This document shows, piece by piece, positions 1-64,000 of a stretch of DNA of 64,000 bases. Under the pieces are notes generated by a model. The model did not search any database and was not told where the DNA came from. It saw nothing but the letters and a program-made list of their open reading frames with translations. The DNA lies in NCBI GenBank assembly GCA_041661605.1, contig JBAZUE010000001.1, forward strand, positions 414,928 to 478,927, in the 5' to 3' direction. The translations under genes were made by a program, and so were the position numbers. This stretch comes from Candidatus Omnitrophota bacterium. Lineage in GTDB: Bacteria > Omnitrophota > Gorgyraeia > Gygaellales > Profunditerraquicolaceae. Positions within the stretch are counted from its first letter, which is position 1. Every line of letters begins with the position of its first letter.

Positions 1-1795
1 TAAGCATAGCCTGATTTGATAAAAGGATCTGTCTTGCTCCCGCCAGGGCGCTGTTTCCGATAAAGACAAATTTAGAGCGCTCGAGATCCGGCAATAATCC
101 GATCCTAATCGCCTTTTCTATATCCAGGTACGTGCCGAATCCTCCGGCAATAAATATTTTAGAGATTTCGGGAAACCCTAAACCAAGATGTTTAGCTAAA
201 ATAGCGGTAGCCGAGTATATCGCTGCCTTTGAACGTTTAAGATTTTCAATGTCCGCTTCATTTATTACGATGTCTAATGAGTTATCGGTTTCTTCTTCAA
301 AGCAGACAATAAACTCTTTGCCGGTATCTGTTTGCCGGATACGGCTGCCTTCGGCTTTAATTTTACCCCCCTTATCGATTATTCCTGTTTCTAACATTGA
401 GCTGAGTAAATCAATATAGCCTGAACCACAGATCCCCTTCGGTTTTTTATCTCCGATAGTAGAATATTTAACGCTAAAATCGGTTTTATTTATAGTTACC
501 TTTTGGATTGCCCCGCTGCTTGCGCGCATGCCGCTGGTTACCCCGCTTCCTTCAAAGGCCGGGCCGGCGGAAGCCGCACAAGCGACCAGAAAATCTTTAT
601 TGCCCAGGACAATCTCTCCGTTTGTGCCGATATCAATTAATATGCAAAGTTTGTCCTTTTGATATATACCGCTAGAGAGGACTCCGGCTGTAGTATCTCC
701 TCCAACATAGCTGGAAACTCCTGGCACGCATGAAAGCAGCCCTCTGGGGTTAATATTTATCCCCGCCTCTGCCGCGCGTAAAACAGGCAGAAAATTCGCC
801 GTAGGCACATATGGTTCTTTACGGATGTGCCCCGGGTCAACGCTTAGGAGCAAATGGACCATTGTGGTATTGCCTGAACAAACAATACAATTAACATCAT
901 TTAAATCAACATTATTCTCAAGGGTCAAGTCGCGGATTATCTGATTCATTGTATTACAAACAGCTTCGTGCAATTTTTCTAATCCGTCGCTCTGGCCGGC
1001 ATAGACAATGCGCGTGATTACATCATTTCCAAAAGTAGCCTGCTGGTTATAAGTCGCTTTTGTCCCCAGGATCTTTTTTGAATTTAAATCTACCAGCTGG
1101 CCGGAAATTGTAGTTGTGCCGATATCAAAACAAAGCCCAAAATTCCTGTCTGTGGTATCTCCTGATTCAACCAGGACAATCTCCACGGTATCGTTGCGTT
1201 TACCTAAGGTGACAGTGACCTTCCAGTCGGAATCACGTAGTAATTCACCCAATTGGCGGATATTAAATAAGCCGGTTTGTATTACGGGGAAATCCTCAAG
1301 GCTGCGCAGCGCGCGGTATAGCCTCTCTAAGTCACTTATGCTGTCATTAAGGGTCGGAGCAGACAATTCCAGATATAATTTTGTAGCAAAAGGAGAATGT
1401 TTGAAAAGGCCTTCTTTAAATTTTGTATTTACCGGCTGGATGTCCTCCGCCTTTGAATAAAGGCTGCCTAAGCGCTCTTCAAGCTCTGAAGGAGAAAGAT
1501 TATCAAGGTTAAGCCGCGACTCTTTAGGGATCTCCACCTCTAAATCACTATGAATATTTGTAAGGCAGCCAAGGTATATATTATTTTTTCTTTCTTCCGG
1601 AGTAATTATGCCGTTAGGCTGGGTGCTAACCTGGCCTTTTTTAAGGATTACCTTGCATCTCCCGCAAACCCCGTCGCCGCCGCAGACAGAATTAATATAT
1701 ACCCCCGCGGAGATGGCCGCGGAAAGTATAGTCTTATCTTTCTCGACAAGAATGGATTTATTATCCGGCATGAAAGTGACTTTGAATTTTTGCAT
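1..1795 (-). CDS. ASKHA-fold corrinoid reductive activase (RACo/AcsV-like) with an N-terminal 2Fe-2S ferredoxin domain. Partial: the 3' end runs off the left edge.
   Basis: The minus strand is open from the ATG at 1795 to the window edge. It is absent from the ORF track because no stop lies inside the window. Reverse-complement translation starts MQKFKVTFMPDNKSILVEKDKTILSAAISAGVYINSVCGGDGVCGRCKV (ferredoxin Cys cluster). Further on it reads ...FDIGTTTISGQLVDLN (the actin-fold DIGTT phosphate loop). The plus-strand ORFs listed here (132-419, 1116-1460, 1550-1813) are shadows. Confidence 0.8.
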   Translation of the reverse strand, partial: MQKFKVTFMPDNKSILVEKDKTILSAAISAGVYINSVCGGDGVCGRCKVILKKGQVSTQPNGIITPEERKNNIYLGCLTNIHSDLEVEIPKESRLNLDNLSPSELEERLGSLYSKAEDIQPVNTKFKEGLFKHSPFATKLYLELSAPTLNDSISDLERLYRALRSLEDFPVIQTGLFNIRQLGELLRDSDWKVTVTLGKRNDTVEIVLVESGDTTDRNFGLCFDIGTTTISGQLVDLNSKKILGTKATYNQQATFGNDVITRIVYAGQSDGLEKLHEAVCNTMNQIIRDLTLENNVDLNDVNCIVCSGNTTMVHLLLSVDPGHIRKEPYVPTANFLPVLRAAEAGININPRGLLSCVPGVSSYVGGDTTAGVLSSGIYQKDKLCILIDIGTNGEIVLGNKDFLVACAASAGPAFEGSGVTSGMRASSGAIQKVTINKTDFSVKYSTIGDKKPKGICGSGYIDLLSSMLETGIIDKGGKIKAEGSRIRQTDTGKEFIVCFEEETDNSLDIVINEADIENLKRSKAAIYSATAILAKHLGLGFPEISKIFIAGGFGTYLDIEKAIRIGLLPDLERSKFVFIGNSALAGARQILLSNQAML

Positions 1796-1804
1796 TGGTT
1801 AGAG

Positions 1805-3136
1805 TCAGTTTAAATTCTTTAAAAACGCGGGGATCCCTGCTGCTTCTTTGGGGCCTACGATTACCTTAAAACCTGATTTCTCTTCCAGGTCGCCGCTTAA
1901 GACGGCCACGTAACCCGGGATAATTAAATTTCTATGCTTTACCGCATCCTGAACTCCAAATTTATCCAATGATTTAGCGATGGATTCGGCATTGAATTTT
2001 TCCGCGGCCCAGGCGGTAAGCACAGACATTCCTTCGGTATCCACACTTAAAATATAGGAAGGTATCTTGCTGGCCTCTACTTCGCCTAAAACAGTAAAAT
2101 AGCTTAATGAGAAATTAGTGGTTATTAAGACCGGTGATTCTGCGGTTGCTTTTCCCACAGGATAGAGCTTAGGTTCAATTTGCAAAGGTTTTTGCGGGTC
2201 AGTATAAATATTTTGCCTTAAGGTCAAGATAGCCAAAACCTCCCAGGCTTCTACGCCTTTAATCAAAACAAGCCCGGCATATTTAGCTATATAGGCTCCA
2301 GCCTCCACAGCTTCTTCGTAAAGATCATTTTTATCCACGATAGCCATGCTTGGATATCCCAATGAACGGTTTGATTTCTTAAGGGCCTGGCGGCGCAGCT
2401 GAGTTAAATCCCAAATCTTATCACTGACCGGTTTTACGCCGGTATCTAAAATCAGGTCGCGGACTCCTAATGAATTAAGTTCTTTGGCCAGTTGCGCAAG
2501 GCCGGAAATATCCTGCGCAACTACAACTAATGGAAGCTGAAATTCTTTGGCTATTGGCGCTATTTGGCTGAAATTATCTTTTGTCGCGCAATAAAGCAGG
2601 GGTTTACGCTCCCTGGCTGCGGAAGCGGCTTGTTTTAAAGCAACCAGGTCAGCACTCATTAACATAATCGGCAGAAGAGTGTTATTTAAGACTAATTCGG
2701 TTACCTCAAGGAATCTTTTTGCATCCGTATTCTTATTTATTGCGATAAGATTTACCTCCAGCAGCTGGCCTATGCGCTCAAACTTCAGCTGGTTAATCTT
2801 TTCAAGCCGCGTCTTTATTTCAATGTCAGGCAGGTTGTCTTCAATAATAAAACCCAGGCCCGCAGGGTTGCGAAATTTCTCCTCATGCCTGAACATTACT
2901 GTTTCATTTCCAATTTCAAACTTTGAATCACCGCTGCCTAAAGTGATAAGTTTAATTGGAGGCAGAGCCTGCTCCTCTAAGGCGGCTTTGGCCTCCGGTG
3001 AAATAAAGGGGCATTTCTCAATAGTCAGTGTTTTCTTAGCTAATTGCATCGCAAAAGCAAGGCAGGTAGCCAGGCCGCACTTGCGGCAATTTGTCTTAGG
3101 AAGTAACTTATAAATATCCAAACCAGAAAGTGCCAT
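1805..3136 (-). CDS. acsC: Corrinoid iron-sulfur protein large subunit (AcsC/CdhE-like, CODH/ACS gamma subunit family)
   Basis: 443-aa ORF. The N-terminus KTNCRKCGLATCLAFAMQLAKKTLTIEKCPF gives the CxxCx4Cx16C 4Fe-4S motif of CFeSP large subunits. The length and the C-terminal SVLTAWAAEKF region fit the B12-binding domain. A RACo-like activase lies directly downstream. Confidence 0.75.
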   Translation of the reverse strand: MALSGLDIYKLLPKTNCRKCGLATCLAFAMQLAKKTLTIEKCPFISPEAKAALEEQALPPIKLITLGSGDSKFEIGNETVMFRHEEKFRNPAGLGFIIEDNLPDIEIKTRLEKINQLKFERIGQLLEVNLIAINKNTDAKRFLEVTELVLNNTLLPIMLMSADLVALKQAASAARERKPLLYCATKDNFSQIAPIAKEFQLPLVVVAQDISGLAQLAKELNSLGVRDLILDTGVKPVSDKIWDLTQLRRQALKKSNRSLGYPSMAIVDKNDLYEEAVEAGAYIAKYAGLVLIKGVEAWEVLAILTLRQNIYTDPQKPLQIEPKLYPVGKATAESPVLITTNFSLSYFTVLGEVEASKIPSYILSVDTEGMSVLTAWAAEKFNAESIAKSLDKFGVQDAVKHRNLIIPGYVAVLSGDLEEKSGFKVIVGPKEAAGIPAFLKNLN

Positions 3137-3138
3137 AA

Positions 3139-3809
3139 TTATCTCCCATTAATTAAGCTGGCGAAGTAACCTGCGCCAAATCCATTGTCAATATTGACTA
3201 CTGTAACTCCGGGTGAACATCCGTTTAGCATGGACAAAAGCGCAGCTAAGCCGGAAAAACTGGAACCATATCCACAGCTGGTCGGAACGGCAATAACAGG
3301 CGATTTAGTCAACCCGCTGACCAAGCTCGCTAAAGCTCCCTCCATACCCGCTACTACTATTATTACGTTAGCCTTTTCTAATTATCAACGTTACTCATTA
3401 AGCGGTGGACGCCTGCGACACCGACATCATAGAGTCTTTCAACACGGTTTCCCATTACTTGCAGGGTTTGCGCCGCTTCTTCAGCTATCGGAATATCGCT
3501 GGTGCCGGCGGAAATCACCAAAACATGCCCCTTTAAAGATTTCTTGGGGTTAGCCAAAAAATAACCGATTTTCGCCAGAGGGTTATATTTTAAAACAGGA
3601 ATTGACTTTTTTAAGAAAGAAAATGCCGCCTTGTCTAATTTAGTTAAGAGCAGATCCTCTTTTAACTTAACTATTTTTTTAGCTATTTTTTGCAGGTGCT
3701 CTTTGTTTTTTCCCGGACAGTAAATTACTTCCGCAAACCCCTTACGCTTCTTCCGGTCAGTGTCAAGTTTGGCAAAACCCAAGTCGCAGAAACCTTCTTT
3801 TAATGACAT
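3139..3809 (-). pseudogene. larB: larB (nickel-pincer cofactor biosynthesis, PurE/AIR-carboxylase-like) split into two ORFs by a 1-nt frame change at about 3381
   Basis: ORF 3378-3809 carries VLVISAGTSDIPIAEEAAQTLQVMGNRVERLYDVGVAGVHRL and stops at the TAG at 3378-3380. In the -1 frame, open from 3381, the sequence continues [71 protein letters not shown] (ORF 3139-3345). Together the two pieces form one contiguous LarB-type sequence. Confidence 0.75.
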
Positions 3810-3813
3810 TTAT

Positions 3814-4125
3814 CTATAAGCCCCGGTAAATAAGAAAACCAAGGAGGGCGATTAAAAATATGGCAAGTATATAGAAATCATTAAAATAAAAGAAATCATG
3901 CAGCATATCCGGCAGGATCTTTTCTTCTTTCGTCTGGCTTCCTGAATGCGCTTGATGATGATCTTTTTTGTACAGCTCTACCTGATCTTTCTTAAATCTT
4001 AAATATAACCCGCCTATTTTATAGGCAGGGATTATTCCTTTCTCTGCCAGGTCCAAAACGTCTTTTTCAAATACCCCCAGGATAACCGAGACATCCCTGA
4101 CTGTGAGCAATTTTTCTTCAGCCAT
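3814..4125 (-). CDS. Small excisionase/MerR-type HTH (HTH_17-like) protein with a C-terminal transmembrane tail anchor
   Basis: LLTVRDVSVILGVFEKDVLDLAEKGIIPAYKIGGLYLRFKKDQVELY matches the excisionase-family HTH pattern. The extreme C-terminus FYILAIFLIALLGFLIYRGL is a hydrophobic helix. ATG start. Confidence 0.6.
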   Translation of the reverse strand: MAEEKLLTVRDVSVILGVFEKDVLDLAEKGIIPAYKIGGLYLRFKKDQVELYKKDHHQAHSGSQTKEEKILPDMLHDFFYFNDFYILAIFLIALLGFLIYRGL

Positions 4126-4132
4126 TTTTAGT

Positions 4133-4636
4133 TTATTTTCCTATTTTACCCGCGGCAACCCAGCTATCAATCGCTTTACGCTCAAACTTCCAGTCATTGC
4201 CCTCTTTGTTACCCGGCATCTTTCCTGAATTAGCCCATTCCATTATTGAATTTAATTCCACTTCCAGGTATTTTGCCAGCTGCTCAGAATTAAGAAAATC
4301 ATGCAGCATCGAACACTGTCCTTCCAGGATCGCGCCCTCAGCGACATTAAGTTTGGCTGGATAAATATGCCCCTCAACAATGGCTTGTGGAAGAAGTGTC
4401 AGCCTTTCTTTGGCGGTAATCTTTCCTTTGACATGTCCCCCGATAATTATATTATCGCCGATAATATCCGCGTTAATCAAAGCTGTAGAACCTATGGTAA
4501 GATTGCCCCGGGTGTCAAGGTTGCCTTCAAATTTACCGTTAATACGCAGATTAACCGGGTCTTTAAAAGATAAGCTTCCCTGCATTGCGGCATCAACATC
4601 CAAAGTCTTTTCTTCCAGCTTCTTTTTAAATGCCAT
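4133..4636 (-). CDS. Bactofilin (polymer-forming cytoskeletal protein) fused to a C-terminal excisionase-type HTH domain
   Basis: The beta-helical bactofilin repeat pattern is present (NLRINGKFEGNLDTRGNLTIGSTALINADIIGDNIIIGGHVKGKITAKERLTLLPQAIVEGHIYPAKLNVAEGAILEGQCSM). It is followed by LNSEQLAKYLEVELNSIMEWANSGKMPGNKEGNDWKFERKAIDSWV (HTH_17-like). The start was moved from the GTG at 4642 to the ATG at 4636 because the SD AAGGAGG sits 6 nt upstream of that ATG. Confidence 0.75.
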   Translation of the reverse strand: MAFKKKLEEKTLDVDAAMQGSLSFKDPVNLRINGKFEGNLDTRGNLTIGSTALINADIIGDNIIIGGHVKGKITAKERLTLLPQAIVEGHIYPAKLNVAEGAILEGQCSMLHDFLNSEQLAKYLEVELNSIMEWANSGKMPGNKEGNDWKFERKAIDSWVAAGKIGK

Positions 4637-5093
4637 GCGCACCCTCCTTGTTTTTAAACATAGGATTTTTCAAAAGGCGGCCCTCTATATAACGTAACAA
4701 ATATAAAACAATCAAAACTAATATTGTGGCATAAATTGCCATCTTGTTAAATCCGCATCCCACTGCCAGGCCGATCCCTGAAACCACCCATAAGCTGGCG
4801 GCAGTAGTCAGGCCCCTTATGCCTTCCGGTTCGCGGATAATTGTTCCGGCGCCCAAAAACCCGATTCCCGTAATTACCCCTGCGGCAATACGGGCCGGGT
4901 CAAGCGCAACCTTATCTTTATATATATCAAAAACATATAAAGATGTCAACATGATAAGACAAGAACCTAAAGCTACTAAAATATGAGTGCGCAGGCCGGC
5001 CTCTCTGCGATGCACCTGCCTTTCAAGGCCGATTAACCCGCTTAAGGCCAAAGTTAATAATAAACGTGTAATCATTTGAAGATCAGTAGGCAT
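4626..5093 (-). CDS. MgtC/SapB family membrane protein
   Basis: LTLALSGLIGLERQVHRREAGLRTHILVALGSCLIM is the typical MgtC N-terminal signature. The protein is about 155 aa with multiple TM helices. Confidence 0.85.
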   Translation of the reverse strand: MPTDLQMITRLLLTLALSGLIGLERQVHRREAGLRTHILVALGSCLIMLTSLYVFDIYKDKVALDPARIAAGVITGIGFLGAGTIIREPEGIRGLTTAASLWVVSGIGLAVGCGFNKMAIYATILVLIVLYLLRYIEGRLLKNPMFKNKEGAHGI

Positions 5094-5105
5094 TTGGCCC
5101 TCCCT

Positions 5106-6095
5106 CTAATTATTAAGCTGAGTATTTAAATACAGGTTATCTCTTGCGCCTTGCTTATAAAGAAAATAAGCGATCCCGCCAATCATAGCGGCATTATCCA
5201 TACATAAGCCAAGGCTGGGGAAAAAACATTCAATACCCGAATCCCCGGCAGCCGAAAGTAATTCCCGGCGTAAGCTGCTATTCGCAGCCACGCCTCCACC
5301 AACTAAAAGCTGTTTCGCATTTTTAAGTTTACAGGACAGTAAAGATTTCTTTACCAGCACATTTATTACGCTTTCCTGGAAAGAAGCAGCCAGGTCGGAA
5401 ACCAAGCTGCGGTCATGCGGCTTATTATCTTTTAAATAATATAAAACAGCCGTTTTTATTCCGCTAAAACTAAAATCCAGCTGACCCCTGGTGCCCGAAC
5501 AGGAGAATTTAATTTTATGTTTATTGCCATTTTTGGCTAATTTTTCAATTAAGGGGCCGCCGGGATAACCCAGCCCCATGATTTTAGCTACTTTATCAAA
5601 AGCCTCGCCGCAGGCATCATCCTGGGTACGCCCCAAAACTTCTATATTAGAAAAATCCTTAACATAAAAAAGGCTTGTGTGGCCGCCAGAGGCCACTAAG
5701 GCTACACAGGGGAGTTTTATATTTCGATGGCAAAGGATATTGGCATAAATATGGCTGTGGACGTGATTAACGCCCAGGATAGGTTTTCCCAGACTCAATG
5801 CTAATGCCTTGGCAAAAGATACCCCTACTAAAAGCGAACCCGGCAGTCCAGGTCCCTTAGTAACCGCAATCAGATCTATGTCTTCCGCTTTGATCCCGGC
5901 CTGTTTAATTGCCGCGCGGTAAACTCCGGATATACTTTCCAATTGCAAGCGTGAAGCAATTTCAGGGATTACCCCGCCGTATTTACTATGAATTTTCAAA
6001 CTTGAGACAACGACATTAGCCAAAATTGCCTTTCCGTCTTTAACTAAGCCGATTCCCGTCTCATCACAAGATGTCTCCACTCCCAGAACGATCAT
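5106..6095 (-). CDS. tsaD: tRNA N6-adenosine threonylcarbamoyltransferase TsaD
   Basis: MIVLGVETSCDETGIGLV at the N-terminus and the HVHSH metal site. 329 aa. ATGA start/stop overlap with the upstream gene. Confidence 0.95.
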   Translation of the reverse strand: MIVLGVETSCDETGIGLVKDGKAILANVVVSSLKIHSKYGGVIPEIASRLQLESISGVYRAAIKQAGIKAEDIDLIAVTKGPGLPGSLLVGVSFAKALALSLGKPILGVNHVHSHIYANILCHRNIKLPCVALVASGGHTSLFYVKDFSNIEVLGRTQDDACGEAFDKVAKIMGLGYPGGPLIEKLAKNGNKHKIKFSCSGTRGQLDFSFSGIKTAVLYYLKDNKPHDRSLVSDLAASFQESVINVLVKKSLLSCKLKNAKQLLVGGGVAANSSLRRELLSAAGDSGIECFFPSLGLCMDNAAMIGGIAYFLYKQGARDNLYLNTQLNN

Positions 6096-6859
6096 TTGGC
6101 TATCTCCGACACAAAAACAAGTTTATACCCTGATTTTACCAATTGCGGTATAGCTTCACTCAAAACAATAAGCGTATTCCTGCGGTCATGGCCTATGCCT
6201 ACGGCCAGGCCATTTTTTTTAGCCAAATCCCTTAATTTAATTATCTGATCTTTTATATAAGCCGGGTCATCCAGGTTGTCCAGGAATATGTCTCTTTTAG
6301 CAAACCTCATCTTAATTCTTTTAGCTAACAATGAGCAGACGGATTTAGCTGTTACAAAACTGTCCAGAAAATATAATTTACGTTTTTTAGCTTCAGACAA
6401 AATTAAAGCACTTACCCTGCTGTCTTCGGTAATACGCGAGCCCATATGGTTGGATATGCCTCTTGCGAATAAAATTGAGTTTAAGTCCCGGTCAAGAATA
6501 CCATGGATCTGTCCGGCGTTCATATCTGTTGTAATAGTGTTTTTTTCCAAGCGGTATTTTTCTTTAGGCTCCATCGGTAAATGCAGTATTATTTCAAATC
6601 CAAGATTATGCAAATTTTGCGCAACCCGCCTGGAATTATTCAGGTTTGGCAGGATTGCGCAAGTCAAAGGCTGTCTTATCCGCGCGGCGATTTCAAGATT
6701 ATTCAAATGATACCCCCAATCATCTATTACGATAGCGATCTTTCCTTTCACAGGGGCTTGCTTAGGAGGAAGTTTTTTATATACCGAAGTCAAGATAAGC
6801 GCAATAAATATAAGCAGCGATAAAATTAAAGCTATGGCGATTGTCAGCTTTTTTTTCAT
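6092..6859 (-). CDS. Divergent polysaccharide deacetylase family protein (YibQ-like)
   Basis: N-terminal TM/signal anchor, then IAIVIDDWGY...ILPNLNNS...HLPMEP motifs characteristic of the family. Confidence 0.8.
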   Translation of the reverse strand: MKKKLTIAIALILSLLIFIALILTSVYKKLPPKQAPVKGKIAIVIDDWGYHLNNLEIAARIRQPLTCAILPNLNNSRRVAQNLHNLGFEIILHLPMEPKEKYRLEKNTITTDMNAGQIHGILDRDLNSILFARGISNHMGSRITEDSRVSALILSEAKKRKLYFLDSFVTAKSVCSLLAKRIKMRFAKRDIFLDNLDDPAYIKDQIIKLRDLAKKNGLAVGIGHDRRNTLIVLSEAIPQLVKSGYKLVFVSEIAK

Positions 6860-6863
6860 AAAG

Positions 6864-8141
6864 TTAGATTTTTTCAGTTTTCTTATAAAGCTCTATGGCT
6901 TCTAAAGTATTGATTGCGCGCATTATTTGCAGATCGTTTTTATAGTCAAAGGCATCTTCCGGGGCCTTGTTCTTTTTGGCTCCAGGTTCGATCTCTTTAA
7001 ATATCTCATCGCTCTTGCTGGTTTCCTTCTCTAGCTTATTATCGCCGCTTTCTTTAGCCTCTACTAAAATATCAGGGGTAATCCCCTTGCCATGAATAAT
7101 TTTGCCTGAAGGAGTAAAATAATGGCTGGTAGTCAGCCGTAATGCCGAGCCGTCCCCCAGGGGGATAACTGTTTGAACGGAACCTTTGCCAAAAGATTTA
7201 TTCCCGATAATGATCGCGCGTTTATAATCCTGCAGGACACCGGCAACGATTTCGCTTCCCGAAGCGGAACCTTCATTAATCAAAATTACCATCGGCAAAT
7301 CCACTATCGCATTCCTGTCGCTAGAAAAGAATTCAAAATTCTGTCCTTGCTTTCTACCCTTAGTATAAGCGATCATTTTGTCGGCGGGGATAAACCTTCC
7401 GGCAACCTTTACGGCAACATCTAATAATCCTCCAGGGTTATTGCGCAGGTCTATAATCAATGCCTTCATATTTTGTTTGGACAAACTGCTCAAGGCATTA
7501 TTTAATTCCCTTAAGGTGTTTTCGCGGAATTCAGCTAAACGTATATAACCAATGCTATCCTCCAATATCCGCGCCTGTTTAACATCTTTAATTTTTATGA
7601 TGTCCCTGATGATTTTAAAATCCATAAGCTTCTTTTCGGAATCCCTTAATATGGTCAGGTTGACAACCTCACCCGGCTTCCCGCGCATCCTCTTAACAGC
7701 GTCAATAAGGGTCATTTCGCGGGTCAACTCAGCGTTAATTTTTACGATATGGTCATTTGCTTTTATACCGGCTTTCCAGGCAGGGGTATCTTCAATAGGG
7801 GTAATCACAGTCAACAACCCGTCTTTTATGGTGATCTCTATACCCAGCCCGCCAAACTTACCTTCTGTGTCTACTTTTAGTTCATTATAAGTTTCCGGAT
7901 CCATAAATTGGCTGTGCGGATCAAGGGAAGCAAGCATTCCTTTTAATGCCCCATAGATTAAATCTTTGGGCTTTGTCTCTTCAGCATATTCGTTGTTGAT
8001 AATGGCCAGGGTGTCGGAAAACAGTTCTACCTGCCGGTATAGATCATCCTGGTTCTTCTTTTTATTGGAGGAGTAAGCCCCTGTTAGGCCGGCAAACAAA
8101 AGCACAACTAATAAAATACCGAACAGTATCTTCTTACGCAT
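6864..8141 (-). CDS. S41 family carboxy-terminal processing peptidase
   Basis: Signal peptide, a PDZ-like middle region (GGLGIEITIKDGLLTVITPIEDTPAWKAGIKANDHIVKIN) and the S41 catalytic region (LINEGSASGSEIVAGVLQDY...GKGSVQT). Confidence 0.9.
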   Translation of the reverse strand: MRKKILFGILLVVLLFAGLTGAYSSNKKKNQDDLYRQVELFSDTLAIINNEYAEETKPKDLIYGALKGMLASLDPHSQFMDPETYNELKVDTEGKFGGLGIEITIKDGLLTVITPIEDTPAWKAGIKANDHIVKINAELTREMTLIDAVKRMRGKPGEVVNLTILRDSEKKLMDFKIIRDIIKIKDVKQARILEDSIGYIRLAEFRENTLRELNNALSSLSKQNMKALIIDLRNNPGGLLDVAVKVAGRFIPADKMIAYTKGRKQGQNFEFFSSDRNAIVDLPMVILINEGSASGSEIVAGVLQDYKRAIIIGNKSFGKGSVQTVIPLGDGSALRLTTSHYFTPSGKIIHGKGITPDILVEAKESGDNKLEKETSKSDEIFKEIEPGAKKNKAPEDAFDYKNDLQIMRAINTLEAIELYKKTEKI

Positions 8142-9567
8142 CAGTCAACCTCCGCATAATTAATTCCCCGACCATTTTTGGATTAGCTTTACCGGCGCTT
8201 TTTTTCATAACCTGGCCCACTAAAAACATAAGCGCGTTTGTTTTTCCCGACTTGAAACTATTTACGGATTTTTCATTCTCCCGGATAACCCCGGAAATAA
8301 TCTCCTCCAGCTCGGCAGTGTCAGATATCTGCAACATGTTATTTTCCCGGATTATAACCGCTGCCGGTTTTTGAGAGTCGATCATCTGCGCCAAAACAAG
8401 CTTGGCTGAAAGATGTGAAATTGATTGATTTTCCACAAAATTAATCAAGCTGATCAGCTCATCTTTATTAACATTCAGCTCATGCAGGTCAATTTTCCGG
8501 CAGTTAGCCTCGGAGGCCAACGGGCCGATCAACCAGTTAGCCATATTTTTTTTATCTGTCCCGGGATACTTCCGGATGCATTCTTCCGCGAATTGAGCAT
8601 TTTTCTTAGAGCTGACCAGGATTTTGGCATCATATTCAGATAGTCCGTAATCCTGCATAAACCGCCGCATTTTATCCTGAGGCAGCTCCGGTAATTGCGA
8701 TTTAATAAGAGAAACCATGGCCTGCTCAATGATAAAAACCGTCAAATCAGGGTCGGGAAAATACCTGTAATCCTTAGCCCCCTCTTTATTGCGCATGGAA
8801 ACAGTTACTCCTTTATCTGTATCCCATAACCGGGTTTCCTGAGACATGGTTTGTCCGGATTCAAGCAATCCAGTCTGGCGGCTTACTTCAAAAGTCAAAG
8901 CGTCTTTGACTCCTTTAAAAGAGTTCATGTTTTTCAACTCCGCTTTAACACCTAATTCTTTTGCTCCTTCAGGCCGTAAGGAAATATTGGCATCGCAGCG
9001 TAAAGACCCTTTTTCCATATCGCAGTCTGAGACATCCAAATATTCAATAATATTTTTTAAATTGGTTAAATAATCAAATGCCTCTTGAGGGCTGTTTAAA
9101 TCCGGCTCACTTACAATTTCAAGCAATGGGACTCCCGCGCGGTTAAAATCCACCAGGCTTGAGTTTGATTCATGGATAAGCTTACCGGCATCCTCTTCCA
9201 AATGCACACGGGTAATACCGATACGCTTTATTTTATCTCCGCTGAGTATATCCAGATAGCCGTTGCGTGATAAAGGTAAATCAAATTGCGAAATCTGGTA
9301 ATTTTTCGGCAAATCCGGATAGAAATAGTTCTTCCGGTCAAATTTGGTATGCTCTTGTATTTGACATGAAAAGGCCAAGGCTAACTTAATCGCAAAACCC
9401 AGAGCTTGTTTGTTGTAGACCGGCAGGGTTCCGGGAAATCCCAGGCATACCGGACAAACTCCGGAATTGGGAGTCTGGCCAAAATCAATTGCGCAACCGC
9501 AAAATGCCTTGGTTTTAGTTTTTAACTGCAGGTGAACTTCCAAGCCGATAACTGTCTGATATTTCAT
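8134..9567 (-). CDS. gatB: Asp-tRNA(Asn)/Glu-tRNA(Gln) amidotransferase subunit B
   Basis: [25 protein letters not shown]... 477 aa, in gatC-gatA-gatB order. Confidence 0.95.
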
Positions 9568-10997
9568 AGCCGTGGTTTAATTTTGTGCCATTGTGTATTC
9601 TGTTCAAATGCATGGGCCAGCCTGAAAAGCATCTCTTCGTTAAACGGCTTAGCCATGATCTGCAGGCCTACGGGAAGGCCGTTTTTGGTAAACCCGCAGG
9701 GAATAGATATTGCCGGTATCCCCGCTAAATTTACAGATATAGTATATATATCCGAGAGGTACATTTGCAAAGGGTCAGCCGCTTTTTCACCGATTCTAAA
9801 AGCAGGGGTTGGTGAAGTAGGGGCGACAATACAATCAAAATCGTTAAAGACCGCATCAAAATCATTTTTTATAAGAGTACGTACCTTTAAAGCGCGCAAA
9901 TAATACGCGTCATAATATCCATGCGATAAAGCGAATGTGCCTAAGATTATCCTGCGTTTGGCTTCTTCTCCAAATCCCTGCGCCCGGGTCTTCTTGTACA
10001 TTTCAATAAGATTATCTGACTTGGCACGGTAACCGTATTGGACTCCGTCAAACCTGGCCAGGTTTGAACTGGCTTCGGCGGTAGCAACAATGTAGTAAAC
10101 CGGAACAGCGTATTGCGTATGCGGCAGGCTTACCCGGCCGGAAACAGCTCCTAAGGATTTAAGCTTATTTACCGCTTCTTCGATAATAAGCTTAACCTCC
10201 GCATCCATTCCCTCAATAAAATATTCCCCGGGGATGCCGATTCTTACCCCTTTGATATCCTTGCCTAAACTATCAGTGTAATCCGGAACGCATTGATTTA
10301 CCGAAGTTGAATCGCTAGGATCATAACCCGAGATAATCCGGGTTAATATTGCAGCGTCTTCTACGTCTTTTGTAATCGGGCCGATCTGATCGAGGCTTGA
10401 AGCAAAAGCAATTAATCCAAAACGCGAAACCCTGCCGTAGGTCGGTTTTAACCCTACCACCCCGCAAAAAGACGCCGGTTGGCGTATTGAGCCGCCCGTA
10501 TCAGAACCTAAGGCCCAAACCGCTTCATCGCTTGCCACGGCAGCGGCAGAACCTCCTGAAGAACCTCCAGGTACGCATTCTAAATTCCAAGGGTTATGCG
10601 TCGGACCAAAACAAGAGTTTTCTGTGGATGAACCAAAAGCAAATTCATCCATATTCGCTTTTAAAGGGAAAATACTTCCGCCGGAGCTCTTTAGTTTATT
10701 GATAACTGTCGCATCGTATGGCGGACGGAAGTTACAAAGTATTTTTGAACAACATTCCGTATTTAATCCTTCGGTACAAATATTATCTTTGATTGTTATC
10801 GGCAGGCCGCCCAGGAAACCATTGGCCTGCGGGTTTAAACCGGCATCATCATTCGGCTTAAACCTGGCATAAGCCTTAACTTTAGGTTCAACCGCCTGTA
10901 TGCGCGCATAAAGCGCATCCAGGATACTCTTAAGAATAACCTGTCGGTTTTTAAGTTTATCCAGTAATTCGTGGGCTGTAAGCTGATTTAATTCCAT
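9564..10997 (-). CDS. gatA: Asp-tRNA(Asn)/Glu-tRNA(Gln) amidotransferase subunit A
   Basis: Amidase signature [12 protein letters not shown]...[16 protein letters not shown]. 477 aa. Confidence 0.95.
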
Positions 10998-10999
10998 GA

Positions 11000-11287
11000 T
11001 TATTCGATTATTTTCGGGACGCTGAAGAAATTCCCATTTTTGCTTGGAGCGTTTTCCAGGGCTTTATCGGGAGTTAAGCAAATATGCGGTTTATCTTCCC
11101 TCAATACATTGCTTATAGGCAAGATATGGCTGGCAGGTTTAACCTGGGCCGTATCCAAAACACTCAGCTTGTCTATAAAACCCAAAATATCATGCAATTG
11201 CAGGGATAGTTTTTCCAATTCAGCAGGCTGTAATTCAATCCGGGCCAAATGCGCAACTTGCTCGACAGTTTTTTTATCTATTGCCAT
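11000..11287 (-). CDS. gatC: Asp-tRNA(Asn)/Glu-tRNA(Gln) amidotransferase subunit C
   Basis: [27 protein letters not shown] is the GatC N-terminus. The start is set at the ATG at 11287 (SD GGAGAG 5 nt upstream). The 10-codon extension in the ORF track covers the predicted promoter. Confidence 0.9.
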
Positions 11288-11307
11288 CTTCTCTCCGTTT
11301 AAAAAAT

Positions 11308-11336
11308 ATTTTAACATCCTTTATTTCAAAAGTCAA
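11308..11336 (-). promoter_or_regulatory. Putative sigma70-type promoter of the gatCAB operon
   Basis: The minus strand reads TTGACT (11336-11331), a 17-nt spacer ending in TGT, then TAAAAT (11313-11308). The SD and gatC ATG follow about 20 nt downstream. Confidence 0.45.
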
Positions 11337-11347
11337 TGTGCGAATTA

Positions 11348-11404
11348 ATCCCCGCAGCTGCGAGCAAGTTTCAAAGTAATTTGCGAGCGTTTAGCTGCGG
11401 GGAT
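11348..11404. repeat. Perfect 12-bp inverted repeat (ATCCCCGCAGCT ... AGCTGCGGGGAT) with a 33-nt spacer, lying between two divergent promoters
   Basis: Arms at 11348-11359 and 11393-11404 are exact reverse complements. The spacer contains GCGAGC twice (11360-11365 and 11383-11388). No T-tract follows on either strand. Confidence 0.6.
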
Positions 11405-11426
11405 CAGGCCATCAGCCCATTTTAAG

Positions 11427-11454
11427 TTGACAAAGGGAATAAAACCTGTAAAAT
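11427..11454 (+). promoter_or_regulatory. Putative sigma70-type promoter of the 1066-aa plus-strand gene
   Basis: TTGACA (11427-11432), a 16-nt spacer, then TAAAAT (11449-11454). The ATG lies 23 nt downstream with no obvious SD. Confidence 0.45.
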
Positions 11455-11477
11455 ACTACTAATTAACTTTACTAAAT

Positions 11478-14400
11478 ATGGACAAAAAAACCATGAAATT
11501 AAAACCAAAATACTATTTAAACAAAGCAGGCCAATTCGTTATTGAAAATTATAACTACGCAAAGCCTTTTGCAAATTTCTTCCCGGGGATTGCCGGAAAA
11601 TACGGTATCCCCATGTGGATTTTCTATGTTAACCGCGGCCAATGTATCTCCAGTTTCGGGATCAAAGATAAAGATCAAGCGATCCTTGAGTTCTTCCCGG
11701 CAAATAAATCCTGGCAGTTTGTCTCAACTCAGGGCTTCCGCACATTTATTAAAATTAAAACCCCAAAAGGACCGCTTTATTATGAGCCCTTTCATAACGG
11801 GTATATAAATCTAAGGTATCAAATAACCAACTCTATGCGCATAGATTCAAGCCGGCTTATTATAGAAGAAGACAACCTTACTTTAGGGGTTAGGAGCCGG
11901 GTGGAATATTTTGACATACCTAATGATGCTTATGCCGGATTAAGCCGCACAGTAACCATTGAGAACACCGGCAAAAAAAACAAATCCATACAACTTATTG
12001 ACGGCCTGCCTCAGGTTGTCCCTTTCGGCACGCATAATTTCTTCTTAAAAAAACTCGGCCGGACTATTGAAGCATGGATGAATGTTGACAACCTGGACAA
12101 TGACATCCCCTTTTACAAACTTGAGGTCGATCCTACCGACCGGCCGGAAGTAATACATATCGAAGGGGGAAATTTTTACCTTGGCTACCATTTTAAAGGC
12201 TCCAAGCCAGAGATCATCCGTCCCATTGTTGACCCGGAAGCTGTTTTTGGCTCCGTGACTGATTTTTCCTACCCCGCGCAATTTCTGGCTGTCCCCAAAT
12301 TCTTATATCCGGCAAAGCAGATGACTAAAAGCAAAACTCCCGGCTCCCTCCTTTTGATGAACCTGGAGCTGGAGCCCAAAGAACAAAAAACATTCTACTC
12401 GATAATCGGCCAGGCACGCAATATTAAAACCTTAAATATTTTAGTTCCCAAGATTACCAGACTTGGCTATATAGAAAAGAAATTAGACGAAAACCTCGGG
12501 CTTATCCATAAATTAAAAGAAGGAATCCTTACTAACAGCAGTTCCAGGGAATTCAATCTATACGCCGGTCAGACCTACCTGGATAACATTATGCGCGGCG
12601 GTTACCCGGAAATCTTTAAATCCGGACTGGTTTTTTATCTTTATTCGCGCAAACACGGTGACCTGGAAAGAGACTATAATAAATTTCAACTGCAGCCAAA
12701 CTATCTCTCGCAGGGCAATGGCAACTACCGGGATATAAACCAGAACCGGCGCAATGATTGTTGGTTTAATCCTGAAGTAAAAGACGAAAATGTGATCTTT
12801 TTTATGAATTTATTACAGGCTGACGGTTTTAACCCCCTGGTAATAAAACCTGACAGTTTCCTGTTTAAAGAAGGCCTTGATTTAGATGAACTGCTGCAAT
12901 CAATAGCCAAAAAGAATGATATTGAAAAACTCGGCGTTTATTTAAAGACGCCTTTTACTCCGGGGGAACTAATCTTCTTCGTTGAGGAAAATAAGATTTC
13001 CCTGAATGTTTCTTACGATGATTTCCTCGAAGTAATCCTCTCCTCTTCTTTAAAAACCCAGGAGGCAGAGCATGCGGAAGGATACTGGACTGACCATTGG
13101 ACCTATAATTTAGATTTAATCGACAGCTACCTGAGAATTTACCCGGAAAAATTTAACGAATTATTCTTTGAGAAAAAAGTTTTTTCTTTCTATGACAATG
13201 CCGAATTAGTCAGGCCTCGCAGTGAAAAATATATGCTTTATAACGGCAAGCCCCGGCAATTGCACTGCCTGGTGATGGATGGCGCAAAAAAAGAGATCTT
13301 GCGCAAACGGCCAAACAACCCGCATATCTTAAGAACTAAAAACGGCAGCGGTGAAATTTATTATACCACGCTTATTGGCAAGCTTCTGTGCCTGGCGGCC
13401 AATAAACTGGCTTCCCTGGACCCTTGCGGCTGCGGCATTGAAATGGAGGCAGGAAAACCTAATTGGTTTGATTCACTTAACGGGCTGCCTGCCCTCTTTG
13501 GGTCATCAACCTGCGAAACTTTTGAACTTAAGCGCCTGCTTAAGAAAATCAAGGGGGCTTTAGAAACTTCTCAAGTTAATGAAATTGAGCTTGCTGAAGA
13601 AATAGCTGAATTTATTAAGCAGCTCTCTGCTATCATACCCGAAGAAGATTTTTCCTACTGGGATAAAAGCAATACAATAAAAGAAACTTACCGGCTCAAT
13701 AGCCGCCTTGGTTTTTCAGGTAATCTAGTATATATGCAAAGCAAAGAGCTGGCCTCTTTTTTAAATGCCGCTTTAAATAAAGTTGAAGCCGGCTTGAACA
13801 AAGCATTCAATAAAACGCAGGGCACTTACAATTCATATTTTATCAACGAAGTTACTGAGTTTGACTTGATCAAAGACCACTACATAAAACCCAGGAAATT
13901 CGTACAAAAGCCCGCTCCTTTATTTCTGGAAGGGCAAATGCACGCATTAAGGTTATCCAGGGATATTAATCAGGCTGCCGGTATTTATAAGGCTACCAAA
14001 AAAAGCGCGCTTTTTGATAAGAAATTACTGATGTATAAAGTAACTGCTCCGTTAGAGAGTATGCCGAAAGAGATCGGCAGGTGCCGGATATTTACTCCGG
14101 GATGGCTGGAGAATGAGTCCATCTGGCTGCATATGGAATATAAATATATGCTGGAATTGCTTAAAACCGGGCTGATTAAGGAATTTTATGCAGAATTTAA
14201 GAATGTGCTTATACCCTTCCAGGACCCGCAAAGATACGGGCGCAGTATCCTGGAAAATTCTTCTTTTTTAGCAAGCAGTGCCTTCCCAAACAGCAATTTA
14301 CATGGCAATGGCTTTGTAGCCAGATTATCCGGTTCAACCGCAGAATTCCTGCAAATCTGGTTGATCATGAATACCGGAACCGAGCCATTTTATTTAGACA

Positions 14401-14678
14401 ATAACAAACAGCTTAACCTGACCTTTAAACCCTTACTGCCGAATTGGTTATTTGACCGTCAAGGCAGGTATTCTTTTAATTTCCTGAGTTCTATCCGCTT
14501 AACTTATTATAACCCCGGGAAAAAAGACACCTTCGGGAAAAACAGGGCCGAAATATCCAAAATAATCCTTTTTGAGAATGGAGCCCCTACGCAGATAAGC
14601 GGCGCAACCATCCCCTCGCCCTACGCTCAAAAAATAAGATCCCGCCAAATCGACAAAATTGATATATATCTCAAATAA
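11478..14678 (+). CDS. Large cytoplasmic protein of unknown function. It may be a GH94-clan-like (alpha/alpha)6 glycan phosphorylase/hydrolase, but that is tentative.
   Basis: Uninterrupted 1066-aa ORF with no signal peptide. Conserved-looking motifs include NGNYRDINQNRRND, GYWTDHWTYNLDL, GKPNWFDSLNGLP and ESIWLHMEYKY. The NWFDSLNG loop resembles the DWNDxxN catalytic loop of cellobiose-phosphorylase-type enzymes. The family assignment is from memory only. Confidence 0.55.
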   Translation: MDKKTMKLKPKYYLNKAGQFVIENYNYAKPFANFFPGIAGKYGIPMWIFYVNRGQCISSFGIKDKDQAILEFFPANKSWQFVSTQGFRTFIKIKTPKGPLYYEPFHNGYINLRYQITNSMRIDSSRLIIEEDNLTLGVRSRVEYFDIPNDAYAGLSRTVTIENTGKKNKSIQLIDGLPQVVPFGTHNFFLKKLGRTIEAWMNVDNLDNDIPFYKLEVDPTDRPEVIHIEGGNFYLGYHFKGSKPEIIRPIVDPEAVFGSVTDFSYPAQFLAVPKFLYPAKQMTKSKTPGSLLLMNLELEPKEQKTFYSIIGQARNIKTLNILVPKITRLGYIEKKLDENLGLIHKLKEGILTNSSSREFNLYAGQTYLDNIMRGGYPEIFKSGLVFYLYSRKHGDLERDYNKFQLQPNYLSQGNGNYRDINQNRRNDCWFNPEVKDENVIFFMNLLQADGFNPLVIKPDSFLFKEGLDLDELLQSIAKKNDIEKLGVYLKTPFTPGELIFFVEENKISLNVSYDDFLEVILSSSLKTQEAEHAEGYWTDHWTYNLDLIDSYLRIYPEKFNELFFEKKVFSFYDNAELVRPRSEKYMLYNGKPRQLHCLVMDGAKKEILRKRPNNPHILRTKNGSGEIYYTTLIGKLLCLAANKLASLDPCGCGIEMEAGKPNWFDSLNGLPALFGSSTCETFELKRLLKKIKGALETSQVNEIELAEEIAEFIKQLSAIIPEEDFSYWDKSNTIKETYRLNSRLGFSGNLVYMQSKELASFLNAALNKVEAGLNKAFNKTQGTYNSYFINEVTEFDLIKDHYIKPRKFVQKPAPLFLEGQMHALRLSRDINQAAGIYKATKKSALFDKKLLMYKVTAPLESMPKEIGRCRIFTPGWLENESIWLHMEYKYMLELLKTGLIKEFYAEFKNVLIPFQDPQRYGRSILENSSFLASSAFPNSNLHGNGFVARLSGSTAEFLQIWLIMNTGTEPFYLDNNKQLNLTFKPLLPNWLFDRQGRYSFNFLSSIRLTYYNPGKKDTFGKNRAEISKIILFENGAPTQISGATIPSPYAQKIRSRQIDKIDIYLK

Positions 14679-14712
14679 GAAATCCGGGTAGATAGCAGTC
14701 GGTAGATAGTAT

Positions 14713-17499
14713 TTAGAATTTACGGCGATAATAAGCGCGGAAAATATGCGCGGTATCTATAGTAAGCAAAGTACCCCCATAAGGGTCAAGCGTCATATTG
14801 CCCAAATTACTGGTATTGCCTTCTCCATATTGCAGGGTGAATTCATCGTCTTTTGAAGGCATATACCTGAATTCGCTGAAGAAATTATGGTGGCCAAGTG
14901 GGTTGGTTTCACCGGCAACCAAACGATCGGTATCCTGCCATCTGGAATAAGTATATTTAAAGGCCAGGCCAATCTTCTCGCAAGGCAGGTAAGTCATTTC
15001 AATACCCACATGATTCATGCTATCCGAATTTTGCCCCGCACTTTCAAATTCATTACGCGCATAATCAAGGTAAACTTCCATCCTGTCTAAGGGCTGGATC
15101 TTCAGCCCTGTCTTAAAAACATTGTAAAATTCATAGGGGGCCTGGGGGAAAACCCCCTGGCTGAAAAGAAACGGGTCGCGGAAACGGTAAAGATTCCCAT
15201 TCTGGGTAAGAGTCCCGAAAAGCGTAGTATCATTTCTTAATGTATTGCTCGGGAAACCATCATACGCCAGGCTATAATCATTAGTGCGCTCATATATACC
15301 GTCCAGGCTTAACCAGTCAAAGAAGTCATAGTTAAGCCCGAAAGAGCCGGTTTTAAGCGTAGGGTCATTTCCGTCCGGGACCGCGGAATTGTTAAAAAAC
15401 TTTCCCGTATTGCCATCATAGATAAACGGGTCAACTCCGGCTATTGTATGCGGCAGCTTCTGGTAAATACCCAGGGCTTTAGCGCTAAGTTTGTCCGTAA
15501 CCATGACCATCAATTCATCGCGCACCACATTTTCAATGAATTTTCCGTTAACATTATGCACGTTACGCACATCAAAAAGGTTGGATAATCTATTTTCCAG
15601 AATGGTCTCGACCCTGAAACCCCAGACATTCCTGCCGGTGTCAATGCCGTCTCCAATCCTGGTAGCATTAAGTTCATCCCACTTAGTAGCATTCTTATAC
15701 AAACCGGAAGAATAATAATCAAACGGCTTGCGGAAATGGATATGCCTGCTCCAGAAAGTATCCTGGCGGGTATTATGATAATTGGATAAAGAAGAATCGA
15801 AACCCTCATCCATGCGGCTGGCGAAAAACTTGCTCTTAACCAGAAACGTCTCAGCCTTATCCAGGGTTATCTCATCATAGCCGTATTTTAAATCCATAAT
15901 GCTTTGCTGCGGATAACGGGTGATAAACGAAAAGTAATACGCATTTCCGCGGGATTCAGTTTTGTAAATGGAATTAGTCTGGTCATAAAATGATTTTGAA
16001 CTCAATACCTCTGCCTGGGCTTTTAAACCGTCAGCAAACTCATATCCTAAATCTACTCCTCCTACATAATTCTGGCTGTCCAGCTTATTATTATCATTAA
16101 CCTTAAATCCTAAACGGCTGGTGAGCGTCCCCCCAACCATAAAATTCTCAGCCAAATAATGCTTAAGGCGGCTGGCGGTAATCAGGTTATCCACCTCTCC
16201 ATAATCCTGCCAGAGGTTTTTGGGTGTAGCAACCGTGGTATCAAAATTTGTTTCATCCGCCGGCTTGAACGAAAACGAGAACCCGCGCAAGGCAGTTAAA
16301 TATTTACCCGTGGAATCCTTTGAAAGGAACGAAAGCGAATCATCCCATAAACCTTTAGTGAAACTGGGAACAGGAATATCGGCGGAATTAAAATTGCCCG
16401 GTTTATAGCTGCGTAACCATGGACTGTCCTGCCACCAAATATGGTGGTTAGATATCCCCATTGGATCATCAGATGTGTAAGCCTGGTCCTGATAAGCCAT
16501 GGGGAAAACGCGGAATTTTACCTGGTCATTAAAATAATCCAGCCACAACTCGCGTAAAGGCTGAAACTGGCGGTGAATTTTCATTTCCGGTATGTCAAAA
16601 GTAGCTGCGGTAAATCTATTGCCGGTTGCCGTAAGAGGAGAAGTCCACTCGTCATTTACTTTAATCTCCGGAATCTGGAAAGTATCCCCTAACCTTGAAG
16701 TATAGGCGGTTTGATTAACCACATGGGCTGTATTTGACCAATACAAAAGCTGTATCTCCGCGGTATCTCCGTTTGAACCGGTAATGGTAGTCTTGTCGCC
16801 TTTGCCCACAAAGCTCCAGGGATCTACCGTAATATTGGAGTGAAAATTAAAACCTTCCTTATTTTCAGTATCCAGGTTTACGCTCAAGGAATCATAAATC
16901 CGCGGGTCAAAAGTATTGAACCTGTTATCAAATGCCGCATCTGAGCTCATGCGGAAGCTTTTTGATTTTTCATTTAAATCAAAGTTGGCGCGTTTCCAGA
17001 TAAAATCATCCGGAGTAACTCCAAAACTAAGTTGCATGTCTCCGCTTACCCTTAACGGCCCGGCTTTAAAACCTCTTTTTTCCTCTTCTTTCTTTTCAAT
17101 ATCCTGCGCAGAAGCATAAGCAGGCAGCCAGGTTGGTTCAGGGCTTTTTAAATTATTAAGCGCTTCATCCATTGCCTCTTCCTTTGATAACACAGGTATC
17201 TGAACCTGATTAACCAGGGGAGCCTCTTTTGGAATAGGCCGTTTGCCTTTTTTGCGCAGCTCTACATTGAATATTTTATTGATGTATTCTTTAGCCTGCT
17301 GATTGTCAGGGTCGATTGAGAGTACCTTGGTAAAGGCTGAAAGGGATTCGTCGGTTTTATCCTGGATATAAAGAATTTTGCCTATTTCACAAAGATAATC
17401 TACTTCCAGGGTTTGACTAAACGCGGGGGTGGCGAATAAAAATAAAAGCGCTAAAGAAGCTAGCGCCGCAGTTTTATATATAAATAATTGCCTAATCAT
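14713..17499 (-). CDS. Large outer-membrane protein of unknown function (signal peptide, TPR-like N-terminal region, beta-barrel-like body)
   Basis: Signal peptide MIRQLFIYKTAALASLALLFLFATPAFSQ. A TPR-like segment (KILYIQDKTDESLSAFTKVLSIDPDNQQAKEYINKI). The sequence is rich in aromatics, Gly, Asn and Asp. The C-terminus ...AHIFRAYYRRKF ends in Phe, as in OM beta-barrels. Confidence 0.7.
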   Translation of the reverse strand: MIRQLFIYKTAALASLALLFLFATPAFSQTLEVDYLCEIGKILYIQDKTDESLSAFTKVLSIDPDNQQAKEYINKIFNVELRKKGKRPIPKEAPLVNQVQIPVLSKEEAMDEALNNLKSPEPTWLPAYASAQDIEKKEEEKRGFKAGPLRVSGDMQLSFGVTPDDFIWKRANFDLNEKSKSFRMSSDAAFDNRFNTFDPRIYDSLSVNLDTENKEGFNFHSNITVDPWSFVGKGDKTTITGSNGDTAEIQLLYWSNTAHVVNQTAYTSRLGDTFQIPEIKVNDEWTSPLTATGNRFTAATFDIPEMKIHRQFQPLRELWLDYFNDQVKFRVFPMAYQDQAYTSDDPMGISNHHIWWQDSPWLRSYKPGNFNSADIPVPSFTKGLWDDSLSFLSKDSTGKYLTALRGFSFSFKPADETNFDTTVATPKNLWQDYGEVDNLITASRLKHYLAENFMVGGTLTSRLGFKVNDNNKLDSQNYVGGVDLGYEFADGLKAQAEVLSSKSFYDQTNSIYKTESRGNAYYFSFITRYPQQSIMDLKYGYDEITLDKAETFLVKSKFFASRMDEGFDSSLSNYHNTRQDTFWSRHIHFRKPFDYYSSGLYKNATKWDELNATRIGDGIDTGRNVWGFRVETILENRLSNLFDVRNVHNVNGKFIENVVRDELMVMVTDKLSAKALGIYQKLPHTIAGVDPFIYDGNTGKFFNNSAVPDGNDPTLKTGSFGLNYDFFDWLSLDGIYERTNDYSLAYDGFPSNTLRNDTTLFGTLTQNGNLYRFRDPFLFSQGVFPQAPYEFYNVFKTGLKIQPLDRMEVYLDYARNEFESAGQNSDSMNHVGIEMTYLPCEKIGLAFKYTYSRWQDTDRLVAGETNPLGHHNFFSEFRYMPSKDDEFTLQYGEGNTSNLGNMTLDPYGGTLLTIDTAHIFRAYYRRKF

Positions 17500-17508
17500 A
17501 TAGCAAAT

Positions 17509-17537
17509 ATTATATATAAAACTTAAAATTTAGTCAA
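17509..17537 (-). promoter_or_regulatory. Near-consensus sigma70 promoter placed so that the OMP mRNA would be leaderless or nearly so
   Basis: The minus strand reads TTGACT (17537-17532), a 17-nt spacer, then TATAAT (17514-17509). Only 9 nt (ATTTGCTAT) separate it from the ATG at 17499, and there is no SD. Confidence 0.5.
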
Positions 17538-17576
17538 TATCTATGACTAAAGGACCAGGCTATAAACTTGAAATGG

Positions 17577-17951
17577 TTAACCGACCTGGCCGCCTAATTT
17601 TTCAGTAGCGGTAAGCCGGATACTCAAGGTATGCACAAAAACAACGAGAAAGAACTTTCCTTTGTTTACTGCCAGCAGGCTCCCCTTAACTTTACAAAAG
17701 AAATGTTCTCTTTTCTCCAGGGTATTTCTTTCTTTCAGGACATAGAGATACGGGGCTGGTTTTTCTACATCAGCTTTTTCGACTTGTTTTACTATGCAGC
17801 CAAAATGCCTTCGCACCACGCTGTGAACGCCTTCTTTATCGGTTACCTCTGAACTGGCGATCACCCTGCGGCTTCTGTCGGCGGAGGTCAAATTCTTATA
17901 AAGTAAATCACGCATATCTTCCTTAAAATTAGCTGGATTGCCAATTGGCAA
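17577..17951 (-). CDS. Hypothetical protein (124 aa), no family recognised
   Basis: The ORF has a TTG start at 17951 preceded by GAAGGGGAG 5 nt upstream (an in-frame ATG lies at 17915). It has its own promoter-like sequence and sits just after the plsY terminator. No motif recognised. Confidence 0.45.
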   Translation of the reverse strand: MPIGNPANFKEDMRDLLYKNLTSADRSRRVIASSEVTDKEGVHSVVRRHFGCIVKQVEKADVEKPAPYLYVLKERNTLEKREHFFCKVKGSLLAVNKGKFFLVVFVHTLSIRLTATEKLGGQVG

Positions 17952-18017
17952 TCCAGCTCCCCTTCGTGGCTAGTGGGGATAATAGTGAAACTAGAATTAC
18001 AAGACAATTATGCAATT

Positions 18018-18049
18018 AAAAAAAGGCCATTTCAATAGGAAATGGCCTT
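18018..18049 (-). terminator. Rho-independent terminator downstream of plsY
   Basis: The minus strand reads AAGGCCATTTC-CTATT-GAAATGGCCTT (11-bp stem, 5-nt loop) followed by TTTTTAATTG, 38 nt after the plsY stop. Confidence 0.75.
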
Positions 18050-18086
18050 AAAAAGAAAGCGGTTGCTTTAGTTATCGACGAAGGGA

Positions 18087-18728
18087 TTAATTACCGGGCT
18101 TTTTAAAATACAGGCGGGGTTCTTTGCCCTGGAGTATCCTTGAAAGATTGGATTTATGACGGATAAGCACAAAAAGACAAAGTATTGTGCTGGCAACCGT
18201 CAATATAACCGGCTGCTTAAAGAATAGGATAGAAACCGGCAGGGCAATTGCCGCCGTAATCGAAGCCAAAGAAACTATTCTTGAAACCATAAAGACGGTT
18301 ACCCAGGTTAATACTAATATACTTATTACCATACTTAATCCGGGTAATCTTAGAGTCAATCCAAGCAAGACGCCAAATGTAGTCGCAATGCCTTTGCCGC
18401 CTTTAAATCTAAGGAAAATAGTCCAGTTATGCCCGCAAATAGAGCATAACCCCATGATAATACGCAGGTTTTGACTCTCTAATAAAATAGTTTTACTGGA
18501 GAATAAATCTCCCAGGAAGACAACTACTATGAAACCTTTCAGGATATCTAACAACAAAACCGTAATTCCCGGGCCCTTACCCAGGGCGCGCATGGCATTA
18601 GTTGCGCCAACATTACCTGAACCAATCTTGCGTATATCAACACCCTTAAGAATTCTGCCAAAAAGATAGGCTGTAGGTATTGATCCTAACAAATAACTAA
18701 TTATTAAGGCGGCGATTATCCAAAGCAT
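18087..18728 (-). CDS. plsY: Glycerol-3-phosphate acyltransferase PlsY
   Basis: LLGSIPTAYLFGRILKGVDIRKIGSGNVGATNAMRALG is the PlsY signature. 213 aa, polytopic. Confidence 0.9.
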   Translation of the reverse strand: MLWIIAALIISYLLGSIPTAYLFGRILKGVDIRKIGSGNVGATNAMRALGKGPGITVLLLDILKGFIVVVFLGDLFSSKTILLESQNLRIIMGLCSICGHNWTIFLRFKGGKGIATTFGVLLGLTLRLPGLSMVISILVLTWVTVFMVSRIVSLASITAAIALPVSILFFKQPVILTVASTILCLFVLIRHKSNLSRILQGKEPRLYFKKPGN

Positions 18729-19260
18729 ATAAAATTTTAAACCCTCTTTTTACGTAATCTATCCCTGAAATAACGGTAAAGATTACCGCAATCCACCAGA
18801 CAAAAACAGCTAATTCATATTGCAGCAATACGCAAAGCACTGAAAACATTTGAAAGGTGGTAGTAAGCTTACCCCATTTTGTAGGATGGACATCTAAGGA
18901 TTGCTTAACCATATAAATGACCACTGCCCCTATTATGATAATGATATCCCGCGATATAACTATAAAACTTACCCAAAGCGGGAATTTTAACGCAAGCCTG
19001 CTTATGGGTGATAAAAAAATAAAAGCGCTCATCAGCAAAAGCTTATCCCCCAGAGGGTCTAAAATTAATCCCGCCTTTGACTGCAACTTGGCTTTTCTGG
19101 CGATAAAACCATCCAGGCCATCGGAAATAACCCCCAGAATAAATATAACCAAAGCCAGGATTCTTAAAAATTGTCTTTCGGGAGTATAATACACAAGACA
19201 GGCAATAAAAAATGGCACGCTTAAAATACGGAACGTTGAGATTTTATTCGCTATATTCAT
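18697..19260 (-). CDS. pgsA: CDP-diacylglycerol--glycerol-3-phosphate 3-phosphatidyltransferase (CDP-alcohol phosphatidyltransferase family)
   Basis: DGLDGFIARKAKLQSKAGLILDPLGDKLL gives the DGx2ARx8Gx3Dx3D motif. 187 aa membrane protein. Confidence 0.85.
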   Translation of the reverse strand: MNIANKISTFRILSVPFFIACLVYYTPERQFLRILALVIFILGVISDGLDGFIARKAKLQSKAGLILDPLGDKLLLMSAFIFLSPISRLALKFPLWVSFIVISRDIIIIIGAVVIYMVKQSLDVHPTKWGKLTTTFQMFSVLCVLLQYELAVFVWWIAVIFTVISGIDYVKRGFKILYALDNRRLNN

Positions 19261-19832
19261 TTAATTATCCTTATGCGGTGTATCGGCCAATAAATAACCA
19301 TAGCCTGGCCAAGTAAATTCTTTTTAGGCACAAACCCCCAGTAACGGCTGTCCTTGGAAGAAAGAGAGTTATCACCTAAAACAAAATAGGAATCTTTCGG
19401 CACAACAATTTTTTGTCCTTCCGCAGCAAAATCCCCCCTATTATAGTAGTATATCTGTTTAAAAATAGGCTCTTCCACAGGCAAGTCGTTAATATAGATT
19501 GAGCCGCCTTTAATCTCCACGGTTTCACCCGGCAGGCCGACTAATCTCTTGATAAAATCTTTATTTTTATCCTCAGGGTAAATAAAAACTACCACCTCTC
19601 CTCTTTTTGGCTCCCTCAGGGCCGGCAGATAAAAATCAAGCAGCGGTACCTTGGCGCCGTAAATAAACTTATTTACTAATATCAGGTCTCCTTCCTGCAA
19701 GGTCATGCGCATCGATCCAGTGGGAATTTTAAAAGCCTGGACCAGGAATGTACGGATAACCATAGCCAGTAAGAAAGCTATAACAATAGATTCAACCCAA
19801 TCACGTAATACAGATTTCTTTTTTAAACTCAT
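19257..19832 (-). CDS. lepB: Signal peptidase I
   Basis: IPTGSMRMTLQEGDLILVNK (catalytic Ser box), IKRLVGLPGE and GDNSLSSKDSRYWG boxes. Confidence 0.9.
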   Translation of the reverse strand: MSLKKKSVLRDWVESIVIAFLLAMVIRTFLVQAFKIPTGSMRMTLQEGDLILVNKFIYGAKVPLLDFYLPALREPKRGEVVVFIYPEDKNKDFIKRLVGLPGETVEIKGGSIYINDLPVEEPIFKQIYYYNRGDFAAEGQKIVVPKDSYFVLGDNSLSSKDSRYWGFVPKKNLLGQAMVIYWPIHRIRIIK

Positions 19833-21628
19833 ATTTTTAATACCTCCAGAAATGCCTCTTGCGGGATCTCAACCTTGCCAAACTGCTTTAATCGTTTTTT
19901 GCCTTTCTTCTGTATATCCCAGAGCTTGCGTTTACGGGTAATGTCCCCTCCGGAACATTTACTCGTGGCATGTTTTCCAACCGGCCTGACCTTTTCAGAA
20001 GCCAGGATCTGGCTGCCTATAGCCGCCTGGATAACCACTTCAAACAACTGACGGGGAATCAGTTCTTTTAATTTACTTACTAAAAGATGGGCGCGTGAAG
20101 TCGCCTTTTCTTTAAACATCAGCGATGAAAAAGCATCGCAGACCTGGCTGTTTAACAATATATCAAGTTTCACCAATTTCGTCGGCACATATTCCTTAAA
20201 TTCATAATCCATAGAGCCGTATCCGCGGGTAATCGATTTAATCCGGTCATAAAAATCAACGATTATTTCAGAAAGAGGAATCTGAAAGATCACTTTTACG
20301 CGGTCTTCACTCAGGTACTCATTTGAAACAAATATCCCTCTTCGGGATTTTGTAAAATCGCATACCGCTTCAATGGAATCAACCGGAACAATCATCAAGA
20401 GACTTGCATAAGGCTCCTGTGCTTCGGCGATATCCTGGGAGGAGCAGAGTTTAGTCGGGGTATCCACTTCAATAAGCCGGCCATCCTTAGTTTTTATACG
20501 GTAAACTACATTTGGAACAGTAAGAATAAGGTTCAGATTGTATTCACGCTCAAGGCGTTCCTGGACAATCTCCATATGTAAAAGCCCCAGGAAACCGCAA
20601 CGAAAACCCGTCCCGAATGACTGGGAATTCTCCGGTTCAAATACAAAAGAAGCATCTGAAAGCTTTAATTTATCCATAGCATCGCGTAATTCCGGAAAAT
20701 CAGCCGGGTTAACCGGATAGATGCCGCAGAAAACCAAAGGCTTGACCTTACGGTAACCCGGTAAAGCAACGGAACAGGGATTCTTGGGATCGGTAATCGT
20801 GTCACCAATAATCACTTCCCGGGGATCACGCATGTTCGCGGTAAAGTAACCGACTTCCCCGCAGGTCAGGGAATCAACGGCTGTGTATTTCAAATCTTTA
20901 AAGACTCCCAGTTCTTCAATTTTATAGATTTTACCCGCATGGAACATTTTTAACTGGGTTTTAGGAGTAATTTGCCCATCGATAACTTTTACAAAAACGA
21001 CCACCCCTTTAAAAGCGTCAAAACGGCAATCGAAAATTAAAGCCTTAAGCGGTTCATCGATTTCTCCTCCAGGGGCGGGGATTGTTTCAATGATCCTGTC
21101 TAAAATCTCGATAACCCCTTTACCTTCTTTCGCTGATGCCAGGATAATCTCCTCTTCTTTAAATCCAAGGACAGTTTCTACCTGAGTCTTGACGCGCGCT
21201 ACATCGGCGGAAATCAAATCAATCTTATTAATTACCGGAATAACATGAAGGTTGTTTTCCAACGCCAGATAATAATTGCCTACGGTTTGGGCTTCTATGC
21301 CCTGACCGGCATCCACCACAAGTATAGCGCCTTCACAGGCAGCTAAAGATTTGGACACTTCATAAGTAAAATCCACATGGCCAGGAGTATCGATTAAATT
21401 CAGGATGTACTCTTTATTGAATTTCTTAGAGAAATAATTTAACCTGACCATGGAAGCCTTAATGGTTATGCCGCGTTCTTTCTCCAATTCCATGTCATCA
21501 AGCAGCTGGTCTCCTTTGTGACGGATATCAACAGCTCCGGTAAGTTCCAGAATCCTGTCGGCCAGAGTAGATTTACCATGGTCAATGTGAGCGATAATTG
21601 AAAAATTCCTAAGCAGCGATCTATCCAT
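19829..21628 (-). CDS. lepA: Elongation factor 4 (LepA)
   Basis: IRNFSIIAHIDHGKSTLADR G-domain. 599 aa, with the LepA-specific C-terminal region. Confidence 0.95.
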   Translation of the reverse strand: MDRSLLRNFSIIAHIDHGKSTLADRILELTGAVDIRHKGDQLLDDMELEKERGITIKASMVRLNYFSKKFNKEYILNLIDTPGHVDFTYEVSKSLAACEGAILVVDAGQGIEAQTVGNYYLALENNLHVIPVINKIDLISADVARVKTQVETVLGFKEEEIILASAKEGKGVIEILDRIIETIPAPGGEIDEPLKALIFDCRFDAFKGVVVFVKVIDGQITPKTQLKMFHAGKIYKIEELGVFKDLKYTAVDSLTCGEVGYFTANMRDPREVIIGDTITDPKNPCSVALPGYRKVKPLVFCGIYPVNPADFPELRDAMDKLKLSDASFVFEPENSQSFGTGFRCGFLGLLHMEIVQERLEREYNLNLILTVPNVVYRIKTKDGRLIEVDTPTKLCSSQDIAEAQEPYASLLMIVPVDSIEAVCDFTKSRRGIFVSNEYLSEDRVKVIFQIPLSEIIVDFYDRIKSITRGYGSMDYEFKEYVPTKLVKLDILLNSQVCDAFSSLMFKEKATSRAHLLVSKLKELIPRQLFEVVIQAAIGSQILASEKVRPVGKHATSKCSGGDITRKRKLWDIQKKGKKRLKQFGKVEIPQEAFLEVLKI

Positions 21629-22283
21629 TTTTTTTACATAACTCCAGCATCTTCTCTACAACCCCTTCTATGGGAAGCTCCGTAGTATCGATATAAATCG
21701 CATCTATGGCCTTACGCAAAGGGGAAACCTCCCGGCTGGAATCAATTTTATCCCTATTGGCCAGATCTTTAGCGACATCAACTTCGGCGACATCCTGGTT
21801 TAACCCTTTTAATTCTTTGAAACGCCTGTTCGTGCGTACCTCTGAAGAAGCATCAATAAAGAACTTTTTCTGGGCATCAGGAAAAACTACCGTGCCTATA
21901 TCCCTTCCCTCTAAAACACAATCACCCTTCTGCCCGAGTTCTCTTTGCAGCTTAACCAACACCTGACGCACACCTTTAATTTTAGAAACATCGGAAACAA
22001 ACCTGGTAATCCGGGGCTGGCGTATATCCAAAGAAACATCCCTGCCGTCAAGAAAAACGCTTAATGAGCCGTCATGATTGCTGCGTAAATCTATTCTTGC
22101 TTTTAAAGCCAGCTCGTTGATTTTATTCTCGTCACTAACATCGATGTTATTTTCCAGTACTTTCAAAGTCAACGCCCTATACATCGCACCGGTATCTATA
22201 TAAAGGAAACCCAGCTTTTTAGCCAGGATTTTGGCTACCGTACTCTTTCCAGCTCCGGCTGGACCATCAATGGCAACAATCAT
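21621..22283 (-). CDS. cmk: Cytidylate kinase
   Basis: MIVAIDGPAGAGKSTVAKILAKKLGFLYIDTGAMYRA. Confidence 0.95.
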   Translation of the reverse strand: MIVAIDGPAGAGKSTVAKILAKKLGFLYIDTGAMYRALTLKVLENNIDVSDENKINELALKARIDLRSNHDGSLSVFLDGRDVSLDIRQPRITRFVSDVSKIKGVRQVLVKLQRELGQKGDCVLEGRDIGTVVFPDAQKKFFIDASSEVRTNRRFKELKGLNQDVAEVDVAKDLANRDKIDSSREVSPLRKAIDAIYIDTTELPIEGVVEKMLELCKKNG

Positions 22284-23110
22284 CCCAGTTTCTCTCTTTT
22301 TTTATTGGCGGCTGAAAGGATATTTACTAATAATTTCTTGTTTTTGCTTTTCAAGGCAAGTTTTAAAACGGTAAGCTTAGCTTGGAAGGCTGATATAGAA
22401 GACAACAAGTTCCTCTGGTTGTTTAAAAAAACTTCACTCCAAAGATTGGCGTCTGAAGCCGAAATCCGCGTGGAATCCTTTAGTCCTCCGGAACTTAAAC
22501 TTAAATATTGCGTTGGAATACAACCGATAAGGGAAAAGGCAGCGGCATGCGGCAGGTGGCTGGTAAAAGCTAAAATCCGGTCATGTTTTTCCGGGGAAAG
22601 AATGACTACCCGGCTGCCTAATTTACGCCAAAGAAGAACAACTTTTTTCAAAATCATTTTATTGGTTTTAGCGTTGGGGGTAATAATACAAATGGAATTT
22701 TTGAAAATATCTTTCTGAAGATTAGCTGCCCCCTTTCGTTCCGAACCCGCCAATGGGTGACATCCGATAAAATTAGGGATAAGCGGACTTATTTTAGAAA
22801 CAAGACCCTCTTTAGTGCTGCCTACGTCAATAACTATACAATCTTTCTTTATCTTTTTTGCGATCTTAAACGCGGTATCAATGATTGCATTAATCGGCAT
22901 TGCCAATACAATGAGGTCAGCGTCTTTTACCGCTTCCAGGGACCTGCCTGCATAATCAATGGCTCCGGATTTCCTGGCTAAGCTGGCATTTTTTTGATGG
23001 CGGCTTAATCCAGTGATCCGGGCAACTAAATGTTTTTCTTTTAAAGCCAGCCCCAGAGATCCCCCGATTAAACCAGTCCCGATAATTACTGTCTTATTAA
23101 ACAGCCGCAT
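22280..23110 (-). CDS. tyrA: Prephenate (or arogenate) dehydrogenase
   Basis: Rossmann motif VIIGTGLIGGSLGLALK and CHPLAGSE. It sits in an aromatic-biosynthesis gene context. Confidence 0.85.
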   Translation of the reverse strand: MRLFNKTVIIGTGLIGGSLGLALKEKHLVARITGLSRHQKNASLARKSGAIDYAGRSLEAVKDADLIVLAMPINAIIDTAFKIAKKIKKDCIVIDVGSTKEGLVSKISPLIPNFIGCHPLAGSERKGAANLQKDIFKNSICIITPNAKTNKMILKKVVLLWRKLGSRVVILSPEKHDRILAFTSHLPHAAAFSLIGCIPTQYLSLSSGGLKDSTRISASDANLWSEVFLNNQRNLLSSISAFQAKLTVLKLALKSKNKKLLVNILSAANKKREKLG

Positions 23111-24126
23111 TAAATCGTCCTCCCCACAGAATCAGCAATTCCTTTAAGCTCGCCCATAAGGGTAGAAAATTTATCAGGGACAAGCGACTGTTCGCCGTCA
23201 GAAACAGCCTCTTCGGGATGATTGTGGACTTCAATAATTAAACCGTCGCAACCGGCGGCAACTCCTGCCTTAGCCAAAGCCGGCACCAATCCCCATTTGC
23301 CGGCAGCATGTGACGGATCGACTATAATCGGCAGATGAGACAACTGCTTGGTAACCGGAATTGCGCTTATATCAAGAGTATTCCGCGTAGAATCTTCAAA
23401 GGTGCGTATTCCCCTTTCGCAAAGAATCACCGAGAAATTGCCTCCGCTTAATATATACTCAGCGGACATAAGCATATCCTTAACAGAAGAGGCCATCCCG
23501 CGTTTTAAGAGTACGGGTTTCTTGGCAGCCCCAACCTCCTTTAGCAAATTAAAATTCTGCATATTCCGGCAGCCAATCTGCAGGATATCGACATAATCAG
23601 CCACCAGCCCCACATCACGCGGATCCATTACTTCGCTTACTGTGACTAAATTTAATTCAGTACCTACCTCCCTAAGCATCTGCAGGCCTGCTTTACCTAA
23701 TCCCTGGAAACTGTAAGGAGATGTCCTGGGCTTAAAAGCCCCGCCGCGAAGGACAGTGGCGCCGGCTTTCTTTATTTGGCTGCCGATTTCAAACAAGCGG
23801 TCGATATTCTCAATCGAGCAGGGCCCGGCCATAATCACTAAAGCCTTGCCCCCTATTTTTACCCCCTTACCAAGATCAATTACCGAATCCTCTTTTTTGA
23901 ACTCACGGGAAACCAGCCGATATGGAGCAAGCACGGGAATGACTTTCTCAACTCCCGGGAAGACCTCTAAGGGGGTAACCCGCAAGACATCTTCCGGGCC
24001 GATAACCCCGATGATTGTCCTCTCTGAACCCTTAGAAACATGAGGAGTTAGACCCAACCCTTTTACCTTTTCAATAATATGGTTAACTTCTGCTTCGGTA
24101 GCCTGCGGCCTTAGAACAATAATCAT
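23110..24126 (-). CDS. aroF: 3-deoxy-7-phosphoheptulonate (DAHP) synthase, type I-beta with an N-terminal ferredoxin-like regulatory domain
   Basis: The N-terminus MIIVLRPQATEAEVNHIIEKVKGLGL is followed by a KDO8PS/DAHPS-I-beta core (AGPCSIE, LRGGAFKPRTSPYSFQGLG, IVDPSHA). Confidence 0.9.
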   Translation of the reverse strand: MIIVLRPQATEAEVNHIIEKVKGLGLTPHVSKGSERTIIGVIGPEDVLRVTPLEVFPGVEKVIPVLAPYRLVSREFKKEDSVIDLGKGVKIGGKALVIMAGPCSIENIDRLFEIGSQIKKAGATVLRGGAFKPRTSPYSFQGLGKAGLQMLREVGTELNLVTVSEVMDPRDVGLVADYVDILQIGCRNMQNFNLLKEVGAAKKPVLLKRGMASSVKDMLMSAEYILSGGNFSVILCERGIRTFEDSTRNTLDISAIPVTKQLSHLPIIVDPSHAAGKWGLVPALAKAGVAAGCDGLIIEVHNHPEEAVSDGEQSLVPDKFSTLMGELKGIADSVGRTI

Positions 24127-25223
24127 TAGATTTTCTCCTTAAGCACTTTTCTTAAAACACGGATGAATCTTTCATTTTCTTTTTGGGTACCGATAGTTAC
24201 ACGGATAAAATCTTTTAAGCCATATTGTTTCATGTCCCGGACAATTACTCCAAATTTAAGCATAGCTTTGAAAACTTCCAAACTATCTTTGCCTGTATCA
24301 ACCAGGATAAAATTCGCCACTGAAGGCAGGAAACCGAGCCCCATCCCGGAAAGCTCCTTATAAATAAAATCTTTACCCGTCAGCACCATCCTGCGCGACT
24401 TCTTAAGGAAATCCTTGTCGTCTAAAGCGGCCAGCCCTGCCTCCTGCGCCAGCATATTAACGTTAAAGGGCTGCCTGACCCTTTCCATGTAAGAAATAAG
24501 TTCGCCCTCGGCAACAGCGTATCCCAGTCGTAATCCTGCCAAGCCATATGCCTTGGAAAAAGTCTTAAGGATAATAATCTTCTTTTTTCTTCTCAAATAA
24601 GACAAGGAATCCGGGTAATCGTCAACATCAATAAAAGCATCATAGGCTTCATCAAAAACAACCACTACTGATTCAGGCAGGGCGCTCAGGAAATCGGCGA
24701 CTTCATATTTAGTTACATATGTGCCGGTTGGGTTGTTAGGGTTAGCGATAAAAACTAACTTTGTTTTTTTATCTACCAGCTTAAGCATCGCAGCAAGGTC
24801 ATATTTAAAATAACGTAAAGGCGCCTTCTTGATCTTACGGTCATTGACCTGCGCGATAATTTCATATTCCAGAAATGTCGTATCAGAAGTAACGATATTT
24901 TCATCGGGCTCCACAAAAGTCTTAATCACTACATCGATAAGTTCATCAGAACCATTACCAAGGATAAAATTCTCCGGCTCAAGGGAAAAATACCTGGCCA
25001 GGCGCTTCTTCAAATAAAACCCCTGCGCATCCGGATAACGGTTGATTCCATTCAAGCACTTTTTTATCGCGTTGACCGCTTTGGGTGAAGGGCCAAGCGG
25101 ATTTTCATTAGAAGCCAGCTTGATTACCTGCTTTAACCCTAGCTGCCTTTTGGTTTCCTCAATCGGCTTTCCGGGAACATAAGGTTTTACATTCAAAACA
25201 CTGTTACGCACCAATTCTTTCAC
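24126..25223 (-). CDS. hisC: Histidinol-phosphate/aromatic aminotransferase (class II PLP aminotransferase)
   Basis: KLASNENPLGPSP, FIANPNNPTG and TFSKAYGLAGLRLGY motifs. Its position in an aromatic amino-acid cluster suggests an aromatic aminotransferase role. Confidence 0.85.
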   Translation of the reverse strand: MKELVRNSVLNVKPYVPGKPIEETKRQLGLKQVIKLASNENPLGPSPKAVNAIKKCLNGINRYPDAQGFYLKKRLARYFSLEPENFILGNGSDELIDVVIKTFVEPDENIVTSDTTFLEYEIIAQVNDRKIKKAPLRYFKYDLAAMLKLVDKKTKLVFIANPNNPTGTYVTKYEVADFLSALPESVVVVFDEAYDAFIDVDDYPDSLSYLRRKKKIIILKTFSKAYGLAGLRLGYAVAEGELISYMERVRQPFNVNMLAQEAGLAALDDKDFLKKSRRMVLTGKDFIYKELSGMGLGFLPSVANFILVDTGKDSLEVFKAMLKFGVIVRDMKQYGLKDFIRVTIGTQKENERFIRVLRKVLKEKI

Positions 25224-25230
25224 TTTACTA

Positions 25231-26292
25231 TCACTCTCCTATAGGGTAAGAACCCAGTATCTTTAAATATGTACATCTACGTTCCAACTCCTTTAACGCC
25301 TTCTTAATCTTATAATCATCCTGATGTCCTGAAATATCAACAAAGAAATAATATTCCCAGGCCTTCTTTTTTGACGGCCGGGATTCAATCTTTGTAAGGT
25401 TAACTCCATATTTACGAAAAGGCAAAAGCATCTCATACAAAGCGCCTACGTGGTCTTTAATTGAAAAGAGTAACGAAGTCTTATCATGCCCTGTACGGGC
25501 TGCAACATTTTTGCCCACCACCAGGAAACGAGTGATATTTTGTAAAGAATCCTGAATGCCGCAAGAGAGCACTTTTAATCCATATACCTTAGAAGCCAAA
25601 AGAGAAGCGATAGCCGCGCTGTTTTTCTCTTTTCTTGCCAGTTCAGCCGCACGGGTAGTACTGGATACGTCTATCAGCTCGGCATTAGGCAAATTCTTTT
25701 GCAGCCAGATACGGCATTGGCCAAAAACCTGGGGGTTAGAATAAATCTTATGGATTTTATTTTTCGGGCAATTTGCTAACAAATTATGCGACACATTTAA
25801 GATAACCTGCGAACAAATCTTCAGTTCTGAATCTACCAGCATGTCTAAAGTGTGAGTTACCGCTCCCTCAATAGAATTCTCCACAGGCACAACTCCGTAA
25901 TCCGCCGCTCCTCTTTCTACCTCCAGAAATACTTCAGGGATGCTTCCGCAGGCAACATAATCCATCTGTGAACCAAATCTTTTTAAAGCCGCCAGGTTAC
26001 TGAAAGAAGCCTGAGGCCCCATATAAGCAACTTTTAAAAGTTTTTCCAAAGCAAGGCTGGCGGACATAATTTCCCGGTATATTGCTTCAAGGGCGCTCTT
26101 TTTCAGAGGCCCCTTATTCAAACTGGAGATTCTACGCAAAACCTGCATCTCTCTTTCGGGCGAATAAATACATTTACCGGTGTTAATCTTTTCCTTGCCG
26201 ATATCCTTGGTTGTTTCAGCCCGCAAATTCAATAAATTGATCAGCTTCCGGTCGAGCATATCAATCTTCTTACGCATTTTGTCCAGGGTCAT
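25231..26292 (-). CDS. pheA: Bifunctional chorismate mutase / prephenate dehydratase
   Basis: CM domain (MTLDKMRKKIDMLDRKLINLLNLRAE), PDT domain and C-terminal ACT (ESRPS). The start is set at the ATG at 26292, with GGAGG 6 nt upstream. The longer ORF-track start would overlap scpB by 120 nt. Confidence 0.9.
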   Translation of the reverse strand: MTLDKMRKKIDMLDRKLINLLNLRAETTKDIGKEKINTGKCIYSPEREMQVLRRISSLNKGPLKKSALEAIYREIMSASLALEKLLKVAYMGPQASFSNLAALKRFGSQMDYVACGSIPEVFLEVERGAADYGVVPVENSIEGAVTHTLDMLVDSELKICSQVILNVSHNLLANCPKNKIHKIYSNPQVFGQCRIWLQKNLPNAELIDVSSTTRAAELARKEKNSAAIASLLASKVYGLKVLSCGIQDSLQNITRFLVVGKNVAARTGHDKTSLLFSIKDHVGALYEMLLPFRKYGVNLTKIESRPSKKKAWEYYFFVDISGHQDDYKIKKALKELERRCTYLKILGSYPIGE

Positions 26293-26878
26293 TTTTAGCC
26301 TCCAGATTCTCATCGGGTACCGGTTCAATATCAGTTTTTGCTTCCATTTCCTTAGCCATGGCGCTAAATTCATCCATTTTAGGAAGATCATCTAAGGACT
26401 TCAAACCGAAATGCTCTAAAAACTGCCGGGTTGTGCCATAAACAAAAGGCCTGCCGGGGATCTTTTTCCTGCCGCAGATACGAATCAAATTTTTATCCAG
26501 GAGGCTTTTCATTACGCCATCGACGTTTACATTCCTCAAAGACTCAATTTCAGCCCTGGTGAGCGGTTGTTTATAAGCGATAATCGCCAGACTTTCAAGA
26601 GCAGGCTTGGATAATTTATCGCTGAACCGGCATTTAAATAGTTTCTTTAAGAACGGCGCAAAAGCAGTGGAGGTAATCATTTGAAACCCTCCGGCAATTT
26701 CAACTATACGCAGGCCCCGGTTTTGAGCTTCGTATTCTGTTTTTAACTCATCGATATTCTTACGCACGCCGGCTGCGTCCGGAATATCCAGGACTTTTTT
26801 TATCTGTTCCATAGTCAACGGCTTATCCGATGCGAAAATCAAGGCTTCTATGGCTGATTTCAGGTTATTTTCTTCCAT
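26270..26878 (-). CDS. scpB: Segregation and condensation protein B
   Basis: AIEALIFASDKPLTMEQI ... AYKQPLTRAEIESLRNVNVDGVMKSLLDKNLI ... GRPFVYGTT. Confidence 0.9.
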   Translation of the reverse strand: MEENNLKSAIEALIFASDKPLTMEQIKKVLDIPDAAGVRKNIDELKTEYEAQNRGLRIVEIAGGFQMITSTAFAPFLKKLFKCRFSDKLSKPALESLAIIAYKQPLTRAEIESLRNVNVDGVMKSLLDKNLIRICGRKKIPGRPFVYGTTRQFLEHFGLKSLDDLPKMDEFSAMAKEMEAKTDIEPVPDENLEAKNDPGQNA

Positions 26879-26882
26879 GGCT

Positions 26883-27506
26883 TTATTTTAAACGCCTTTG
26901 TTTATAAACCAGATTCAATAATTCTTCAGTAGTAACAACCTGAGTATTTGATTCCAGAACTTTTTTAATCATACTGGTGGCTTCGGCTCTTTTATATTCC
27001 AGCTGTAACAATACATCTAAAGCTTCTTCAGATATATCTTTTGCCGCAGATTTTACCTGCATATCGCGGTCCTGGATCAAACCAAATTTACCTACTTTAT
27101 TTTGCAGCTTAGCCACAATTTCTTTAGCCCTCTGCTCGCCTATACCGGGGAGGGACTTAAGAAAGACTAAATCTCCTTCATCAATCGCCCTGGCTATCGA
27201 TGAAATAGGCTTATTCAACGCTCTTAACGCAGCGCGCGGGCCTATCCCCGAAACAGTAATAAAAACTTCAAAAAAATCTTTCTCTACCTGGCTTAAGAAT
27301 CCGATCAGTATCGGAAGACTCTTGGCCTGATCTACCTGGTAATAATGGTAGGTCAACAAGGTAATTTTACCGTCCGAACCGCATGACTCATCAATACGCT
27401 GCATAACGCAGGCAGGAATAAGCACATCATAACCCATTCCTCCTAAGTCCAGGACTAAACAATTTGTCCCTTTTTCCGAGATCTTGCCAGTAATTCTAGA
27501 GATCAT
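26883..27506 (-). CDS. ruvA: Holliday junction DNA helicase subunit RuvA
   Basis: MISRITGKI..., SGIGPRAALRAL, LPGIGEQRAKEI HhH motifs. Confidence 0.9.
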   Translation of the reverse strand: MISRITGKISEKGTNCLVLDLGGMGYDVLIPACVMQRIDESCGSDGKITLLTYHYYQVDQAKSLPILIGFLSQVEKDFFEVFITVSGIGPRAALRALNKPISSIARAIDEGDLVFLKSLPGIGEQRAKEIVAKLQNKVGKFGLIQDRDMQVKSAAKDISEEALDVLLQLEYKRAEATSMIKKVLESNTQVVTTEELLNLVYKQRRLK

Positions 27507-27985
27507 ATTCTTGACTTCATAATATAGCTATGCGCTATAGCCAAGGCTAAGGCGTCAGTAACATCCATATAGGATGGCAATGTTTTCAGGCCTAAAGTAT
27601 TGGCAACCATCCTCTGAACCTGGGCTTTAGAAGCCAGCCCCTTGCCGACTATTGCCTTTTTTATACGAGTGGCGCTATATTCAAAGAAAGGAATCTTCTT
27701 GTTTGCCGCCGCCAGGCAAATGACTCCTCTTGCCTGGCCTAAAATATAAGATGTCGTGGGGTGCCGGTAATGCGAATATATTTTCTCGAGCACCAGGCAA
27801 TGCGGAGACGTATCATCAATTAATTTAATAATCCCGCGGTATATTTTTTCCAGCCGCTTTGAAGTATCCTCTTTTGCCTGAGTCTGGATTATTCCCGCTT
27901 CAACTAAAACTAAACAATTTCCTTTTACCTGAATCAGGCCATAGCCAGTGGTAGCTAAGGCAGGGTCGATCCCTAAAATAATCAT
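27503..27985 (-). CDS. ruvC: Crossover junction endodeoxyribonuclease RuvC
   Basis: MIILGIDPALATTGYGLI ... VLEKIY ... DALALAIAH. Confidence 0.95.
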   Translation of the reverse strand: MIILGIDPALATTGYGLIQVKGNCLVLVEAGIIQTQAKEDTSKRLEKIYRGIIKLIDDTSPHCLVLEKIYSHYRHPTTSYILGQARGVICLAAANKKIPFFEYSATRIKKAIVGKGLASKAQVQRMVANTLGLKTLPSYMDVTDALALAIAHSYIMKSRI

Positions 27986-28737
27986 CCTTCAGAAGCAACC
28001 TCATTCATAATTTCATCCGGGATATCAAAATTAGCGTAAACCTGCTGCACATCGTCATGTTCTTCCAGGGTCTCCACTAAAGCCAGCACCTGTCTTGCCT
28101 CGTTTCCTGTAACCTTTACGGTAGAAGAGGGAATCATGGTTAATTCAGCATCAGCCCATTTAATCCCCTTGTCCTGAAGCGCCTGTTTTACCTTTTCTAA
28201 ATCCTGAACCGAGGTAAAAATTTCATAGAGATCATCTTCATGCTTCATGTCTTCAGCCCCGGCATCCAGGACAATATTCATAAGCTCATCTTCCTTAACC
28301 GTATCTTTAGAAACTGAAATATAACCTTTTTGCGTGAACATCCAGCTGACTGAACCGGCACCGGCCATATTTCCGGCTCGTTTTGACATAATATTGCGCA
28401 GCTCAGCAGTTGTACGATTCTTGTTATCGGTAAGCGAATCAACCAAAATCGCCACGCCTCCCGGGCCATAAGCCTCATACATCACCGCCTCATAAACTAC
28501 CCCGGGAAGCTCTCCGGTACCCCGCTTAATCGCCATCTTTACATTATCCGAAGGCATATTCGCTTCCTTGGCCTTCTGCATTATCGCGCGCAGGCGCGGA
28601 TTTGTATCGGGGTTTCCACCGCCATCCCTGGCTACCACAACAAGCTCTTTGATGATTTTAGTAAAAGTTGCCCCTCTCTTAGCATCAGCTATGCCTTTTT
28701 TGCCTTTATTCGTCTTCCATTTTGAATGACCTGACAT
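27982..28737 (-). CDS. YebC/PmpR family DNA-binding transcriptional regulator
   Basis: MSGHSKWKTNKGKKGIADAKRG is the family N-terminus. The start is set at the ATG at 28737 (AAGGAGGAA upstream). The 41-codon extension in the ORF track runs into rnpB. Confidence 0.9.
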   Translation of the reverse strand: MSGHSKWKTNKGKKGIADAKRGATFTKIIKELVVVARDGGGNPDTNPRLRAIMQKAKEANMPSDNVKMAIKRGTGELPGVVYEAVMYEAYGPGGVAILVDSLTDNKNRTTAELRNIMSKRAGNMAGAGSVSWMFTQKGYISVSKDTVKEDELMNIVLDAGAEDMKHEDDLYEIFTSVQDLEKVKQALQDKGIKWADAELTMIPSSTVKVTGNEARQVLALVETLEEHDDVQQVYANFDIPDEIMNEVASEG

Positions 28738-28789
28738 AAGTTCCTCCTTTAAGATTGATATTGCGCTAGTGTGGCCTCGTGGCCAATTT

Positions 28790-29178
28790 AAAGCAGGCAG
28801 AATAAGCCGGGTTCTGTCTTGATGCGAATCTGCGCATCGATTAGTGGCTATTCCTCTCAATCAGCGCGTTACCGCGCTGACTTTAGCAGCTTACCCGAGA
28901 TTCTCTCCCGCACTTTTGCGGGAAGCGCGCCGGATCAGCGCTCATCTCCTATTCTACATTGCTCCACGCAGAGATTACCGCGTTTCACCTCGCTAGCCTT
29001 ACGGCTGCTACTCGTCTCTGTGGCTCTCCCGTTAAAAAAAATAACGGGCCCTCCACGATTTGTGGCGGGTATCCTCCGTATATCTGCATATACGGGACGG
29101 GGGTTACCCGTTGCGCTATCCTCCGGAGCCCGGACTTTCCTCCCTATTTACATAGGGCAGCCACATTCTGCCTGCTCA
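28790..29178 (-). ncRNA. rnpB: RNase P RNA, bacterial type A
   Basis: The minus strand contains GGGAGGAAAGTCCGGGCTCC (reverse complement of 29125-29144, CR-I/P4) and GACAGAACCCGGCTTAT (reverse complement of 28802-28818, CR-V/P4). A 13-bp P1 forms between GAGCAGGCAGAAT (5' side, about 29177-29165) and ATTCTGCCTGCTT (3' side, about 28803-28791). A P3-like hairpin CCCTATGTAAATAGGG is also present. End coordinates are accurate to within a few nt. Confidence 0.9.
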
Positions 29179-29581
29179 TTATCAAAGTTTCTTTTATTAC
29201 CGCTGTCGCCAATTTATCTGCGCAAGTATTCTTTTCGCGCGGGATATGCGTAACTATGACTTTTTCAAAACCACCCAAAAGACGCACCGCCCGTTCATAT
29301 AAACCTTTTAACCCTTCATGTTTAACTTTATAAATCCCGTTTATCTGCCTGGCCAGGAGCTGGCTGTCTGTATTAATTTCTAAATTCCTGGCTTTTAATA
29401 ACATGGCCTCTTCTAACGCATATATTAAAGCGGTATATTCAGCTACATTATTTGTAGTTTTACCGATATAGTTTGAAATACGCTTAAGCACTTGGCCATC
29501 ACGGTAAATTACGATACCGATACCGCTGTGACCGGGGTTTCCCTTTGAAGCGCCATCGATATAAATCTTCAAACAACTCAT
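29144..29581 (-). CDS. rnhA: Ribonuclease HI family protein
   Basis: KIYIDGASKGNPGHSGIGIVI ... TNNVAEYTALIYALEEA ... TDSQLL ... NTCADKLA contain the DEDD-type RNase H motifs. The ATG at 29581 overlaps the upstream stop (ATGA). The last ~11 codons and the TAG stop lie inside rnpB. Confidence 0.85.
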   Translation of the reverse strand: MSCLKIYIDGASKGNPGHSGIGIVIYRDGQVLKRISNYIGKTTNNVAEYTALIYALEEAMLLKARNLEINTDSQLLARQINGIYKVKHEGLKGLYERAVRLLGGFEKVIVTHIPREKNTCADKLATAVIKETLIMSRQNVAALCK

Positions 29582-30297
29582 TCGGCAATATAAAAAATAC
29601 GGTTGCAAACTTCACAGGTAACGATATGCTCGTACATTTTGATTAAATTAATTACCTGAGGAGGTACTAACATATGGCATCCGCCGCAGGAGTTATCCAA
29701 AACCGTAACTATCGCCAAGCCGTCACGGCTAGAGAGTATCTTTTCATACTCAGCCAGCATTTTAGGGTCTACCCCCGGGGCAATTTGTTTTCTTTGCGCC
29801 TGCAGCTGGTTCAAGCGTTCATCAATCTCTTTTATACGCAGCTCTATATCTTTCTTCTTATCCAGAAAAACCTTCTCCTCTGACTTTAGTTTGATATTCT
29901 CCTGGTCAATCTGCGCTTTTATTTTATCTGAATCCTCAAACGATATAAGGATCTTCTCTTCAATCAAAGAACCGTCAGCCTTGGCATCGGCAATCTGCTG
30001 CAGCATAGTCTGAAATTCTTTGTTGGTTTTTAAAGAATACAGCTGACTTTGCAGTTTTTTTACAGCCTCAGCATTAGTCGCCAGCTCCAGCTCTTTTTCC
30101 TTACGCTGTTTTTGCAGCTCCAAAGAGTTTTTCTCAAGGAGGGACAAATTTTGTTTTTTAGCTTCAAAAGCCTCCTCTATTGCCTTAAATTCCAGAGGTT
30201 TGGATTCTTTTTCATTTTCTAAAGCGTAGATCTGGCTATCTACTTCCTGCAATTTTACCAAACCAATAATCTGTGTTTTTAAATCAACTGCGGCCAA
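29578..30297 (-). CDS. Coiled-coil protein with a C-terminal C4 zinc ribbon (COG1579/DUF164-like)
   Basis: A long heptad-like region is followed by CGGCHMLVPPQVINLIKMYEHIVTCEVCNRIFY. The TTG start at 30297 has GGAGG 4 nt upstream. Confidence 0.7.
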   Translation of the reverse strand: MAAVDLKTQIIGLVKLQEVDSQIYALENEKESKPLEFKAIEEAFEAKKQNLSLLEKNSLELQKQRKEKELELATNAEAVKKLQSQLYSLKTNKEFQTMLQQIADAKADGSLIEEKILISFEDSDKIKAQIDQENIKLKSEEKVFLDKKKDIELRIKEIDERLNQLQAQRKQIAPGVDPKMLAEYEKILSSRDGLAIVTVLDNSCGGCHMLVPPQVINLIKMYEHIVTCEVCNRIFYIAE

Positions 30298-30329
30298 CTT
30301 GCCTCCTGACAGGTTCCTCTAATTAAATT

Positions 30330-30403
30330 TGGGCGATAGAGGACTCGAACCTCTGACATCTACAATGTGAATGTAGCGCTCTAACCAACTGAGCCAATCG
30401 CCC
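30330..30403 (-). tRNA. tRNA-Val (anticodon CAC)
   Basis: The reverse complement reads GGGCGATTGGCTCAGTTGGTTAGAGCGCTACATTCACATTGTAGATGTCAGAGGTTCGAGTCCTCTATCGCCCA. It folds as a cloverleaf with a 7-bp acceptor stem, anticodon loop TTCACAT and a GGTTCGAGTCC T-arm. CCA is not encoded. Confidence 0.95.
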
Positions 30404-30418
30404 ATAACAGATCTCAAC

Positions 30419-30492
30419 TGGGCCCACAGGGACTCGAACCCCGGACCAATTGATTATGAGTCAACTGCTCTAACCGACTGAGCTATGGGCCC
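30419..30492 (-). tRNA. tRNA with CAU anticodon: elongator Met or lysidine-modified Ile2, not the initiator
   Basis: The reverse complement reads GGGCCCATAGCTCAGTCGGTTAGAGCAGTTGACTCATAATCAATTGGTCCGGGGTTCGAGTCCCTGTGGGCCCA. G1-C72 is paired and the anticodon stem has no GGG/CCC, so it is not tRNA-fMet. It resembles the E. coli ileX pattern (GAGCAG..GACTCATAATC..TTGGTC). Confidence 0.9.
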
Positions 30493-30509
30493 TTAAAAAA
30501 TAATACTAT

Positions 30510-30538
30510 ATATTACTATTTTTAGCGGATTTTAGCAA
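30510..30538 (-). promoter_or_regulatory. Putative sigma70-type promoter for the tRNA genes (and possibly the downstream operon)
   Basis: The minus strand reads TTGCTA (30538-30533), a 17-nt spacer, then TAATAT (30515-30510), 17 nt before the tRNA 5' end. Confidence 0.5.
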
Positions 30539-30550
30539 GATAAAAAGGGA

Positions 30551-33280
30551 TTATTTTTCCTTTTTTATAACAGTAAGGAAGTTGTTTACGATCCGGGGAT
30601 CAAACTGAGTCCCTGAGGCTTTTTTAATCATTTCTATGGCTTTGGCCTTAGCAAAAGCCTTATGGTACGGCCGATCGCTGATTAAAGCCTGATAAACATC
30701 GGCAATAGCGATAATCCTGGCCCCAACGGGTATTTCCTCGCCCTTTATGCCGATAGGATAGCCTTTACCATCCCATCTTTCATGATGATAAAAAATAAAC
30801 GGGATTAACGCGTGCAAAAACTGTATAGGGCGGATTATATCTGCTCCGATCTGCGGATGTTTTTTAATCTCGTCAAATTCCTTTTTATTAAGCTTGCCTT
30901 TTTTAAGCAATATGTTTTCGCCAATGCCGATCTTTCCTAAATCATGCAGCATAGCCGCCTGCCTGATCAATTCCACGTCTTCCCTGGGAAGATTTAAGCC
31001 CTTGGCAATTTCTGTCGCGTAATGCACGGTATTTTCAACGTGTTCACCGGTATAGTGATCTTTTAATTCAATAGTTTTAGCAAAAGCGAAGATTGATTCT
31101 GTCAGGCCCTGTTTTGATTTCATGGTAAGCTTATCAATGGTCTTCTTTAAGCTCCTGACCCCGGCTTTCTTAGAAGAGCTGTTTTTCTTGGGCAAATTAT
31201 TCAAGTCTAAAGTAGAATAAGCACGGTTTCCTCCCTGCTCTTTAGCCTTATTAAGTACAGCATTAGCCAAATTGACTAAATCTGTCCCGCTTCTTGCCCT
31301 GTCCTCCGGGAAAGAAACCGCAACCAGGCTTAATTTTAGCCGTACGCTGTGCTTTTTATTCCCAAATTTAATAAAATTCAGGGATTCAAGCAGCCTCTGC
31401 GCCATATTAAAAGCCGCATCCCTGTTTAATCTCGGAGAAATAACCAGGAATTCTTCTCCGGCATAACGGATAAGCGTATCGTAACGGCGTACCATGCGCT
31501 TGAGCTGCCTGGAGAGTTGTTTTAAGACCAGATCACCAAAAGTAATTCCGTAAACGTCATTTATGGATTTGAAATAGTCAATATCGAGCATAATAACCGC
31601 CAAGCTATGAGCAAACCTGCGGGCGCGGTCAAACTCCACTTCAACAGCGTCTTGCAGGTAACGCCGGTTATAAAGACCGGTCTGCGAATCAACAAGCGAA
31701 ATGCTTTTTAATTTTTCGTAGGACTTAAGCAGCTGTTGGTGAAGCTTGCTTTTCTCTAATTCCGCTTTCTTATGCAAAGATACTTCCCGCAGAAGATCAC
31801 CGGTCCTCTCCTCTACAATCTCCTCCAAATGCTCACGGTAACGCCGCAGCCCCTCCTCAATCCTTATTCTTTCGCTTATATCTATATTTACCTCGGCAAC
31901 CAGCCATTCGTCATTTTCATCCTGAAACGGTATAGAAGTTACCGAGATCGGCCGGTTATTCTCTTTGGGTAGCACCTCATGGCTGACTGCAGTTTTTTTT
32001 GTCCTAAAGGCCTTCTCTACCGGGCAACCCGGACAAATGCTATTACGGTCCATAAAATAATCAAAACATTGTTTCTTCTCCCAGGCTCCGTAAATTTTGG
32101 CCCACTCCGGATCAATATAGCGGATGTAATAATTCTTATCGATAATATCCAATCCGGTCTTAGTTGCCCCAAGTATAAACTCAATTTGCTGACGCAATTT
32201 TCTAGCCAGCAACTCCGCAGATTCTTTTGATTTAGCCTCTAATTCCAATTCTTTTGTGCGATGCGCTACTAAAATCTCCAGCTTCTCGCGGTATATCTGT
32301 AATTCAAACTCATATTCTTTATCTTTCGTGATGTCGCGATTACTAGCTCTGCGCCCAAGCAGCACCCCTTTTTTATTATGGATGGGCAGACACACATGGC
32401 TAATCCAGCGGATCTGGCCGTCCCGATTAATTATGCGGAAATCCAATTCCAGTTTGGAGCAGCTGTCGACTGCTTCATTTGCTTTCTTACGCAGATTTTC
32501 AATATCCTCCCGGTGCACGATCTTTTCAATCAATTCAGGGTCATTCATAAAATCATCTTGTGAATACCCTGTAATACGCTGGCATGAAGGAGAAACATAA
32601 ATCATTTTATTGTCCGGACCCTGCCAATATTCCCAGTCATATGTAAAATCAGCTACGGTACGGAATCTCTCCTCGCTTACGCGCAGCTCTTCTTCAATTC
32701 TTACGCGGTCTTTTATCTCTTTACGCAAGTTCTCGTTAAGGCTAGTCAACTCCGCTGTCCTGACCTTGACCCTTATCTCAAGCTCGGAACGAACATCATT
32801 TTGCCTTTCTTCTTCTTTCTTGCGCTGAGTGATATCCCTGGCTATGCCGGTGGTGCCGATTACATTTCCTTGATCGTCAAAAATCGGCGTTTTAACAGTC
32901 TCTATCCAGGTTTCACCGTATTGCTTACTAACCAGCCTCTCCTCAATACATTTACGCTTCTTGCTATTCATCACTTCGCGGTCATCAGCGCGGTAACTCT
33001 CCGCCAAATCCTCAGGCCAAAGGTCAAAATCAGTCTTTCCTACAATCTCATCAGCCCTAAAGCCGCAAGATTCGGCAAAAGCTTCATTAACCACGATAAA
33101 CCTGCTATCGGTATCTTTAAGCCAGGCGATATCCGGGATGTTATTCAAAATCGCTTTCTGCTGAAGCTGCGTATTACGCAGTTTCATAACCGCCAACTCC
33201 GGGTTATCTTTAAGATTCTTGAGCTTATTAAGCTCATCCCGGTTTAATTTAATCTGATCTTTCTGCTGTTGATTTTCCAT
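30551..33280 (-). CDS. Multidomain c-di-GMP signalling protein: tandem PAS domains, a GGDEF domain (AGEEF variant) and an HD-GYP phosphodiesterase domain
   Basis: Several PAS-like segments interspersed with coiled coils. GGDEF region LYNRRYL...DIDYFKSINDVYG...RRYDTLIRYAGEEFLVI. HD-GYP region HVENTVHYA...MLHDLGKIGI...HHERWDGKGYPIG. Confidence 0.85.
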   Translation of the reverse strand: MENQQQKDQIKLNRDELNKLKNLKDNPELAVMKLRNTQLQQKAILNNIPDIAWLKDTDSRFIVVNEAFAESCGFRADEIVGKTDFDLWPEDLAESYRADDREVMNSKKRKCIEERLVSKQYGETWIETVKTPIFDDQGNVIGTTGIARDITQRKKEEERQNDVRSELEIRVKVRTAELTSLNENLRKEIKDRVRIEEELRVSEERFRTVADFTYDWEYWQGPDNKMIYVSPSCQRITGYSQDDFMNDPELIEKIVHREDIENLRKKANEAVDSCSKLELDFRIINRDGQIRWISHVCLPIHNKKGVLLGRRASNRDITKDKEYEFELQIYREKLEILVAHRTKELELEAKSKESAELLARKLRQQIEFILGATKTGLDIIDKNYYIRYIDPEWAKIYGAWEKKQCFDYFMDRNSICPGCPVEKAFRTKKTAVSHEVLPKENNRPISVTSIPFQDENDEWLVAEVNIDISERIRIEEGLRRYREHLEEIVEERTGDLLREVSLHKKAELEKSKLHQQLLKSYEKLKSISLVDSQTGLYNRRYLQDAVEVEFDRARRFAHSLAVIMLDIDYFKSINDVYGITFGDLVLKQLSRQLKRMVRRYDTLIRYAGEEFLVISPRLNRDAAFNMAQRLLESLNFIKFGNKKHSVRLKLSLVAVSFPEDRARSGTDLVNLANAVLNKAKEQGGNRAYSTLDLNNLPKKNSSSKKAGVRSLKKTIDKLTMKSKQGLTESIFAFAKTIELKDHYTGEHVENTVHYATEIAKGLNLPREDVELIRQAAMLHDLGKIGIGENILLKKGKLNKKEFDEIKKHPQIGADIIRPIQFLHALIPFIFYHHERWDGKGYPIGIKGEEIPVGARIIAIADVYQALISDRPYHKAFAKAKAIEMIKKASGTQFDPRIVNNFLTVIKKEK

Positions 33281-33290
33281 ATTTAGCCAA

Positions 33291-33333
33291 CCAAATAAAA
33301 AAAGCAGCCATCCAATGAAGAAAGGCTGCTTTT
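33291..33333 (-). terminator. Rho-independent terminator downstream of rpoD
   Basis: The minus strand reads AAAAGCAGCC-(14-nt loop)-GGCTGCTTTT followed by TTTATTTGG, about 70 nt after the rpoD stop. Confidence 0.7.
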
Positions 33334-33402
33334 AATTTTATAAATTTGAGCAGACATTATTCATCCCCGCCTTTTAGAGCAAGGACCCCATTTGTGAAAG
33401 TA

Positions 33403-34956
33403 TTAATACTCCCTCTGATGCGCTAAAGTCATGTCCATAAAAGTACGCAATCTGCGCGAACGCGAAGGATGGCGCAGTTTCTTTAACGCCTTGGCCTCAA
33501 TTTGCCTGACCCTTTCACGGGTAACTTTAAAAACATTACCTACTTCTTCCAGGGTGCGGGAAGATCCATCTTGAATGCCAAAACGCAGGATGAGTATTTT
33601 TTTCTCTCTTTCCGTTAATGTGCTCAAAGCGGAGTTCATCTCATCTTTTAGCATCGAACGCACAGTTTCATTTGCCGGAGAGACCGCTTTTTTATCCTGG
33701 ATAAAGTCGCCAAAATGCGTATCGCCTTCATCACCTATAGGCATCTGTAAAGATATAGGCTCCTGGGCGATCTTCAATATGGATTTTATCTTACCCTGCG
33801 GGAAACGCATTTTATGCGCGATCTCCTCAGGGGTAGGCTCACGGCCATTCTTCTGCACAAAGACCCTGGAAAAACGGATTATTTTATTTATCGTCTCGGT
33901 CATATGCACGGGTATCCTGATCGTACGCGCCTGATCGGCGATCGAACGGGTAATCGCCTGGCGGATCCACCAGGTAGCATAGGTTGAGAATTTGTAACCG
34001 CGCTTATATTCAAATTTCTCCACGGCGCGCATAAGGCCGATATTGCCTTCCTGGATTAAATCAAGAAAAGATAGCCCACGGTTAGTATATTTCTTGGCGA
34101 TACTTACAACCAGCCGCAGGTTTGCTTCCACTAATTTCTTTTTTGTGCGGCTAAACTTAAGATGGGCAGATTTAATCAATTTCATCTGCTCTTTGATCTT
34201 ACTGTACGGCTCGGCGATCTCTTTAAGTATCTGGGATTTACGCTCCTTATCAGCCCTGCCGGAACGTTTTATATGCTCCAGCTCCTTAAGCAAAGCACTT
34301 AGCTTACGCACAGCAGCTTCAATTACGGAAGTGGTAAAATTAAGCTGCAATATAAGGTTGATGATATTACCCTCACTGCGCGAATGTTTGGCCTTTGCCA
34401 GGAAACGCTTGAACCTGCCGATAACATTATTTTTCTTTATTTTAATGTCTTCTTTGACTACCTCTTCCATGTTGATTTTATCTTCCAGAATGTCGTTAGC
34501 AACAGCTAATACCTCATTCCTGGCAAACTTAGTAGCCAGGACCACGCGTTTAAATTTATCTTCGGCATCTTCGATCTTCTTGGCCAATTCAATTTCATTT
34601 TCACGGCTCAAAAGAGAAATAGACCCCATCTGCTTTAAATACATCTTTACCGGGTCATCCAGGGGCATAAAACGCTCTTCGCTTTTAAGCTGCTCGGTTA
34701 ACAATTCATCCCGGGCCTGAGCCAATGTTTGTTTATCCTGCTGCGCCCTGTTCACCGATAAACCGGCGTCAGTCTCCCCCTCAACTACCTGGATATCCTC
34801 ATTACCCAGCAGCTCAAAAAGATGGTCAATGGCTACCGTGCTTGAGAGGTCCTCGGGCAGAAGATCATTTACTTCATCATAAGTAAGAAACCCCTTGCGC
34901 TTACCCAGGGCAATTAACTTCTCCATATCTTTAGTAGGCTGTTCTTTTTTCTTCAT
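33403..34956 (-). CDS. rpoD: RNA polymerase sigma factor RpoD (sigma70)
   Basis: Regions 1.1-4.2 are present: [61 protein letters not shown] ... [24 protein letters not shown]. Confidence 0.95.
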
Positions 34957-34958
34957 CC

Positions 34959-36725
34959 TTAGTCGCCTTTCTTTATTAGATTATGAAATTCTTTGATAAG
35001 ACTGTTCAACTTTTGCTCATCACCCAAAGATTGGGCGCTTTGTATCTGTATATGCAAGTGCTCTCTCTGGGATTTCAATCTTTGCACTTTAACACGCGTA
35101 ATACAGTCGTTGACGGCTTTTTCCCTATCCTGATCCAGCAGCTCTGGCATAAACATAGATTCACAAACCAGCTGGCTGGCGTCATCTTCGCTGAAATAAT
35201 TCATCAAAATACTGGGCTCTATTTTCTTGCCGCGGGTAAACAAATCATGCATGACCGAGACGACTTTGGCGGTACGCAGGTCGGCAAAATCAGCAGGAGA
35301 AAGCTCCTGCATAATCTTTTCAATTAACTCTTTTTCTTCAAGCATGAATTTAATCAAAAGCTTTTCCGCCGGATTTATCCCTGAAGAGGCCTTCTTGACG
35401 TTTAAACCTTCTTCTGAGCGGACGGCAGGGTTTGGCTTCAATTTATTCAACTCTTCAAGGATATAATGTTCCGGTATCTTAATCTCCTCTGAAAGCCGTC
35501 TTATATACTCGCTTCTAAGAATAGCATTCTCAAACTTATTGATGGTAGAGAGCATCTCGGAAGCTATCCGGCTTTTGCCATGGGCATCCTTTATATTATG
35601 ACGGCATTTTAATACTTCAAGTTTATAGTCAAAGAGGGTTTTGGCATCCTTAAGTTTAGCCTTCAGGCTGTCAATCCCCTCCTGGCGAACCAGGGTATCA
35701 GGATCCATACCTTTCGGAAGAGGAACAACCTTCACATTCACACCTTCTTCAATAAGTATATCCAGGCTTCTTAAAGTAGCTATTTCACCGGCAGTATCCC
35801 CATCATAGATCATTACCACATTATGAGTGTAACGCTTAAGCAGCCTGATTTGTTCCAAAGTAAGGGCGGTCCCCTGTGAAGCCACGATATTGCAGAGCCC
35901 CTCCTGGTAAGGAATCATAAAATCCAGGTAACCTTCCACAATTATCGCAAAATCGTTGTCCCGTATGTAATCTTTTGATAAATGCAAACCAAAAAGATTC
36001 TTACCTTTGACATAAACCGGAGTCTCCGGTGAGTTAATATACTTAGGCAGAGTTTTATCCATTACCCTGGCGCCAAAACCAATTACGCGGCTGCGGACAT
36101 CGCGAATCGGGAAAATGATACGGTTACGGAAACGATCATAGTAGCCTCCGGCGTCTTTAGGTAAAATCAATCCGGCCTTTTCCATCAAAGAAAGACTAAT
36201 GCCCTTTGATCTCAGGTAGTTAATCAAGCTATCCCAGCCTGAAGATGCCAGCCCCAGATGAAAATCTTTGATTGTCTGGCTCTTGAGACCTCTATTCAGA
36301 AGATAATTGCGGCAGGTTGATGCTTCGTAAGCCTGGAGATTATTTTCATAAAAGCTCGCCGCCAATTCATTAATTTTAGCAAGTTGGCTGGTTAAACTAA
36401 CCTGCCTGGTCATATCCGGATTATTTTGTTCAGGCAGGATAACCCCCGATTTTTTTGCCAGTATCTCAACGGCCTCGGGGAATTCCATCCTTTCATGGCG
36501 CATCAAGAATTTAAAAGCATTCCCTGATTCCCCGCAGCCAAAACAATGGTAAATCTGACGGTCCGGAGAAACTGTAAAAGAAGGGGTCTTCTCATGATGA
36601 AACGGGCAATTAGCCTTAAAATTCCGCCCTGCCTTCTTAAGCGGAATATAACCGGAAATAATCTCAACAATATCGACCCGGCTGAGAATATCTTCCAATA
36701 AATTTTCAGGTATGCGCGCAGACAT
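34959..36725 (-). CDS. dnaG: DNA primase
   Basis: Zinc finger [26 protein letters not shown], a Toprim domain (IVEGYLD...YDGDTAG). The start is set at the ATG at 36725 (AAGGAG upstream), 1 nt after the stop of the upstream gene. Confidence 0.95.
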
Positions 36726-36726
36726 C

Positions 36727-37611
36727 TTAACTCCTTCTAATCCTGGTAAAACCGGAACAAGCAATCACCTGGAATTTTTGTTTTGCGGCCCTCTCTATAT
36801 TATCCAATAACAAATTCAACCCCAAGGTATCGCTGGATATGTGCCCTGCGACAACAACATTAAGGTTGGCGTCCTTAACTTTCTTAAGATACTCTTCGCT
36901 TAAATGCATAGAAACCAAGGTCCTGACTCCGGCCTTATATAACCTGCCAAAAACATCTTTTGAGCCTTCTGTACCGCCAGTCATTTCAAGCAGGATCTTG
37001 CCTACGGGCCTTTTTGCGTTTCCCAGAATTATGCGCGGCCCGGTTTTGAATTTACCGGCAATTCGATACTCAGGGATAGTTTTTAAAATATCAACTACAT
37101 CCCCGACCAATTTAGGAGTAGTGGCCTTCTGTTTAAAAAGTTTGTCTAAAAAACTATATACATGGTTATCTGCCGGAGTATGCATATTCATAAAAGGCAT
37201 ATTTAACAGTCTGGCAGCATCCACCGGGCGGGTATGATTTTGAGGCAATATCCTGCGTTCTACCTCCAGCATTCTTTCCTCAAGAAGCCTGGCAGCTGTT
37301 TTATAAGCCATGCCGGCCTGGCTTAGTAAATCCACCTGCAGCCTCATGACCTCATGCAATCCAGCATATGCCTTTCCCTCAGGGTGATGGGCAATTACCA
37401 AATCCAATCCTTCTTTTTCGCGGATGCGCTCGGCCAGCATAAGCTCGGCAACCTCAATGTCAATACCCACCATAACTTTATTTACTTCCGTGGCGAAACT
37501 TCCAAAAAGAATCGCCGAATCCGGAAAAGAAACAATTTTACGCTTATCTTTGCGCGGATCAGCAGCCCGTCCAAAACGGACCGCTTGTTTGTAAAAATCA
37601 ATTAGTTTCAT
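36727..37611 (-). CDS. NIF3 (DUF34)-like dinuclear-metal-centre family protein
   Basis: DLVIAHHPE, NMHTPADN and AGHISSDTLG motifs resemble the metal-ligand positions of the NIF3/YbgI family. The N-terminal region is atypical. Confidence 0.6.
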   Translation of the reverse strand: MKLIDFYKQAVRFGRAADPRKDKRKIVSFPDSAILFGSFATEVNKVMVGIDIEVAELMLAERIREKEGLDLVIAHHPEGKAYAGLHEVMRLQVDLLSQAGMAYKTAARLLEERMLEVERRILPQNHTRPVDAARLLNMPFMNMHTPADNHVYSFLDKLFKQKATTPKLVGDVVDILKTIPEYRIAGKFKTGPRIILGNAKRPVGKILLEMTGGTEGSKDVFGRLYKAGVRTLVSMHLSEEYLKKVKDANLNVVVAGHISSDTLGLNLLLDNIERAAKQKFQVIACSGFTRIRRS

Positions 37612-38189
37612 TTTTGAGCAAGATTATCGCTGGTTTCACGTACAACAGAGTTAGATTTTTCCTGCGGGAAGAATTTAGAAAAGATGCTCTCCCAAATCCA
37701 ATTATATGTTTGAGAAGAAATTGAAATTCCCCTGCTGCCTAAAGAAGAATGCTTAACCGAGCTGGTAAGATAGCCTACATTTGAGATCATCAACACATAA
37801 ATTAATAAGCCTATGGTAAAATACCCGCGTGCCAGACCTAAAAGAAGCCCTCCGTATTTATTAAGCTTGGGGGCAGCCTCCATTTTCATAAAACGGCAAA
37901 AAGCGACGCGTAAAAACGCCAAAGCAGTATAACCTACGCATGCCAAAAGGATAAAAATTACAAAATTCACAAACTCCAGGGATATACCCTCCGGAACATA
38001 ACGAAGCTTAACTATATGCGAGAAAGAAGTATAAAAATGAGAAGATATATATATTGCGGATAATACACCCAGGAGCTTAAATAGCTCCATAGCTAAACCG
38101 TCTTTAAGAGCAATATAACATATTCTAAATAATATAATTAGAATAATAATGTCCAGAAAATTGAAGTGACGAAAAACAGCGGAATCCAC
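37608..38189 (-). CDS. CvpA family membrane protein
   Basis: FNFLDIIILIILFRICYIALKDGLAMELFKLLGVLSAIYIS and a 4-TM pattern. GTG start with AGGAG 6 nt upstream. Confidence 0.7.
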   Translation of the reverse strand: MDSAVFRHFNFLDIIILIILFRICYIALKDGLAMELFKLLGVLSAIYISSHFYTSFSHIVKLRYVPEGISLEFVNFVIFILLACVGYTALAFLRVAFCRFMKMEAAPKLNKYGGLLLGLARGYFTIGLLIYVLMISNVGYLTSSVKHSSLGSRGISISSQTYNWIWESIFSKFFPQEKSNSVVRETSDNLAQK

Positions 38190-38218
38190 AATATTCTCCT
38201 ATGGTTGGATTATCAAGA

Positions 38219-38248
38219 AGTATAACATATATTCGGCTGGCTTGTCAA
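38219..38248 (-). promoter_or_regulatory. Putative sigma70 promoter upstream of the cvpA-like gene
   Basis: The minus strand reads TTGACA (38248-38243), an 18-nt spacer ending in TGT, then TATACT (38224-38219). Confidence 0.4.
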
Positions 38249-38273
38249 GGAAGGGGCCTGGCTTTAGGCGCCT

Positions 38274-39206
38274 TTATCCCTTAAACCAGGATATGGTACT
38301 CTTGAGCCCCTCATGCAGGCAAATAGCAGGCTCCCAAGAAAGCAATTCTTTGGCTTTAGTTATATCCGGCTGGCGCTGGCGAGGGTCATCAACAGGAAGC
38401 TGTTTATAGATTATTTTACTTTTTGAACCGGTTATCTTTAAAACCAGTTTAGCCAACTGCATTATAGTAAACTCACCGGGATTGCCTAAATTTACAGGCA
38501 GATTAATTTTTGAAAGCATTAAACGCATTAACCCTTCGACTAAATCATCAATATAACAGAAGCTGCGCGTCTGGCGGCCGTTGCCATAAACGGTTAAGGG
38601 CCTGTTTTTTATCGCCGAAAATATAAAATTCGGCACTACCCTGCCGTCATTATGGCGCATTCTGGGGCCATAAGTATTAAAGATACGGACAATCTTTGTA
38701 TCCAGTTTATGCACGCGCAGGTAAGCCATAGTAAGGGCTTCTGCAAAACGCTTGGATTCATCATAGCATCCGCGTACTCCCACAGGATTAACATGACCCC
38801 AATAGGTTTCTTTTTGGGGATGCACTAATGGGTCACCGTAAACCTCTGAAGTAGAAAACAACAAAAATACAGCCTTTTTCTTCTTAGCTAAACCCAGGGC
38901 GTTGTGCGTACCTAAAGAACCAACCTTTAGCGTCTGGATAGGAAAATCCAGGTAATCTTTAGGTGAAGCTAATGAAGCGCAGTGTAAAACATAATCCAGC
39001 TTACCCGCTATATCGATATAATCCGAGACGTTGCGCCGCTCAAATCGAAAATTTTTATGTTTAAATAACGCCTTGATGTTCTCCGGGGAGCCTGTGATAA
39101 AATTATCCAGGCAGATAACCGCATAATTATTACAAAGCAGCTTCTCGCACATGTGCGAACCGATAAAACCCGCCCCCCCTGTAATTAAGACTGTTTTTTT
39201 ACGCAT
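38274..39206 (-). CDS. UDP-glucuronate decarboxylase (UDP-xylose synthase)-like SDR
   Basis: [23 protein letters not shown]..., YDESKRFAE (YxxxK) and strong overall UXS-like sequence. The ATG at 39206 overlaps the upstream stop by 8 nt. Confidence 0.85.
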
Positions 39207-40134
39207 TTTGTTTCCAATAATCAACAGTAATCCTTAAACCGCTTACAAAATCAACAACAGGCTTAAATTTCAGCATCTTTTCAGACGCCTTTATATCAGC
39301 CAATGTCCTGAATACATCTCCCGGCCGCCTGCTAAGCAGTAAAGCCGGGATATTTTTTCCTAATATCTTATTTAATAGCTTAACTAAATCCAATATTGTA
39401 GTGTCCTTGCCGCCGGCAACATTAAAAACGCCGTATTTTAGTTTATTCGCCTTTACAGCCAGCAGGTTAGCCTCCACCACATTCTTGACAAAAGTAAAAT
39501 CGCGCGACTGCCTGCCGTTGCCAAAGACCGGCGGCCGCCGGCCTTTCAAGAGGCAATTAATAAACTTCGGGATAACCACCGCGTATTCATCATCAAGGGC
39601 CTGGCGCGGGCCAAAAACATTAAAATATCTCAGGGCAATTGCCGGCAACCCAAAATGCAGGCTGAATATCCTGCAATAATATTCACCTGCCAATTTGCTT
39701 AAAGCGTAAGGCGAGATAGGCTCAGGAATGAAGTTTTCTTTTTCGGGAAAAGTATTTACCTGGCCATAAACCGAGCTTGATGAGGCAAACACAAAACGCC
39801 TGACCTTGTTGCCTCTTGAAGCCTCAAGCATATTCAATGTGCCGTCGATATTGACCCGGTTATACGCATGCGGCTCACCCATGGATTTAGGGACACTTCT
39901 TAATGCCGCCTGATGCAGCACAAAATCGATTCCCCGCGTCGCTTTAAAACATGAACCGGGAGAGCAGATATCTCCTTTTATTAAATCAATTCTTTTTTCC
40001 AAGCCCCTAAGATTGGAGATCCTGCCGCTTGAAAAATTATCCAGCACTCGCACGTAATGCTTCTGTTTAACTAACTCCTCAACAATATGCGAACCGATAA
40101 AACCGGCGCCTCCGGTCACCAAAAACCTGCTCAT
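39199..40134 (-). CDS. NAD-dependent nucleotide-sugar epimerase (WbpP/TviC-like)
   Basis: [22 protein letters not shown] (YxxxK). It directly follows a WbpO/TviB-like dehydrogenase gene. Confidence 0.8.
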
Positions 40135-41441
40135 AACCGCTCCACCTTTTCTTTATGCGCCCCCTTAAAAACATTCCTGGAGTCAAATATAAGTTTTGCG
40201 TTTTTTAACAACCCGGCATAATCCACTCCGGAGTGATCGGTAGCGATTAAAACACAATCAAAACCAGAGATCTTCTTATCGTTGAGCGCCTCTGATTTTA
40301 AGTCGATATCCTTTAGCTTAAGAAAAGGTATAAGCGGGTCCGAATAAGCTACCCTGGCACCATGCCTTCTTAAGCTGTTAAGCACATCAATACTCGGAGA
40401 TTTACGTAAATCCTTCACATCCTTTTTATAAGTAACCCCCATGATTAATATCTTTGAGTTTTTGATCTTCTTATTGCGCCGGGCGAGAGCATCTTCGATT
40501 CTTTTTACGATATATTCAGGCATATGATTAATTATGTTTGAAGCAAGGCTGATAAAGCGTGAGTGAAAACCAAAACTTTTGGCCTTCCAATGCAGATACA
40601 GAGGGTCTTTAGGAATACAGTGCCCTCCTACCCCAGGCCCCGGATAAAAAGGCATAAAACCAAAAGGCTTGGTGCTGGCGGCCTGAACTACCTCCCAGAT
40701 GTCAATCTTCATTTTATGCGCCATCATCGAAAGTTCATCTATTAAACCGATATTAATCAGGCGGAAGGTATTTTCAAGAAGTTTTACTGTTTCGGCGCAG
40801 CGCGCACTGCTTACAGGAACCACCTGTTTAATAATAATACCGTAAACCAAGCCAGCCAGACGGGTAGCTTTGGGGCTTAAGCCTCCGATAACCTTAGGTA
40901 TCTTATGCACGGGAAATTTTCTATTTCCCGGATCAATCCTCTCAGGAGAAAAACAAAGGTAAAAATCTTTTTCATGCACAAAACCACGGGCCTGAAAAAT
41001 CGGCAGGATCTCCTCTTCTGTTGTCCCGGGATAAGTAGTGCTTTCTAAGATCACAAGCGCCCCTTTTTTTATGTGTAAGGCCGCTTCCTTTACCGCGTTT
41101 TTTATAAAGGAGATATCCGGAAGGTTTTTGCCTTTAAGCGGAGTAGGCACACAAACCAGGATTACATCCGCATCTTCAATATCCGAGAAGTCCGCGCTTG
41201 CCTTGAAATAACCGCCGGCCAGAATGTTTCTCAATTCTTTATTGCTGATATCGCTGATATAAGAAACTTTATTTATAATGGATTCAAGCCGGTCCTGGTC
41301 AATCTCGATACCGGTTACCGAAATTTTTTTCCTGGCAAACTCCAGGGCCAAAGGGAAACCCACATAGCCTAAACCTATCACGGCTATATTTAGCTGCCTG
41401 TTTTTAATCTTCCTGCCTAAATCCTGAATAACCTTATCCAT
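40131..41441 (-). CDS. Nucleotide-sugar dehydrogenase (UDP-N-acetyl-D-glucosamine/mannosamine dehydrogenase-like, WbpO/TviB/WecC family)
   Basis: IAVIGLGYVGFPLALEFA Rossmann motif and catalytic GVGGHCIPKDP. The start is set at the ATG at 41441 (MDKVIQDL...), overlapping the ugd stop by 8 nt. Confidence 0.8.
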   Translation of the reverse strand: MDKVIQDLGRKIKNRQLNIAVIGLGYVGFPLALEFARKKISVTGIEIDQDRLESIINKVSYISDISNKELRNILAGGYFKASADFSDIEDADVILVCVPTPLKGKNLPDISFIKNAVKEAALHIKKGALVILESTTYPGTTEEEILPIFQARGFVHEKDFYLCFSPERIDPGNRKFPVHKIPKVIGGLSPKATRLAGLVYGIIIKQVVPVSSARCAETVKLLENTFRLINIGLIDELSMMAHKMKIDIWEVVQAASTKPFGFMPFYPGPGVGGHCIPKDPLYLHWKAKSFGFHSRFISLASNIINHMPEYIVKRIEDALARRNKKIKNSKILIMGVTYKKDVKDLRKSPSIDVLNSLRRHGARVAYSDPLIPFLKLKDIDLKSEALNDKKISGFDCVLIATDHSGVDYAGLLKNAKLIFDSRNVFKGAHKEKVERL

Positions 41442-42732
41442 TTCCCCTGCCCACTCCAATATAGGTAAAACCCTTCTCTCTAAGCAGCCTGGGTTCATAT
41501 ATATTTCTCGCGTCAATAACCAGCGGCCGCTTGAGCAGCTTCTTTAACCTGGTAAAATCCATCTCCTTGAATTCATTCCACTCAGTGACCACAACAAGGC
41601 AATCAGCGGACTTGGCCGCCTGGTATAGATCATTGCAAAAAATAACATCTTTTAAGAAATCCTTTGCTTTCGCCATTGCCTTTGGGTCGTAAACCTTTAC
41701 CTTTGAGCCCTCTTGTATCAGGGCTTTAATCAAATCAATACTCGGGGCGTTCCTTAAATCATCCGTATTGGGCTTAAAAGAAAGACCCAATACCGCTATG
41801 GTCTTATCTTTTATAACCCAGAGTTCATCTTTAATCTTCTGCAAAACAAATTTCTTCTGCTCTTCATTAGTATTTCTTACAGCCTTAAGGATTCCAAAAT
41901 CATAGCCTAACTTTTCAGCGATATTTATAAAAGCCTCCAGATCCTTGGGAAAACAAGACCCGCCATAGCCGATTCCGGCGTGTAGAAAATGCCGGCCGAT
42001 ACGATTATCCAGGCCCATACCCTCGGCTACCTCTTTAACATCGGCCCCCACCTTATCGCAAATACGGGATATAGCATTGATAAATGAAATCTTAGTAGCC
42101 AGAAAAGCGTTGGAGGCATGTTTTATCAACTCGGCGGATTTTATATTGGTGACTAAAATCGGCCGGTTCAAAGGTTGATACAGGCTGCTCATTATCTGTT
42201 TTGCCTTAGCGCTCTCTACGCCCAAAATAATCCGGTCAGGATGAGTGAAATCATTTATCGCGGAGCCTTCTCTTAAAAACTCCGGATTAGAAACTACATC
42301 AAATTTATGGCCTTTCTTGACATAAGTGGAAATTGTCTTCTTGACCCAAGCGCATGTTTCAACCGGCACAGTGGATTTCTCGACAATAAGACGGTAACCG
42401 TCCATATTCAAAGCAATACTGCGGGCAACATTTTCTATCCCGGTTAAATCCGCCTCGCCGTTTTCAAGGGCGGGGGTACCTACGGCGATAAAAATCACCT
42501 CGCTGGACTTTACAGCCAAACTGATGCTTGAGCTAAATTTTAGCCTTTTGTTCTTAAGATTGAGCTTAACCATCTCCTCTAAACCAGGCTCATAAATAGG
42601 TACTATCCCCTTTTTAAGGTATGATATTTTCCTGGGGTCATTATCAGCACAGATAACTTTATTGCCTAATTCGGCAAAGCAGGCACCGGTAACTAAACCT
42701 ACATAACCTGAACCAATGATCGAAATATTCAT
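41434..42732 (-). CDS. ugd: UDP-glucose 6-dehydrogenase
   Basis: MNISIIGSGYVGLVTGACFAELGNKV ... GYGGSCFPKD ... GLSFKPNTDDLR. Confidence 0.9.
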   Translation of the reverse strand: MNISIIGSGYVGLVTGACFAELGNKVICADNDPRKISYLKKGIVPIYEPGLEEMVKLNLKNKRLKFSSSISLAVKSSEVIFIAVGTPALENGEADLTGIENVARSIALNMDGYRLIVEKSTVPVETCAWVKKTISTYVKKGHKFDVVSNPEFLREGSAINDFTHPDRIILGVESAKAKQIMSSLYQPLNRPILVTNIKSAELIKHASNAFLATKISFINAISRICDKVGADVKEVAEGMGLDNRIGRHFLHAGIGYGGSCFPKDLEAFINIAEKLGYDFGILKAVRNTNEEQKKFVLQKIKDELWVIKDKTIAVLGLSFKPNTDDLRNAPSIDLIKALIQEGSKVKVYDPKAMAKAKDFLKDVIFCNDLYQAAKSADCLVVVTEWNEFKEMDFTRLKKLLKRPLVIDARNIYEPRLLREKGFTYIGVGRGNG

Positions 42733-42758
42733 TTAGACGCCTCTTAAATTAAAATATT

Positions 42759-45005
42759 TTATTGCGAGCCGGATTTCTTTTCAGTCACTGACTGGTCAAA
42801 GCCGAATTCATTTTCAGGGAAGGCCTTAAGCCTGAAGACGCAGAATATAGTCGTTCCGGAAATCTCTTTTTTATTAAGGGTGATGTCCATCTCCCAGCAG
42901 TGCAGGTCGCGGGTCAAGGTATACTCCTGCTCCTGGAATCCGTAATCAAGTCCGCTAGAACCATCTTTAGAGTTTTTAAGATTAAACCGCTCATAAATAC
43001 CAAATTTCCATTTTGGGTTCAGTCGCCACTTTAAACCTAAGGTAATTTCATTACTGCCTTTTCTTTCATAGCGCTGTCCCATAGTAAACGAACGATCTTT
43101 GGCAAAATCAAAAGAGACATCATAATTAAATAAAGAAAACTTATTGTAATTAATATTTGTATGGTCCGAGTGCTCAAAGGTTGCATCGGATTCAAATCTT
43201 ATCCAGGAATAAGGCAATATCTTTAATTTAAAAAGAATATCATCAAAATTACTTTTTACTCCTTCACCTGCCCTTCGAGAAGATGCAGGAAAAAATGCAT
43301 TATCCCCTAACTTTGGATCAAGTACATAGTCAGTAGTAATCAAAAGGTCTACAAAATCTACGCTCTGGCCTTTGCGCTTAGTTTGTAATTTATTGGACAA
43401 ACCCAAAGTAGCGGTATTGCCCCGGTTTATCCCGTCAATGGTAGTATCGATCTGTTTTATATTGCTGATAGGAATAGTAGGCGGATGCGTATACAAATAC
43501 CCGATAGTAGGAGTAATAATATGGCGTAATCCATTAATATCCAAACCGAGAAAGTTGGAATTAACATTAAAAATACGGTAAAATTTAGTGCTCATATCAG
43601 CGCCGCTGTAGAAGATTGTACGCACAAACCCGTTTAGGCCGTTAGCTCCTCTATCATAAAAAGTCTGACGGCTGGAGACAAAAGGTTTAAATTGAATAAA
43701 ACTTATCTTGGTGGGTAAGGAAAGGGTATTTTTAGTATCTAGTCTAGTATCAGTAAGGCCATTATTAACTGCGGGATCCACCGAATCGCCCTTTTTACTA
43801 TTATAAGTGCCTAACTGGTTTATGCTTTCAAAATAAAACGGGCTTTCGCCTAATTGCAAGCTGGGGAGATTATAGTTTATTTCCGGCTTCTTCTCTATCT
43901 GGTTAAACCATTTATTAGTGCGCATTTGCAAAAGAACATCCAGGCTGGAATAATTAAAAGCATGGTGGAACAACGCATAGCTCAACGGCTGGGCATCTTT
44001 TTCATATTCGCGGAAGAAATAATCCTGCAGGAAATTACGGGTAGAAGGATAGCTTGTATCCTCTTTTCTTCTTTGGTCGGTAATCTTAAAGAACTCTGCG
44101 CTAAGATTAGTACGTTCATCAATATCCCATTTATGGCGCCAACGCGTAAAATAACGGTTATAATCAGATTTGGGAGGCCCTGTCGGCTGGTCAGGAGGCG
44201 TCTCTAGCGTATAATAGAATTTAAGGTCCCCTTTTCCGAACGGAGTTTTTACATAGTTCAGCTCAAAACCCTCGGCCCAGCCTAATTTATTGCGGTAATC
44301 AAGGAAAGCCTTGCCGCTTACTTTATCCGTAAGATTTATGCGCCAGGCGCTCAAAAGATACGGGCCCCAATCCTTACGTGTACCGGGTTCAACCTGCACA
44401 TGCATAAACGGCTCTTTCATTGAATAATTAAACCTCGGGAGATAAACCACCGGAACCGCACCAAGATAAATGGTGGTTTGCTTAGACTGCACCTTCTCTC
44501 CGGGAAACATGCTAATCTTTTTTGATGCCATGCGGTAATGCGGATGGTCAAAATTGCAGGTAGTAAAATAACCGCCCTTTGATACAAATTCGCTGTCGCT
44601 TACCTTTTCCACTTTCTTGGCTTTTCCAAAATAGGGGTTGGCGCGAAAATCCGCGTTATAGATTACCCCTGTTTTATTCGCAAAATCATAAACTATTCTT
44701 TCTCCGGTAACTACCCCTTTTTCATCCTCAAGCCGGGCGTTACCTTCGGCTAAACCTTGTTTTGACTGCATATTTACCTTTAGCTTATTACAGGTCAGCT
44801 TTGAACCCTTATAAATAACCTCAATGTTTCCGGTAGCAACAACCTCTTTGTTATCAGCGGAATACTCCACATTATCACCGTTAATAATTATAGGGGATTC
44901 TTTGTTATCCGCCGCATATAATAAATTGGCGCAGGGAAGAAAAACAAAGGCCAGTAAAACCAGCAGAAAATTAAATTTGGAGAAATTAAAAGACTTATTT
45001 AGCAT
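42759..45005 (-). CDS. lptD: LPS-assembly outer-membrane protein LptD (OstA family)
   Basis: A signal peptide, an OstA-N-like beta-jellyroll ([39 protein letters not shown]...[12 protein letters not shown]) and a long beta-barrel-like C-terminal region. Confidence 0.8.
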
Positions 45006-45654
45006 TATTAGCTTGGGGGATTTTCTTGTAGTCCTGCAGAAACCTGTCTATTCCGATATCCGTTAACGGATGCTTAATCAACTGTTCAATCACTGAATAA
45101 GGTATTGTGGCAATATCCGCTCCAATTAAAGCCGCTTTAAGCACATGCACCGGGTTACGCACAGAAGCGACAATTATCTGGGTATTGAAGCCGTAATTGG
45201 CGTAAATTTTCTTTATATCACTAATCAGATTGATCCCCTCCTGGGCAATATCATCAAGCCTGCCGATAAAAGGCGAAACATAGGTTGCCCCGGCCTTAGC
45301 TGCCAACAATGCCTGGACAGGAGAAAAACAAAGGGTAACATTGGTTTTAATACCTTCCGATGAAAGAATCTTGGCTGTCTTTAACCCCTCCTTGGTAAGC
45401 GGAACCTTAATTACAATATTTTTTGCCAGCTTAACCAACTGATGAGCTTCATTAATCATCCCGGCAGATTCAAGGCTGATTACTTCAGCGCTCACCGGGC
45501 CGCTGACCAAGGCGCATATCTCTTTTAATACCTGCTCAGGATTTCGCGCCTCCTTAGCCATGAGGGTAGGATTGGTTGTGACTCCGTCAATAAGGCCAAG
45601 GCTGGAAGCCTCTTTAATTTCTTTAACGCTTGCCGTATCAATAAAAATTTTCAT
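44995..45654 (-). CDS. Transaldolase type 3B / fructose-6-phosphate aldolase family
   Basis: [31 protein letters not shown] ... IKVPLT ... TLCFS ... SPFIGRLDD. Confidence 0.9.
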
Positions 45655-46577
45655 GCTAATAACCTCTCCCTGACTAAATATCCGGCGCCGATCAAGCCGG
45701 CATCGCTGCCCAAACCGGCCTTAAATACGCTTACCCTTTTTGCCTGTACGCTCATCGCGCGCAACCGGATAACCTGTTTGATACTCTCAAACAACGCCTT
45801 GCCCGCATAAGATATACCCCCGCCGATTACAATCGCATCGAGATTAAGCAGGTTCACTATCCCAGCTAAAACTAAACCTAACTTTTTACCAACTTCATCC
45901 CAGAATCTTACCGCTTTAGTATTATTGCTTCGGGCCAATTGGCTTATTTTTTCAAGGGTAATATCAGAACCGAATAATTTGCGGGCTTCTTTAATAATTC
46001 TGCCATTTCCCACATACGCCTCAAGACAGGCTTGAGAGCCGCAGCCGCAAACAGGCCCGCGCTCATTAAGCGGAATATGGCCGATTTCACCGGCAGCGTT
46101 ATCTTTTCCGCGATAAAGAGAATTGCCGATAATCAAACCGCCGCCAACTCCCGTACCTAATGTCAAGCATAAAACATTGCTGTAGCCCTTTGCCGAGCCG
46201 GCCTTATACTCTGCCAGGGCCATTAACTTAGCGTCATTATCAATAACAACCGGCAGGTTAGTTTTCCGCTCCAGGATCTCTTTAAGGCATACATCTTTCC
46301 ACCCCGGGATATTCGGTAGAAAATGCACTACTCCTTTAAAAGTATCAACCGGCCCGGGTAAACCGATACCTACGCCCAAAATAGAACCCTTGGATAATTT
46401 CAGCTTCGAAATAAAACTATTTATGGCAGCAACTATACTGCTGACAAGCTCCTCTTTGTTTTTAAAACTCTTTGTGCTGAATGAACTTTTAGCTTTAATT
46501 TTAAGACTGCTGTTAAGCAGAGCGCATTTTAAATTGGTTCCGCCTATGTCTATCGCAATAATAAATTTTTTAACCAT
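45651..46577 (-). CDS. ROK family sugar kinase (glucokinase-like)
   Basis: [21 protein letters not shown], and the zinc motif [24 protein letters not shown]. Confidence 0.85.
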
Positions 46578-46650
46578 TGTGGTATTCTATATTAAAACAC
46601 TCAGGTTTTCAAGGAGATTATTTCTATCGTAAGTCAGACTGATTGAGCAA

Positions 46651-47649
46651 TCAGGCTGGAGAAAAACAAACTTTATTCTTGCCGGTTTCCTTCGCCAGAT
46701 ATAAAGCCTTATCCGCCATTTCAATTAAATCCTGCATATGCTGCTGGTTGTTCTCCGGAAAGGTAGAAACACCGATACTTACAGTAACCTTCAATTCCTC
46801 ATCATAAGCCTTAATCACTGATGCTTCAATTGCCTGCCGGATACGTTCAGCAGCAAAAGAAGCCTGCTCCTTATCAGTTTCGGCTAAAACTATCGCCAGC
46901 TCCTCTCCGCCATAACGGCCGATAAAATCTATCTGCCTGACCATATCACTTATGGTCTTGGAGACCTGCCGCAATATGGCGTCACCGACCAAATGCCCAT
47001 AATGGTCATTAAATTGTTTAAAATTATCCAAATCAATCATAAGGAAGCAAAGATGCAGTTTGTTCTTCCTGGAGCGCTTAAGCTCTTCGCTGAAACGTTC
47101 CAGAAAATACCTCCGGCAATAAACCTGAGTAAGAGAATCGGTAATCGCCAGGTCTTGAACCTTTTGGTAAAAAAGCGCCCTTCTAAACCCGATCAAAAAC
47201 TGCTGCGAGAGAATCCCGAACTTCTCCTTGTCCGTATCCAAAATACCGTCCACTGCAAGATAACCGGCAACCTGGTTCTCCTCTGTATTCAAGGGCAAAA
47301 TCATATAATCCTTATATTTAATCAGGCCCGAATTATCTTTGATGTACTGGCAGTCTTTAATGTTGATATGCTTCTTCAGGTTATCGCAAAAGATAGCGAA
47401 AACTTTTTCCTCATCCAGGCTCTTGCAGATATCCATGGTTAATTCATAAAGCGCCAGGGTCTCGGCAAAAATCTTATTAAGCCCGGTGTTCTCCGCATCC
47501 AAAGATAGTTTTTCCTCCTCCAGAGCATTAAGCTCTTTAAATAAATCAGCGGAGGCGGAATTCCTACGCTTAAGGCGGCCGGATAATAAATCATGCAGAT
47601 AAACAGCCCAGCTAATTGTTAAAATCAAAAATAATATTATATATAACAT
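46651..47649 (-). CDS. Membrane-anchored diguanylate cyclase-type protein (GGDEF domain with a GGEEL motif)
   Basis: N-terminal TM helix and a sensor-like middle region, then DSLTQVYCRRYF...DLDNFKQFNDHYGHLVGD...GRYGGEELAIVL. Confidence 0.85.
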   Translation of the reverse strand: MLYIILFLILTISWAVYLHDLLSGRLKRRNSASADLFKELNALEEEKLSLDAENTGLNKIFAETLALYELTMDICKSLDEEKVFAIFCDNLKKHINIKDCQYIKDNSGLIKYKDYMILPLNTEENQVAGYLAVDGILDTDKEKFGILSQQFLIGFRRALFYQKVQDLAITDSLTQVYCRRYFLERFSEELKRSRKNKLHLCFLMIDLDNFKQFNDHYGHLVGDAILRQVSKTISDMVRQIDFIGRYGGEELAIVLAETDKEQASFAAERIRQAIEASVIKAYDEELKVTVSIGVSTFPENNQQHMQDLIEMADKALYLAKETGKNKVCFSPA

Positions 47650-48920
47650 ACCCTGTTTCTTCCTTTTCGCTTAGCATCATACATGGATTTATCCGCTTTT
47701 TGGACTAATTCATCTTCGTCTTTTGTGTCAAGCGGCAGGCAGGCCAGGCCGATGGAAACCGTAACAGATGTATTTTGACGCCGCAGCAGGATCTTTTCAC
47801 TTTGAATCCTCTGGCGTAGATCCTCGGCTATCGCCAATGATCTTTGTTTATCTAACCCCGGCAGCATAACCAAAAATTCCTCTCCGCCAAACCGGCATAA
47901 AAGAGGCCTAAACTGGCTTAAGGTATTATTCAGTAAAAAACTTACCTTCTTTAAAACAATATCTCCGGCGGTATGGCCGAATTGATCATTATATTGCTTG
48001 AAGAAATCAATATCGATCATCATTAAAGACAAACGCTGATCCAGCCGAAGGCATCTTTTGGCTTCATCTTTTAACCTGCTGATAAAATACTGTTTGGTAT
48101 AAAGCCCGGTCAGGTCATCGTGTATAGCCAGATCCTGGGTCTTCTGAAAGAGCAGGCTGTTTTCCAGGGCTACCGCGCCAAGCCCTGAGACTAAAGAAAG
48201 AAAACGCAGGTCATCCTGATCAAAAGAACCTTTCTTGCCGCTTTCAAGGCGCAGCAGGCCAAGCAGGGAATGATGGCTGATCAAAGGAGAGCTAATCAAG
48301 GATAAAATCGGCCGCATCTGCTGGGCGCGCACCATATCTAAATCAAAACGAAAATCATTTTTTAAGTCTTCTATGATAAGCTCACGGGAATGCCTTAATA
48401 CCCAATAATCAAAGATATCGCCCTCTTTGGAGCGAATAACTATATGGCTGTCTTCTTTTATGGAATGGATGAGGTTTAATTTCTGGCCATGATTATCCAG
48501 CAGATAGAAAAGCGCATTTCCCCGGGAATTTGAAATTAAATTATAAACAGTGGAGGTTAATACGTTAACAACGAACTCAAGCCTTAAGCTGCGGTTAAGT
48601 TCCTCAATAAAGTTCTTCAGGTTGTCATAACGGGTGATCTTGAATTTTAACGAGGCCCCGAACTCCCGGGCTTTTTTGATCTCAACGTTGGCAAGATTTA
48701 TCTGCTCTTTAATATTTTCAATCCGGGAAGCAGCCAAAGAATCTTTGTCGGAAAAGAAACGCAGTAACGAGGAAATAATAAGGATATTTATTGATATAAA
48801 AATAAAAAGGATAACCAGATTAATTCTTTGGCGAGAGAAAAAAAGACAGATTATCAGAAGAATAACACAGGCTAACGATAAAAGTAAGCAGATCTTTTTT
48901 CGAAAGATACCCTGCTGCAT
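47637..48920 (-). CDS. Membrane-anchored GAF-like/GGDEF diguanylate cyclase (GGEEF)
   Basis: Two N-terminal TM helices and a GAF-like region, then DDLTGLYTKQYF...DIDFFKQYNDQFGHTAGD...CRFGGEEFLVML. Confidence 0.85.
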   Translation of the reverse strand: MQQGIFRKKICLLLSLACVILLIICLFFSRQRINLVILFIFISINILIISSLLRFFSDKDSLAASRIENIKEQINLANVEIKKAREFGASLKFKITRYDNLKNFIEELNRSLRLEFVVNVLTSTVYNLISNSRGNALFYLLDNHGQKLNLIHSIKEDSHIVIRSKEGDIFDYWVLRHSRELIIEDLKNDFRFDLDMVRAQQMRPILSLISSPLISHHSLLGLLRLESGKKGSFDQDDLRFLSLVSGLGAVALENSLLFQKTQDLAIHDDLTGLYTKQYFISRLKDEAKRCLRLDQRLSLMMIDIDFFKQYNDQFGHTAGDIVLKKVSFLLNNTLSQFRPLLCRFGGEEFLVMLPGLDKQRSLAIAEDLRQRIQSEKILLRRQNTSVTVSIGLACLPLDTKDEDELVQKADKSMYDAKRKGRNRVCYI

Positions 48921-48954
48921 ATAGCCTTTTAATTAAGCCAGGAATTTTAAAAAC

Positions 48955-50058
48955 CTAGACAATAGTCTCTTCGGTGTTTTTATCGAAAAAGTGAACCTTG
49001 CTCATATCAAAGACTACTTCCATCTCCTGGTTGACTTTCGGCCGGTCATGCGCACCGACGCGGGCAATAAAGGTATGCCTGCCGGTATTAAGATAAAGAT
49101 AAACCTCCGAACCCATTGGCTCAAATACCTCGCAGTTTACCTTGACAATGTTCTCAGGCGGCGCATCAGAAACAAACAATTTATCATATATATCTTCGGA
49201 ACGGATACCAAAAAATACCTCGTTACCAAGATAATTGCCCATCTTCTTATACATATCCTCAACCAGTTTAACCTGGATTTTTCCTTCATCAAAATACAAC
49301 CTTCCTTCTTTCTTGATAATCTTCCCCTGCATAATATTCATCGGCGGAGAGCCGATAAAACTGGCGACAAACTTATTCTTCGGGTGGTCGTAAACGTCGA
49401 TAGGATCTTCCAGCTGGTTAAGTACTCCGTCTTTCATTACCGCGATACGATCTCCCATAGTCATAGCTTCAACCTGGTCATGAGTTACATATATGATTGT
49501 AGTCTGCAGCCTTATGTGCAATTTATGAATCTCCGTGCGCATCTGTACGCGCATCTTGGCGTCGAGGTTGCTTAAGGGTTCATCAAACAAGAAAACCATT
49601 GGTTTACGCACGATAGCTCTTCCTACCGCCACCCGCTGGCGTTCTCCTCCGGAAAGCTCGCGCGGCTTACGATTCAACAGGCGCTTAATCCCCAATATAT
49701 CCGCTGCCTCACCTACCCTCTGGATAATCTCCTGCTTAGGGATATGCCTGAGCCGCAGGCCAAATGACATGTTCTCAAAAACAGTCATATGCGGATAAAG
49801 GGCGTAATTTTGAAAAACCATGGCAATATCACGGTCCTTAGCCGGCACATCATTAACCCGTTTATTGCCTATAAAAATATCTCCCGAGGTTATTTCTTCA
49901 AGGCCGGCAATCATCCTTAAAGTAGTGGATTTACCGCAGCCCGAAGGCCCTACCAGGACCATGAATTCTTTATTTTCAATACCCATGTTCACATTGTTAA
50001 CCGCCGAGACATTCCCCGGAAAAGTTTTGCAAACATTCTTTAAACTTACCTGAGCCAT
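48955..50058 (-). CDS. ABC transporter ATP-binding protein, MalK/UgpC/MsmX sugar-importer type
   Basis: Walker A GPSGCGKST, Q-loop, signature LSGGERQRVAVGRA, Walker B VFLFDEPLSNLD, and a C-terminal MalK-like regulatory domain. Confidence 0.9.
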   Translation of the reverse strand: MAQVSLKNVCKTFPGNVSAVNNVNMGIENKEFMVLVGPSGCGKSTTLRMIAGLEEITSGDIFIGNKRVNDVPAKDRDIAMVFQNYALYPHMTVFENMSFGLRLRHIPKQEIIQRVGEAADILGIKRLLNRKPRELSGGERQRVAVGRAIVRKPMVFLFDEPLSNLDAKMRVQMRTEIHKLHIRLQTTIIYVTHDQVEAMTMGDRIAVMKDGVLNQLEDPIDVYDHPKNKFVASFIGSPPMNIMQGKIIKKEGRLYFDEGKIQVKLVEDMYKKMGNYLGNEVFFGIRSEDIYDKLFVSDAPPENIVKVNCEVFEPMGSEVYLYLNTGRHTFIARVGAHDRPKVNQEMEVVFDMSKVHFFDKNTEETIV

Positions 50059-50060
50059 TT

Positions 50061-50912
50061 TTAATTACTCCTCTGACTAAAATAATCAAGCAACTGGATA
50101 ATATTATTTTTCATATTCTTACGATGCACGATCATATCGATAAGCCCATGGTCTAACAAAAACTCCGAACGCTGAAAACCAGCAGGAAGTTTCTGCCTTA
50201 TGGTCTGTTCAATAACCCGGGGCCCGGTAAAACCAATAAGGGCATTAGGCTCAGCCATGATTACATCTCCCACGCCGGCAAAAGAAGCCATAATCCCGGC
50301 CATCGTGGGATTAGTAAGCACAGACACATACAATAACCCCGCCTTGCGGTGATAAGATAAAGCTGCGCAGGTTTTAGCCATTTGCATAAGACTGTACATA
50401 CCTTCATACATACGCGCTCCGCCTCCGGAACCGGATACAATAATCATGGGAAGCTTCATTTTGGTAGCATGTTCTATAGCCCGGGTTATTTTCTCACCTA
50501 CCACTGAACCCATAGACCCCATGATAAAACGCGAATCAGTAACGGCTATGACCGCCTGCCTTTGGTCAATCTTACCTTCTCCGGAAATAACCGCGTCCTT
50601 CAACCCGGTTGATTCCTGGTCCTGCTTCAGTTTCTCTTTATAAGTCTTCGGACCTTTAAAATCAAGCGGATCAACCGAAATCATATCTTTATCAAATTCA
50701 ACAAAAGTATCTTTATCAAATAAAATATTTATTCTTTCATAAGCAGTCAGCCCAAAATGATAGTTGCATTTAGGGCAAACCTTAAGGTTTTCCTCGAGGG
50801 TTTTGTTATAAAGCGTTTCCAGGCATTCTTCGCATTTTGTCCATAGCCCATCCGGTATCTCTTTTTTCTTTATGCGTACGATGGTATATTTTGGTTTACC
50901 GAACAGGGCCAT
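50061..50912 (-). CDS. accD: Acetyl-CoA carboxylase carboxyltransferase beta subunit
   Basis: Zn ribbon WTKCEECLETLYNKTLEENLKVCPKCNYH, followed by the carboxyltransferase domain. Confidence 0.9.
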   Translation of the reverse strand: MALFGKPKYTIVRIKKKEIPDGLWTKCEECLETLYNKTLEENLKVCPKCNYHFGLTAYERINILFDKDTFVEFDKDMISVDPLDFKGPKTYKEKLKQDQESTGLKDAVISGEGKIDQRQAVIAVTDSRFIMGSMGSVVGEKITRAIEHATKMKLPMIIVSGSGGGARMYEGMYSLMQMAKTCAALSYHRKAGLLYVSVLTNPTMAGIMASFAGVGDVIMAEPNALIGFTGPRVIEQTIRQKLPAGFQRSEFLLDHGLIDMIVHRKNMKNNIIQLLDYFSQRSN

Positions 50913-50923
50913 ATTTATAAATC

Positions 50924-52219
50924 TTAAATGTTTATATCTTCCAGCTTATTAATCACTAACCCCGAAAGCACCTTGGGATAAAAATAAGTAGATTTGGGAG
51001 GCATCTTATTGCCGCCTAAAGCAACATTAATAATCTGGCCTATCTTTACCGGGTTTAAGAAAAAGGCCACCTTCAACGGATCAGCATCAACCTCTTTAAT
51101 GAACTCTTCAGGATCAGGATCATATCTTACGCTGGGAAGATTCTCCAGGTCAAAATTTAGAATATTCTTCAATACAAGGTAATTTAGAATGGCAACATCC
51201 AGGGTTCGGTATTCTTTAGGCTTATCGGCAATTAATTTATCCAGGATCTTTATATTTTTCAGGCGCAAAAGAAAATATTTCTTATCTTTATATACCCCTA
51301 AAAGGTGCTCGGTGCATCCGGCTTTCTCCAGAAGGAAGAAGAAACGAGTTTTGTCTTTAACCTGGTCTATGTCGAAGTACTCTTTAGCCCGGGAAATAAA
51401 ATCCGGCAGGTTTAATTCATTGTCCAGCTTAAATAAGCGGTGGATAGGGGAAATTGACAGGCCGCGGGAATCCGTATTGGTGAAATATGACAGGCAATAG
51501 TTAAAATCTTCTTCTCCCGTGAAACTGGCGCCTAGTTTTTCGCGCATAAGATCCCGCCAGGCGCAGGCTACTTCATAGCGATGATGGCCGTCGGCAATAA
51601 ACATATTCTCATCGTTCATGCTGTTTTCAATTGTTTCCAAAACCTCCGGGCTGTCAAGGCACCATAATTTATGGCGGGTTTTCTCAGCATCAACAACTTC
51701 GATAAATACATCCTTATCAGAGATATGCTTCTGGAATATCCGTTGAATAATCCGTTTTTTGTCCAAGAAAATAACAAAAATAGGGCTGAGATTGGCTTTT
51801 ACCTGCTTGAGCAGTTTAAAACGGTCCTGTTTGGCTTCCATATGCGTATTTTCATGGCCAAAAACAGCCGATCCTTTATCATCACCAAGCCTGAGCAAAG
51901 AAATAAAACCCAAGCGGGTTTTTTTCTCCCCCCTGATAACATACTGTTGGCTATAAAAATAAATAGCCGGCCGCTCATCCTGGATAAGCACCTTATCTTT
52001 AAGCCATTCCCTGAATATTAATCCAGCCCTGCGGTATTTATCGTCAGAGGATGAATCTTTAGCCAGGAGTATATGGATAAAATTATAAACTGAGCGCTCA
52101 TGGTATTCCTCTTGAGCCAGCGGAGAAATTACATCATACGGCGGGCAAACAACCTGATTGAAATCCTCGATTTTTTCCGGATTATAAACTACTGCTTTAA
52201 AAGCTTTTATCTTGGTCAT
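50924..52219 (-). CDS. DUF1015 domain-containing protein
   Basis: IKAFKAVVYNPEKI...VVCPPYDVIS and ADGHHRYE motifs typical of DUF1015. Confidence 0.8.
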   Translation of the reverse strand: MTKIKAFKAVVYNPEKIEDFNQVVCPPYDVISPLAQEEYHERSVYNFIHILLAKDSSSDDKYRRAGLIFREWLKDKVLIQDERPAIYFYSQQYVIRGEKKTRLGFISLLRLGDDKGSAVFGHENTHMEAKQDRFKLLKQVKANLSPIFVIFLDKKRIIQRIFQKHISDKDVFIEVVDAEKTRHKLWCLDSPEVLETIENSMNDENMFIADGHHRYEVACAWRDLMREKLGASFTGEEDFNYCLSYFTNTDSRGLSISPIHRLFKLDNELNLPDFISRAKEYFDIDQVKDKTRFFFLLEKAGCTEHLLGVYKDKKYFLLRLKNIKILDKLIADKPKEYRTLDVAILNYLVLKNILNFDLENLPSVRYDPDPEEFIKEVDADPLKVAFFLNPVKIGQIINVALGGNKMPPKSTYFYPKVLSGLVINKLEDINI

Positions 52220-52315
52220 TAAATTTGCAATACCAGAAAAAGTTAACTTAGCAACATAAAGATAATTTTACCACATAAAAGAATAAAAACAATAATTTTA
52301 AAGTTTTTATCCGCT

Positions 52316-52555
52316 TTAGTGGCCGGCGCAGCCGGAGCAGCCTTGATGCGCTTTGGGACAAGAAGGTTTATCCGCTTTCTTATAATCTGTAGCATAAAAA
52401 CCCGGCCCCTTAAAGATAAAACCTCCCGTACTGCTGATTAATTTCTTAACCTTCTTTGAACATTTTGGGCATTTAGTTATTGGTTTCGCTTTTATGCTCT
52501 GTAAAATTTCAAATTTATGCTTACAGGCTAAACACTCATATTCATACGTAGGCAT
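52316..52555 (-). CDS. FmdB family zinc-ribbon protein
   Basis: MPTYEYECLACKHKFEILQSIKAKPITKCPKCSKKVKKLIS (CxxC...CxxC), with a Cys-rich C-terminal tail. Confidence 0.8.
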   Translation of the reverse strand: MPTYEYECLACKHKFEILQSIKAKPITKCPKCSKKVKKLISSTGGFIFKGPGFYATDYKKADKPSCPKAHQGCSGCAGH

Positions 52556-52567
52556 TTTCCCCTCTTT

Positions 52568-53737
52568 TTATCTGAATGATTTTTTAAACTTATCCGTAAA
52601 ACTATCCTTAGCCCCCAAATCCTCTCCGCTTAGACGGGCAAACTCTTCCATTAGCTGTCTTTGCCGGCTGGATAACCTAACCGGGATATCAATATTGACC
52701 CTCACCAGTTCATCTCCTATATCCTGGGAATGCAAATCCGGTATTCCTTTCCCCTTGAGACGGAAAATCTTACCGGCCTGCGTGCCCGGAGGAACCTTCA
52801 TGGTTAACCTGCCTTCTAAAGCAGGAACATCTACCTCTCCGCCTAATACTGCTTTGGCCAAACTGATACTAACCGATGTAGAGATATCATTGTTATGCCT
52901 TTCAAAGGTATCATGCGGCCTCAGCTCAATAATAACATAAAGATCCCCGCGGCTGTTAACGCCGGCTTCCCCTTCCTGGCGCACGCGTAATTGCGAACCA
53001 TTATCAACACCTGCCGGAATCTTAACTTTTATCTTCTTAACAACTTTAACCCTGCCCTCTCCACGGCAATCCGGGCAGGGAGATTGAATAATCGATCCTT
53101 CGCCGCCGCAACGGGAACAAGTCTGCGCTAACTGGAAGAATCCATTTGAAACAACTGTCCTGCCTGAACCTTTGCATTGAGGGCAGGTGCTTCTTTTTGT
53201 TCCGGCCTTAGCTCCGCTGCCGCCGCAGTTTGCACAGGTTTCATAACGCGGCACAGTAATTGTCCTCTCTACGCCCTGCGCCGCCTCCTCTAATGAAATA
53301 TCAATAGCTATCTGTAAATCCCTGCCTCGGCGCCTGGCAGATTGAGACTTTGATTGGTGTGTCCCTGAAATATCGAAACCGAGGTCTCCGAATATCTCTT
53401 CAAAAATACTGCCGCCAGCGCCGAAACCACCACCCATCTCTCTGAAGATACTGCTGAAATCAGCGCCCTTAAAGATATCCTCCTGGGCGTATTTCTGGTC
53501 GATCCCGGAGTGGCCGTATTTATCGTAAAGCTCGCGTTTAGAAGAATCCGAAAGCACGGCATACGCTTCGGAAACTTCCTTGAATCTCTCCTCCGCTTCT
53601 TTTTTTTGCTCCGCAGGCACACGGTCCGGATGGAACTTAAGCGCCATCTCCCGGTAAGCTTTCCTTACATCTTCCGAAGAAGCGCTTTTGGCAACACCCA
53701 GAATCTCGTAATAATCACGTTTAGTGGTCATAACCAA
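52568..53737 (-). CDS. dnaJ: Molecular chaperone DnaJ
   Basis: J domain DYYEILGV...KFHPDR, a G/F region and four CxxCxGxG zinc-finger repeats. Confidence 0.95.
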   Translation of the reverse strand: MVMTTKRDYYEILGVAKSASSEDVRKAYREMALKFHPDRVPAEQKKEAEERFKEVSEAYAVLSDSSKRELYDKYGHSGIDQKYAQEDIFKGADFSSIFREMGGGFGAGGSIFEEIFGDLGFDISGTHQSKSQSARRRGRDLQIAIDISLEEAAQGVERTITVPRYETCANCGGSGAKAGTKRSTCPQCKGSGRTVVSNGFFQLAQTCSRCGGEGSIIQSPCPDCRGEGRVKVVKKIKVKIPAGVDNGSQLRVRQEGEAGVNSRGDLYVIIELRPHDTFERHNNDISTSVSISLAKAVLGGEVDVPALEGRLTMKVPPGTQAGKIFRLKGKGIPDLHSQDIGDELVRVNIDIPVRLSSRQRQLMEEFARLSGEDLGAKDSFTDKFKKSFR

Positions 53738-53754
53738 CTTTCTCTACTGATCAT

Positions 53755-55683
53755 TTATTTCTTATCGTCCTCTTCTTTAAAGTCGGCGTCAATAATATCT
53801 TCAGCGCCCGGCTGAGAAGGGCCTTCCTGATGAGGTTTAGGATTTTCCTGAGCTCCGGCATCGGAAGATTGCTTAGCGTCTGTTTTCTGTTTAGCAGCCG
53901 CCTGCTTATAAATCTCCTCCGCAAGCTTATGCGAAACCTTGGTTAAATCATCCATCCCCTTCTTAACCCGTTCAATATTCTTATCTTTTATCGCGGATTT
54001 TAAATCATTCAACTTAACTTCTATATCCGCGCGTTCAGACTGACTGACTTTATCACCGTAATCTTTCAACGACTTCTCCGTAGCATAGATAAGATTATCC
54101 GCCTGATTTATAGCCTCTACCTCTTCTTTCTTTTTTGAATCTTCAGCCGCATATTTCTCGGCATCGCGCACCATTTTGTCTATCTCTTCCTTGGAAAGTT
54201 TCTTAGGCGCAGTGATTTTGATGGACTGTTCTTTCCCCGTGCCTAGATCTTTAGCGGAAACATGCACAATCCCGTTTGCGTCAATATCAAAAGCTACCTC
54301 TACTTGCGGCACTCCGCGCGGAGCCGAAGGAATCCCCACCAGATCAAACCTGCCCAACTCAACATTACCTTCCGCATCGGCGATAGAACGCTCACCCTGA
54401 ATAACCCGGATAGTTACTGCTGTCTGGTTATCAGCGGCAGTAGAGAAAACCTGCGATTTTCGCGTAGGAATTGTAGTATTTCTCTCGATCAACTTGGTAT
54501 TTACTCCGCCTAAAGTTTCAATTCCTAAAGATAGAGGAGTAACGTCAAGCAGCAAAACATCTTTGACTTCGCCTTTGATGATTGCCGCCTGCACCGCCGC
54601 CCCTAATGCCACACATTCCATAGGGTCAACCCCGCGTTCGATCTTCTTACCTGTATATTCCTCTACAAACTTTTGCACAATAGGCATCCGTGTTGGCCCG
54701 CCAACCATGATAATTTTATCCACGCCTTTATCGCTGAAGTTAATACCTTCTTTTTCAAACGCTTCTTTTGCATCCTTTAAGGCATGCTCCAAAGGGCCTT
54801 TACAGCGTTCGATAATCGGGCCAACCAATTCCTCAAGTTTAGCCCGGTTAATTGACATAGTTAAATGCTTAGGACCGGTAGAATCCGCGGTAATAAAGGG
54901 AAGGTTAATATCAGTAGTAAGCGTGCTGGAAAGTTCAACCTTGGCCTTTTCCGCGGCTTCACGCAAGCGTTGCATAGCCATTTTATCGCCCTTCAGATCA
55001 ATGCCGGTATCCCGTTTAAACTCTTTGGCAATATAATCAATCAGGGTATTATCCATATCCGTACCGCCTAACTGGGTATCGCCGCTGGTTGCCATAACCT
55101 TAAAACCGCCCTCTTTCCACATCTCCATAATTGTAACATCGAGGGTTCCGCCTCCCAGATCAAAAACCAGGATCTTTAACTCTTTTCCCGCTTTTTCCAA
55201 ACCATAAGCAAGACAGGCAGCAGTAGGCTCATTAATAATTCTCAATACCTTTAATCCGGCGATCTCTCCGGCATCCTTAGTAGCTGTCCTCTGGTTGTCA
55301 TCAAAATACGCAGGACATGTAATTACTACCTCTTCCACCTTGTCCCCAAGATAAGCTTCGGCGTCCTGCTTAACTTTTTGCAGGATAAAAGAAGATATCT
55401 GCTGGGGGGTATATTCTTTCCCATAGGCCTTGAACTTGTAGTCTGTGCCCATTTTACGCTTGGCGGCCTGAATCGTGCCTTCAGCATTTATAGCTGCCTG
55501 GCGCCTTGCCGGCTCACCCACCAGCCGCTGGCCGTCTTTTGTAAAAGCGACAAATGAAGGAAACGCCTTACCCGAAGCAACACCGGCTCCTTCAGCCGAA
55601 GGAATGATCACCGGCCTGCCGCCTTCCATAACCGCAGCCGCTGAATTAGATGTTCCCAAATCAATACCGATAACTTTTGCCAT
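53755..55683 (-). CDS. dnaK: Molecular chaperone DnaK (Hsp70)
   Basis: [18 protein letters not shown]..., [10 protein letters not shown] and other canonical Hsp70 sequence throughout. Confidence 0.97.
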
Positions 55684-55693
55684 ATTTATCCTC

Positions 55694-56203
55694 CTATTGT
55701 TTTTTAGAGACTTTAACCTTAGCGGTCCTGATTACCCGCTCATACATTAAGTATCCTTTTTGTAAAACTTCAACTATCGTATTATCCGGTAAATCCTTGT
55801 TCTCCACCTGCATAAGAGCTTCATGGTAATTAGGATCGAAAACCTTACCTTCGGCCTCAACAGGTTTGACTCCATGCGTTTTAAGCAGTTCATAAAGATG
55901 CGCCAGGATCATCTCTACGCCTTTTAAGAAAGCGTTAAGATCTTCATGCTTATCTTCAGCCAGATTTATCACACGCTCCAAATCATCAAGTACATTCAAT
56001 AACTCTAAGACTATCCCCTCGTTGGCATATTTAATAAAATCCTGCTTCTCCCGTTCAAGGCGTTTGCGCATATTTTCAAAATCTGCCTGGGAACGCAAAA
56101 GCTTATCCTGGATATCTTTAAGCGTCACCATATCCGAATCTTTAAACTCAGGATTATCTTTGTTATCTTTATTATCTTTATGGTTATTCTTTATCTCATT
56201 CAT
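55694..56203 (-). CDS. grpE: Nucleotide exchange factor GrpE
   Basis: [17 protein letters not shown] ... FDPNYHEA ... [14 protein letters not shown]. Confidence 0.9.
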
Positions 56204-56205
56204 CG

Positions 56206-56940
56206 TTAAAATGTGCTGAGCACTTCCGTCAAAACATCAGAAATATACTCTAAGGCAGGGATAATATGATCGTACTCCATGCGCATAGGCCCTAATACCG
56301 CGATCCGACCGGAAGGCTGATTCTTTAATTTATAATTAGTGACGATTAAAGAACAGCTTTCCATCTCGGGAAAACCCAATTCGCTGCCAATATAAATTTT
56401 TACCTTGCCGGAAAAATCGCGGTTGATAATACTCAACAGGCGGTTTTTGTCTTCCATTAACCTGACCAACAGACGGATTTTATCAACATCCCTGAATTCC
56501 GGCTGGTCTAATATGCGGCTGATCCCTTTGTAAAATATCTTGTCCTGCCACTCCAGAAACGAAACAATTCCGGCGTAATGCGTAATCTCGGAGATCACTT
56601 CAGAGGTATTTTCCAAAGCATCATCCAGGCGGCGGATCTTCTTCTTGCAATCCTTAAGTATACGTTTTTTCTCTTCATCAAGAAGCTCAATCTGCTGCAC
56701 AAGGAAATCCACATAATAGCGATAACCTTTATCCGTGGGAATCCTGCCTCCTGAAGTATATGGATGCTTTAAATATCCGGACTCATCAAGCTCAGAGAAT
56801 ATATTCCTTATAGTCGCCGAGCTTAAATCAAACTCATCGGCAATATCTTCGGAAGCTACAGGAGCCGCGTTCTTGATATAACGGTTGATAGCTGAGTTTA
56901 AAATTGATTTTCTGCGAGAGCCATAATCAACACTAGTCAC
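56206..56940 (-). CDS. hrcA: Heat-inducible transcription repressor HrcA (short form, 244 aa)
   Basis: Winged-helix N-terminus ending in HPYTSGGRIPTDKGYRYYVDFL. C-terminal IGSE...GRIAVLGPMRMEYDHIIPAL. GTG start. A CIRCE element lies 80 nt upstream and grpE-dnaK-dnaJ downstream. Confidence 0.85.
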   Translation of the reverse strand: MTSVDYGSRRKSILNSAINRYIKNAAPVASEDIADEFDLSSATIRNIFSELDESGYLKHPYTSGGRIPTDKGYRYYVDFLVQQIELLDEEKKRILKDCKKKIRRLDDALENTSEVISEITHYAGIVSFLEWQDKIFYKGISRILDQPEFRDVDKIRLLVRLMEDKNRLLSIINRDFSGKVKIYIGSELGFPEMESCSLIVTNYKLKNQPSGRIAVLGPMRMEYDHIIPALEYISDVLTEVLSTF

Positions 56941-56988
56941 CGGTTTATTCTCCTATTATTACCTTCAAACTGCCAATACTAAGCCGTA

Positions 56989-57016
56989 ATTTTAACACAA
57001 TTTGTTGTTTTGTCAA
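56989..57016 (-). promoter_or_regulatory. Putative sigma70 promoter of hrcA-grpE-dnaK-dnaJ
   Basis: The minus strand reads TTGACA (57016-57011), a 16-nt spacer ending in TGT, then TAAAAT (56994-56989), immediately downstream of CIRCE. Confidence 0.4.
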
Positions 57017-57021
57017 TAAGA

Positions 57022-57048
57022 TTAGCACTTAAATATAGAGAGTGCTAA
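57022..57048. promoter_or_regulatory. CIRCE operator (HrcA binding site)
   Basis: TTAGCACTT-AAATATAGA-GAGTGCTAA matches the consensus TTAGCACTC-N9-GAGTGCTAA with one mismatch. It lies upstream of hrcA. Confidence 0.9.
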
Positions 57049-57066
57049 TCTTATAATAAAAAAAAT

Positions 57067-57324
57067 TCATCCCTCCTTTTCAAGTATCACTTTTACCCCG
57101 TGAATATTTACGCGTTTTTCTTCCATTAGATAATGCACATACTCAAGCTTTTTTAAGTCCTTCAAAGAATACAAACGGTTTTTCTTACCTATCCGTTTAG
57201 GACGCACCACTCCTGCTTTGTCCAATTGGCGCAATGTCCAAATTGGGATATTAACCAACCTGCAAACCACTCCGATTACATAAACCGGCTCTTCAGGGGC
57301 TATCTTAATCCTGAGCATTGGCAT
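57067..57324 (-). CDS. Small MerR-family HTH regulator, HspR/CbpM-like
   Basis: PVYVIGVVCRLVNIPIWTLRQLDKAGVVRPKRIGKKNRLYSLKDLKKLEYVHYLMEEKRVNIHGVKVIL follows the MerR HTH pattern. The start is set at the ATG at 57324 (GGGAGG 6 nt upstream). Confidence 0.7.
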   Translation of the reverse strand: MPMLRIKIAPEEPVYVIGVVCRLVNIPIWTLRQLDKAGVVRPKRIGKKNRLYSLKDLKKLEYVHYLMEEKRVNIHGVKVILEKEG

Positions 57325-57344
57325 ATCAGGCCTCCCGCGAGAAT

Positions 57345-57373
57345 AGATTAACACAATAGCCGTATCTTGTCAA
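57345..57373 (-). promoter_or_regulatory. Putative sigma70 promoter of the MerR/HspR-like gene
   Basis: The minus strand reads TTGACA (57373-57368), a 17-nt spacer ending in TGT, then TAATCT (57350-57345). It sits in the 76-nt gap after hflX. Confidence 0.45.
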
Positions 57374-57400
57374 GTGAAATGATTATTTTTGTTAGATAAC

Positions 57401-58660
57401 CTAACTGATAACCTCTATATCCTTATCTTTATTTATTTTGTTGAAGAGTTCCCGGGAAATCCTGAGGCTTATACTAACCCCTTTTTGCAAATAATCAATT
57501 TTATCCACTTTAGCCTGGCGATAAAAGAAATCGACCAATTCCATGCGGCTGTGAGGTATGATTATTTTTAAATTTAACATAAGGCTGGAAAAATATCCCT
57601 GTATACGTTCAATTAAAGCTCCCAGGTTCTCCCCTGTTTTGGCTGATAAAATAACAGCATCGGCAAACTCATTCTTATGCACCTGCAGCCAGCTGCGGTC
57701 AGAAACCAGGTCTATTTTGTTTAGCGCCACCAGGACAGGTTTATCCTTTAAGCCTAATTCTTCCAGGACACTCTGCACAGCCTGATTATGCTGGAGTATC
57801 CGCTGATCAGCCAGGTCTAAAACATGGATCAATAAATCCGCGTCAGAGACTTCTTCCAAAGTAGCTTTGAACGCCTCAATCAGATGATGCGGAAGATCAT
57901 GCAAGAAACCTACCGTGTCGGAGAGAATAATATTTTGTCCATTAGGCAGCTGCAAACTCTTGGAAAGCGGATCCAGCGTAGTAAATAATTTCCCTGAGGT
58001 GGCTTGCACGGCATCAGTCAGGCGGTTAAGCAACGTAGATTTGCCCGCGCTAGTGTAACCCACTAAAGCTACCAGGGGAAGGTTATTGCTTTTTCTTTTT
58101 TTGTGCGTCGTTAAACGATGCAGCCTGAACGCCTTCAAATCCTCCTTTAGCTTATCAATCCTCTTCCTGACCTGACGCCGGTCAATCTCAAGCTTAGTCT
58201 CACCCGGGCCGCGGGTACCGACTCCGCCGCCTAATCGCGAAAGCATTACACCCTTACCTACCAGGCGAGGAAGCAAATATTGGAGCAAAGCCAACTCCAC
58301 CTGCATTTTCCCTTCAGGGCTTTTGGCTCTGCGGCTGAAAATATCAAGGATCAACTGCGTGCGGTCAATAGTTTTCCTGCCTAGGGCATCTTCCAGGTTG
58401 CGTTGCTGCGTACCGGATAGGTCATGGCTGAAAATTATCGTATCCACAGCCTCTTCGCTGGCGACAATACCAATCTCCTCAACCTTACCTTTACCAATAA
58501 GGAAATTTGCCGTACCCCTTTCACAGATACAAATTATATTCTCAACTACCTCAACACCGGCTGAAACAGCCAACTCTTCCAACTCCGAAGAGGTATCTTC
58601 AATACGCCAGTGATGTTTATCTGTTTTAATTTGAATGCTGACTAAGAGAGCTTTTTCCAT
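57401..58660 (-). CDS. hflX: GTPase HflX
   Basis: HflX N-terminal domain (DRTQLILDIFSRRAKSPEGKMQVELA), then the G domain VALVGYTSAGKSTLLN...DTVGF...NKID. Confidence 0.9.
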   Translation of the reverse strand: MEKALLVSIQIKTDKHHWRIEDTSSELEELAVSAGVEVVENIICICERGTANFLIGKGKVEEIGIVASEEAVDTIIFSHDLSGTQQRNLEDALGRKTIDRTQLILDIFSRRAKSPEGKMQVELALLQYLLPRLVGKGVMLSRLGGGVGTRGPGETKLEIDRRQVRKRIDKLKEDLKAFRLHRLTTHKKRKSNNLPLVALVGYTSAGKSTLLNRLTDAVQATSGKLFTTLDPLSKSLQLPNGQNIILSDTVGFLHDLPHHLIEAFKATLEEVSDADLLIHVLDLADQRILQHNQAVQSVLEELGLKDKPVLVALNKIDLVSDRSWLQVHKNEFADAVILSAKTGENLGALIERIQGYFSSLMLNLKIIIPHSRMELVDFFYRQAKVDKIDYLQKGVSISLRISRELFNKINKDKDIEVIS

Positions 58661-59562
58661 ATGCGTTTAGCAACCTCCTTGGCTGTTTCTTTATTCCTGA
58701 TATTAATCCATTCTATGCGCTTGTCTTTCCTAAACCAGGTAAGCTGACGCTTGGCATAGCGCCTGCTGTTACGCTGGATAAGACTCCTGGCGTCATCTAA
58801 AGAATACTTCCCGTTAAAATAACCTTCCAATTCAGGCACCCCTATAGCGCAAAGAGCAGTCTTGCTTAATTTATGCTTGAGCAGATTCCTGACTTCATTA
58901 ATCAATCCGGAGTTAAACATTTTACCGACCCTTTGGTTAATTTTATCATAAAGGTCCTGCCTATTTGTGTTTAAAGCGAATATCTTAATTTCATACTCAT
59001 TACCCAGGCCAACCCTGCTCCTTTGTAAAACAGATATAGGCAGTCCTGTCTCCATATAAACTTCCAAGGCCCGGATAAGTCTCCTGGCATCGTTAGGATG
59101 GATCTTTTGAGCGGACAAAGGATCGACTTTGCTTAATTTCTCATACAAATATTTATTTCCTTTAAGGGACAGCTGTTTATAGAGCCTGGCGCGGATTAAC
59201 TTATTTTCCGGGCCTGACGGAAAAATCCCGTCAATTATAACAGAATAATAAAGCCCGGCACCCCCCACAAACAACGGGAACCTGCCTTTTGAAAATAATT
59301 TGTTGCAAATCGACAGGGCATCTTTTCGATACCTGGCAACATTATATTCTTTAGCGGGATTGATTACGCCAAGCAAATGGTGTTTTACCTTTTTTCTTTG
59401 AGCGCAGCTTGGCTGGGAAGTAACGATATCCATGGAGTTATATACTTGCATGGAATCGCAGGAAATAATCTCAGCGTTGATTTTCCTGGCCAAATGAATC
59501 GCAATCGCGGATTTACCTACGGCGGTAGGGCCGATAAGGAAAATAATCTTTTTCTTGAGCAT
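58642..59562 (-). CDS. miaA: tRNA dimethylallyltransferase
   Basis: IIFLIGPTAVGKSAIAIHLA ... ISCDSMQVY ... HHLLGV ... RYAKRQLTWFR. Confidence 0.95.
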   Translation of the reverse strand: MLKKKIIFLIGPTAVGKSAIAIHLARKINAEIISCDSMQVYNSMDIVTSQPSCAQRKKVKHHLLGVINPAKEYNVARYRKDALSICNKLFSKGRFPLFVGGAGLYYSVIIDGIFPSGPENKLIRARLYKQLSLKGNKYLYEKLSKVDPLSAQKIHPNDARRLIRALEVYMETGLPISVLQRSRVGLGNEYEIKIFALNTNRQDLYDKINQRVGKMFNSGLINEVRNLLKHKLSKTALCAIGVPELEGYFNGKYSLDDARSLIQRNSRRYAKRQLTWFRKDKRIEWINIRNKETAKEVAKRIWKKLS

Positions 59563-59567
59563 AAATA

Positions 59568-60326
59568 CTACGGGCAGAGCTTGGTTGAAAAACCTTCCCG
59601 GGAAAGTCTGCTCTCTGTATCCAACGCCTCTGTTTGTGTTTTAAATCTGCCGACTTTAACCCGGTAACCTTCGCTTGAGCCATCTACATAAGCAGGATAC
59701 CCCATAGCCGCCAGTTTATCTTTAAAATTAACGGCATTCAAATTCTTCACAAAAAACCCCACTTGTACCGAGAATCCACCGGTTTCATTCACAACAGGAA
59801 CGCTTGCCGGTATGCCCTTAGAAGGCCTTAATTCCAGGCTTAAAGGAAAATCCCTTTTTAACTTCATCAGATATTCATTAAACTGCCGATTATTACCTTT
59901 CCTATAATTTGATTGGCTTAAACGATACAATATTGCCGCCTTCAAGTTTATATTGGGGTAATCCTCAAGCAGTTTGTTATAAATATCTTCCGCCTCCTGA
60001 AATTGCCCTTTAATTAAATAAGTATCCGCTGAAGCCATGGCTGCCTGCTCTTTAAATTTACTAAAGGGACTGTTTAAAATCTTCCGGAAACATTCCTGCG
60101 CCTGGTCCAGCTTATTCTCTTTTAAATAGCTCAAACCTAATAAATAGACCAGCTCATCCGTACCCTGGATATTGAAACAATCTGCCTGAGTCTGCGCCTC
60201 AAGTATTACCCTGCGGTAATTTCCCTGCAGGAAATCAGCTTTTAAATTATCCAAATTAGCCGCCCAAGAGATAACCGGAAAAAGAAAAACAGCCAAAATT
60301 AAAAAATACAGCTTAAGCTTTTGCAT
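59568..60326 (-). CDS. Secreted TPR-repeat protein with a C-terminal SPOR (peptidoglycan-binding) domain
   Basis: A signal peptide, TPR-like repeats, and C-terminal FSVQVGFFVKNLNAVNFKDKLAAMGYPAYVDGSSEGYRVKVGRFKTQTEA (SPOR pattern). Confidence 0.8.
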   Translation of the reverse strand: MQKLKLYFLILAVFLFPVISWAANLDNLKADFLQGNYRRVILEAQTQADCFNIQGTDELVYLLGLSYLKENKLDQAQECFRKILNSPFSKFKEQAAMASADTYLIKGQFQEAEDIYNKLLEDYPNINLKAAILYRLSQSNYRKGNNRQFNEYLMKLKRDFPLSLELRPSKGIPASVPVVNETGGFSVQVGFFVKNLNAVNFKDKLAAMGYPAYVDGSSEGYRVKVGRFKTQTEALDTESRLSREGFSTKLCP

Positions 60327-61461
60327 ATTTGTGTTTGGCCCTCAGTTTATTTGAAATCCTTCTCTGTAAATCAAGAATCTTCTTATGCCGCTTCTCTTTC
60401 TCCTCTTTAGTCAATAGATCAGCAAATTTTGCCGCTGCCGTATAAGGCCTGGGGGAATATTTAAAAATGTAGGCAGCGTTAAATCCTATTTTCTCAATTA
60501 AATCACAAGTCTCTTTAAATTCTTTATCAGTTTCAGTAGGAAATCCCACAATAATATCTGTAGTCAAAAGACCACCTTTAACAATTCTACGATAAGAATC
60601 AATTAAAGCCAAGTATTCTTTTACCGAATACCCCCGGTTCATAAGTTTAAGGATCCTGTCTGTTCCTGACTGTAACGGTAAATGCAATGATTTGTTCAAT
60701 TTATCTAAATCACTGACAGCCTGGAAAAGATCAATATTGGCATCTTTAGGATGAGAGGTAAAAAAATCAAACTTTTTTAAACCCTCTAACGCATTAACCT
60801 GCGTTAGCAGTTTTGTAAAATTAACCCCATCCTCCAGATACGAATTGACATTTTGACCCAAAAGAGTAATTTTAGTAATTCCTCCGGCGATAGCCTCCTG
60901 AATTTCCGTAAGTATGTTTTTATTCTTCCGGTGACGCAGGGGCCCGCGGACATACGGCACTACACAATAAGAACAAAAATTAGAACACCCTTCGGATATA
61001 ACCACATACGCATGATCTTTATCCTGGAAAAAACCTGTGTGGTAAATTTCCTCCGGACGCTGAGAACTATCCACCTCCCAAATTTTACGCTCAAGAAGTC
61101 CTGCCGAAGAAAGTTTATCCAATATTTCCGGTATTTTATAGATATCCTGCGGGCCGGCGACAAAGCTGACATTGCCGTCACGCTGGAAGGCGCGTTCTTT
61201 GTAATTCTGGGCCATACATCCGACTAAACCGATTATTTTAGAACCCTTATAACTCCCAATCAAGCTCCAAACCCGGTCCTCGGCATGCTGGCGCACAGAG
61301 CAAGTATTAAATATAATAATATCTGCTTCTTTGTCAGAAGCGCAAATTTTGTAACCCGCGTTTTTCAGCAGTCCACAGATCAGCTCGGAGTCACGCACAT
61401 TCATTTGGCAACCGAAGGTGCGCACAAAAACCTTCTTTTGTGTATCGCTTTTATTTGTCAT
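60313..61461 (-). CDS. miaB: MiaB-family radical-SAM methylthiotransferase lacking a recognisable C-terminal TRAM domain
   Basis: UPF0004 domain VFVRTFGCQMNVRDSE and radical-SAM motif EGCSNFCSYCVVPYVRG. The ORF ends at 382 aa (…RISNKLRAKHKYAKA), just after the radical-SAM core. Confidence 0.85.
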   Translation of the reverse strand: MTNKSDTQKKVFVRTFGCQMNVRDSELICGLLKNAGYKICASDKEADIIIFNTCSVRQHAEDRVWSLIGSYKGSKIIGLVGCMAQNYKERAFQRDGNVSFVAGPQDIYKIPEILDKLSSAGLLERKIWEVDSSQRPEEIYHTGFFQDKDHAYVVISEGCSNFCSYCVVPYVRGPLRHRKNKNILTEIQEAIAGGITKITLLGQNVNSYLEDGVNFTKLLTQVNALEGLKKFDFFTSHPKDANIDLFQAVSDLDKLNKSLHLPLQSGTDRILKLMNRGYSVKEYLALIDSYRRIVKGGLLTTDIIVGFPTETDKEFKETCDLIEKIGFNAAYIFKYSPRPYTAAAKFADLLTKEEKEKRHKKILDLQRRISNKLRAKHKYAKA

Positions 61462-61553
61462 TGGTTATGGAATATTTTTAGTCGTATATGGTCATGGAAA
61501 TTTGCCTTAAAAGTCATGCTCATTCATCGGCTCTAAATTACGGAATTATGGGT

Positions 61554-61589
61554 ACATGTAAGAAATTAATTAGGTGCGTGCCTCCGGAA
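61554..61589. repeat. Copy A of a 36-bp intergenic repeat
   Basis: ACATGTAAGAAATTAATTAGGTGCGTGCCTCCGGAA, starting 2 nt after the stop of the TIR-like gene. It is 31/36 identical to copy B at 62404-62439. Confidence 0.85.
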
Positions 61590-61590
61590 C

Positions 61591-62361
61591 TCATAGGACT
61601 TTGTCATCCTTCAGCGCACGTTTAATATGAAACTCCCAGGTAGGATGCAAAGAAAGCTCATCACCAGAGTTAAGATTATGAATACGCTCTACCAAGTTGA
61701 CGACGCCTAACTGGGCTATTGCTGTCCTTACTGCTTGATGAACCTTGTTATCATCCCATGAAAACTTTGACTTAACGCTTCTCTTCAATGTAAACTCCTT
61801 CACCCGTAAACCGCCTTCCTCCACAAGGACTCCGAGCATCTGTTTGGTCTCTACTGAAAGCGAATCCCATTTTTGTCGAAACTTCTGATCAGAAGCAACT
61901 GAGAGGAAATGTGTACTGTTTAACCAATTATTAACTTGTTGAACCAATCCTATTTCATCCAATAATGGCTGCGGATTTACTATTGCCCCTTTTGCCACTC
62001 CCTCCATCTTATTAACACTTTTGTCGGCAAAAGTGATTATTGGGATATCAACGCCTTCAAAATGTTTTCGATAAGCCAAAATCGCAAATTCTTGATTAAC
62101 CCAAAGAGAAGAATAATGTCGACGTGATTTACCGGAAGAATCAATGATTTCCCCGCGGTCATGGAATAAGAGCACTGCACCTGAACAACATCTCAATGCC
62201 TCGAATATATGCGTGTTAGCAGGAGTAAGATTTTGTTCTCCTTCCGCAAAGAAGCCCTCAAAACCCGCAGTGTTATCAATAGTATTCTTGATTGCCTGAC
62301 CAATACGTATTTCATCGGGAGTATTCTGTCCACAACTCACAAAAATTAAAGTTTTTTCCAT
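61591..62361 (-). CDS. TIR-like domain protein with an uncharacterised (possibly winged-helix-like) C-terminal domain
   Basis: The N-terminal ~150 aa follow the TIR/TIR_2 layout: LIFVSCGQNTPDE (betaA), GFFAE, CCSGAVLLFH, then SSLWVNQEFAIL, where W-x3-E parallels the catalytic-Glu helix of TIR NADases (SARM1 WVHKE). AAGGAA SD-like sequence 5 nt before the ATG. The assignment rests on motif recognition only. Confidence 0.6.
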   Translation of the reverse strand: MEKTLIFVSCGQNTPDEIRIGQAIKNTIDNTAGFEGFFAEGEQNLTPANTHIFEALRCCSGAVLLFHDRGEIIDSSGKSRRHYSSLWVNQEFAILAYRKHFEGVDIPIITFADKSVNKMEGVAKGAIVNPQPLLDEIGLVQQVNNWLNSTHFLSVASDQKFRQKWDSLSVETKQMLGVLVEEGGLRVKEFTLKRSVKSKFSWDDNKVHQAVRTAIAQLGVVNLVERIHNLNSGDELSLHPTWEFHIKRALKDDKVL

Positions 62362-62403
62362 TTTTATTCCTTATTTCATCTGCCACGTGGCCAAATCCCG
62401 ATG

Positions 62404-62439
62404 ACATGTACGAAATTAATTATGTACGTGTCCCCGGAA
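62404..62439. repeat. Copy B of the 36-bp intergenic repeat
   Basis: ACATGTACGAAATTAATTATGTACGTGTCCCCGGAA, 43 nt upstream of the TIR-like gene start. It contains an internal imperfect palindrome ACATGTAC/GTACGTGT around an AT-rich core. Confidence 0.85.
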
Positions 62440-62502
62440 TTATTACGCTAAGGGAAAGAACGACTCCCTGAATAATCTACTTGTGAATGCCTAAAAGACT
62501 AT

Positions 62503-62640
62503 TTATTGTTCCTTTTTCTCCAAAACTTTTAAGATATCACTGAGTAACCGATTCAACGTATGTGTATTAGTTGTATTGCGCTCTAAGTTGATAGCGATAT
62601 ATATTAGCAATCCTATAACAATAATAAAAAATATAGCCAT
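62503..62640 (-). CDS. Unannotated 45-aa single-pass membrane peptide
   Basis: Reverse-complement translation: MAIFFIIVIGLLIYIAINLERNTTNTHTLNRLLSDILKVLEKKEQ*. AGGAGGG lies 7 nt upstream of the ATG, which is 25 nt after the DUF2971 gene stop. It falls below the ORF-track length cutoff. Confidence 0.5.
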   Translation of the reverse strand: MAIFFIIVIGLLIYIAINLERNTTNTHTLNRLLSDILKVLEKKEQ

Positions 62641-62665
62641 TTATTTACCCTCCTTTAATGATTAA

Positions 62666-63505
62666 CTATAACGCGCTATCAGAAGATTCGATATTTATCT
62701 TATATGCAATGTCGTCTAATTGAGCCCTTTTGATTGAAATTGGATTGTTATTCCTGTTCCTTAAAATTCTTTTTAGTATATTTTCATTTTCTTGCTTCAT
62801 TTTGGCACCTAAGATAACCCCAACAAGACACTCTCCGGGAAACCCGTAAGCCGTCCCTGGCTGGCGGTTTGGACCTATTATTCTGTACTCTGATTCGTAT
62901 TTCCAATCAGAACTTTTTGTTAAGAAAGCATCATTAATTGCATCTTTTTTCCGTTTAAAAAGATTTACTTTTGGGCGGTTAGGTTTATAAAAAACCTGCA
63001 ATGCTTCTCCGAAAAACGGTGTATTGGGTGTCCTTGCAAATTCGAAACATACTCCTGTATGAAAACTAGCATAATGGGCCCACATCAATAAGCTGTCTGG
63101 CTTTTCAGAAAAGCAACAAATTCCTAGTTCTTCGTTGATGGCTTTTTGCATTTTTGATTTTTCGCTCTCAACAAGTTTATCTGAAGTTATTCTGTTTTCC
63201 AGCCAATTATTTTTGACTTCTTCTAAATCTTTTACTGCATAGTTACCACTTTTAGACAATTGAGCATGCCAATATTGGAAATCCTTAGGTGGCGCATCGT
63301 AAATAGGACAACAATCAAAAGGATCGTTAAAATCAGCTAAGCGTGAAAAATAGAGCTCGTTCTTCTCTACTACATTTCTCACGCGCAATAGGTCATCTTG
63401 GTTATTTTCTTTTAATGGAAAATATTTATATAAAATGGTACCTCTCGGCTTTAACCAGTTTTTAATAAATTCTTTCATAATTTCTATCACCCAACTCATT
63501 CTCAT
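62666..63505 (-). CDS. DUF2971-like protein
   Basis: LYKYFPL...LYFSRLADFNDPFD and LLMWAHYASFHTGVCFEF match the two signature blocks I associate with DUF2971. The start is ambiguous (ATGs at 63505, 63499 and 63478; none has a strong SD). Confidence 0.7.
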   Translation of the reverse strand: MRMSWVIEIMKEFIKNWLKPRGTILYKYFPLKENNQDDLLRVRNVVEKNELYFSRLADFNDPFDCCPIYDAPPKDFQYWHAQLSKSGNYAVKDLEEVKNNWLENRITSDKLVESEKSKMQKAINEELGICCFSEKPDSLLMWAHYASFHTGVCFEFARTPNTPFFGEALQVFYKPNRPKVNLFKRKKDAINDAFLTKSSDWKYESEYRIIGPNRQPGTAYGFPGECLVGVILGAKMKQENENILKRILRNRNNNPISIKRAQLDDIAYKINIESSDSAL

Positions 63506-63599
63506 ATATCATATTAAGAAATTCCAAGATAGTCGTACAATACTGCACCCAACGGTCAGCCCAGAGTCCGTATAAAATTTTTTTCATATCTTTATTCAT
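63462..63599 (-). CDS. Possible 45-aa ORF bridging the methyltransferase and DUF2971 genes (speculative)
   Basis: The ATG at 63599 overlaps the TGA of the upstream gene (ATGA). It translates to MNKDMKKILYGLWADRWVQYCTTILEFLNMIYENELGDRNYERIY* and overlaps the longest DUF2971 ORF. No independent support. Confidence 0.2.
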   Translation of the reverse strand: MNKDMKKILYGLWADRWVQYCTTILEFLNMIYENELGDRNYERIY

Positions 63600-64000
63600 T
63601 TTTCCGCAACAACAAGCATTTCAAAGTCATCTGTAGTCAGCTTATCGTTTCTCGAGTATGCCCCAAGCTTCGCGCCAAAGATGTCGATCTTTTTGAACCC
63701 GAGCGTCTTTAAAAGCCACATTATCTCGCTGGGCACGTAATAACGCTCGTTGCACTTAAGCTCCCTTTTATTGCCGGAATCGTCCTCAAAAACAGCAGTG
63801 TTATGATCACGGAAAGTCATCAGATCAAAGGAGCACTCCTTACACTGGGACTGGCCTTCTTTCTGCGCCGACTTATAGAAGTCATTGACAGAATGAAACA
63901 GCGGGAACAATCCGTTTAATGTGGTGAAAATGAGCTTGCCTTTATCCTTCAGCGCTTTTGTTGCGTTCTTGAGGATTTCAAAATTCATCTCATCTGTTTC
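63596..64000 (-). CDS. Class I SAM-dependent methyltransferase, C-terminal part (partial: the 5' end lies beyond the right edge)
   Basis: The frame stays open upstream of the listed Met to the window edge (…ETDEMNFEILKNATKALKDKGKLIFTTLN). This is the typical post-motif-III region of Methyltransf_11/25-type enzymes, followed by a substrate-lid-like region. Confidence 0.65.
   Translation of the reverse strand, partial: ETDEMNFEILKNATKALKDKGKLIFTTLNGLFPLFHSVNDFYKSAQKEGQSQCKECSFDLMTFRDHNTAVFEDDSGNKRELKCNERYYVPSEIMWLLKTLGFKKIDIFGAKLGAYSRNDKLTTDDFEMLVVAEK

What the first reader, a model, noticed from the sequence alone, without database searches (positions are those of the whole stretch)
61541..62443. 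Two 36-bp imperfect direct repeats (31/36 identical, 850 bp apart) bracket exactly one gene, with an exact 9-mer CGGAATTAT at both outer ends
Copy A (61554-61589, ACATGTAAGAAATTAATTAGGTGCGTGCCTCCGGAA) lies 2 nt after the stop of the TIR-like gene. Copy B (62404-62439, ACATGTACGAAATTAATTATGTACGTGTCCCCGGAA) lies 43 nt before its start.

CGGAATTAT occurs at 61541-61549, just outside copy A. It occurs again at 62435-62443, formed by the end of copy B.

This is the geometry expected for a single-gene cassette inserted by site-specific recombination (attL/attR-like). The alternative is one operator reused in front of both miaB and the TIR-like gene. Each copy has an internal imperfect palindrome around a TAATTAATT core. 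That palindrome pairs better as plus-strand RNA (G-U pairs) than as minus-strand RNA (C-A mismatches).
Basis: seen in the sequence. Interest (0 to 1): 0.6.

Follow-up and report, generated by a model that had tools for sequence, protein, structure and literature searches.

The report
Palindromic boundary repeats around defence gene
Two copies of a rare ~50-bp palindromic DNA element flank a TIR-like defence-type gene inside a small foreign gene islet next to miaB in an uncultured Omnitrophota bacterium; they look like joints where gene modules were recombined, but this is not proven.

Summary
The two 36-mers are 31/36 identical and 850 bp apart. The 9-mer CGGAATTAT occurs only at the two stated places in 64 kb.

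Each 36-mer is the core of a ~50-bp imperfect palindrome, which I call P. Copy B is intact. Copy A is decayed and truncated on its left.

P is not a genome-wide repeat. It is also not a canonical dif site, an attC site, a terminator or an Rfam RNA.

Both copies lie in a ~2.1-kb accessory islet between a methyltransferase gene and miaB. The islet holds a DUF2971/PDC-S31 gene, a 45-aa ORF and a TIR-like/winged-helix gene. One close relative lacks the whole islet. Other relatives carry different cargo at this spot, one of them a serine-recombinase element.

The closest relative has the same gene at the same place. It keeps only half of copy A, has no copy B, and has a different upstream gene. Another contig carries two P copies 73 bp apart with no gene between them.

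The simple attL/attR single-gene reading is therefore only partly supported. My best reading (about 0.4) is that P marks recombination joints of shuffled defence-gene modules. An operator reading and a transposon-end reading remain open.

The parts
61554..61589 (.). Copy A of the 36-mer (P_A): decayed palindrome that lacks the family's left flank
   Evidence: self-complementarity 16/28; no significant fold on either strand
62404..62439 (.). Copy B of the 36-mer (P_B): core of the intact element
   Evidence: 31/36 identical to copy A; 39/52 identical to the L017 copy when anchored on the centre
62394..62441 (.). Full 48-bp imperfect palindrome of copy B, with 27-nt arms 78% complementary around the centre AATT|AATT
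   Evidence: I1; folds at -16.2 / -17.4 kcal/mol on the two strands, z about -4
61541..61549 (+). Left CGGAATTAT 9-mer, just outside copy A
   Evidence: resembles the centre motif of P (L017 centre TACGGAATTAATTAGGTAC versus window TACGGAATTAT-GGGTAC)
62435..62443 (+). Right CGGAATTAT 9-mer, overlapping the end of copy B
   Evidence: its first 5 nt (CGGAA) belong to the repeat shared with copy A and, as CCAGAA, with L017h
61591..62361 (-). 256-aa gene with a TIR/flavodoxin-like N-terminal domain and a winged-helix C-terminal domain
   Evidence: no Pfam or PADLOC hit; AF2 pLDDT 80; Foldseek hits to SfSTING TIR, SPARTA TIR-APAZ and nucleoside deoxyribosyltransferases
62362..62381 (-). 5' leader of the TIR-like gene, conserved with L002 and L004; homology with both relatives stops at 62381
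   Evidence: sequences
62382..62391 (.). Perfect 10-bp palindrome GCCACGTGGC between copy B and the conserved leader
   Evidence: read from the sequence
62503..62640 (-). 45-aa ORF with a hydrophobic N-terminus, called as a gene on the identical Logan contig
   Evidence: (L001 985-1122)
62666..63505 (-). DUF2971 / PADLOC PDC-S31 gene (candidate single-gene antiphage protein)
   Evidence: Pfam PF11185 E 9.6e-9; PDC-S31 E 7.5e-51; the DUF2971 'Aristaios' antiphage system in PMC11381338
63459..63561 (-). Remnant of a small membrane ORF plus spacer; the same segment precedes three different genes in the window, L004 and L002
   Evidence: 86% identity to L004 25-83 and to L002 2686-2781
63596..64000 (-). 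3' part of a SAM-methyltransferase gene; forms the right border of the islet
   Evidence: 86% nt identity to L099 3630-4032, where this gene directly precedes miaB
61487..63595 (.). Accessory islet of about 2.1 kb, absent from relative L099; the left limit is approximate
   Evidence: GC content 0.31-0.39 versus 0.42-0.45 in the rest of the window
60313..61461 (-). miaB (radical-SAM methylthiotransferase); forms the left border of the islet
   Evidence: Pfam UPF0004 + Radical_SAM; its 5' boundary is a synteny break-point across relatives

Best explanation
The two 36-mers are two copies of a ~50-bp imperfect-palindromic DNA element, P. Its form is AATCCC-N3-5 / arm GACAYGTAC / invariant AT-rich centre GRAATTAATTAK / arm GTACGTGTC / CYCCRGAA. 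P is confined to a narrow Omnitrophota lineage.

The copies sit at the joints between gene modules of a ~2.1-kb defence-type islet. The islet lies between a methyltransferase gene and miaB, a spot where relatives carry other cargo.

I propose that P acts at the DNA level as a recombination joint. It has a lox/dif-style layout: two inverted recombinase-binding arms around an identical central crossover region. Modules were inserted or exchanged at it, leaving a direct pair (B upstream, A downstream) around the TIR-like module.

The original module probably also carried the 287-aa gene that L004 still has. That gene was later deleted in the window and in L002. Copy A has since decayed, so the module is now fixed.

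Shown: the anatomy, the rarity, the direct orientation, the islet and the hotspot.
Inferred: the recombination function, the ancestral two-gene module and the recombinase acting in trans.
For: 1. P is a discrete, copy-pasted unit. Copy B matches a site on an unrelated contig, L017, over 39/52 nt including non-palindromic flanks, while the surrounding DNA is unrelated. All pairs of copies match better in direct than in inverted orientation.
2. The centre GAAATTAATTA is identical in A and B (11/11). All 5 mismatches fall outside it. Identical spacers are what Xer-type recombination between pdif sites requires (PMC13141974).
3. Accessory context. The islet is absent in L099, where the methyltransferase gene abuts miaB. 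Other relatives at the same boundary carry a 6-kb serine-recombinase element that overlaps miaB's 5' end (L098), a helicase (L100/L101), a CLC channel (L102) or Fic+HTH genes (L018).
4. Breakpoints of homology sit next to P. Window-to-L004/L002 homology upstream of the gene ends at 62381, 22 nt from copy B. In L002 it ends immediately beside a P-like half, GGACACGGTCCTAATTCTCG.
5. P-like sequence lies on both sides of the TIR-like gene in a second genomic context, L002. This evidence is weak: p about 0.04 and 0.1.
6. L004 retains the right half of copy A at the orthologous position.
7. Both P-bearing loci neighbour DUF2971 genes that are only distantly related to each other, so P is not tied to one gene.
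8. P is not a dispersed repeat. No other copy is found in the window or in the roughly 1.4 Mb of fetched loci searched.
Against: - No recombinase or transposase was seen. The sample was the 12 kb of called genes around the site and ten size-matched ORFs elsewhere in the window.
- No empty site with a single P was found, and no excision junction.
- L004 carries the gene without intact P on either side.
- L017 has two direct copies with nothing between them.
- Copy A is too decayed to be a working site.
- The centre AATTAATT is itself symmetric, so it gives no direction to a crossover.
- The P-like calls in L002 and upstream of the 287-aa gene in L004 are statistically marginal (p 0.03-0.1) and are not found by profile search.
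- Only three to four secure copies exist in total.
Confidence: 0.4

Rival explanations
1. P is an operator. A dimeric DNA-binding protein, possibly the winged-helix C-terminal domain of the TIR-like protein, binds the strong site B upstream of its own gene and a weak auxiliary site A. It regulates the defence gene and perhaps read-through into miaB.
For: - Copy B lies 44-79 nt upstream of the start codon and is a well-kept palindrome with 9-10-bp arms about two helical turns apart.
- The adjacent protein has a predicted winged-helix domain.
- L017 shows one good and one weak copy 73 bp apart upstream of a DUF2971 gene, like a primary plus auxiliary operator.
Against: - The close homologues in L004 (81% identity) and L002 (76%) lack an intact P upstream, while keeping the 20-nt leader.
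- Similarity between copies extends into flanks and spacer at non-orthologous loci, which suggests copied DNA rather than a selected motif.
- In L017 the neighbour is a DUF2971 gene, and no TIR-like gene is present on the 4.4-kb contig.
- No sigma-70-like promoter overlaps either copy.
- The more distant family members show no shared upstream palindrome.
Confidence: 0.25
2. The segment 61550-62434 (885 bp) is a non-autonomous transposable cassette. On this view the two P copies are its ends. CGGAATTAT is either a 9-bp target-site duplication (as in MIC/MITE-like elements) or the target/right-end motif of an IS200/IS605-type element with hairpin ends. A transposase encoded elsewhere mobilised it.
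For: - The exact 9-mer abuts the outer edges GGGTACA... and ...TGTCCC at nearly symmetric distances from the two centres (18 and 17 nt). Chance is about 0.004.
- Because P is a palindrome, the ends also read as inverted repeats (19/28 to 32/52).
- The gene has no recombinase of its own and occurs at another locus in L002.
- L017's gene-less pair resembles a miniature derivative.
Against: - Asymmetric positions in the arms and spacer agree in direct orientation, not inverted: 24/28 versus 19/28.
- The right-hand 9-mer is partly a conserved part of the element, so it is not locus-specific.
- No matching duplication flanks the L017 or L002 copies.
- Copy A does not form a hairpin.
- No empty site was found.
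- L004 shares the insertion but without the ends.
Confidence: 0.15
3. P has no function of its own. It is cryptically simple palindromic DNA, made of alternating purine-pyrimidine tracts and AATT repeats. It duplicated locally by slippage or was carried along during illegitimate recombination, and it is now decaying.
For: - P is built from short self-complementary words (ACATGT, GTAC, ACGT, AATT, CCGG).
- Centre-like motifs CGRAATTA recur every 20-24 nt: 61541, 61561, 61585, and 62411, 62435.
- Copy A and L017h are decayed.
- L004 lost 20 nt between the short repeats GGAATTAT and GAAATTAAT.
- A eukaryote-like contig matched the strict pattern by chance.
Against: Copy B and L017-P stay near-perfect palindromes at unrelated loci in different populations: 39/52 identity, with perfect 10-bp arms in L017. 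That is unexpected for neutral DNA at this divergence.
Confidence: 0.12
4. P is an RNA-level hairpin, acting as a transcription terminator or stabiliser at the 3' ends of the genes upstream of it.
For: - Each copy follows a gene. Copy A lies 1 nt after the TIR-like stop codon. Copy B lies 64 nt after the 45-aa ORF.
- L002 and L004 also have palindromes after the TIR-like stop.
- Copy B folds well on the sense strand at -17.4 kcal/mol.
Against: - Copy A does not fold better than shuffles on either strand (z +0.05 and +1.55).
- There is no U-tract, and no terminator-like call at either copy.
- No Rfam family matches.
Confidence: 0.05

Closest known systems
dif modules (pdif/XerCD-bounded gene modules of Acinetobacter plasmids) and Xer-exploiting integrative elements (IMEX)
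   Same: One or a few accessory genes are bounded by short imperfect-palindromic sites with two arms around an AT-rich spacer. No recombinase lies inside the module. Recombining sites have identical spacers (PMC13141974). IMEX leave one good and one degenerate site in direct orientation (from my own knowledge).
   Different: - P does not match dif: with a PWM built from three dif seeds, copies B and A rank 141 and 2971 of 127,946 windows.
- P's arm-spacer geometry is not a clean 11-6-11.
- dif modules are flanked by inversely oriented sites, whereas these copies are direct.
- The locus is not at a GC-skew switch.
Integron gene cassettes and their attC sites
   Same: A promoter-less single gene is followed by an imperfect palindrome at its 3' end. 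Cassettes are co-oriented. The cargo is of unknown or defence-type function.
   Different: - P's palindrome is about 48 bp, shorter than attC sites (57-141 bp).
- P contains no RYYYAAC or GTTRRRY core: no GTT or AAC occurs in either copy.
- No intI or attI was seen in the 12 kb of called genes around the site.
- Only two sites are present.
Mobile insertion cassettes / MITEs (IS-derived non-autonomous elements, some with passenger genes)
   Same: Repeats at both ends, a short exact duplication outside them, a passenger gene and no transposase.
   Different: - The sequence asymmetries of the two ends agree in direct, not inverted, orientation.
- The apparent duplication overlaps conserved element sequence.
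- No parent IS is known.
lox/FRT-type tyrosine-recombinase core sites
   Same: The layout reads as 13-8-13: arms ATGACATGTACGA / ATGTACGTGTCCC around AATTAATT, about 34 bp. That is close to the 36-bp repeat unit.
   Different: The spacer AATTAATT is symmetric, whereas lox and FRT spacers are asymmetric. No cognate recombinase has been identified. The resemblance is in architecture only.
REP/BIME elements
   Same: Intergenic imperfect palindromes of similar size placed after genes. The L013/L014 homologue of the gene is flanked by true REP-like repeats (GTAGCCCGGGTGAGCG...).
   Different: P has two copies in 64 kb, both inside the islet, and none in the roughly 1.4 Mb of fetched loci. It lacks the GTAG head.

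Membership tests
XerCD dif / pdif site | 28-bp site matching the dif consensus (XerC arm, 6-bp spacer, XerD arm) | tested here: not met
   A PWM from the E. coli, B. subtilis and F. alni dif seeds (PMC3025954) gives a best score of 2.5 bits at copy B (rank 141 of 127,946) and -6.2 bits at copy A (rank 2971).
XerCD dif / pdif site | More than four complementary pairs between positions 7-12 and 17-22 | tested here: not met
   In the symmetric register of copy B, ACGAAA pairs with TTATGT at 4 of 6 positions. This was read from the sequence against the criterion quoted.
dif module | Module bounded by inversely oriented sites | tested here: not met
   The copies match better in direct (24/28) than in inverted (19/28) orientation.
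dif module | Identical spacer in the two recombining sites | tested here: met
   The central run GAAATTAATTA is identical in A and B.
Chromosomal dif | Located at the GC-skew switch (replication terminus) | tested here: not met
   GC skew is negative in all 16 bins of the window and on both sides of the repeats.
Integron cassette / attC | attC site of 57-141 bp with R'' RYYYAAC and R' GTTRRRY | tested here: not met
   Neither copy nor its flanks contains GTT or AAC cores, and the palindrome is 48 bp.
Integron cassette / attC | Integron integrase and attI next to the array | tested here: inconclusive
   No integrase appears among the called genes of the 12-kb identical contig. The window ends 1.5 kb beyond copy B.
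REP/BIME | Many dispersed intergenic copies per genome | tested here: not met
   Profile searches find no further copy in the 64-kb window or in the fetched loci (about 1.4 Mb). The whole genome was not available.
MITE / mobile insertion cassette | Terminal inverted repeats | tested here: inconclusive
   The palindromic ends read both ways, but the asymmetric positions favour direct orientation.
MITE / mobile insertion cassette | Target-site duplication confirmed by an empty site | tested here: inconclusive
   The exact 9-mer sits at both outer edges (p about 0.004). No empty site with one copy was found, because L099 lacks the whole islet. The right 9-mer overlaps conserved element sequence.
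IS200/IS605-type element or PATE | Subterminal hairpins in the same orientation at both ends | tested here: inconclusive
   Copy B folds (z about -4) but copy A does not (z 0.05 and 1.55).
IS200/IS605-type element or PATE | Cognate Y1 transposase (TnpA) in the genome | not testable with these tools
   The complete source genome could not be fetched. None was seen among the ORFs checked.
Intrinsic terminator | GC-rich stem followed by a U-tract | tested here: not met
   No terminator-like call falls at either copy.
Any Rfam RNA family | Covariance-model match | tested here: not met
   No match at E <= 1 in 61300-64000.
TIR-domain protein (the gene between the repeats) | Sequence match to TIR families, or a TIR-like fold | tested here: inconclusive
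   There is no Pfam or PADLOC hit. The AF2 model (pLDDT 80) matches TIR domains of SfSTING and SPARTA, and also nucleoside deoxyribosyltransferases and flavodoxins, at E 4e-5 to 5e-3 with TM about 0.35.

The most novel reading that the evidence does not exclude
P-bounded modules could be a previously undescribed cassette-shuffling system of Omnitrophota. In it, single defence genes (TIR-like/winged-helix, DUF2971 and others) would be moved between hotspots by a host-encoded recombinase. The recombinase would act on a ~34-50-bp lox-like palindrome that is neither dif nor attC. Functionally this would be analogous to dif modules or integron cassettes.
Probability: 0.15. Interest if true: 0.65.

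Novelty: new variant of a known kind. Interest (0 to 1): 0.35.

Why it matters
If P really is a recombination joint, it would be a third kind of short-site gene-cassette system beside integrons and dif modules. It would sit in a poorly studied, uncultured phylum and would traffic anti-phage-type genes.

It would also give a sequence tag for finding defence modules in Omnitrophota metagenomes.

If P is only an operator or a decaying remnant, the locus is an ordinary small defence islet at a variable spot upstream of miaB.

Tried and rejected
1. Chromosomal dif. Rejected: there is no GC-skew switch and P scores poorly against a dif PWM.
2. Integron attC. Rejected: no core motifs are present. The flanking repeats around the distant homologue in L013/L014 looked like a cassette array but are REP-like (GTAG heads, found in many intergenic gaps).
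3. Generic REP or MITE. No further copies appear in the window or in the fetched loci. The strict pattern gave only 2 hits in 241 M metagenome contigs, one of them eukaryote-like chance, and 0 in viral contigs. A looser half-site pattern also gave 0 viral hits. A plasmid BLAST gave only chance 19-mers.
4. RNA element. No Rfam hit and no terminator call. Copy A does not fold.
5. Insertion inside the first codons of miaB. I first read ATGAAAAAAATT near the methyltransferase stop as the displaced miaB start. I dropped this because the window's MiaB N-terminus is the native type shared with L100 and other relatives. Only L098's serine-recombinase element rewrites the N-terminus.
6. P-like halves in L002 and upstream of the 287-aa gene in L004. 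These are suggestive by eye and by local alignment (p 0.03-0.1), but independent profiles do not recover them. I use them only as weak support.
7. Recombinase in the window. Ten ORFs of Xer-like size are all housekeeping genes.
8. The source genome is not a GTDB representative and was not in the JGI contig scan, so a genome-wide copy count could not be made.
Full report
**1. Observation**

- Copy A (61554-61589) and copy B (62404-62439) are 31/36 identical and 850 bp apart.
- A degenerate 36-mer allowing three mismatches hits only these two places in the window. None of 100 shuffles gave two hits.
- CGGAATTAT occurs exactly twice in 64 kb, at 61541 and 62435. Shuffled flanks share a 9-mer in 823 of 200,000 trials, p about 0.004.
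- The ORF between the copies is 61591-62361 on the minus strand, 256 aa.

Corrections are minor. One nucleotide, not two, separates copy A from the stop codon, and 42 nt, not 43, separate copy B from the start codon.

The RNA remark does not hold. Copy B folds equally well on both strands (-16.2 and -17.4 kcal/mol, z about -4). Copy A folds no better than shuffles on either strand.

**2. Anatomy of the repeat**

Copy B is the core of a 48-bp imperfect palindrome, 62394-62441, centred on AATT|AATT. Its self-complementarity is 22/28 in the core. Copy A scores only 16/28.

The five A/B mismatches all lie outside an identical central run, GAAATTAATTA.

The copies agree better in direct orientation (24/28) than in inverted orientation (19/28). 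This is true of every pair of family members I found.

The arms are alternating purine-pyrimidine tracts. Centre-like motifs CGRAATTA recur every 20-24 nt: 61541, 61561 and 61585, then 62411 and 62435. Part of the 9-mer coincidence therefore reflects the element's internal periodicity.

**3. What P is not**

- No Rfam family matches.
- No promoter-like or terminator-like call falls on either copy.
- It is not a canonical dif site. A PWM from three published dif seeds (PMC3025954) ranks the best position in copy B 141st and in copy A 2971st of 127,946 windows. GC skew is negative in every bin of the window, so there is no terminus here.
- It contains no attC core motifs.
- It is not dispersed. 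Profile searches find no other copy in the window or in the fetched loci, about 1.4 Mb in all.
- A strict pattern found only two contigs among 241 million metagenome records and none in viral contigs. A looser half-site pattern also found nothing in viral contigs.

**4. The second locus, L017**

One of the two metagenome hits is eukaryote-like chance.

The other, L017, carries a near-perfect copy: AATCCCACGGACACGTACGGAATTAATTAGGTACGTGTCCC. It is 39/52 identical to copy B, including the non-palindromic left flank AATCCC. A second, decayed copy lies 73 bp away in the same orientation, with no gene between the two.

The pair sits between a radical-SAM gene and a DUF2971 gene. That DUF2971 gene is only distantly related to the window's DUF2971 gene.

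L017 comes from the same metagenome as L101, whose MiaB is 90% identical to the window's.

**5. Context: an islet at a hotspot**

The source is a Candidatus Omnitrophota MAG.

Relative L099 (MiaB 90% identical) has the methyltransferase gene directly followed by miaB. Window 64000-63598 and 61435-61300 align to it at 86-87%. The roughly 2.1 kb in between is absent from L099.

That islet holds, in order on the minus strand:
- a small-ORF remnant;
- a DUF2971 / PDC-S31 gene, a family with one tested antiphage member, Aristaios (PMC11381338);
- a 45-aa ORF;
- copy B;
- the TIR-like gene;
- copy A;
- a leader shared only with L004.

Other relatives have different neighbours at the same miaB boundary:
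- L098 has a 6-kb element with primase, relaxase-like, MerR-like and large serine recombinase genes. It overlaps miaB and supplies a new MiaB N-terminus.
- L100 and L101 have a 911-aa helicase.
- L102 has a CLC channel.
- L018 has Fic plus HTH genes.

The islet's GC content is also lower than the rest of the window.

**6. The closest relative of the islet, L004**

L004 carries an 81%-identical TIR-like gene directly upstream of the same miaB leader.

The junction downstream of the gene aligns with the right half of copy A, which is 27/52 identical overall, mostly in that half. About 20 nt, including the left arm, are missing between the short repeats GGAATTAT and GAAATTAAT. A profile built without L004 scores this site only at E = 32 database-wide. 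That is meaningful only because the site is at the orthologous position.

Upstream, L004 has a 287-aa gene with no Pfam match. Its stop codon lies inside the conserved leader of the TIR-like gene. Copy B, the 45-aa ORF and the DUF2971 gene are all absent.

**7. A third context, L002/L003**

A 76%-identical TIR-like gene sits upstream of an FRG-domain gene. L002 comes from the same assembly as L100, so a population with no islet at miaB probably carries the gene elsewhere. This is an inference from co-occurrence.

Homology to the window and L004 stops 20 nt upstream of the start codon. L002 keeps the last eight codons of the 287-aa gene. Immediately beyond them lies GGACACGGTCCTAATTCTCG, which resembles an arm plus half-centre of P. 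A similar stretch, ACGGTCCTTAATTC, follows the gene.

These similarities are marginal (p about 0.04 and 0.1). Independent profiles do not recover them.

**8. The gene**

It has no Pfam or PADLOC match.

An AF2 model built from 11 homologues (pLDDT 80) shows an α/β N-terminal domain and a winged-helix C-terminal domain.

Foldseek finds TIR domains of SfSTING and SPARTA, the retron Ec86 effector, nucleoside deoxyribosyltransferases and flavodoxins. E-values run from 4e-5 to 5e-3, with TM about 0.35.

Close full-length relatives are few: 11 clusters in the word-indexed search. A profile search finds 863 representatives, most sharing only the N-terminal domain in other architectures. None of ten sampled had a confident Pfam domain match.

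**9. Interpretation**

The data fit P as a discrete piece of DNA that has been copied between non-orthologous loci independently of any one gene. It sits at or next to the breakpoints between shuffled accessory modules.

I take this as favouring a DNA-level recombination joint (confidence about 0.4). The layout is two inverted arms around an identical AT-rich centre. The direct pair B/A would be left by insertion of a module that originally held the 287-aa gene plus the TIR-like gene.

The weaknesses are real:
- no recombinase nearby;
- no empty site with a single P;
- L004 without intact sites;
- a gene-less pair in L017;
- very few copies in total.

An operator for a winged-helix protein (about 0.25), transposon-type ends with a 9-bp duplication (about 0.15), functionless decaying simple DNA (about 0.12) and an RNA hairpin (about 0.05) remain open.

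**10. Verdict**

The feature resembles dif modules, integron cassettes and IS-derived cassettes in logic. It fails the tested membership criteria of each, so I rate it a new variant of a known kind, of modest interest (0.35).

Noticed in passing
window 60313-61461 (miaB 5' boundary); L098 4334-6004, L099 3273-4065, L100 3148-6001, L102 1-915, L018 130-1342: The 5' boundary of miaB is a synteny break-point in this Omnitrophota clade. Six different upstream neighbours were seen in relatives with 76-92% MiaB identity.
   Followed up: yes
L098 519-6004: A roughly 6-kb integrated element carries Toprim primase, Replic_Relax, MerR-like and large serine recombinase genes. Its recombinase ORF overlaps miaB, and it supplies a new MiaB N-terminus (MAETSENRAETGEKGKKKLRILLRTFGCQMN). 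Its other end was not reached.
   Followed up: partly
window 63459-63561; L004 25-83; L002 2686-2781: A 59-96-nt segment, made of the 3' end of a ~37-aa membrane ORF plus a spacer, precedes three unrelated genes: DUF2971, the 287-aa gene and a DUF5677-like 219-aa gene. It looks like a conserved leader in front of a variable gene slot.
   Followed up: partly
window 61591-62361: The N-terminal TIR/NDT-like domain of this protein has no Pfam model. A profile search finds it in 863 representative proteins in many architectures. Close full-length relatives with the winged-helix tail are few (11 clusters).
   Followed up: partly
window 62382-62391: A perfect 10-bp palindrome, GCCACGTGGC, lies exactly at the point where homology with L002 and L004 ends, between copy B and the TIR-like leader.
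   Followed up: no
L002 835-904: A hairpin with a 22-bp stem (95% complementary) spans the stop codon of the TIR-like homologue. L004 has a different 26-bp palindrome at the same place, so some palindrome follows this gene in every close relative.
   Followed up: partly
L013 211-296, 1220-1261, 2682-2723, 3006-3091, 6108-6184 (also L014, L015): REP-like repeats (GTAGCCCGGGTGAGCG...) fill the intergenic gaps around a 43%-identical homologue. They mimic a cassette array but are generic repeats.
   Followed up: yes
L017 560-640: A tandem repeat, ATTACAA(A)TTACAAGACGCTTTA, lies between the P copy and the start of the DUF2971 gene.
   Followed up: no
L005 4023-4610 and L012 6785-7369: In two distant homologue loci, a gene of about 195 aa with no Pfam match follows the TIR-like gene within 3-17 nt. 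It may be a conserved partner that is absent from the window.
   Followed up: no
window 62400-63000: GC content drops to 0.31-0.34 here, against 0.42-0.45 for the rest of the window. This fits a foreign origin for the DUF2971 / 45-aa part of the islet.
   Followed up: partly
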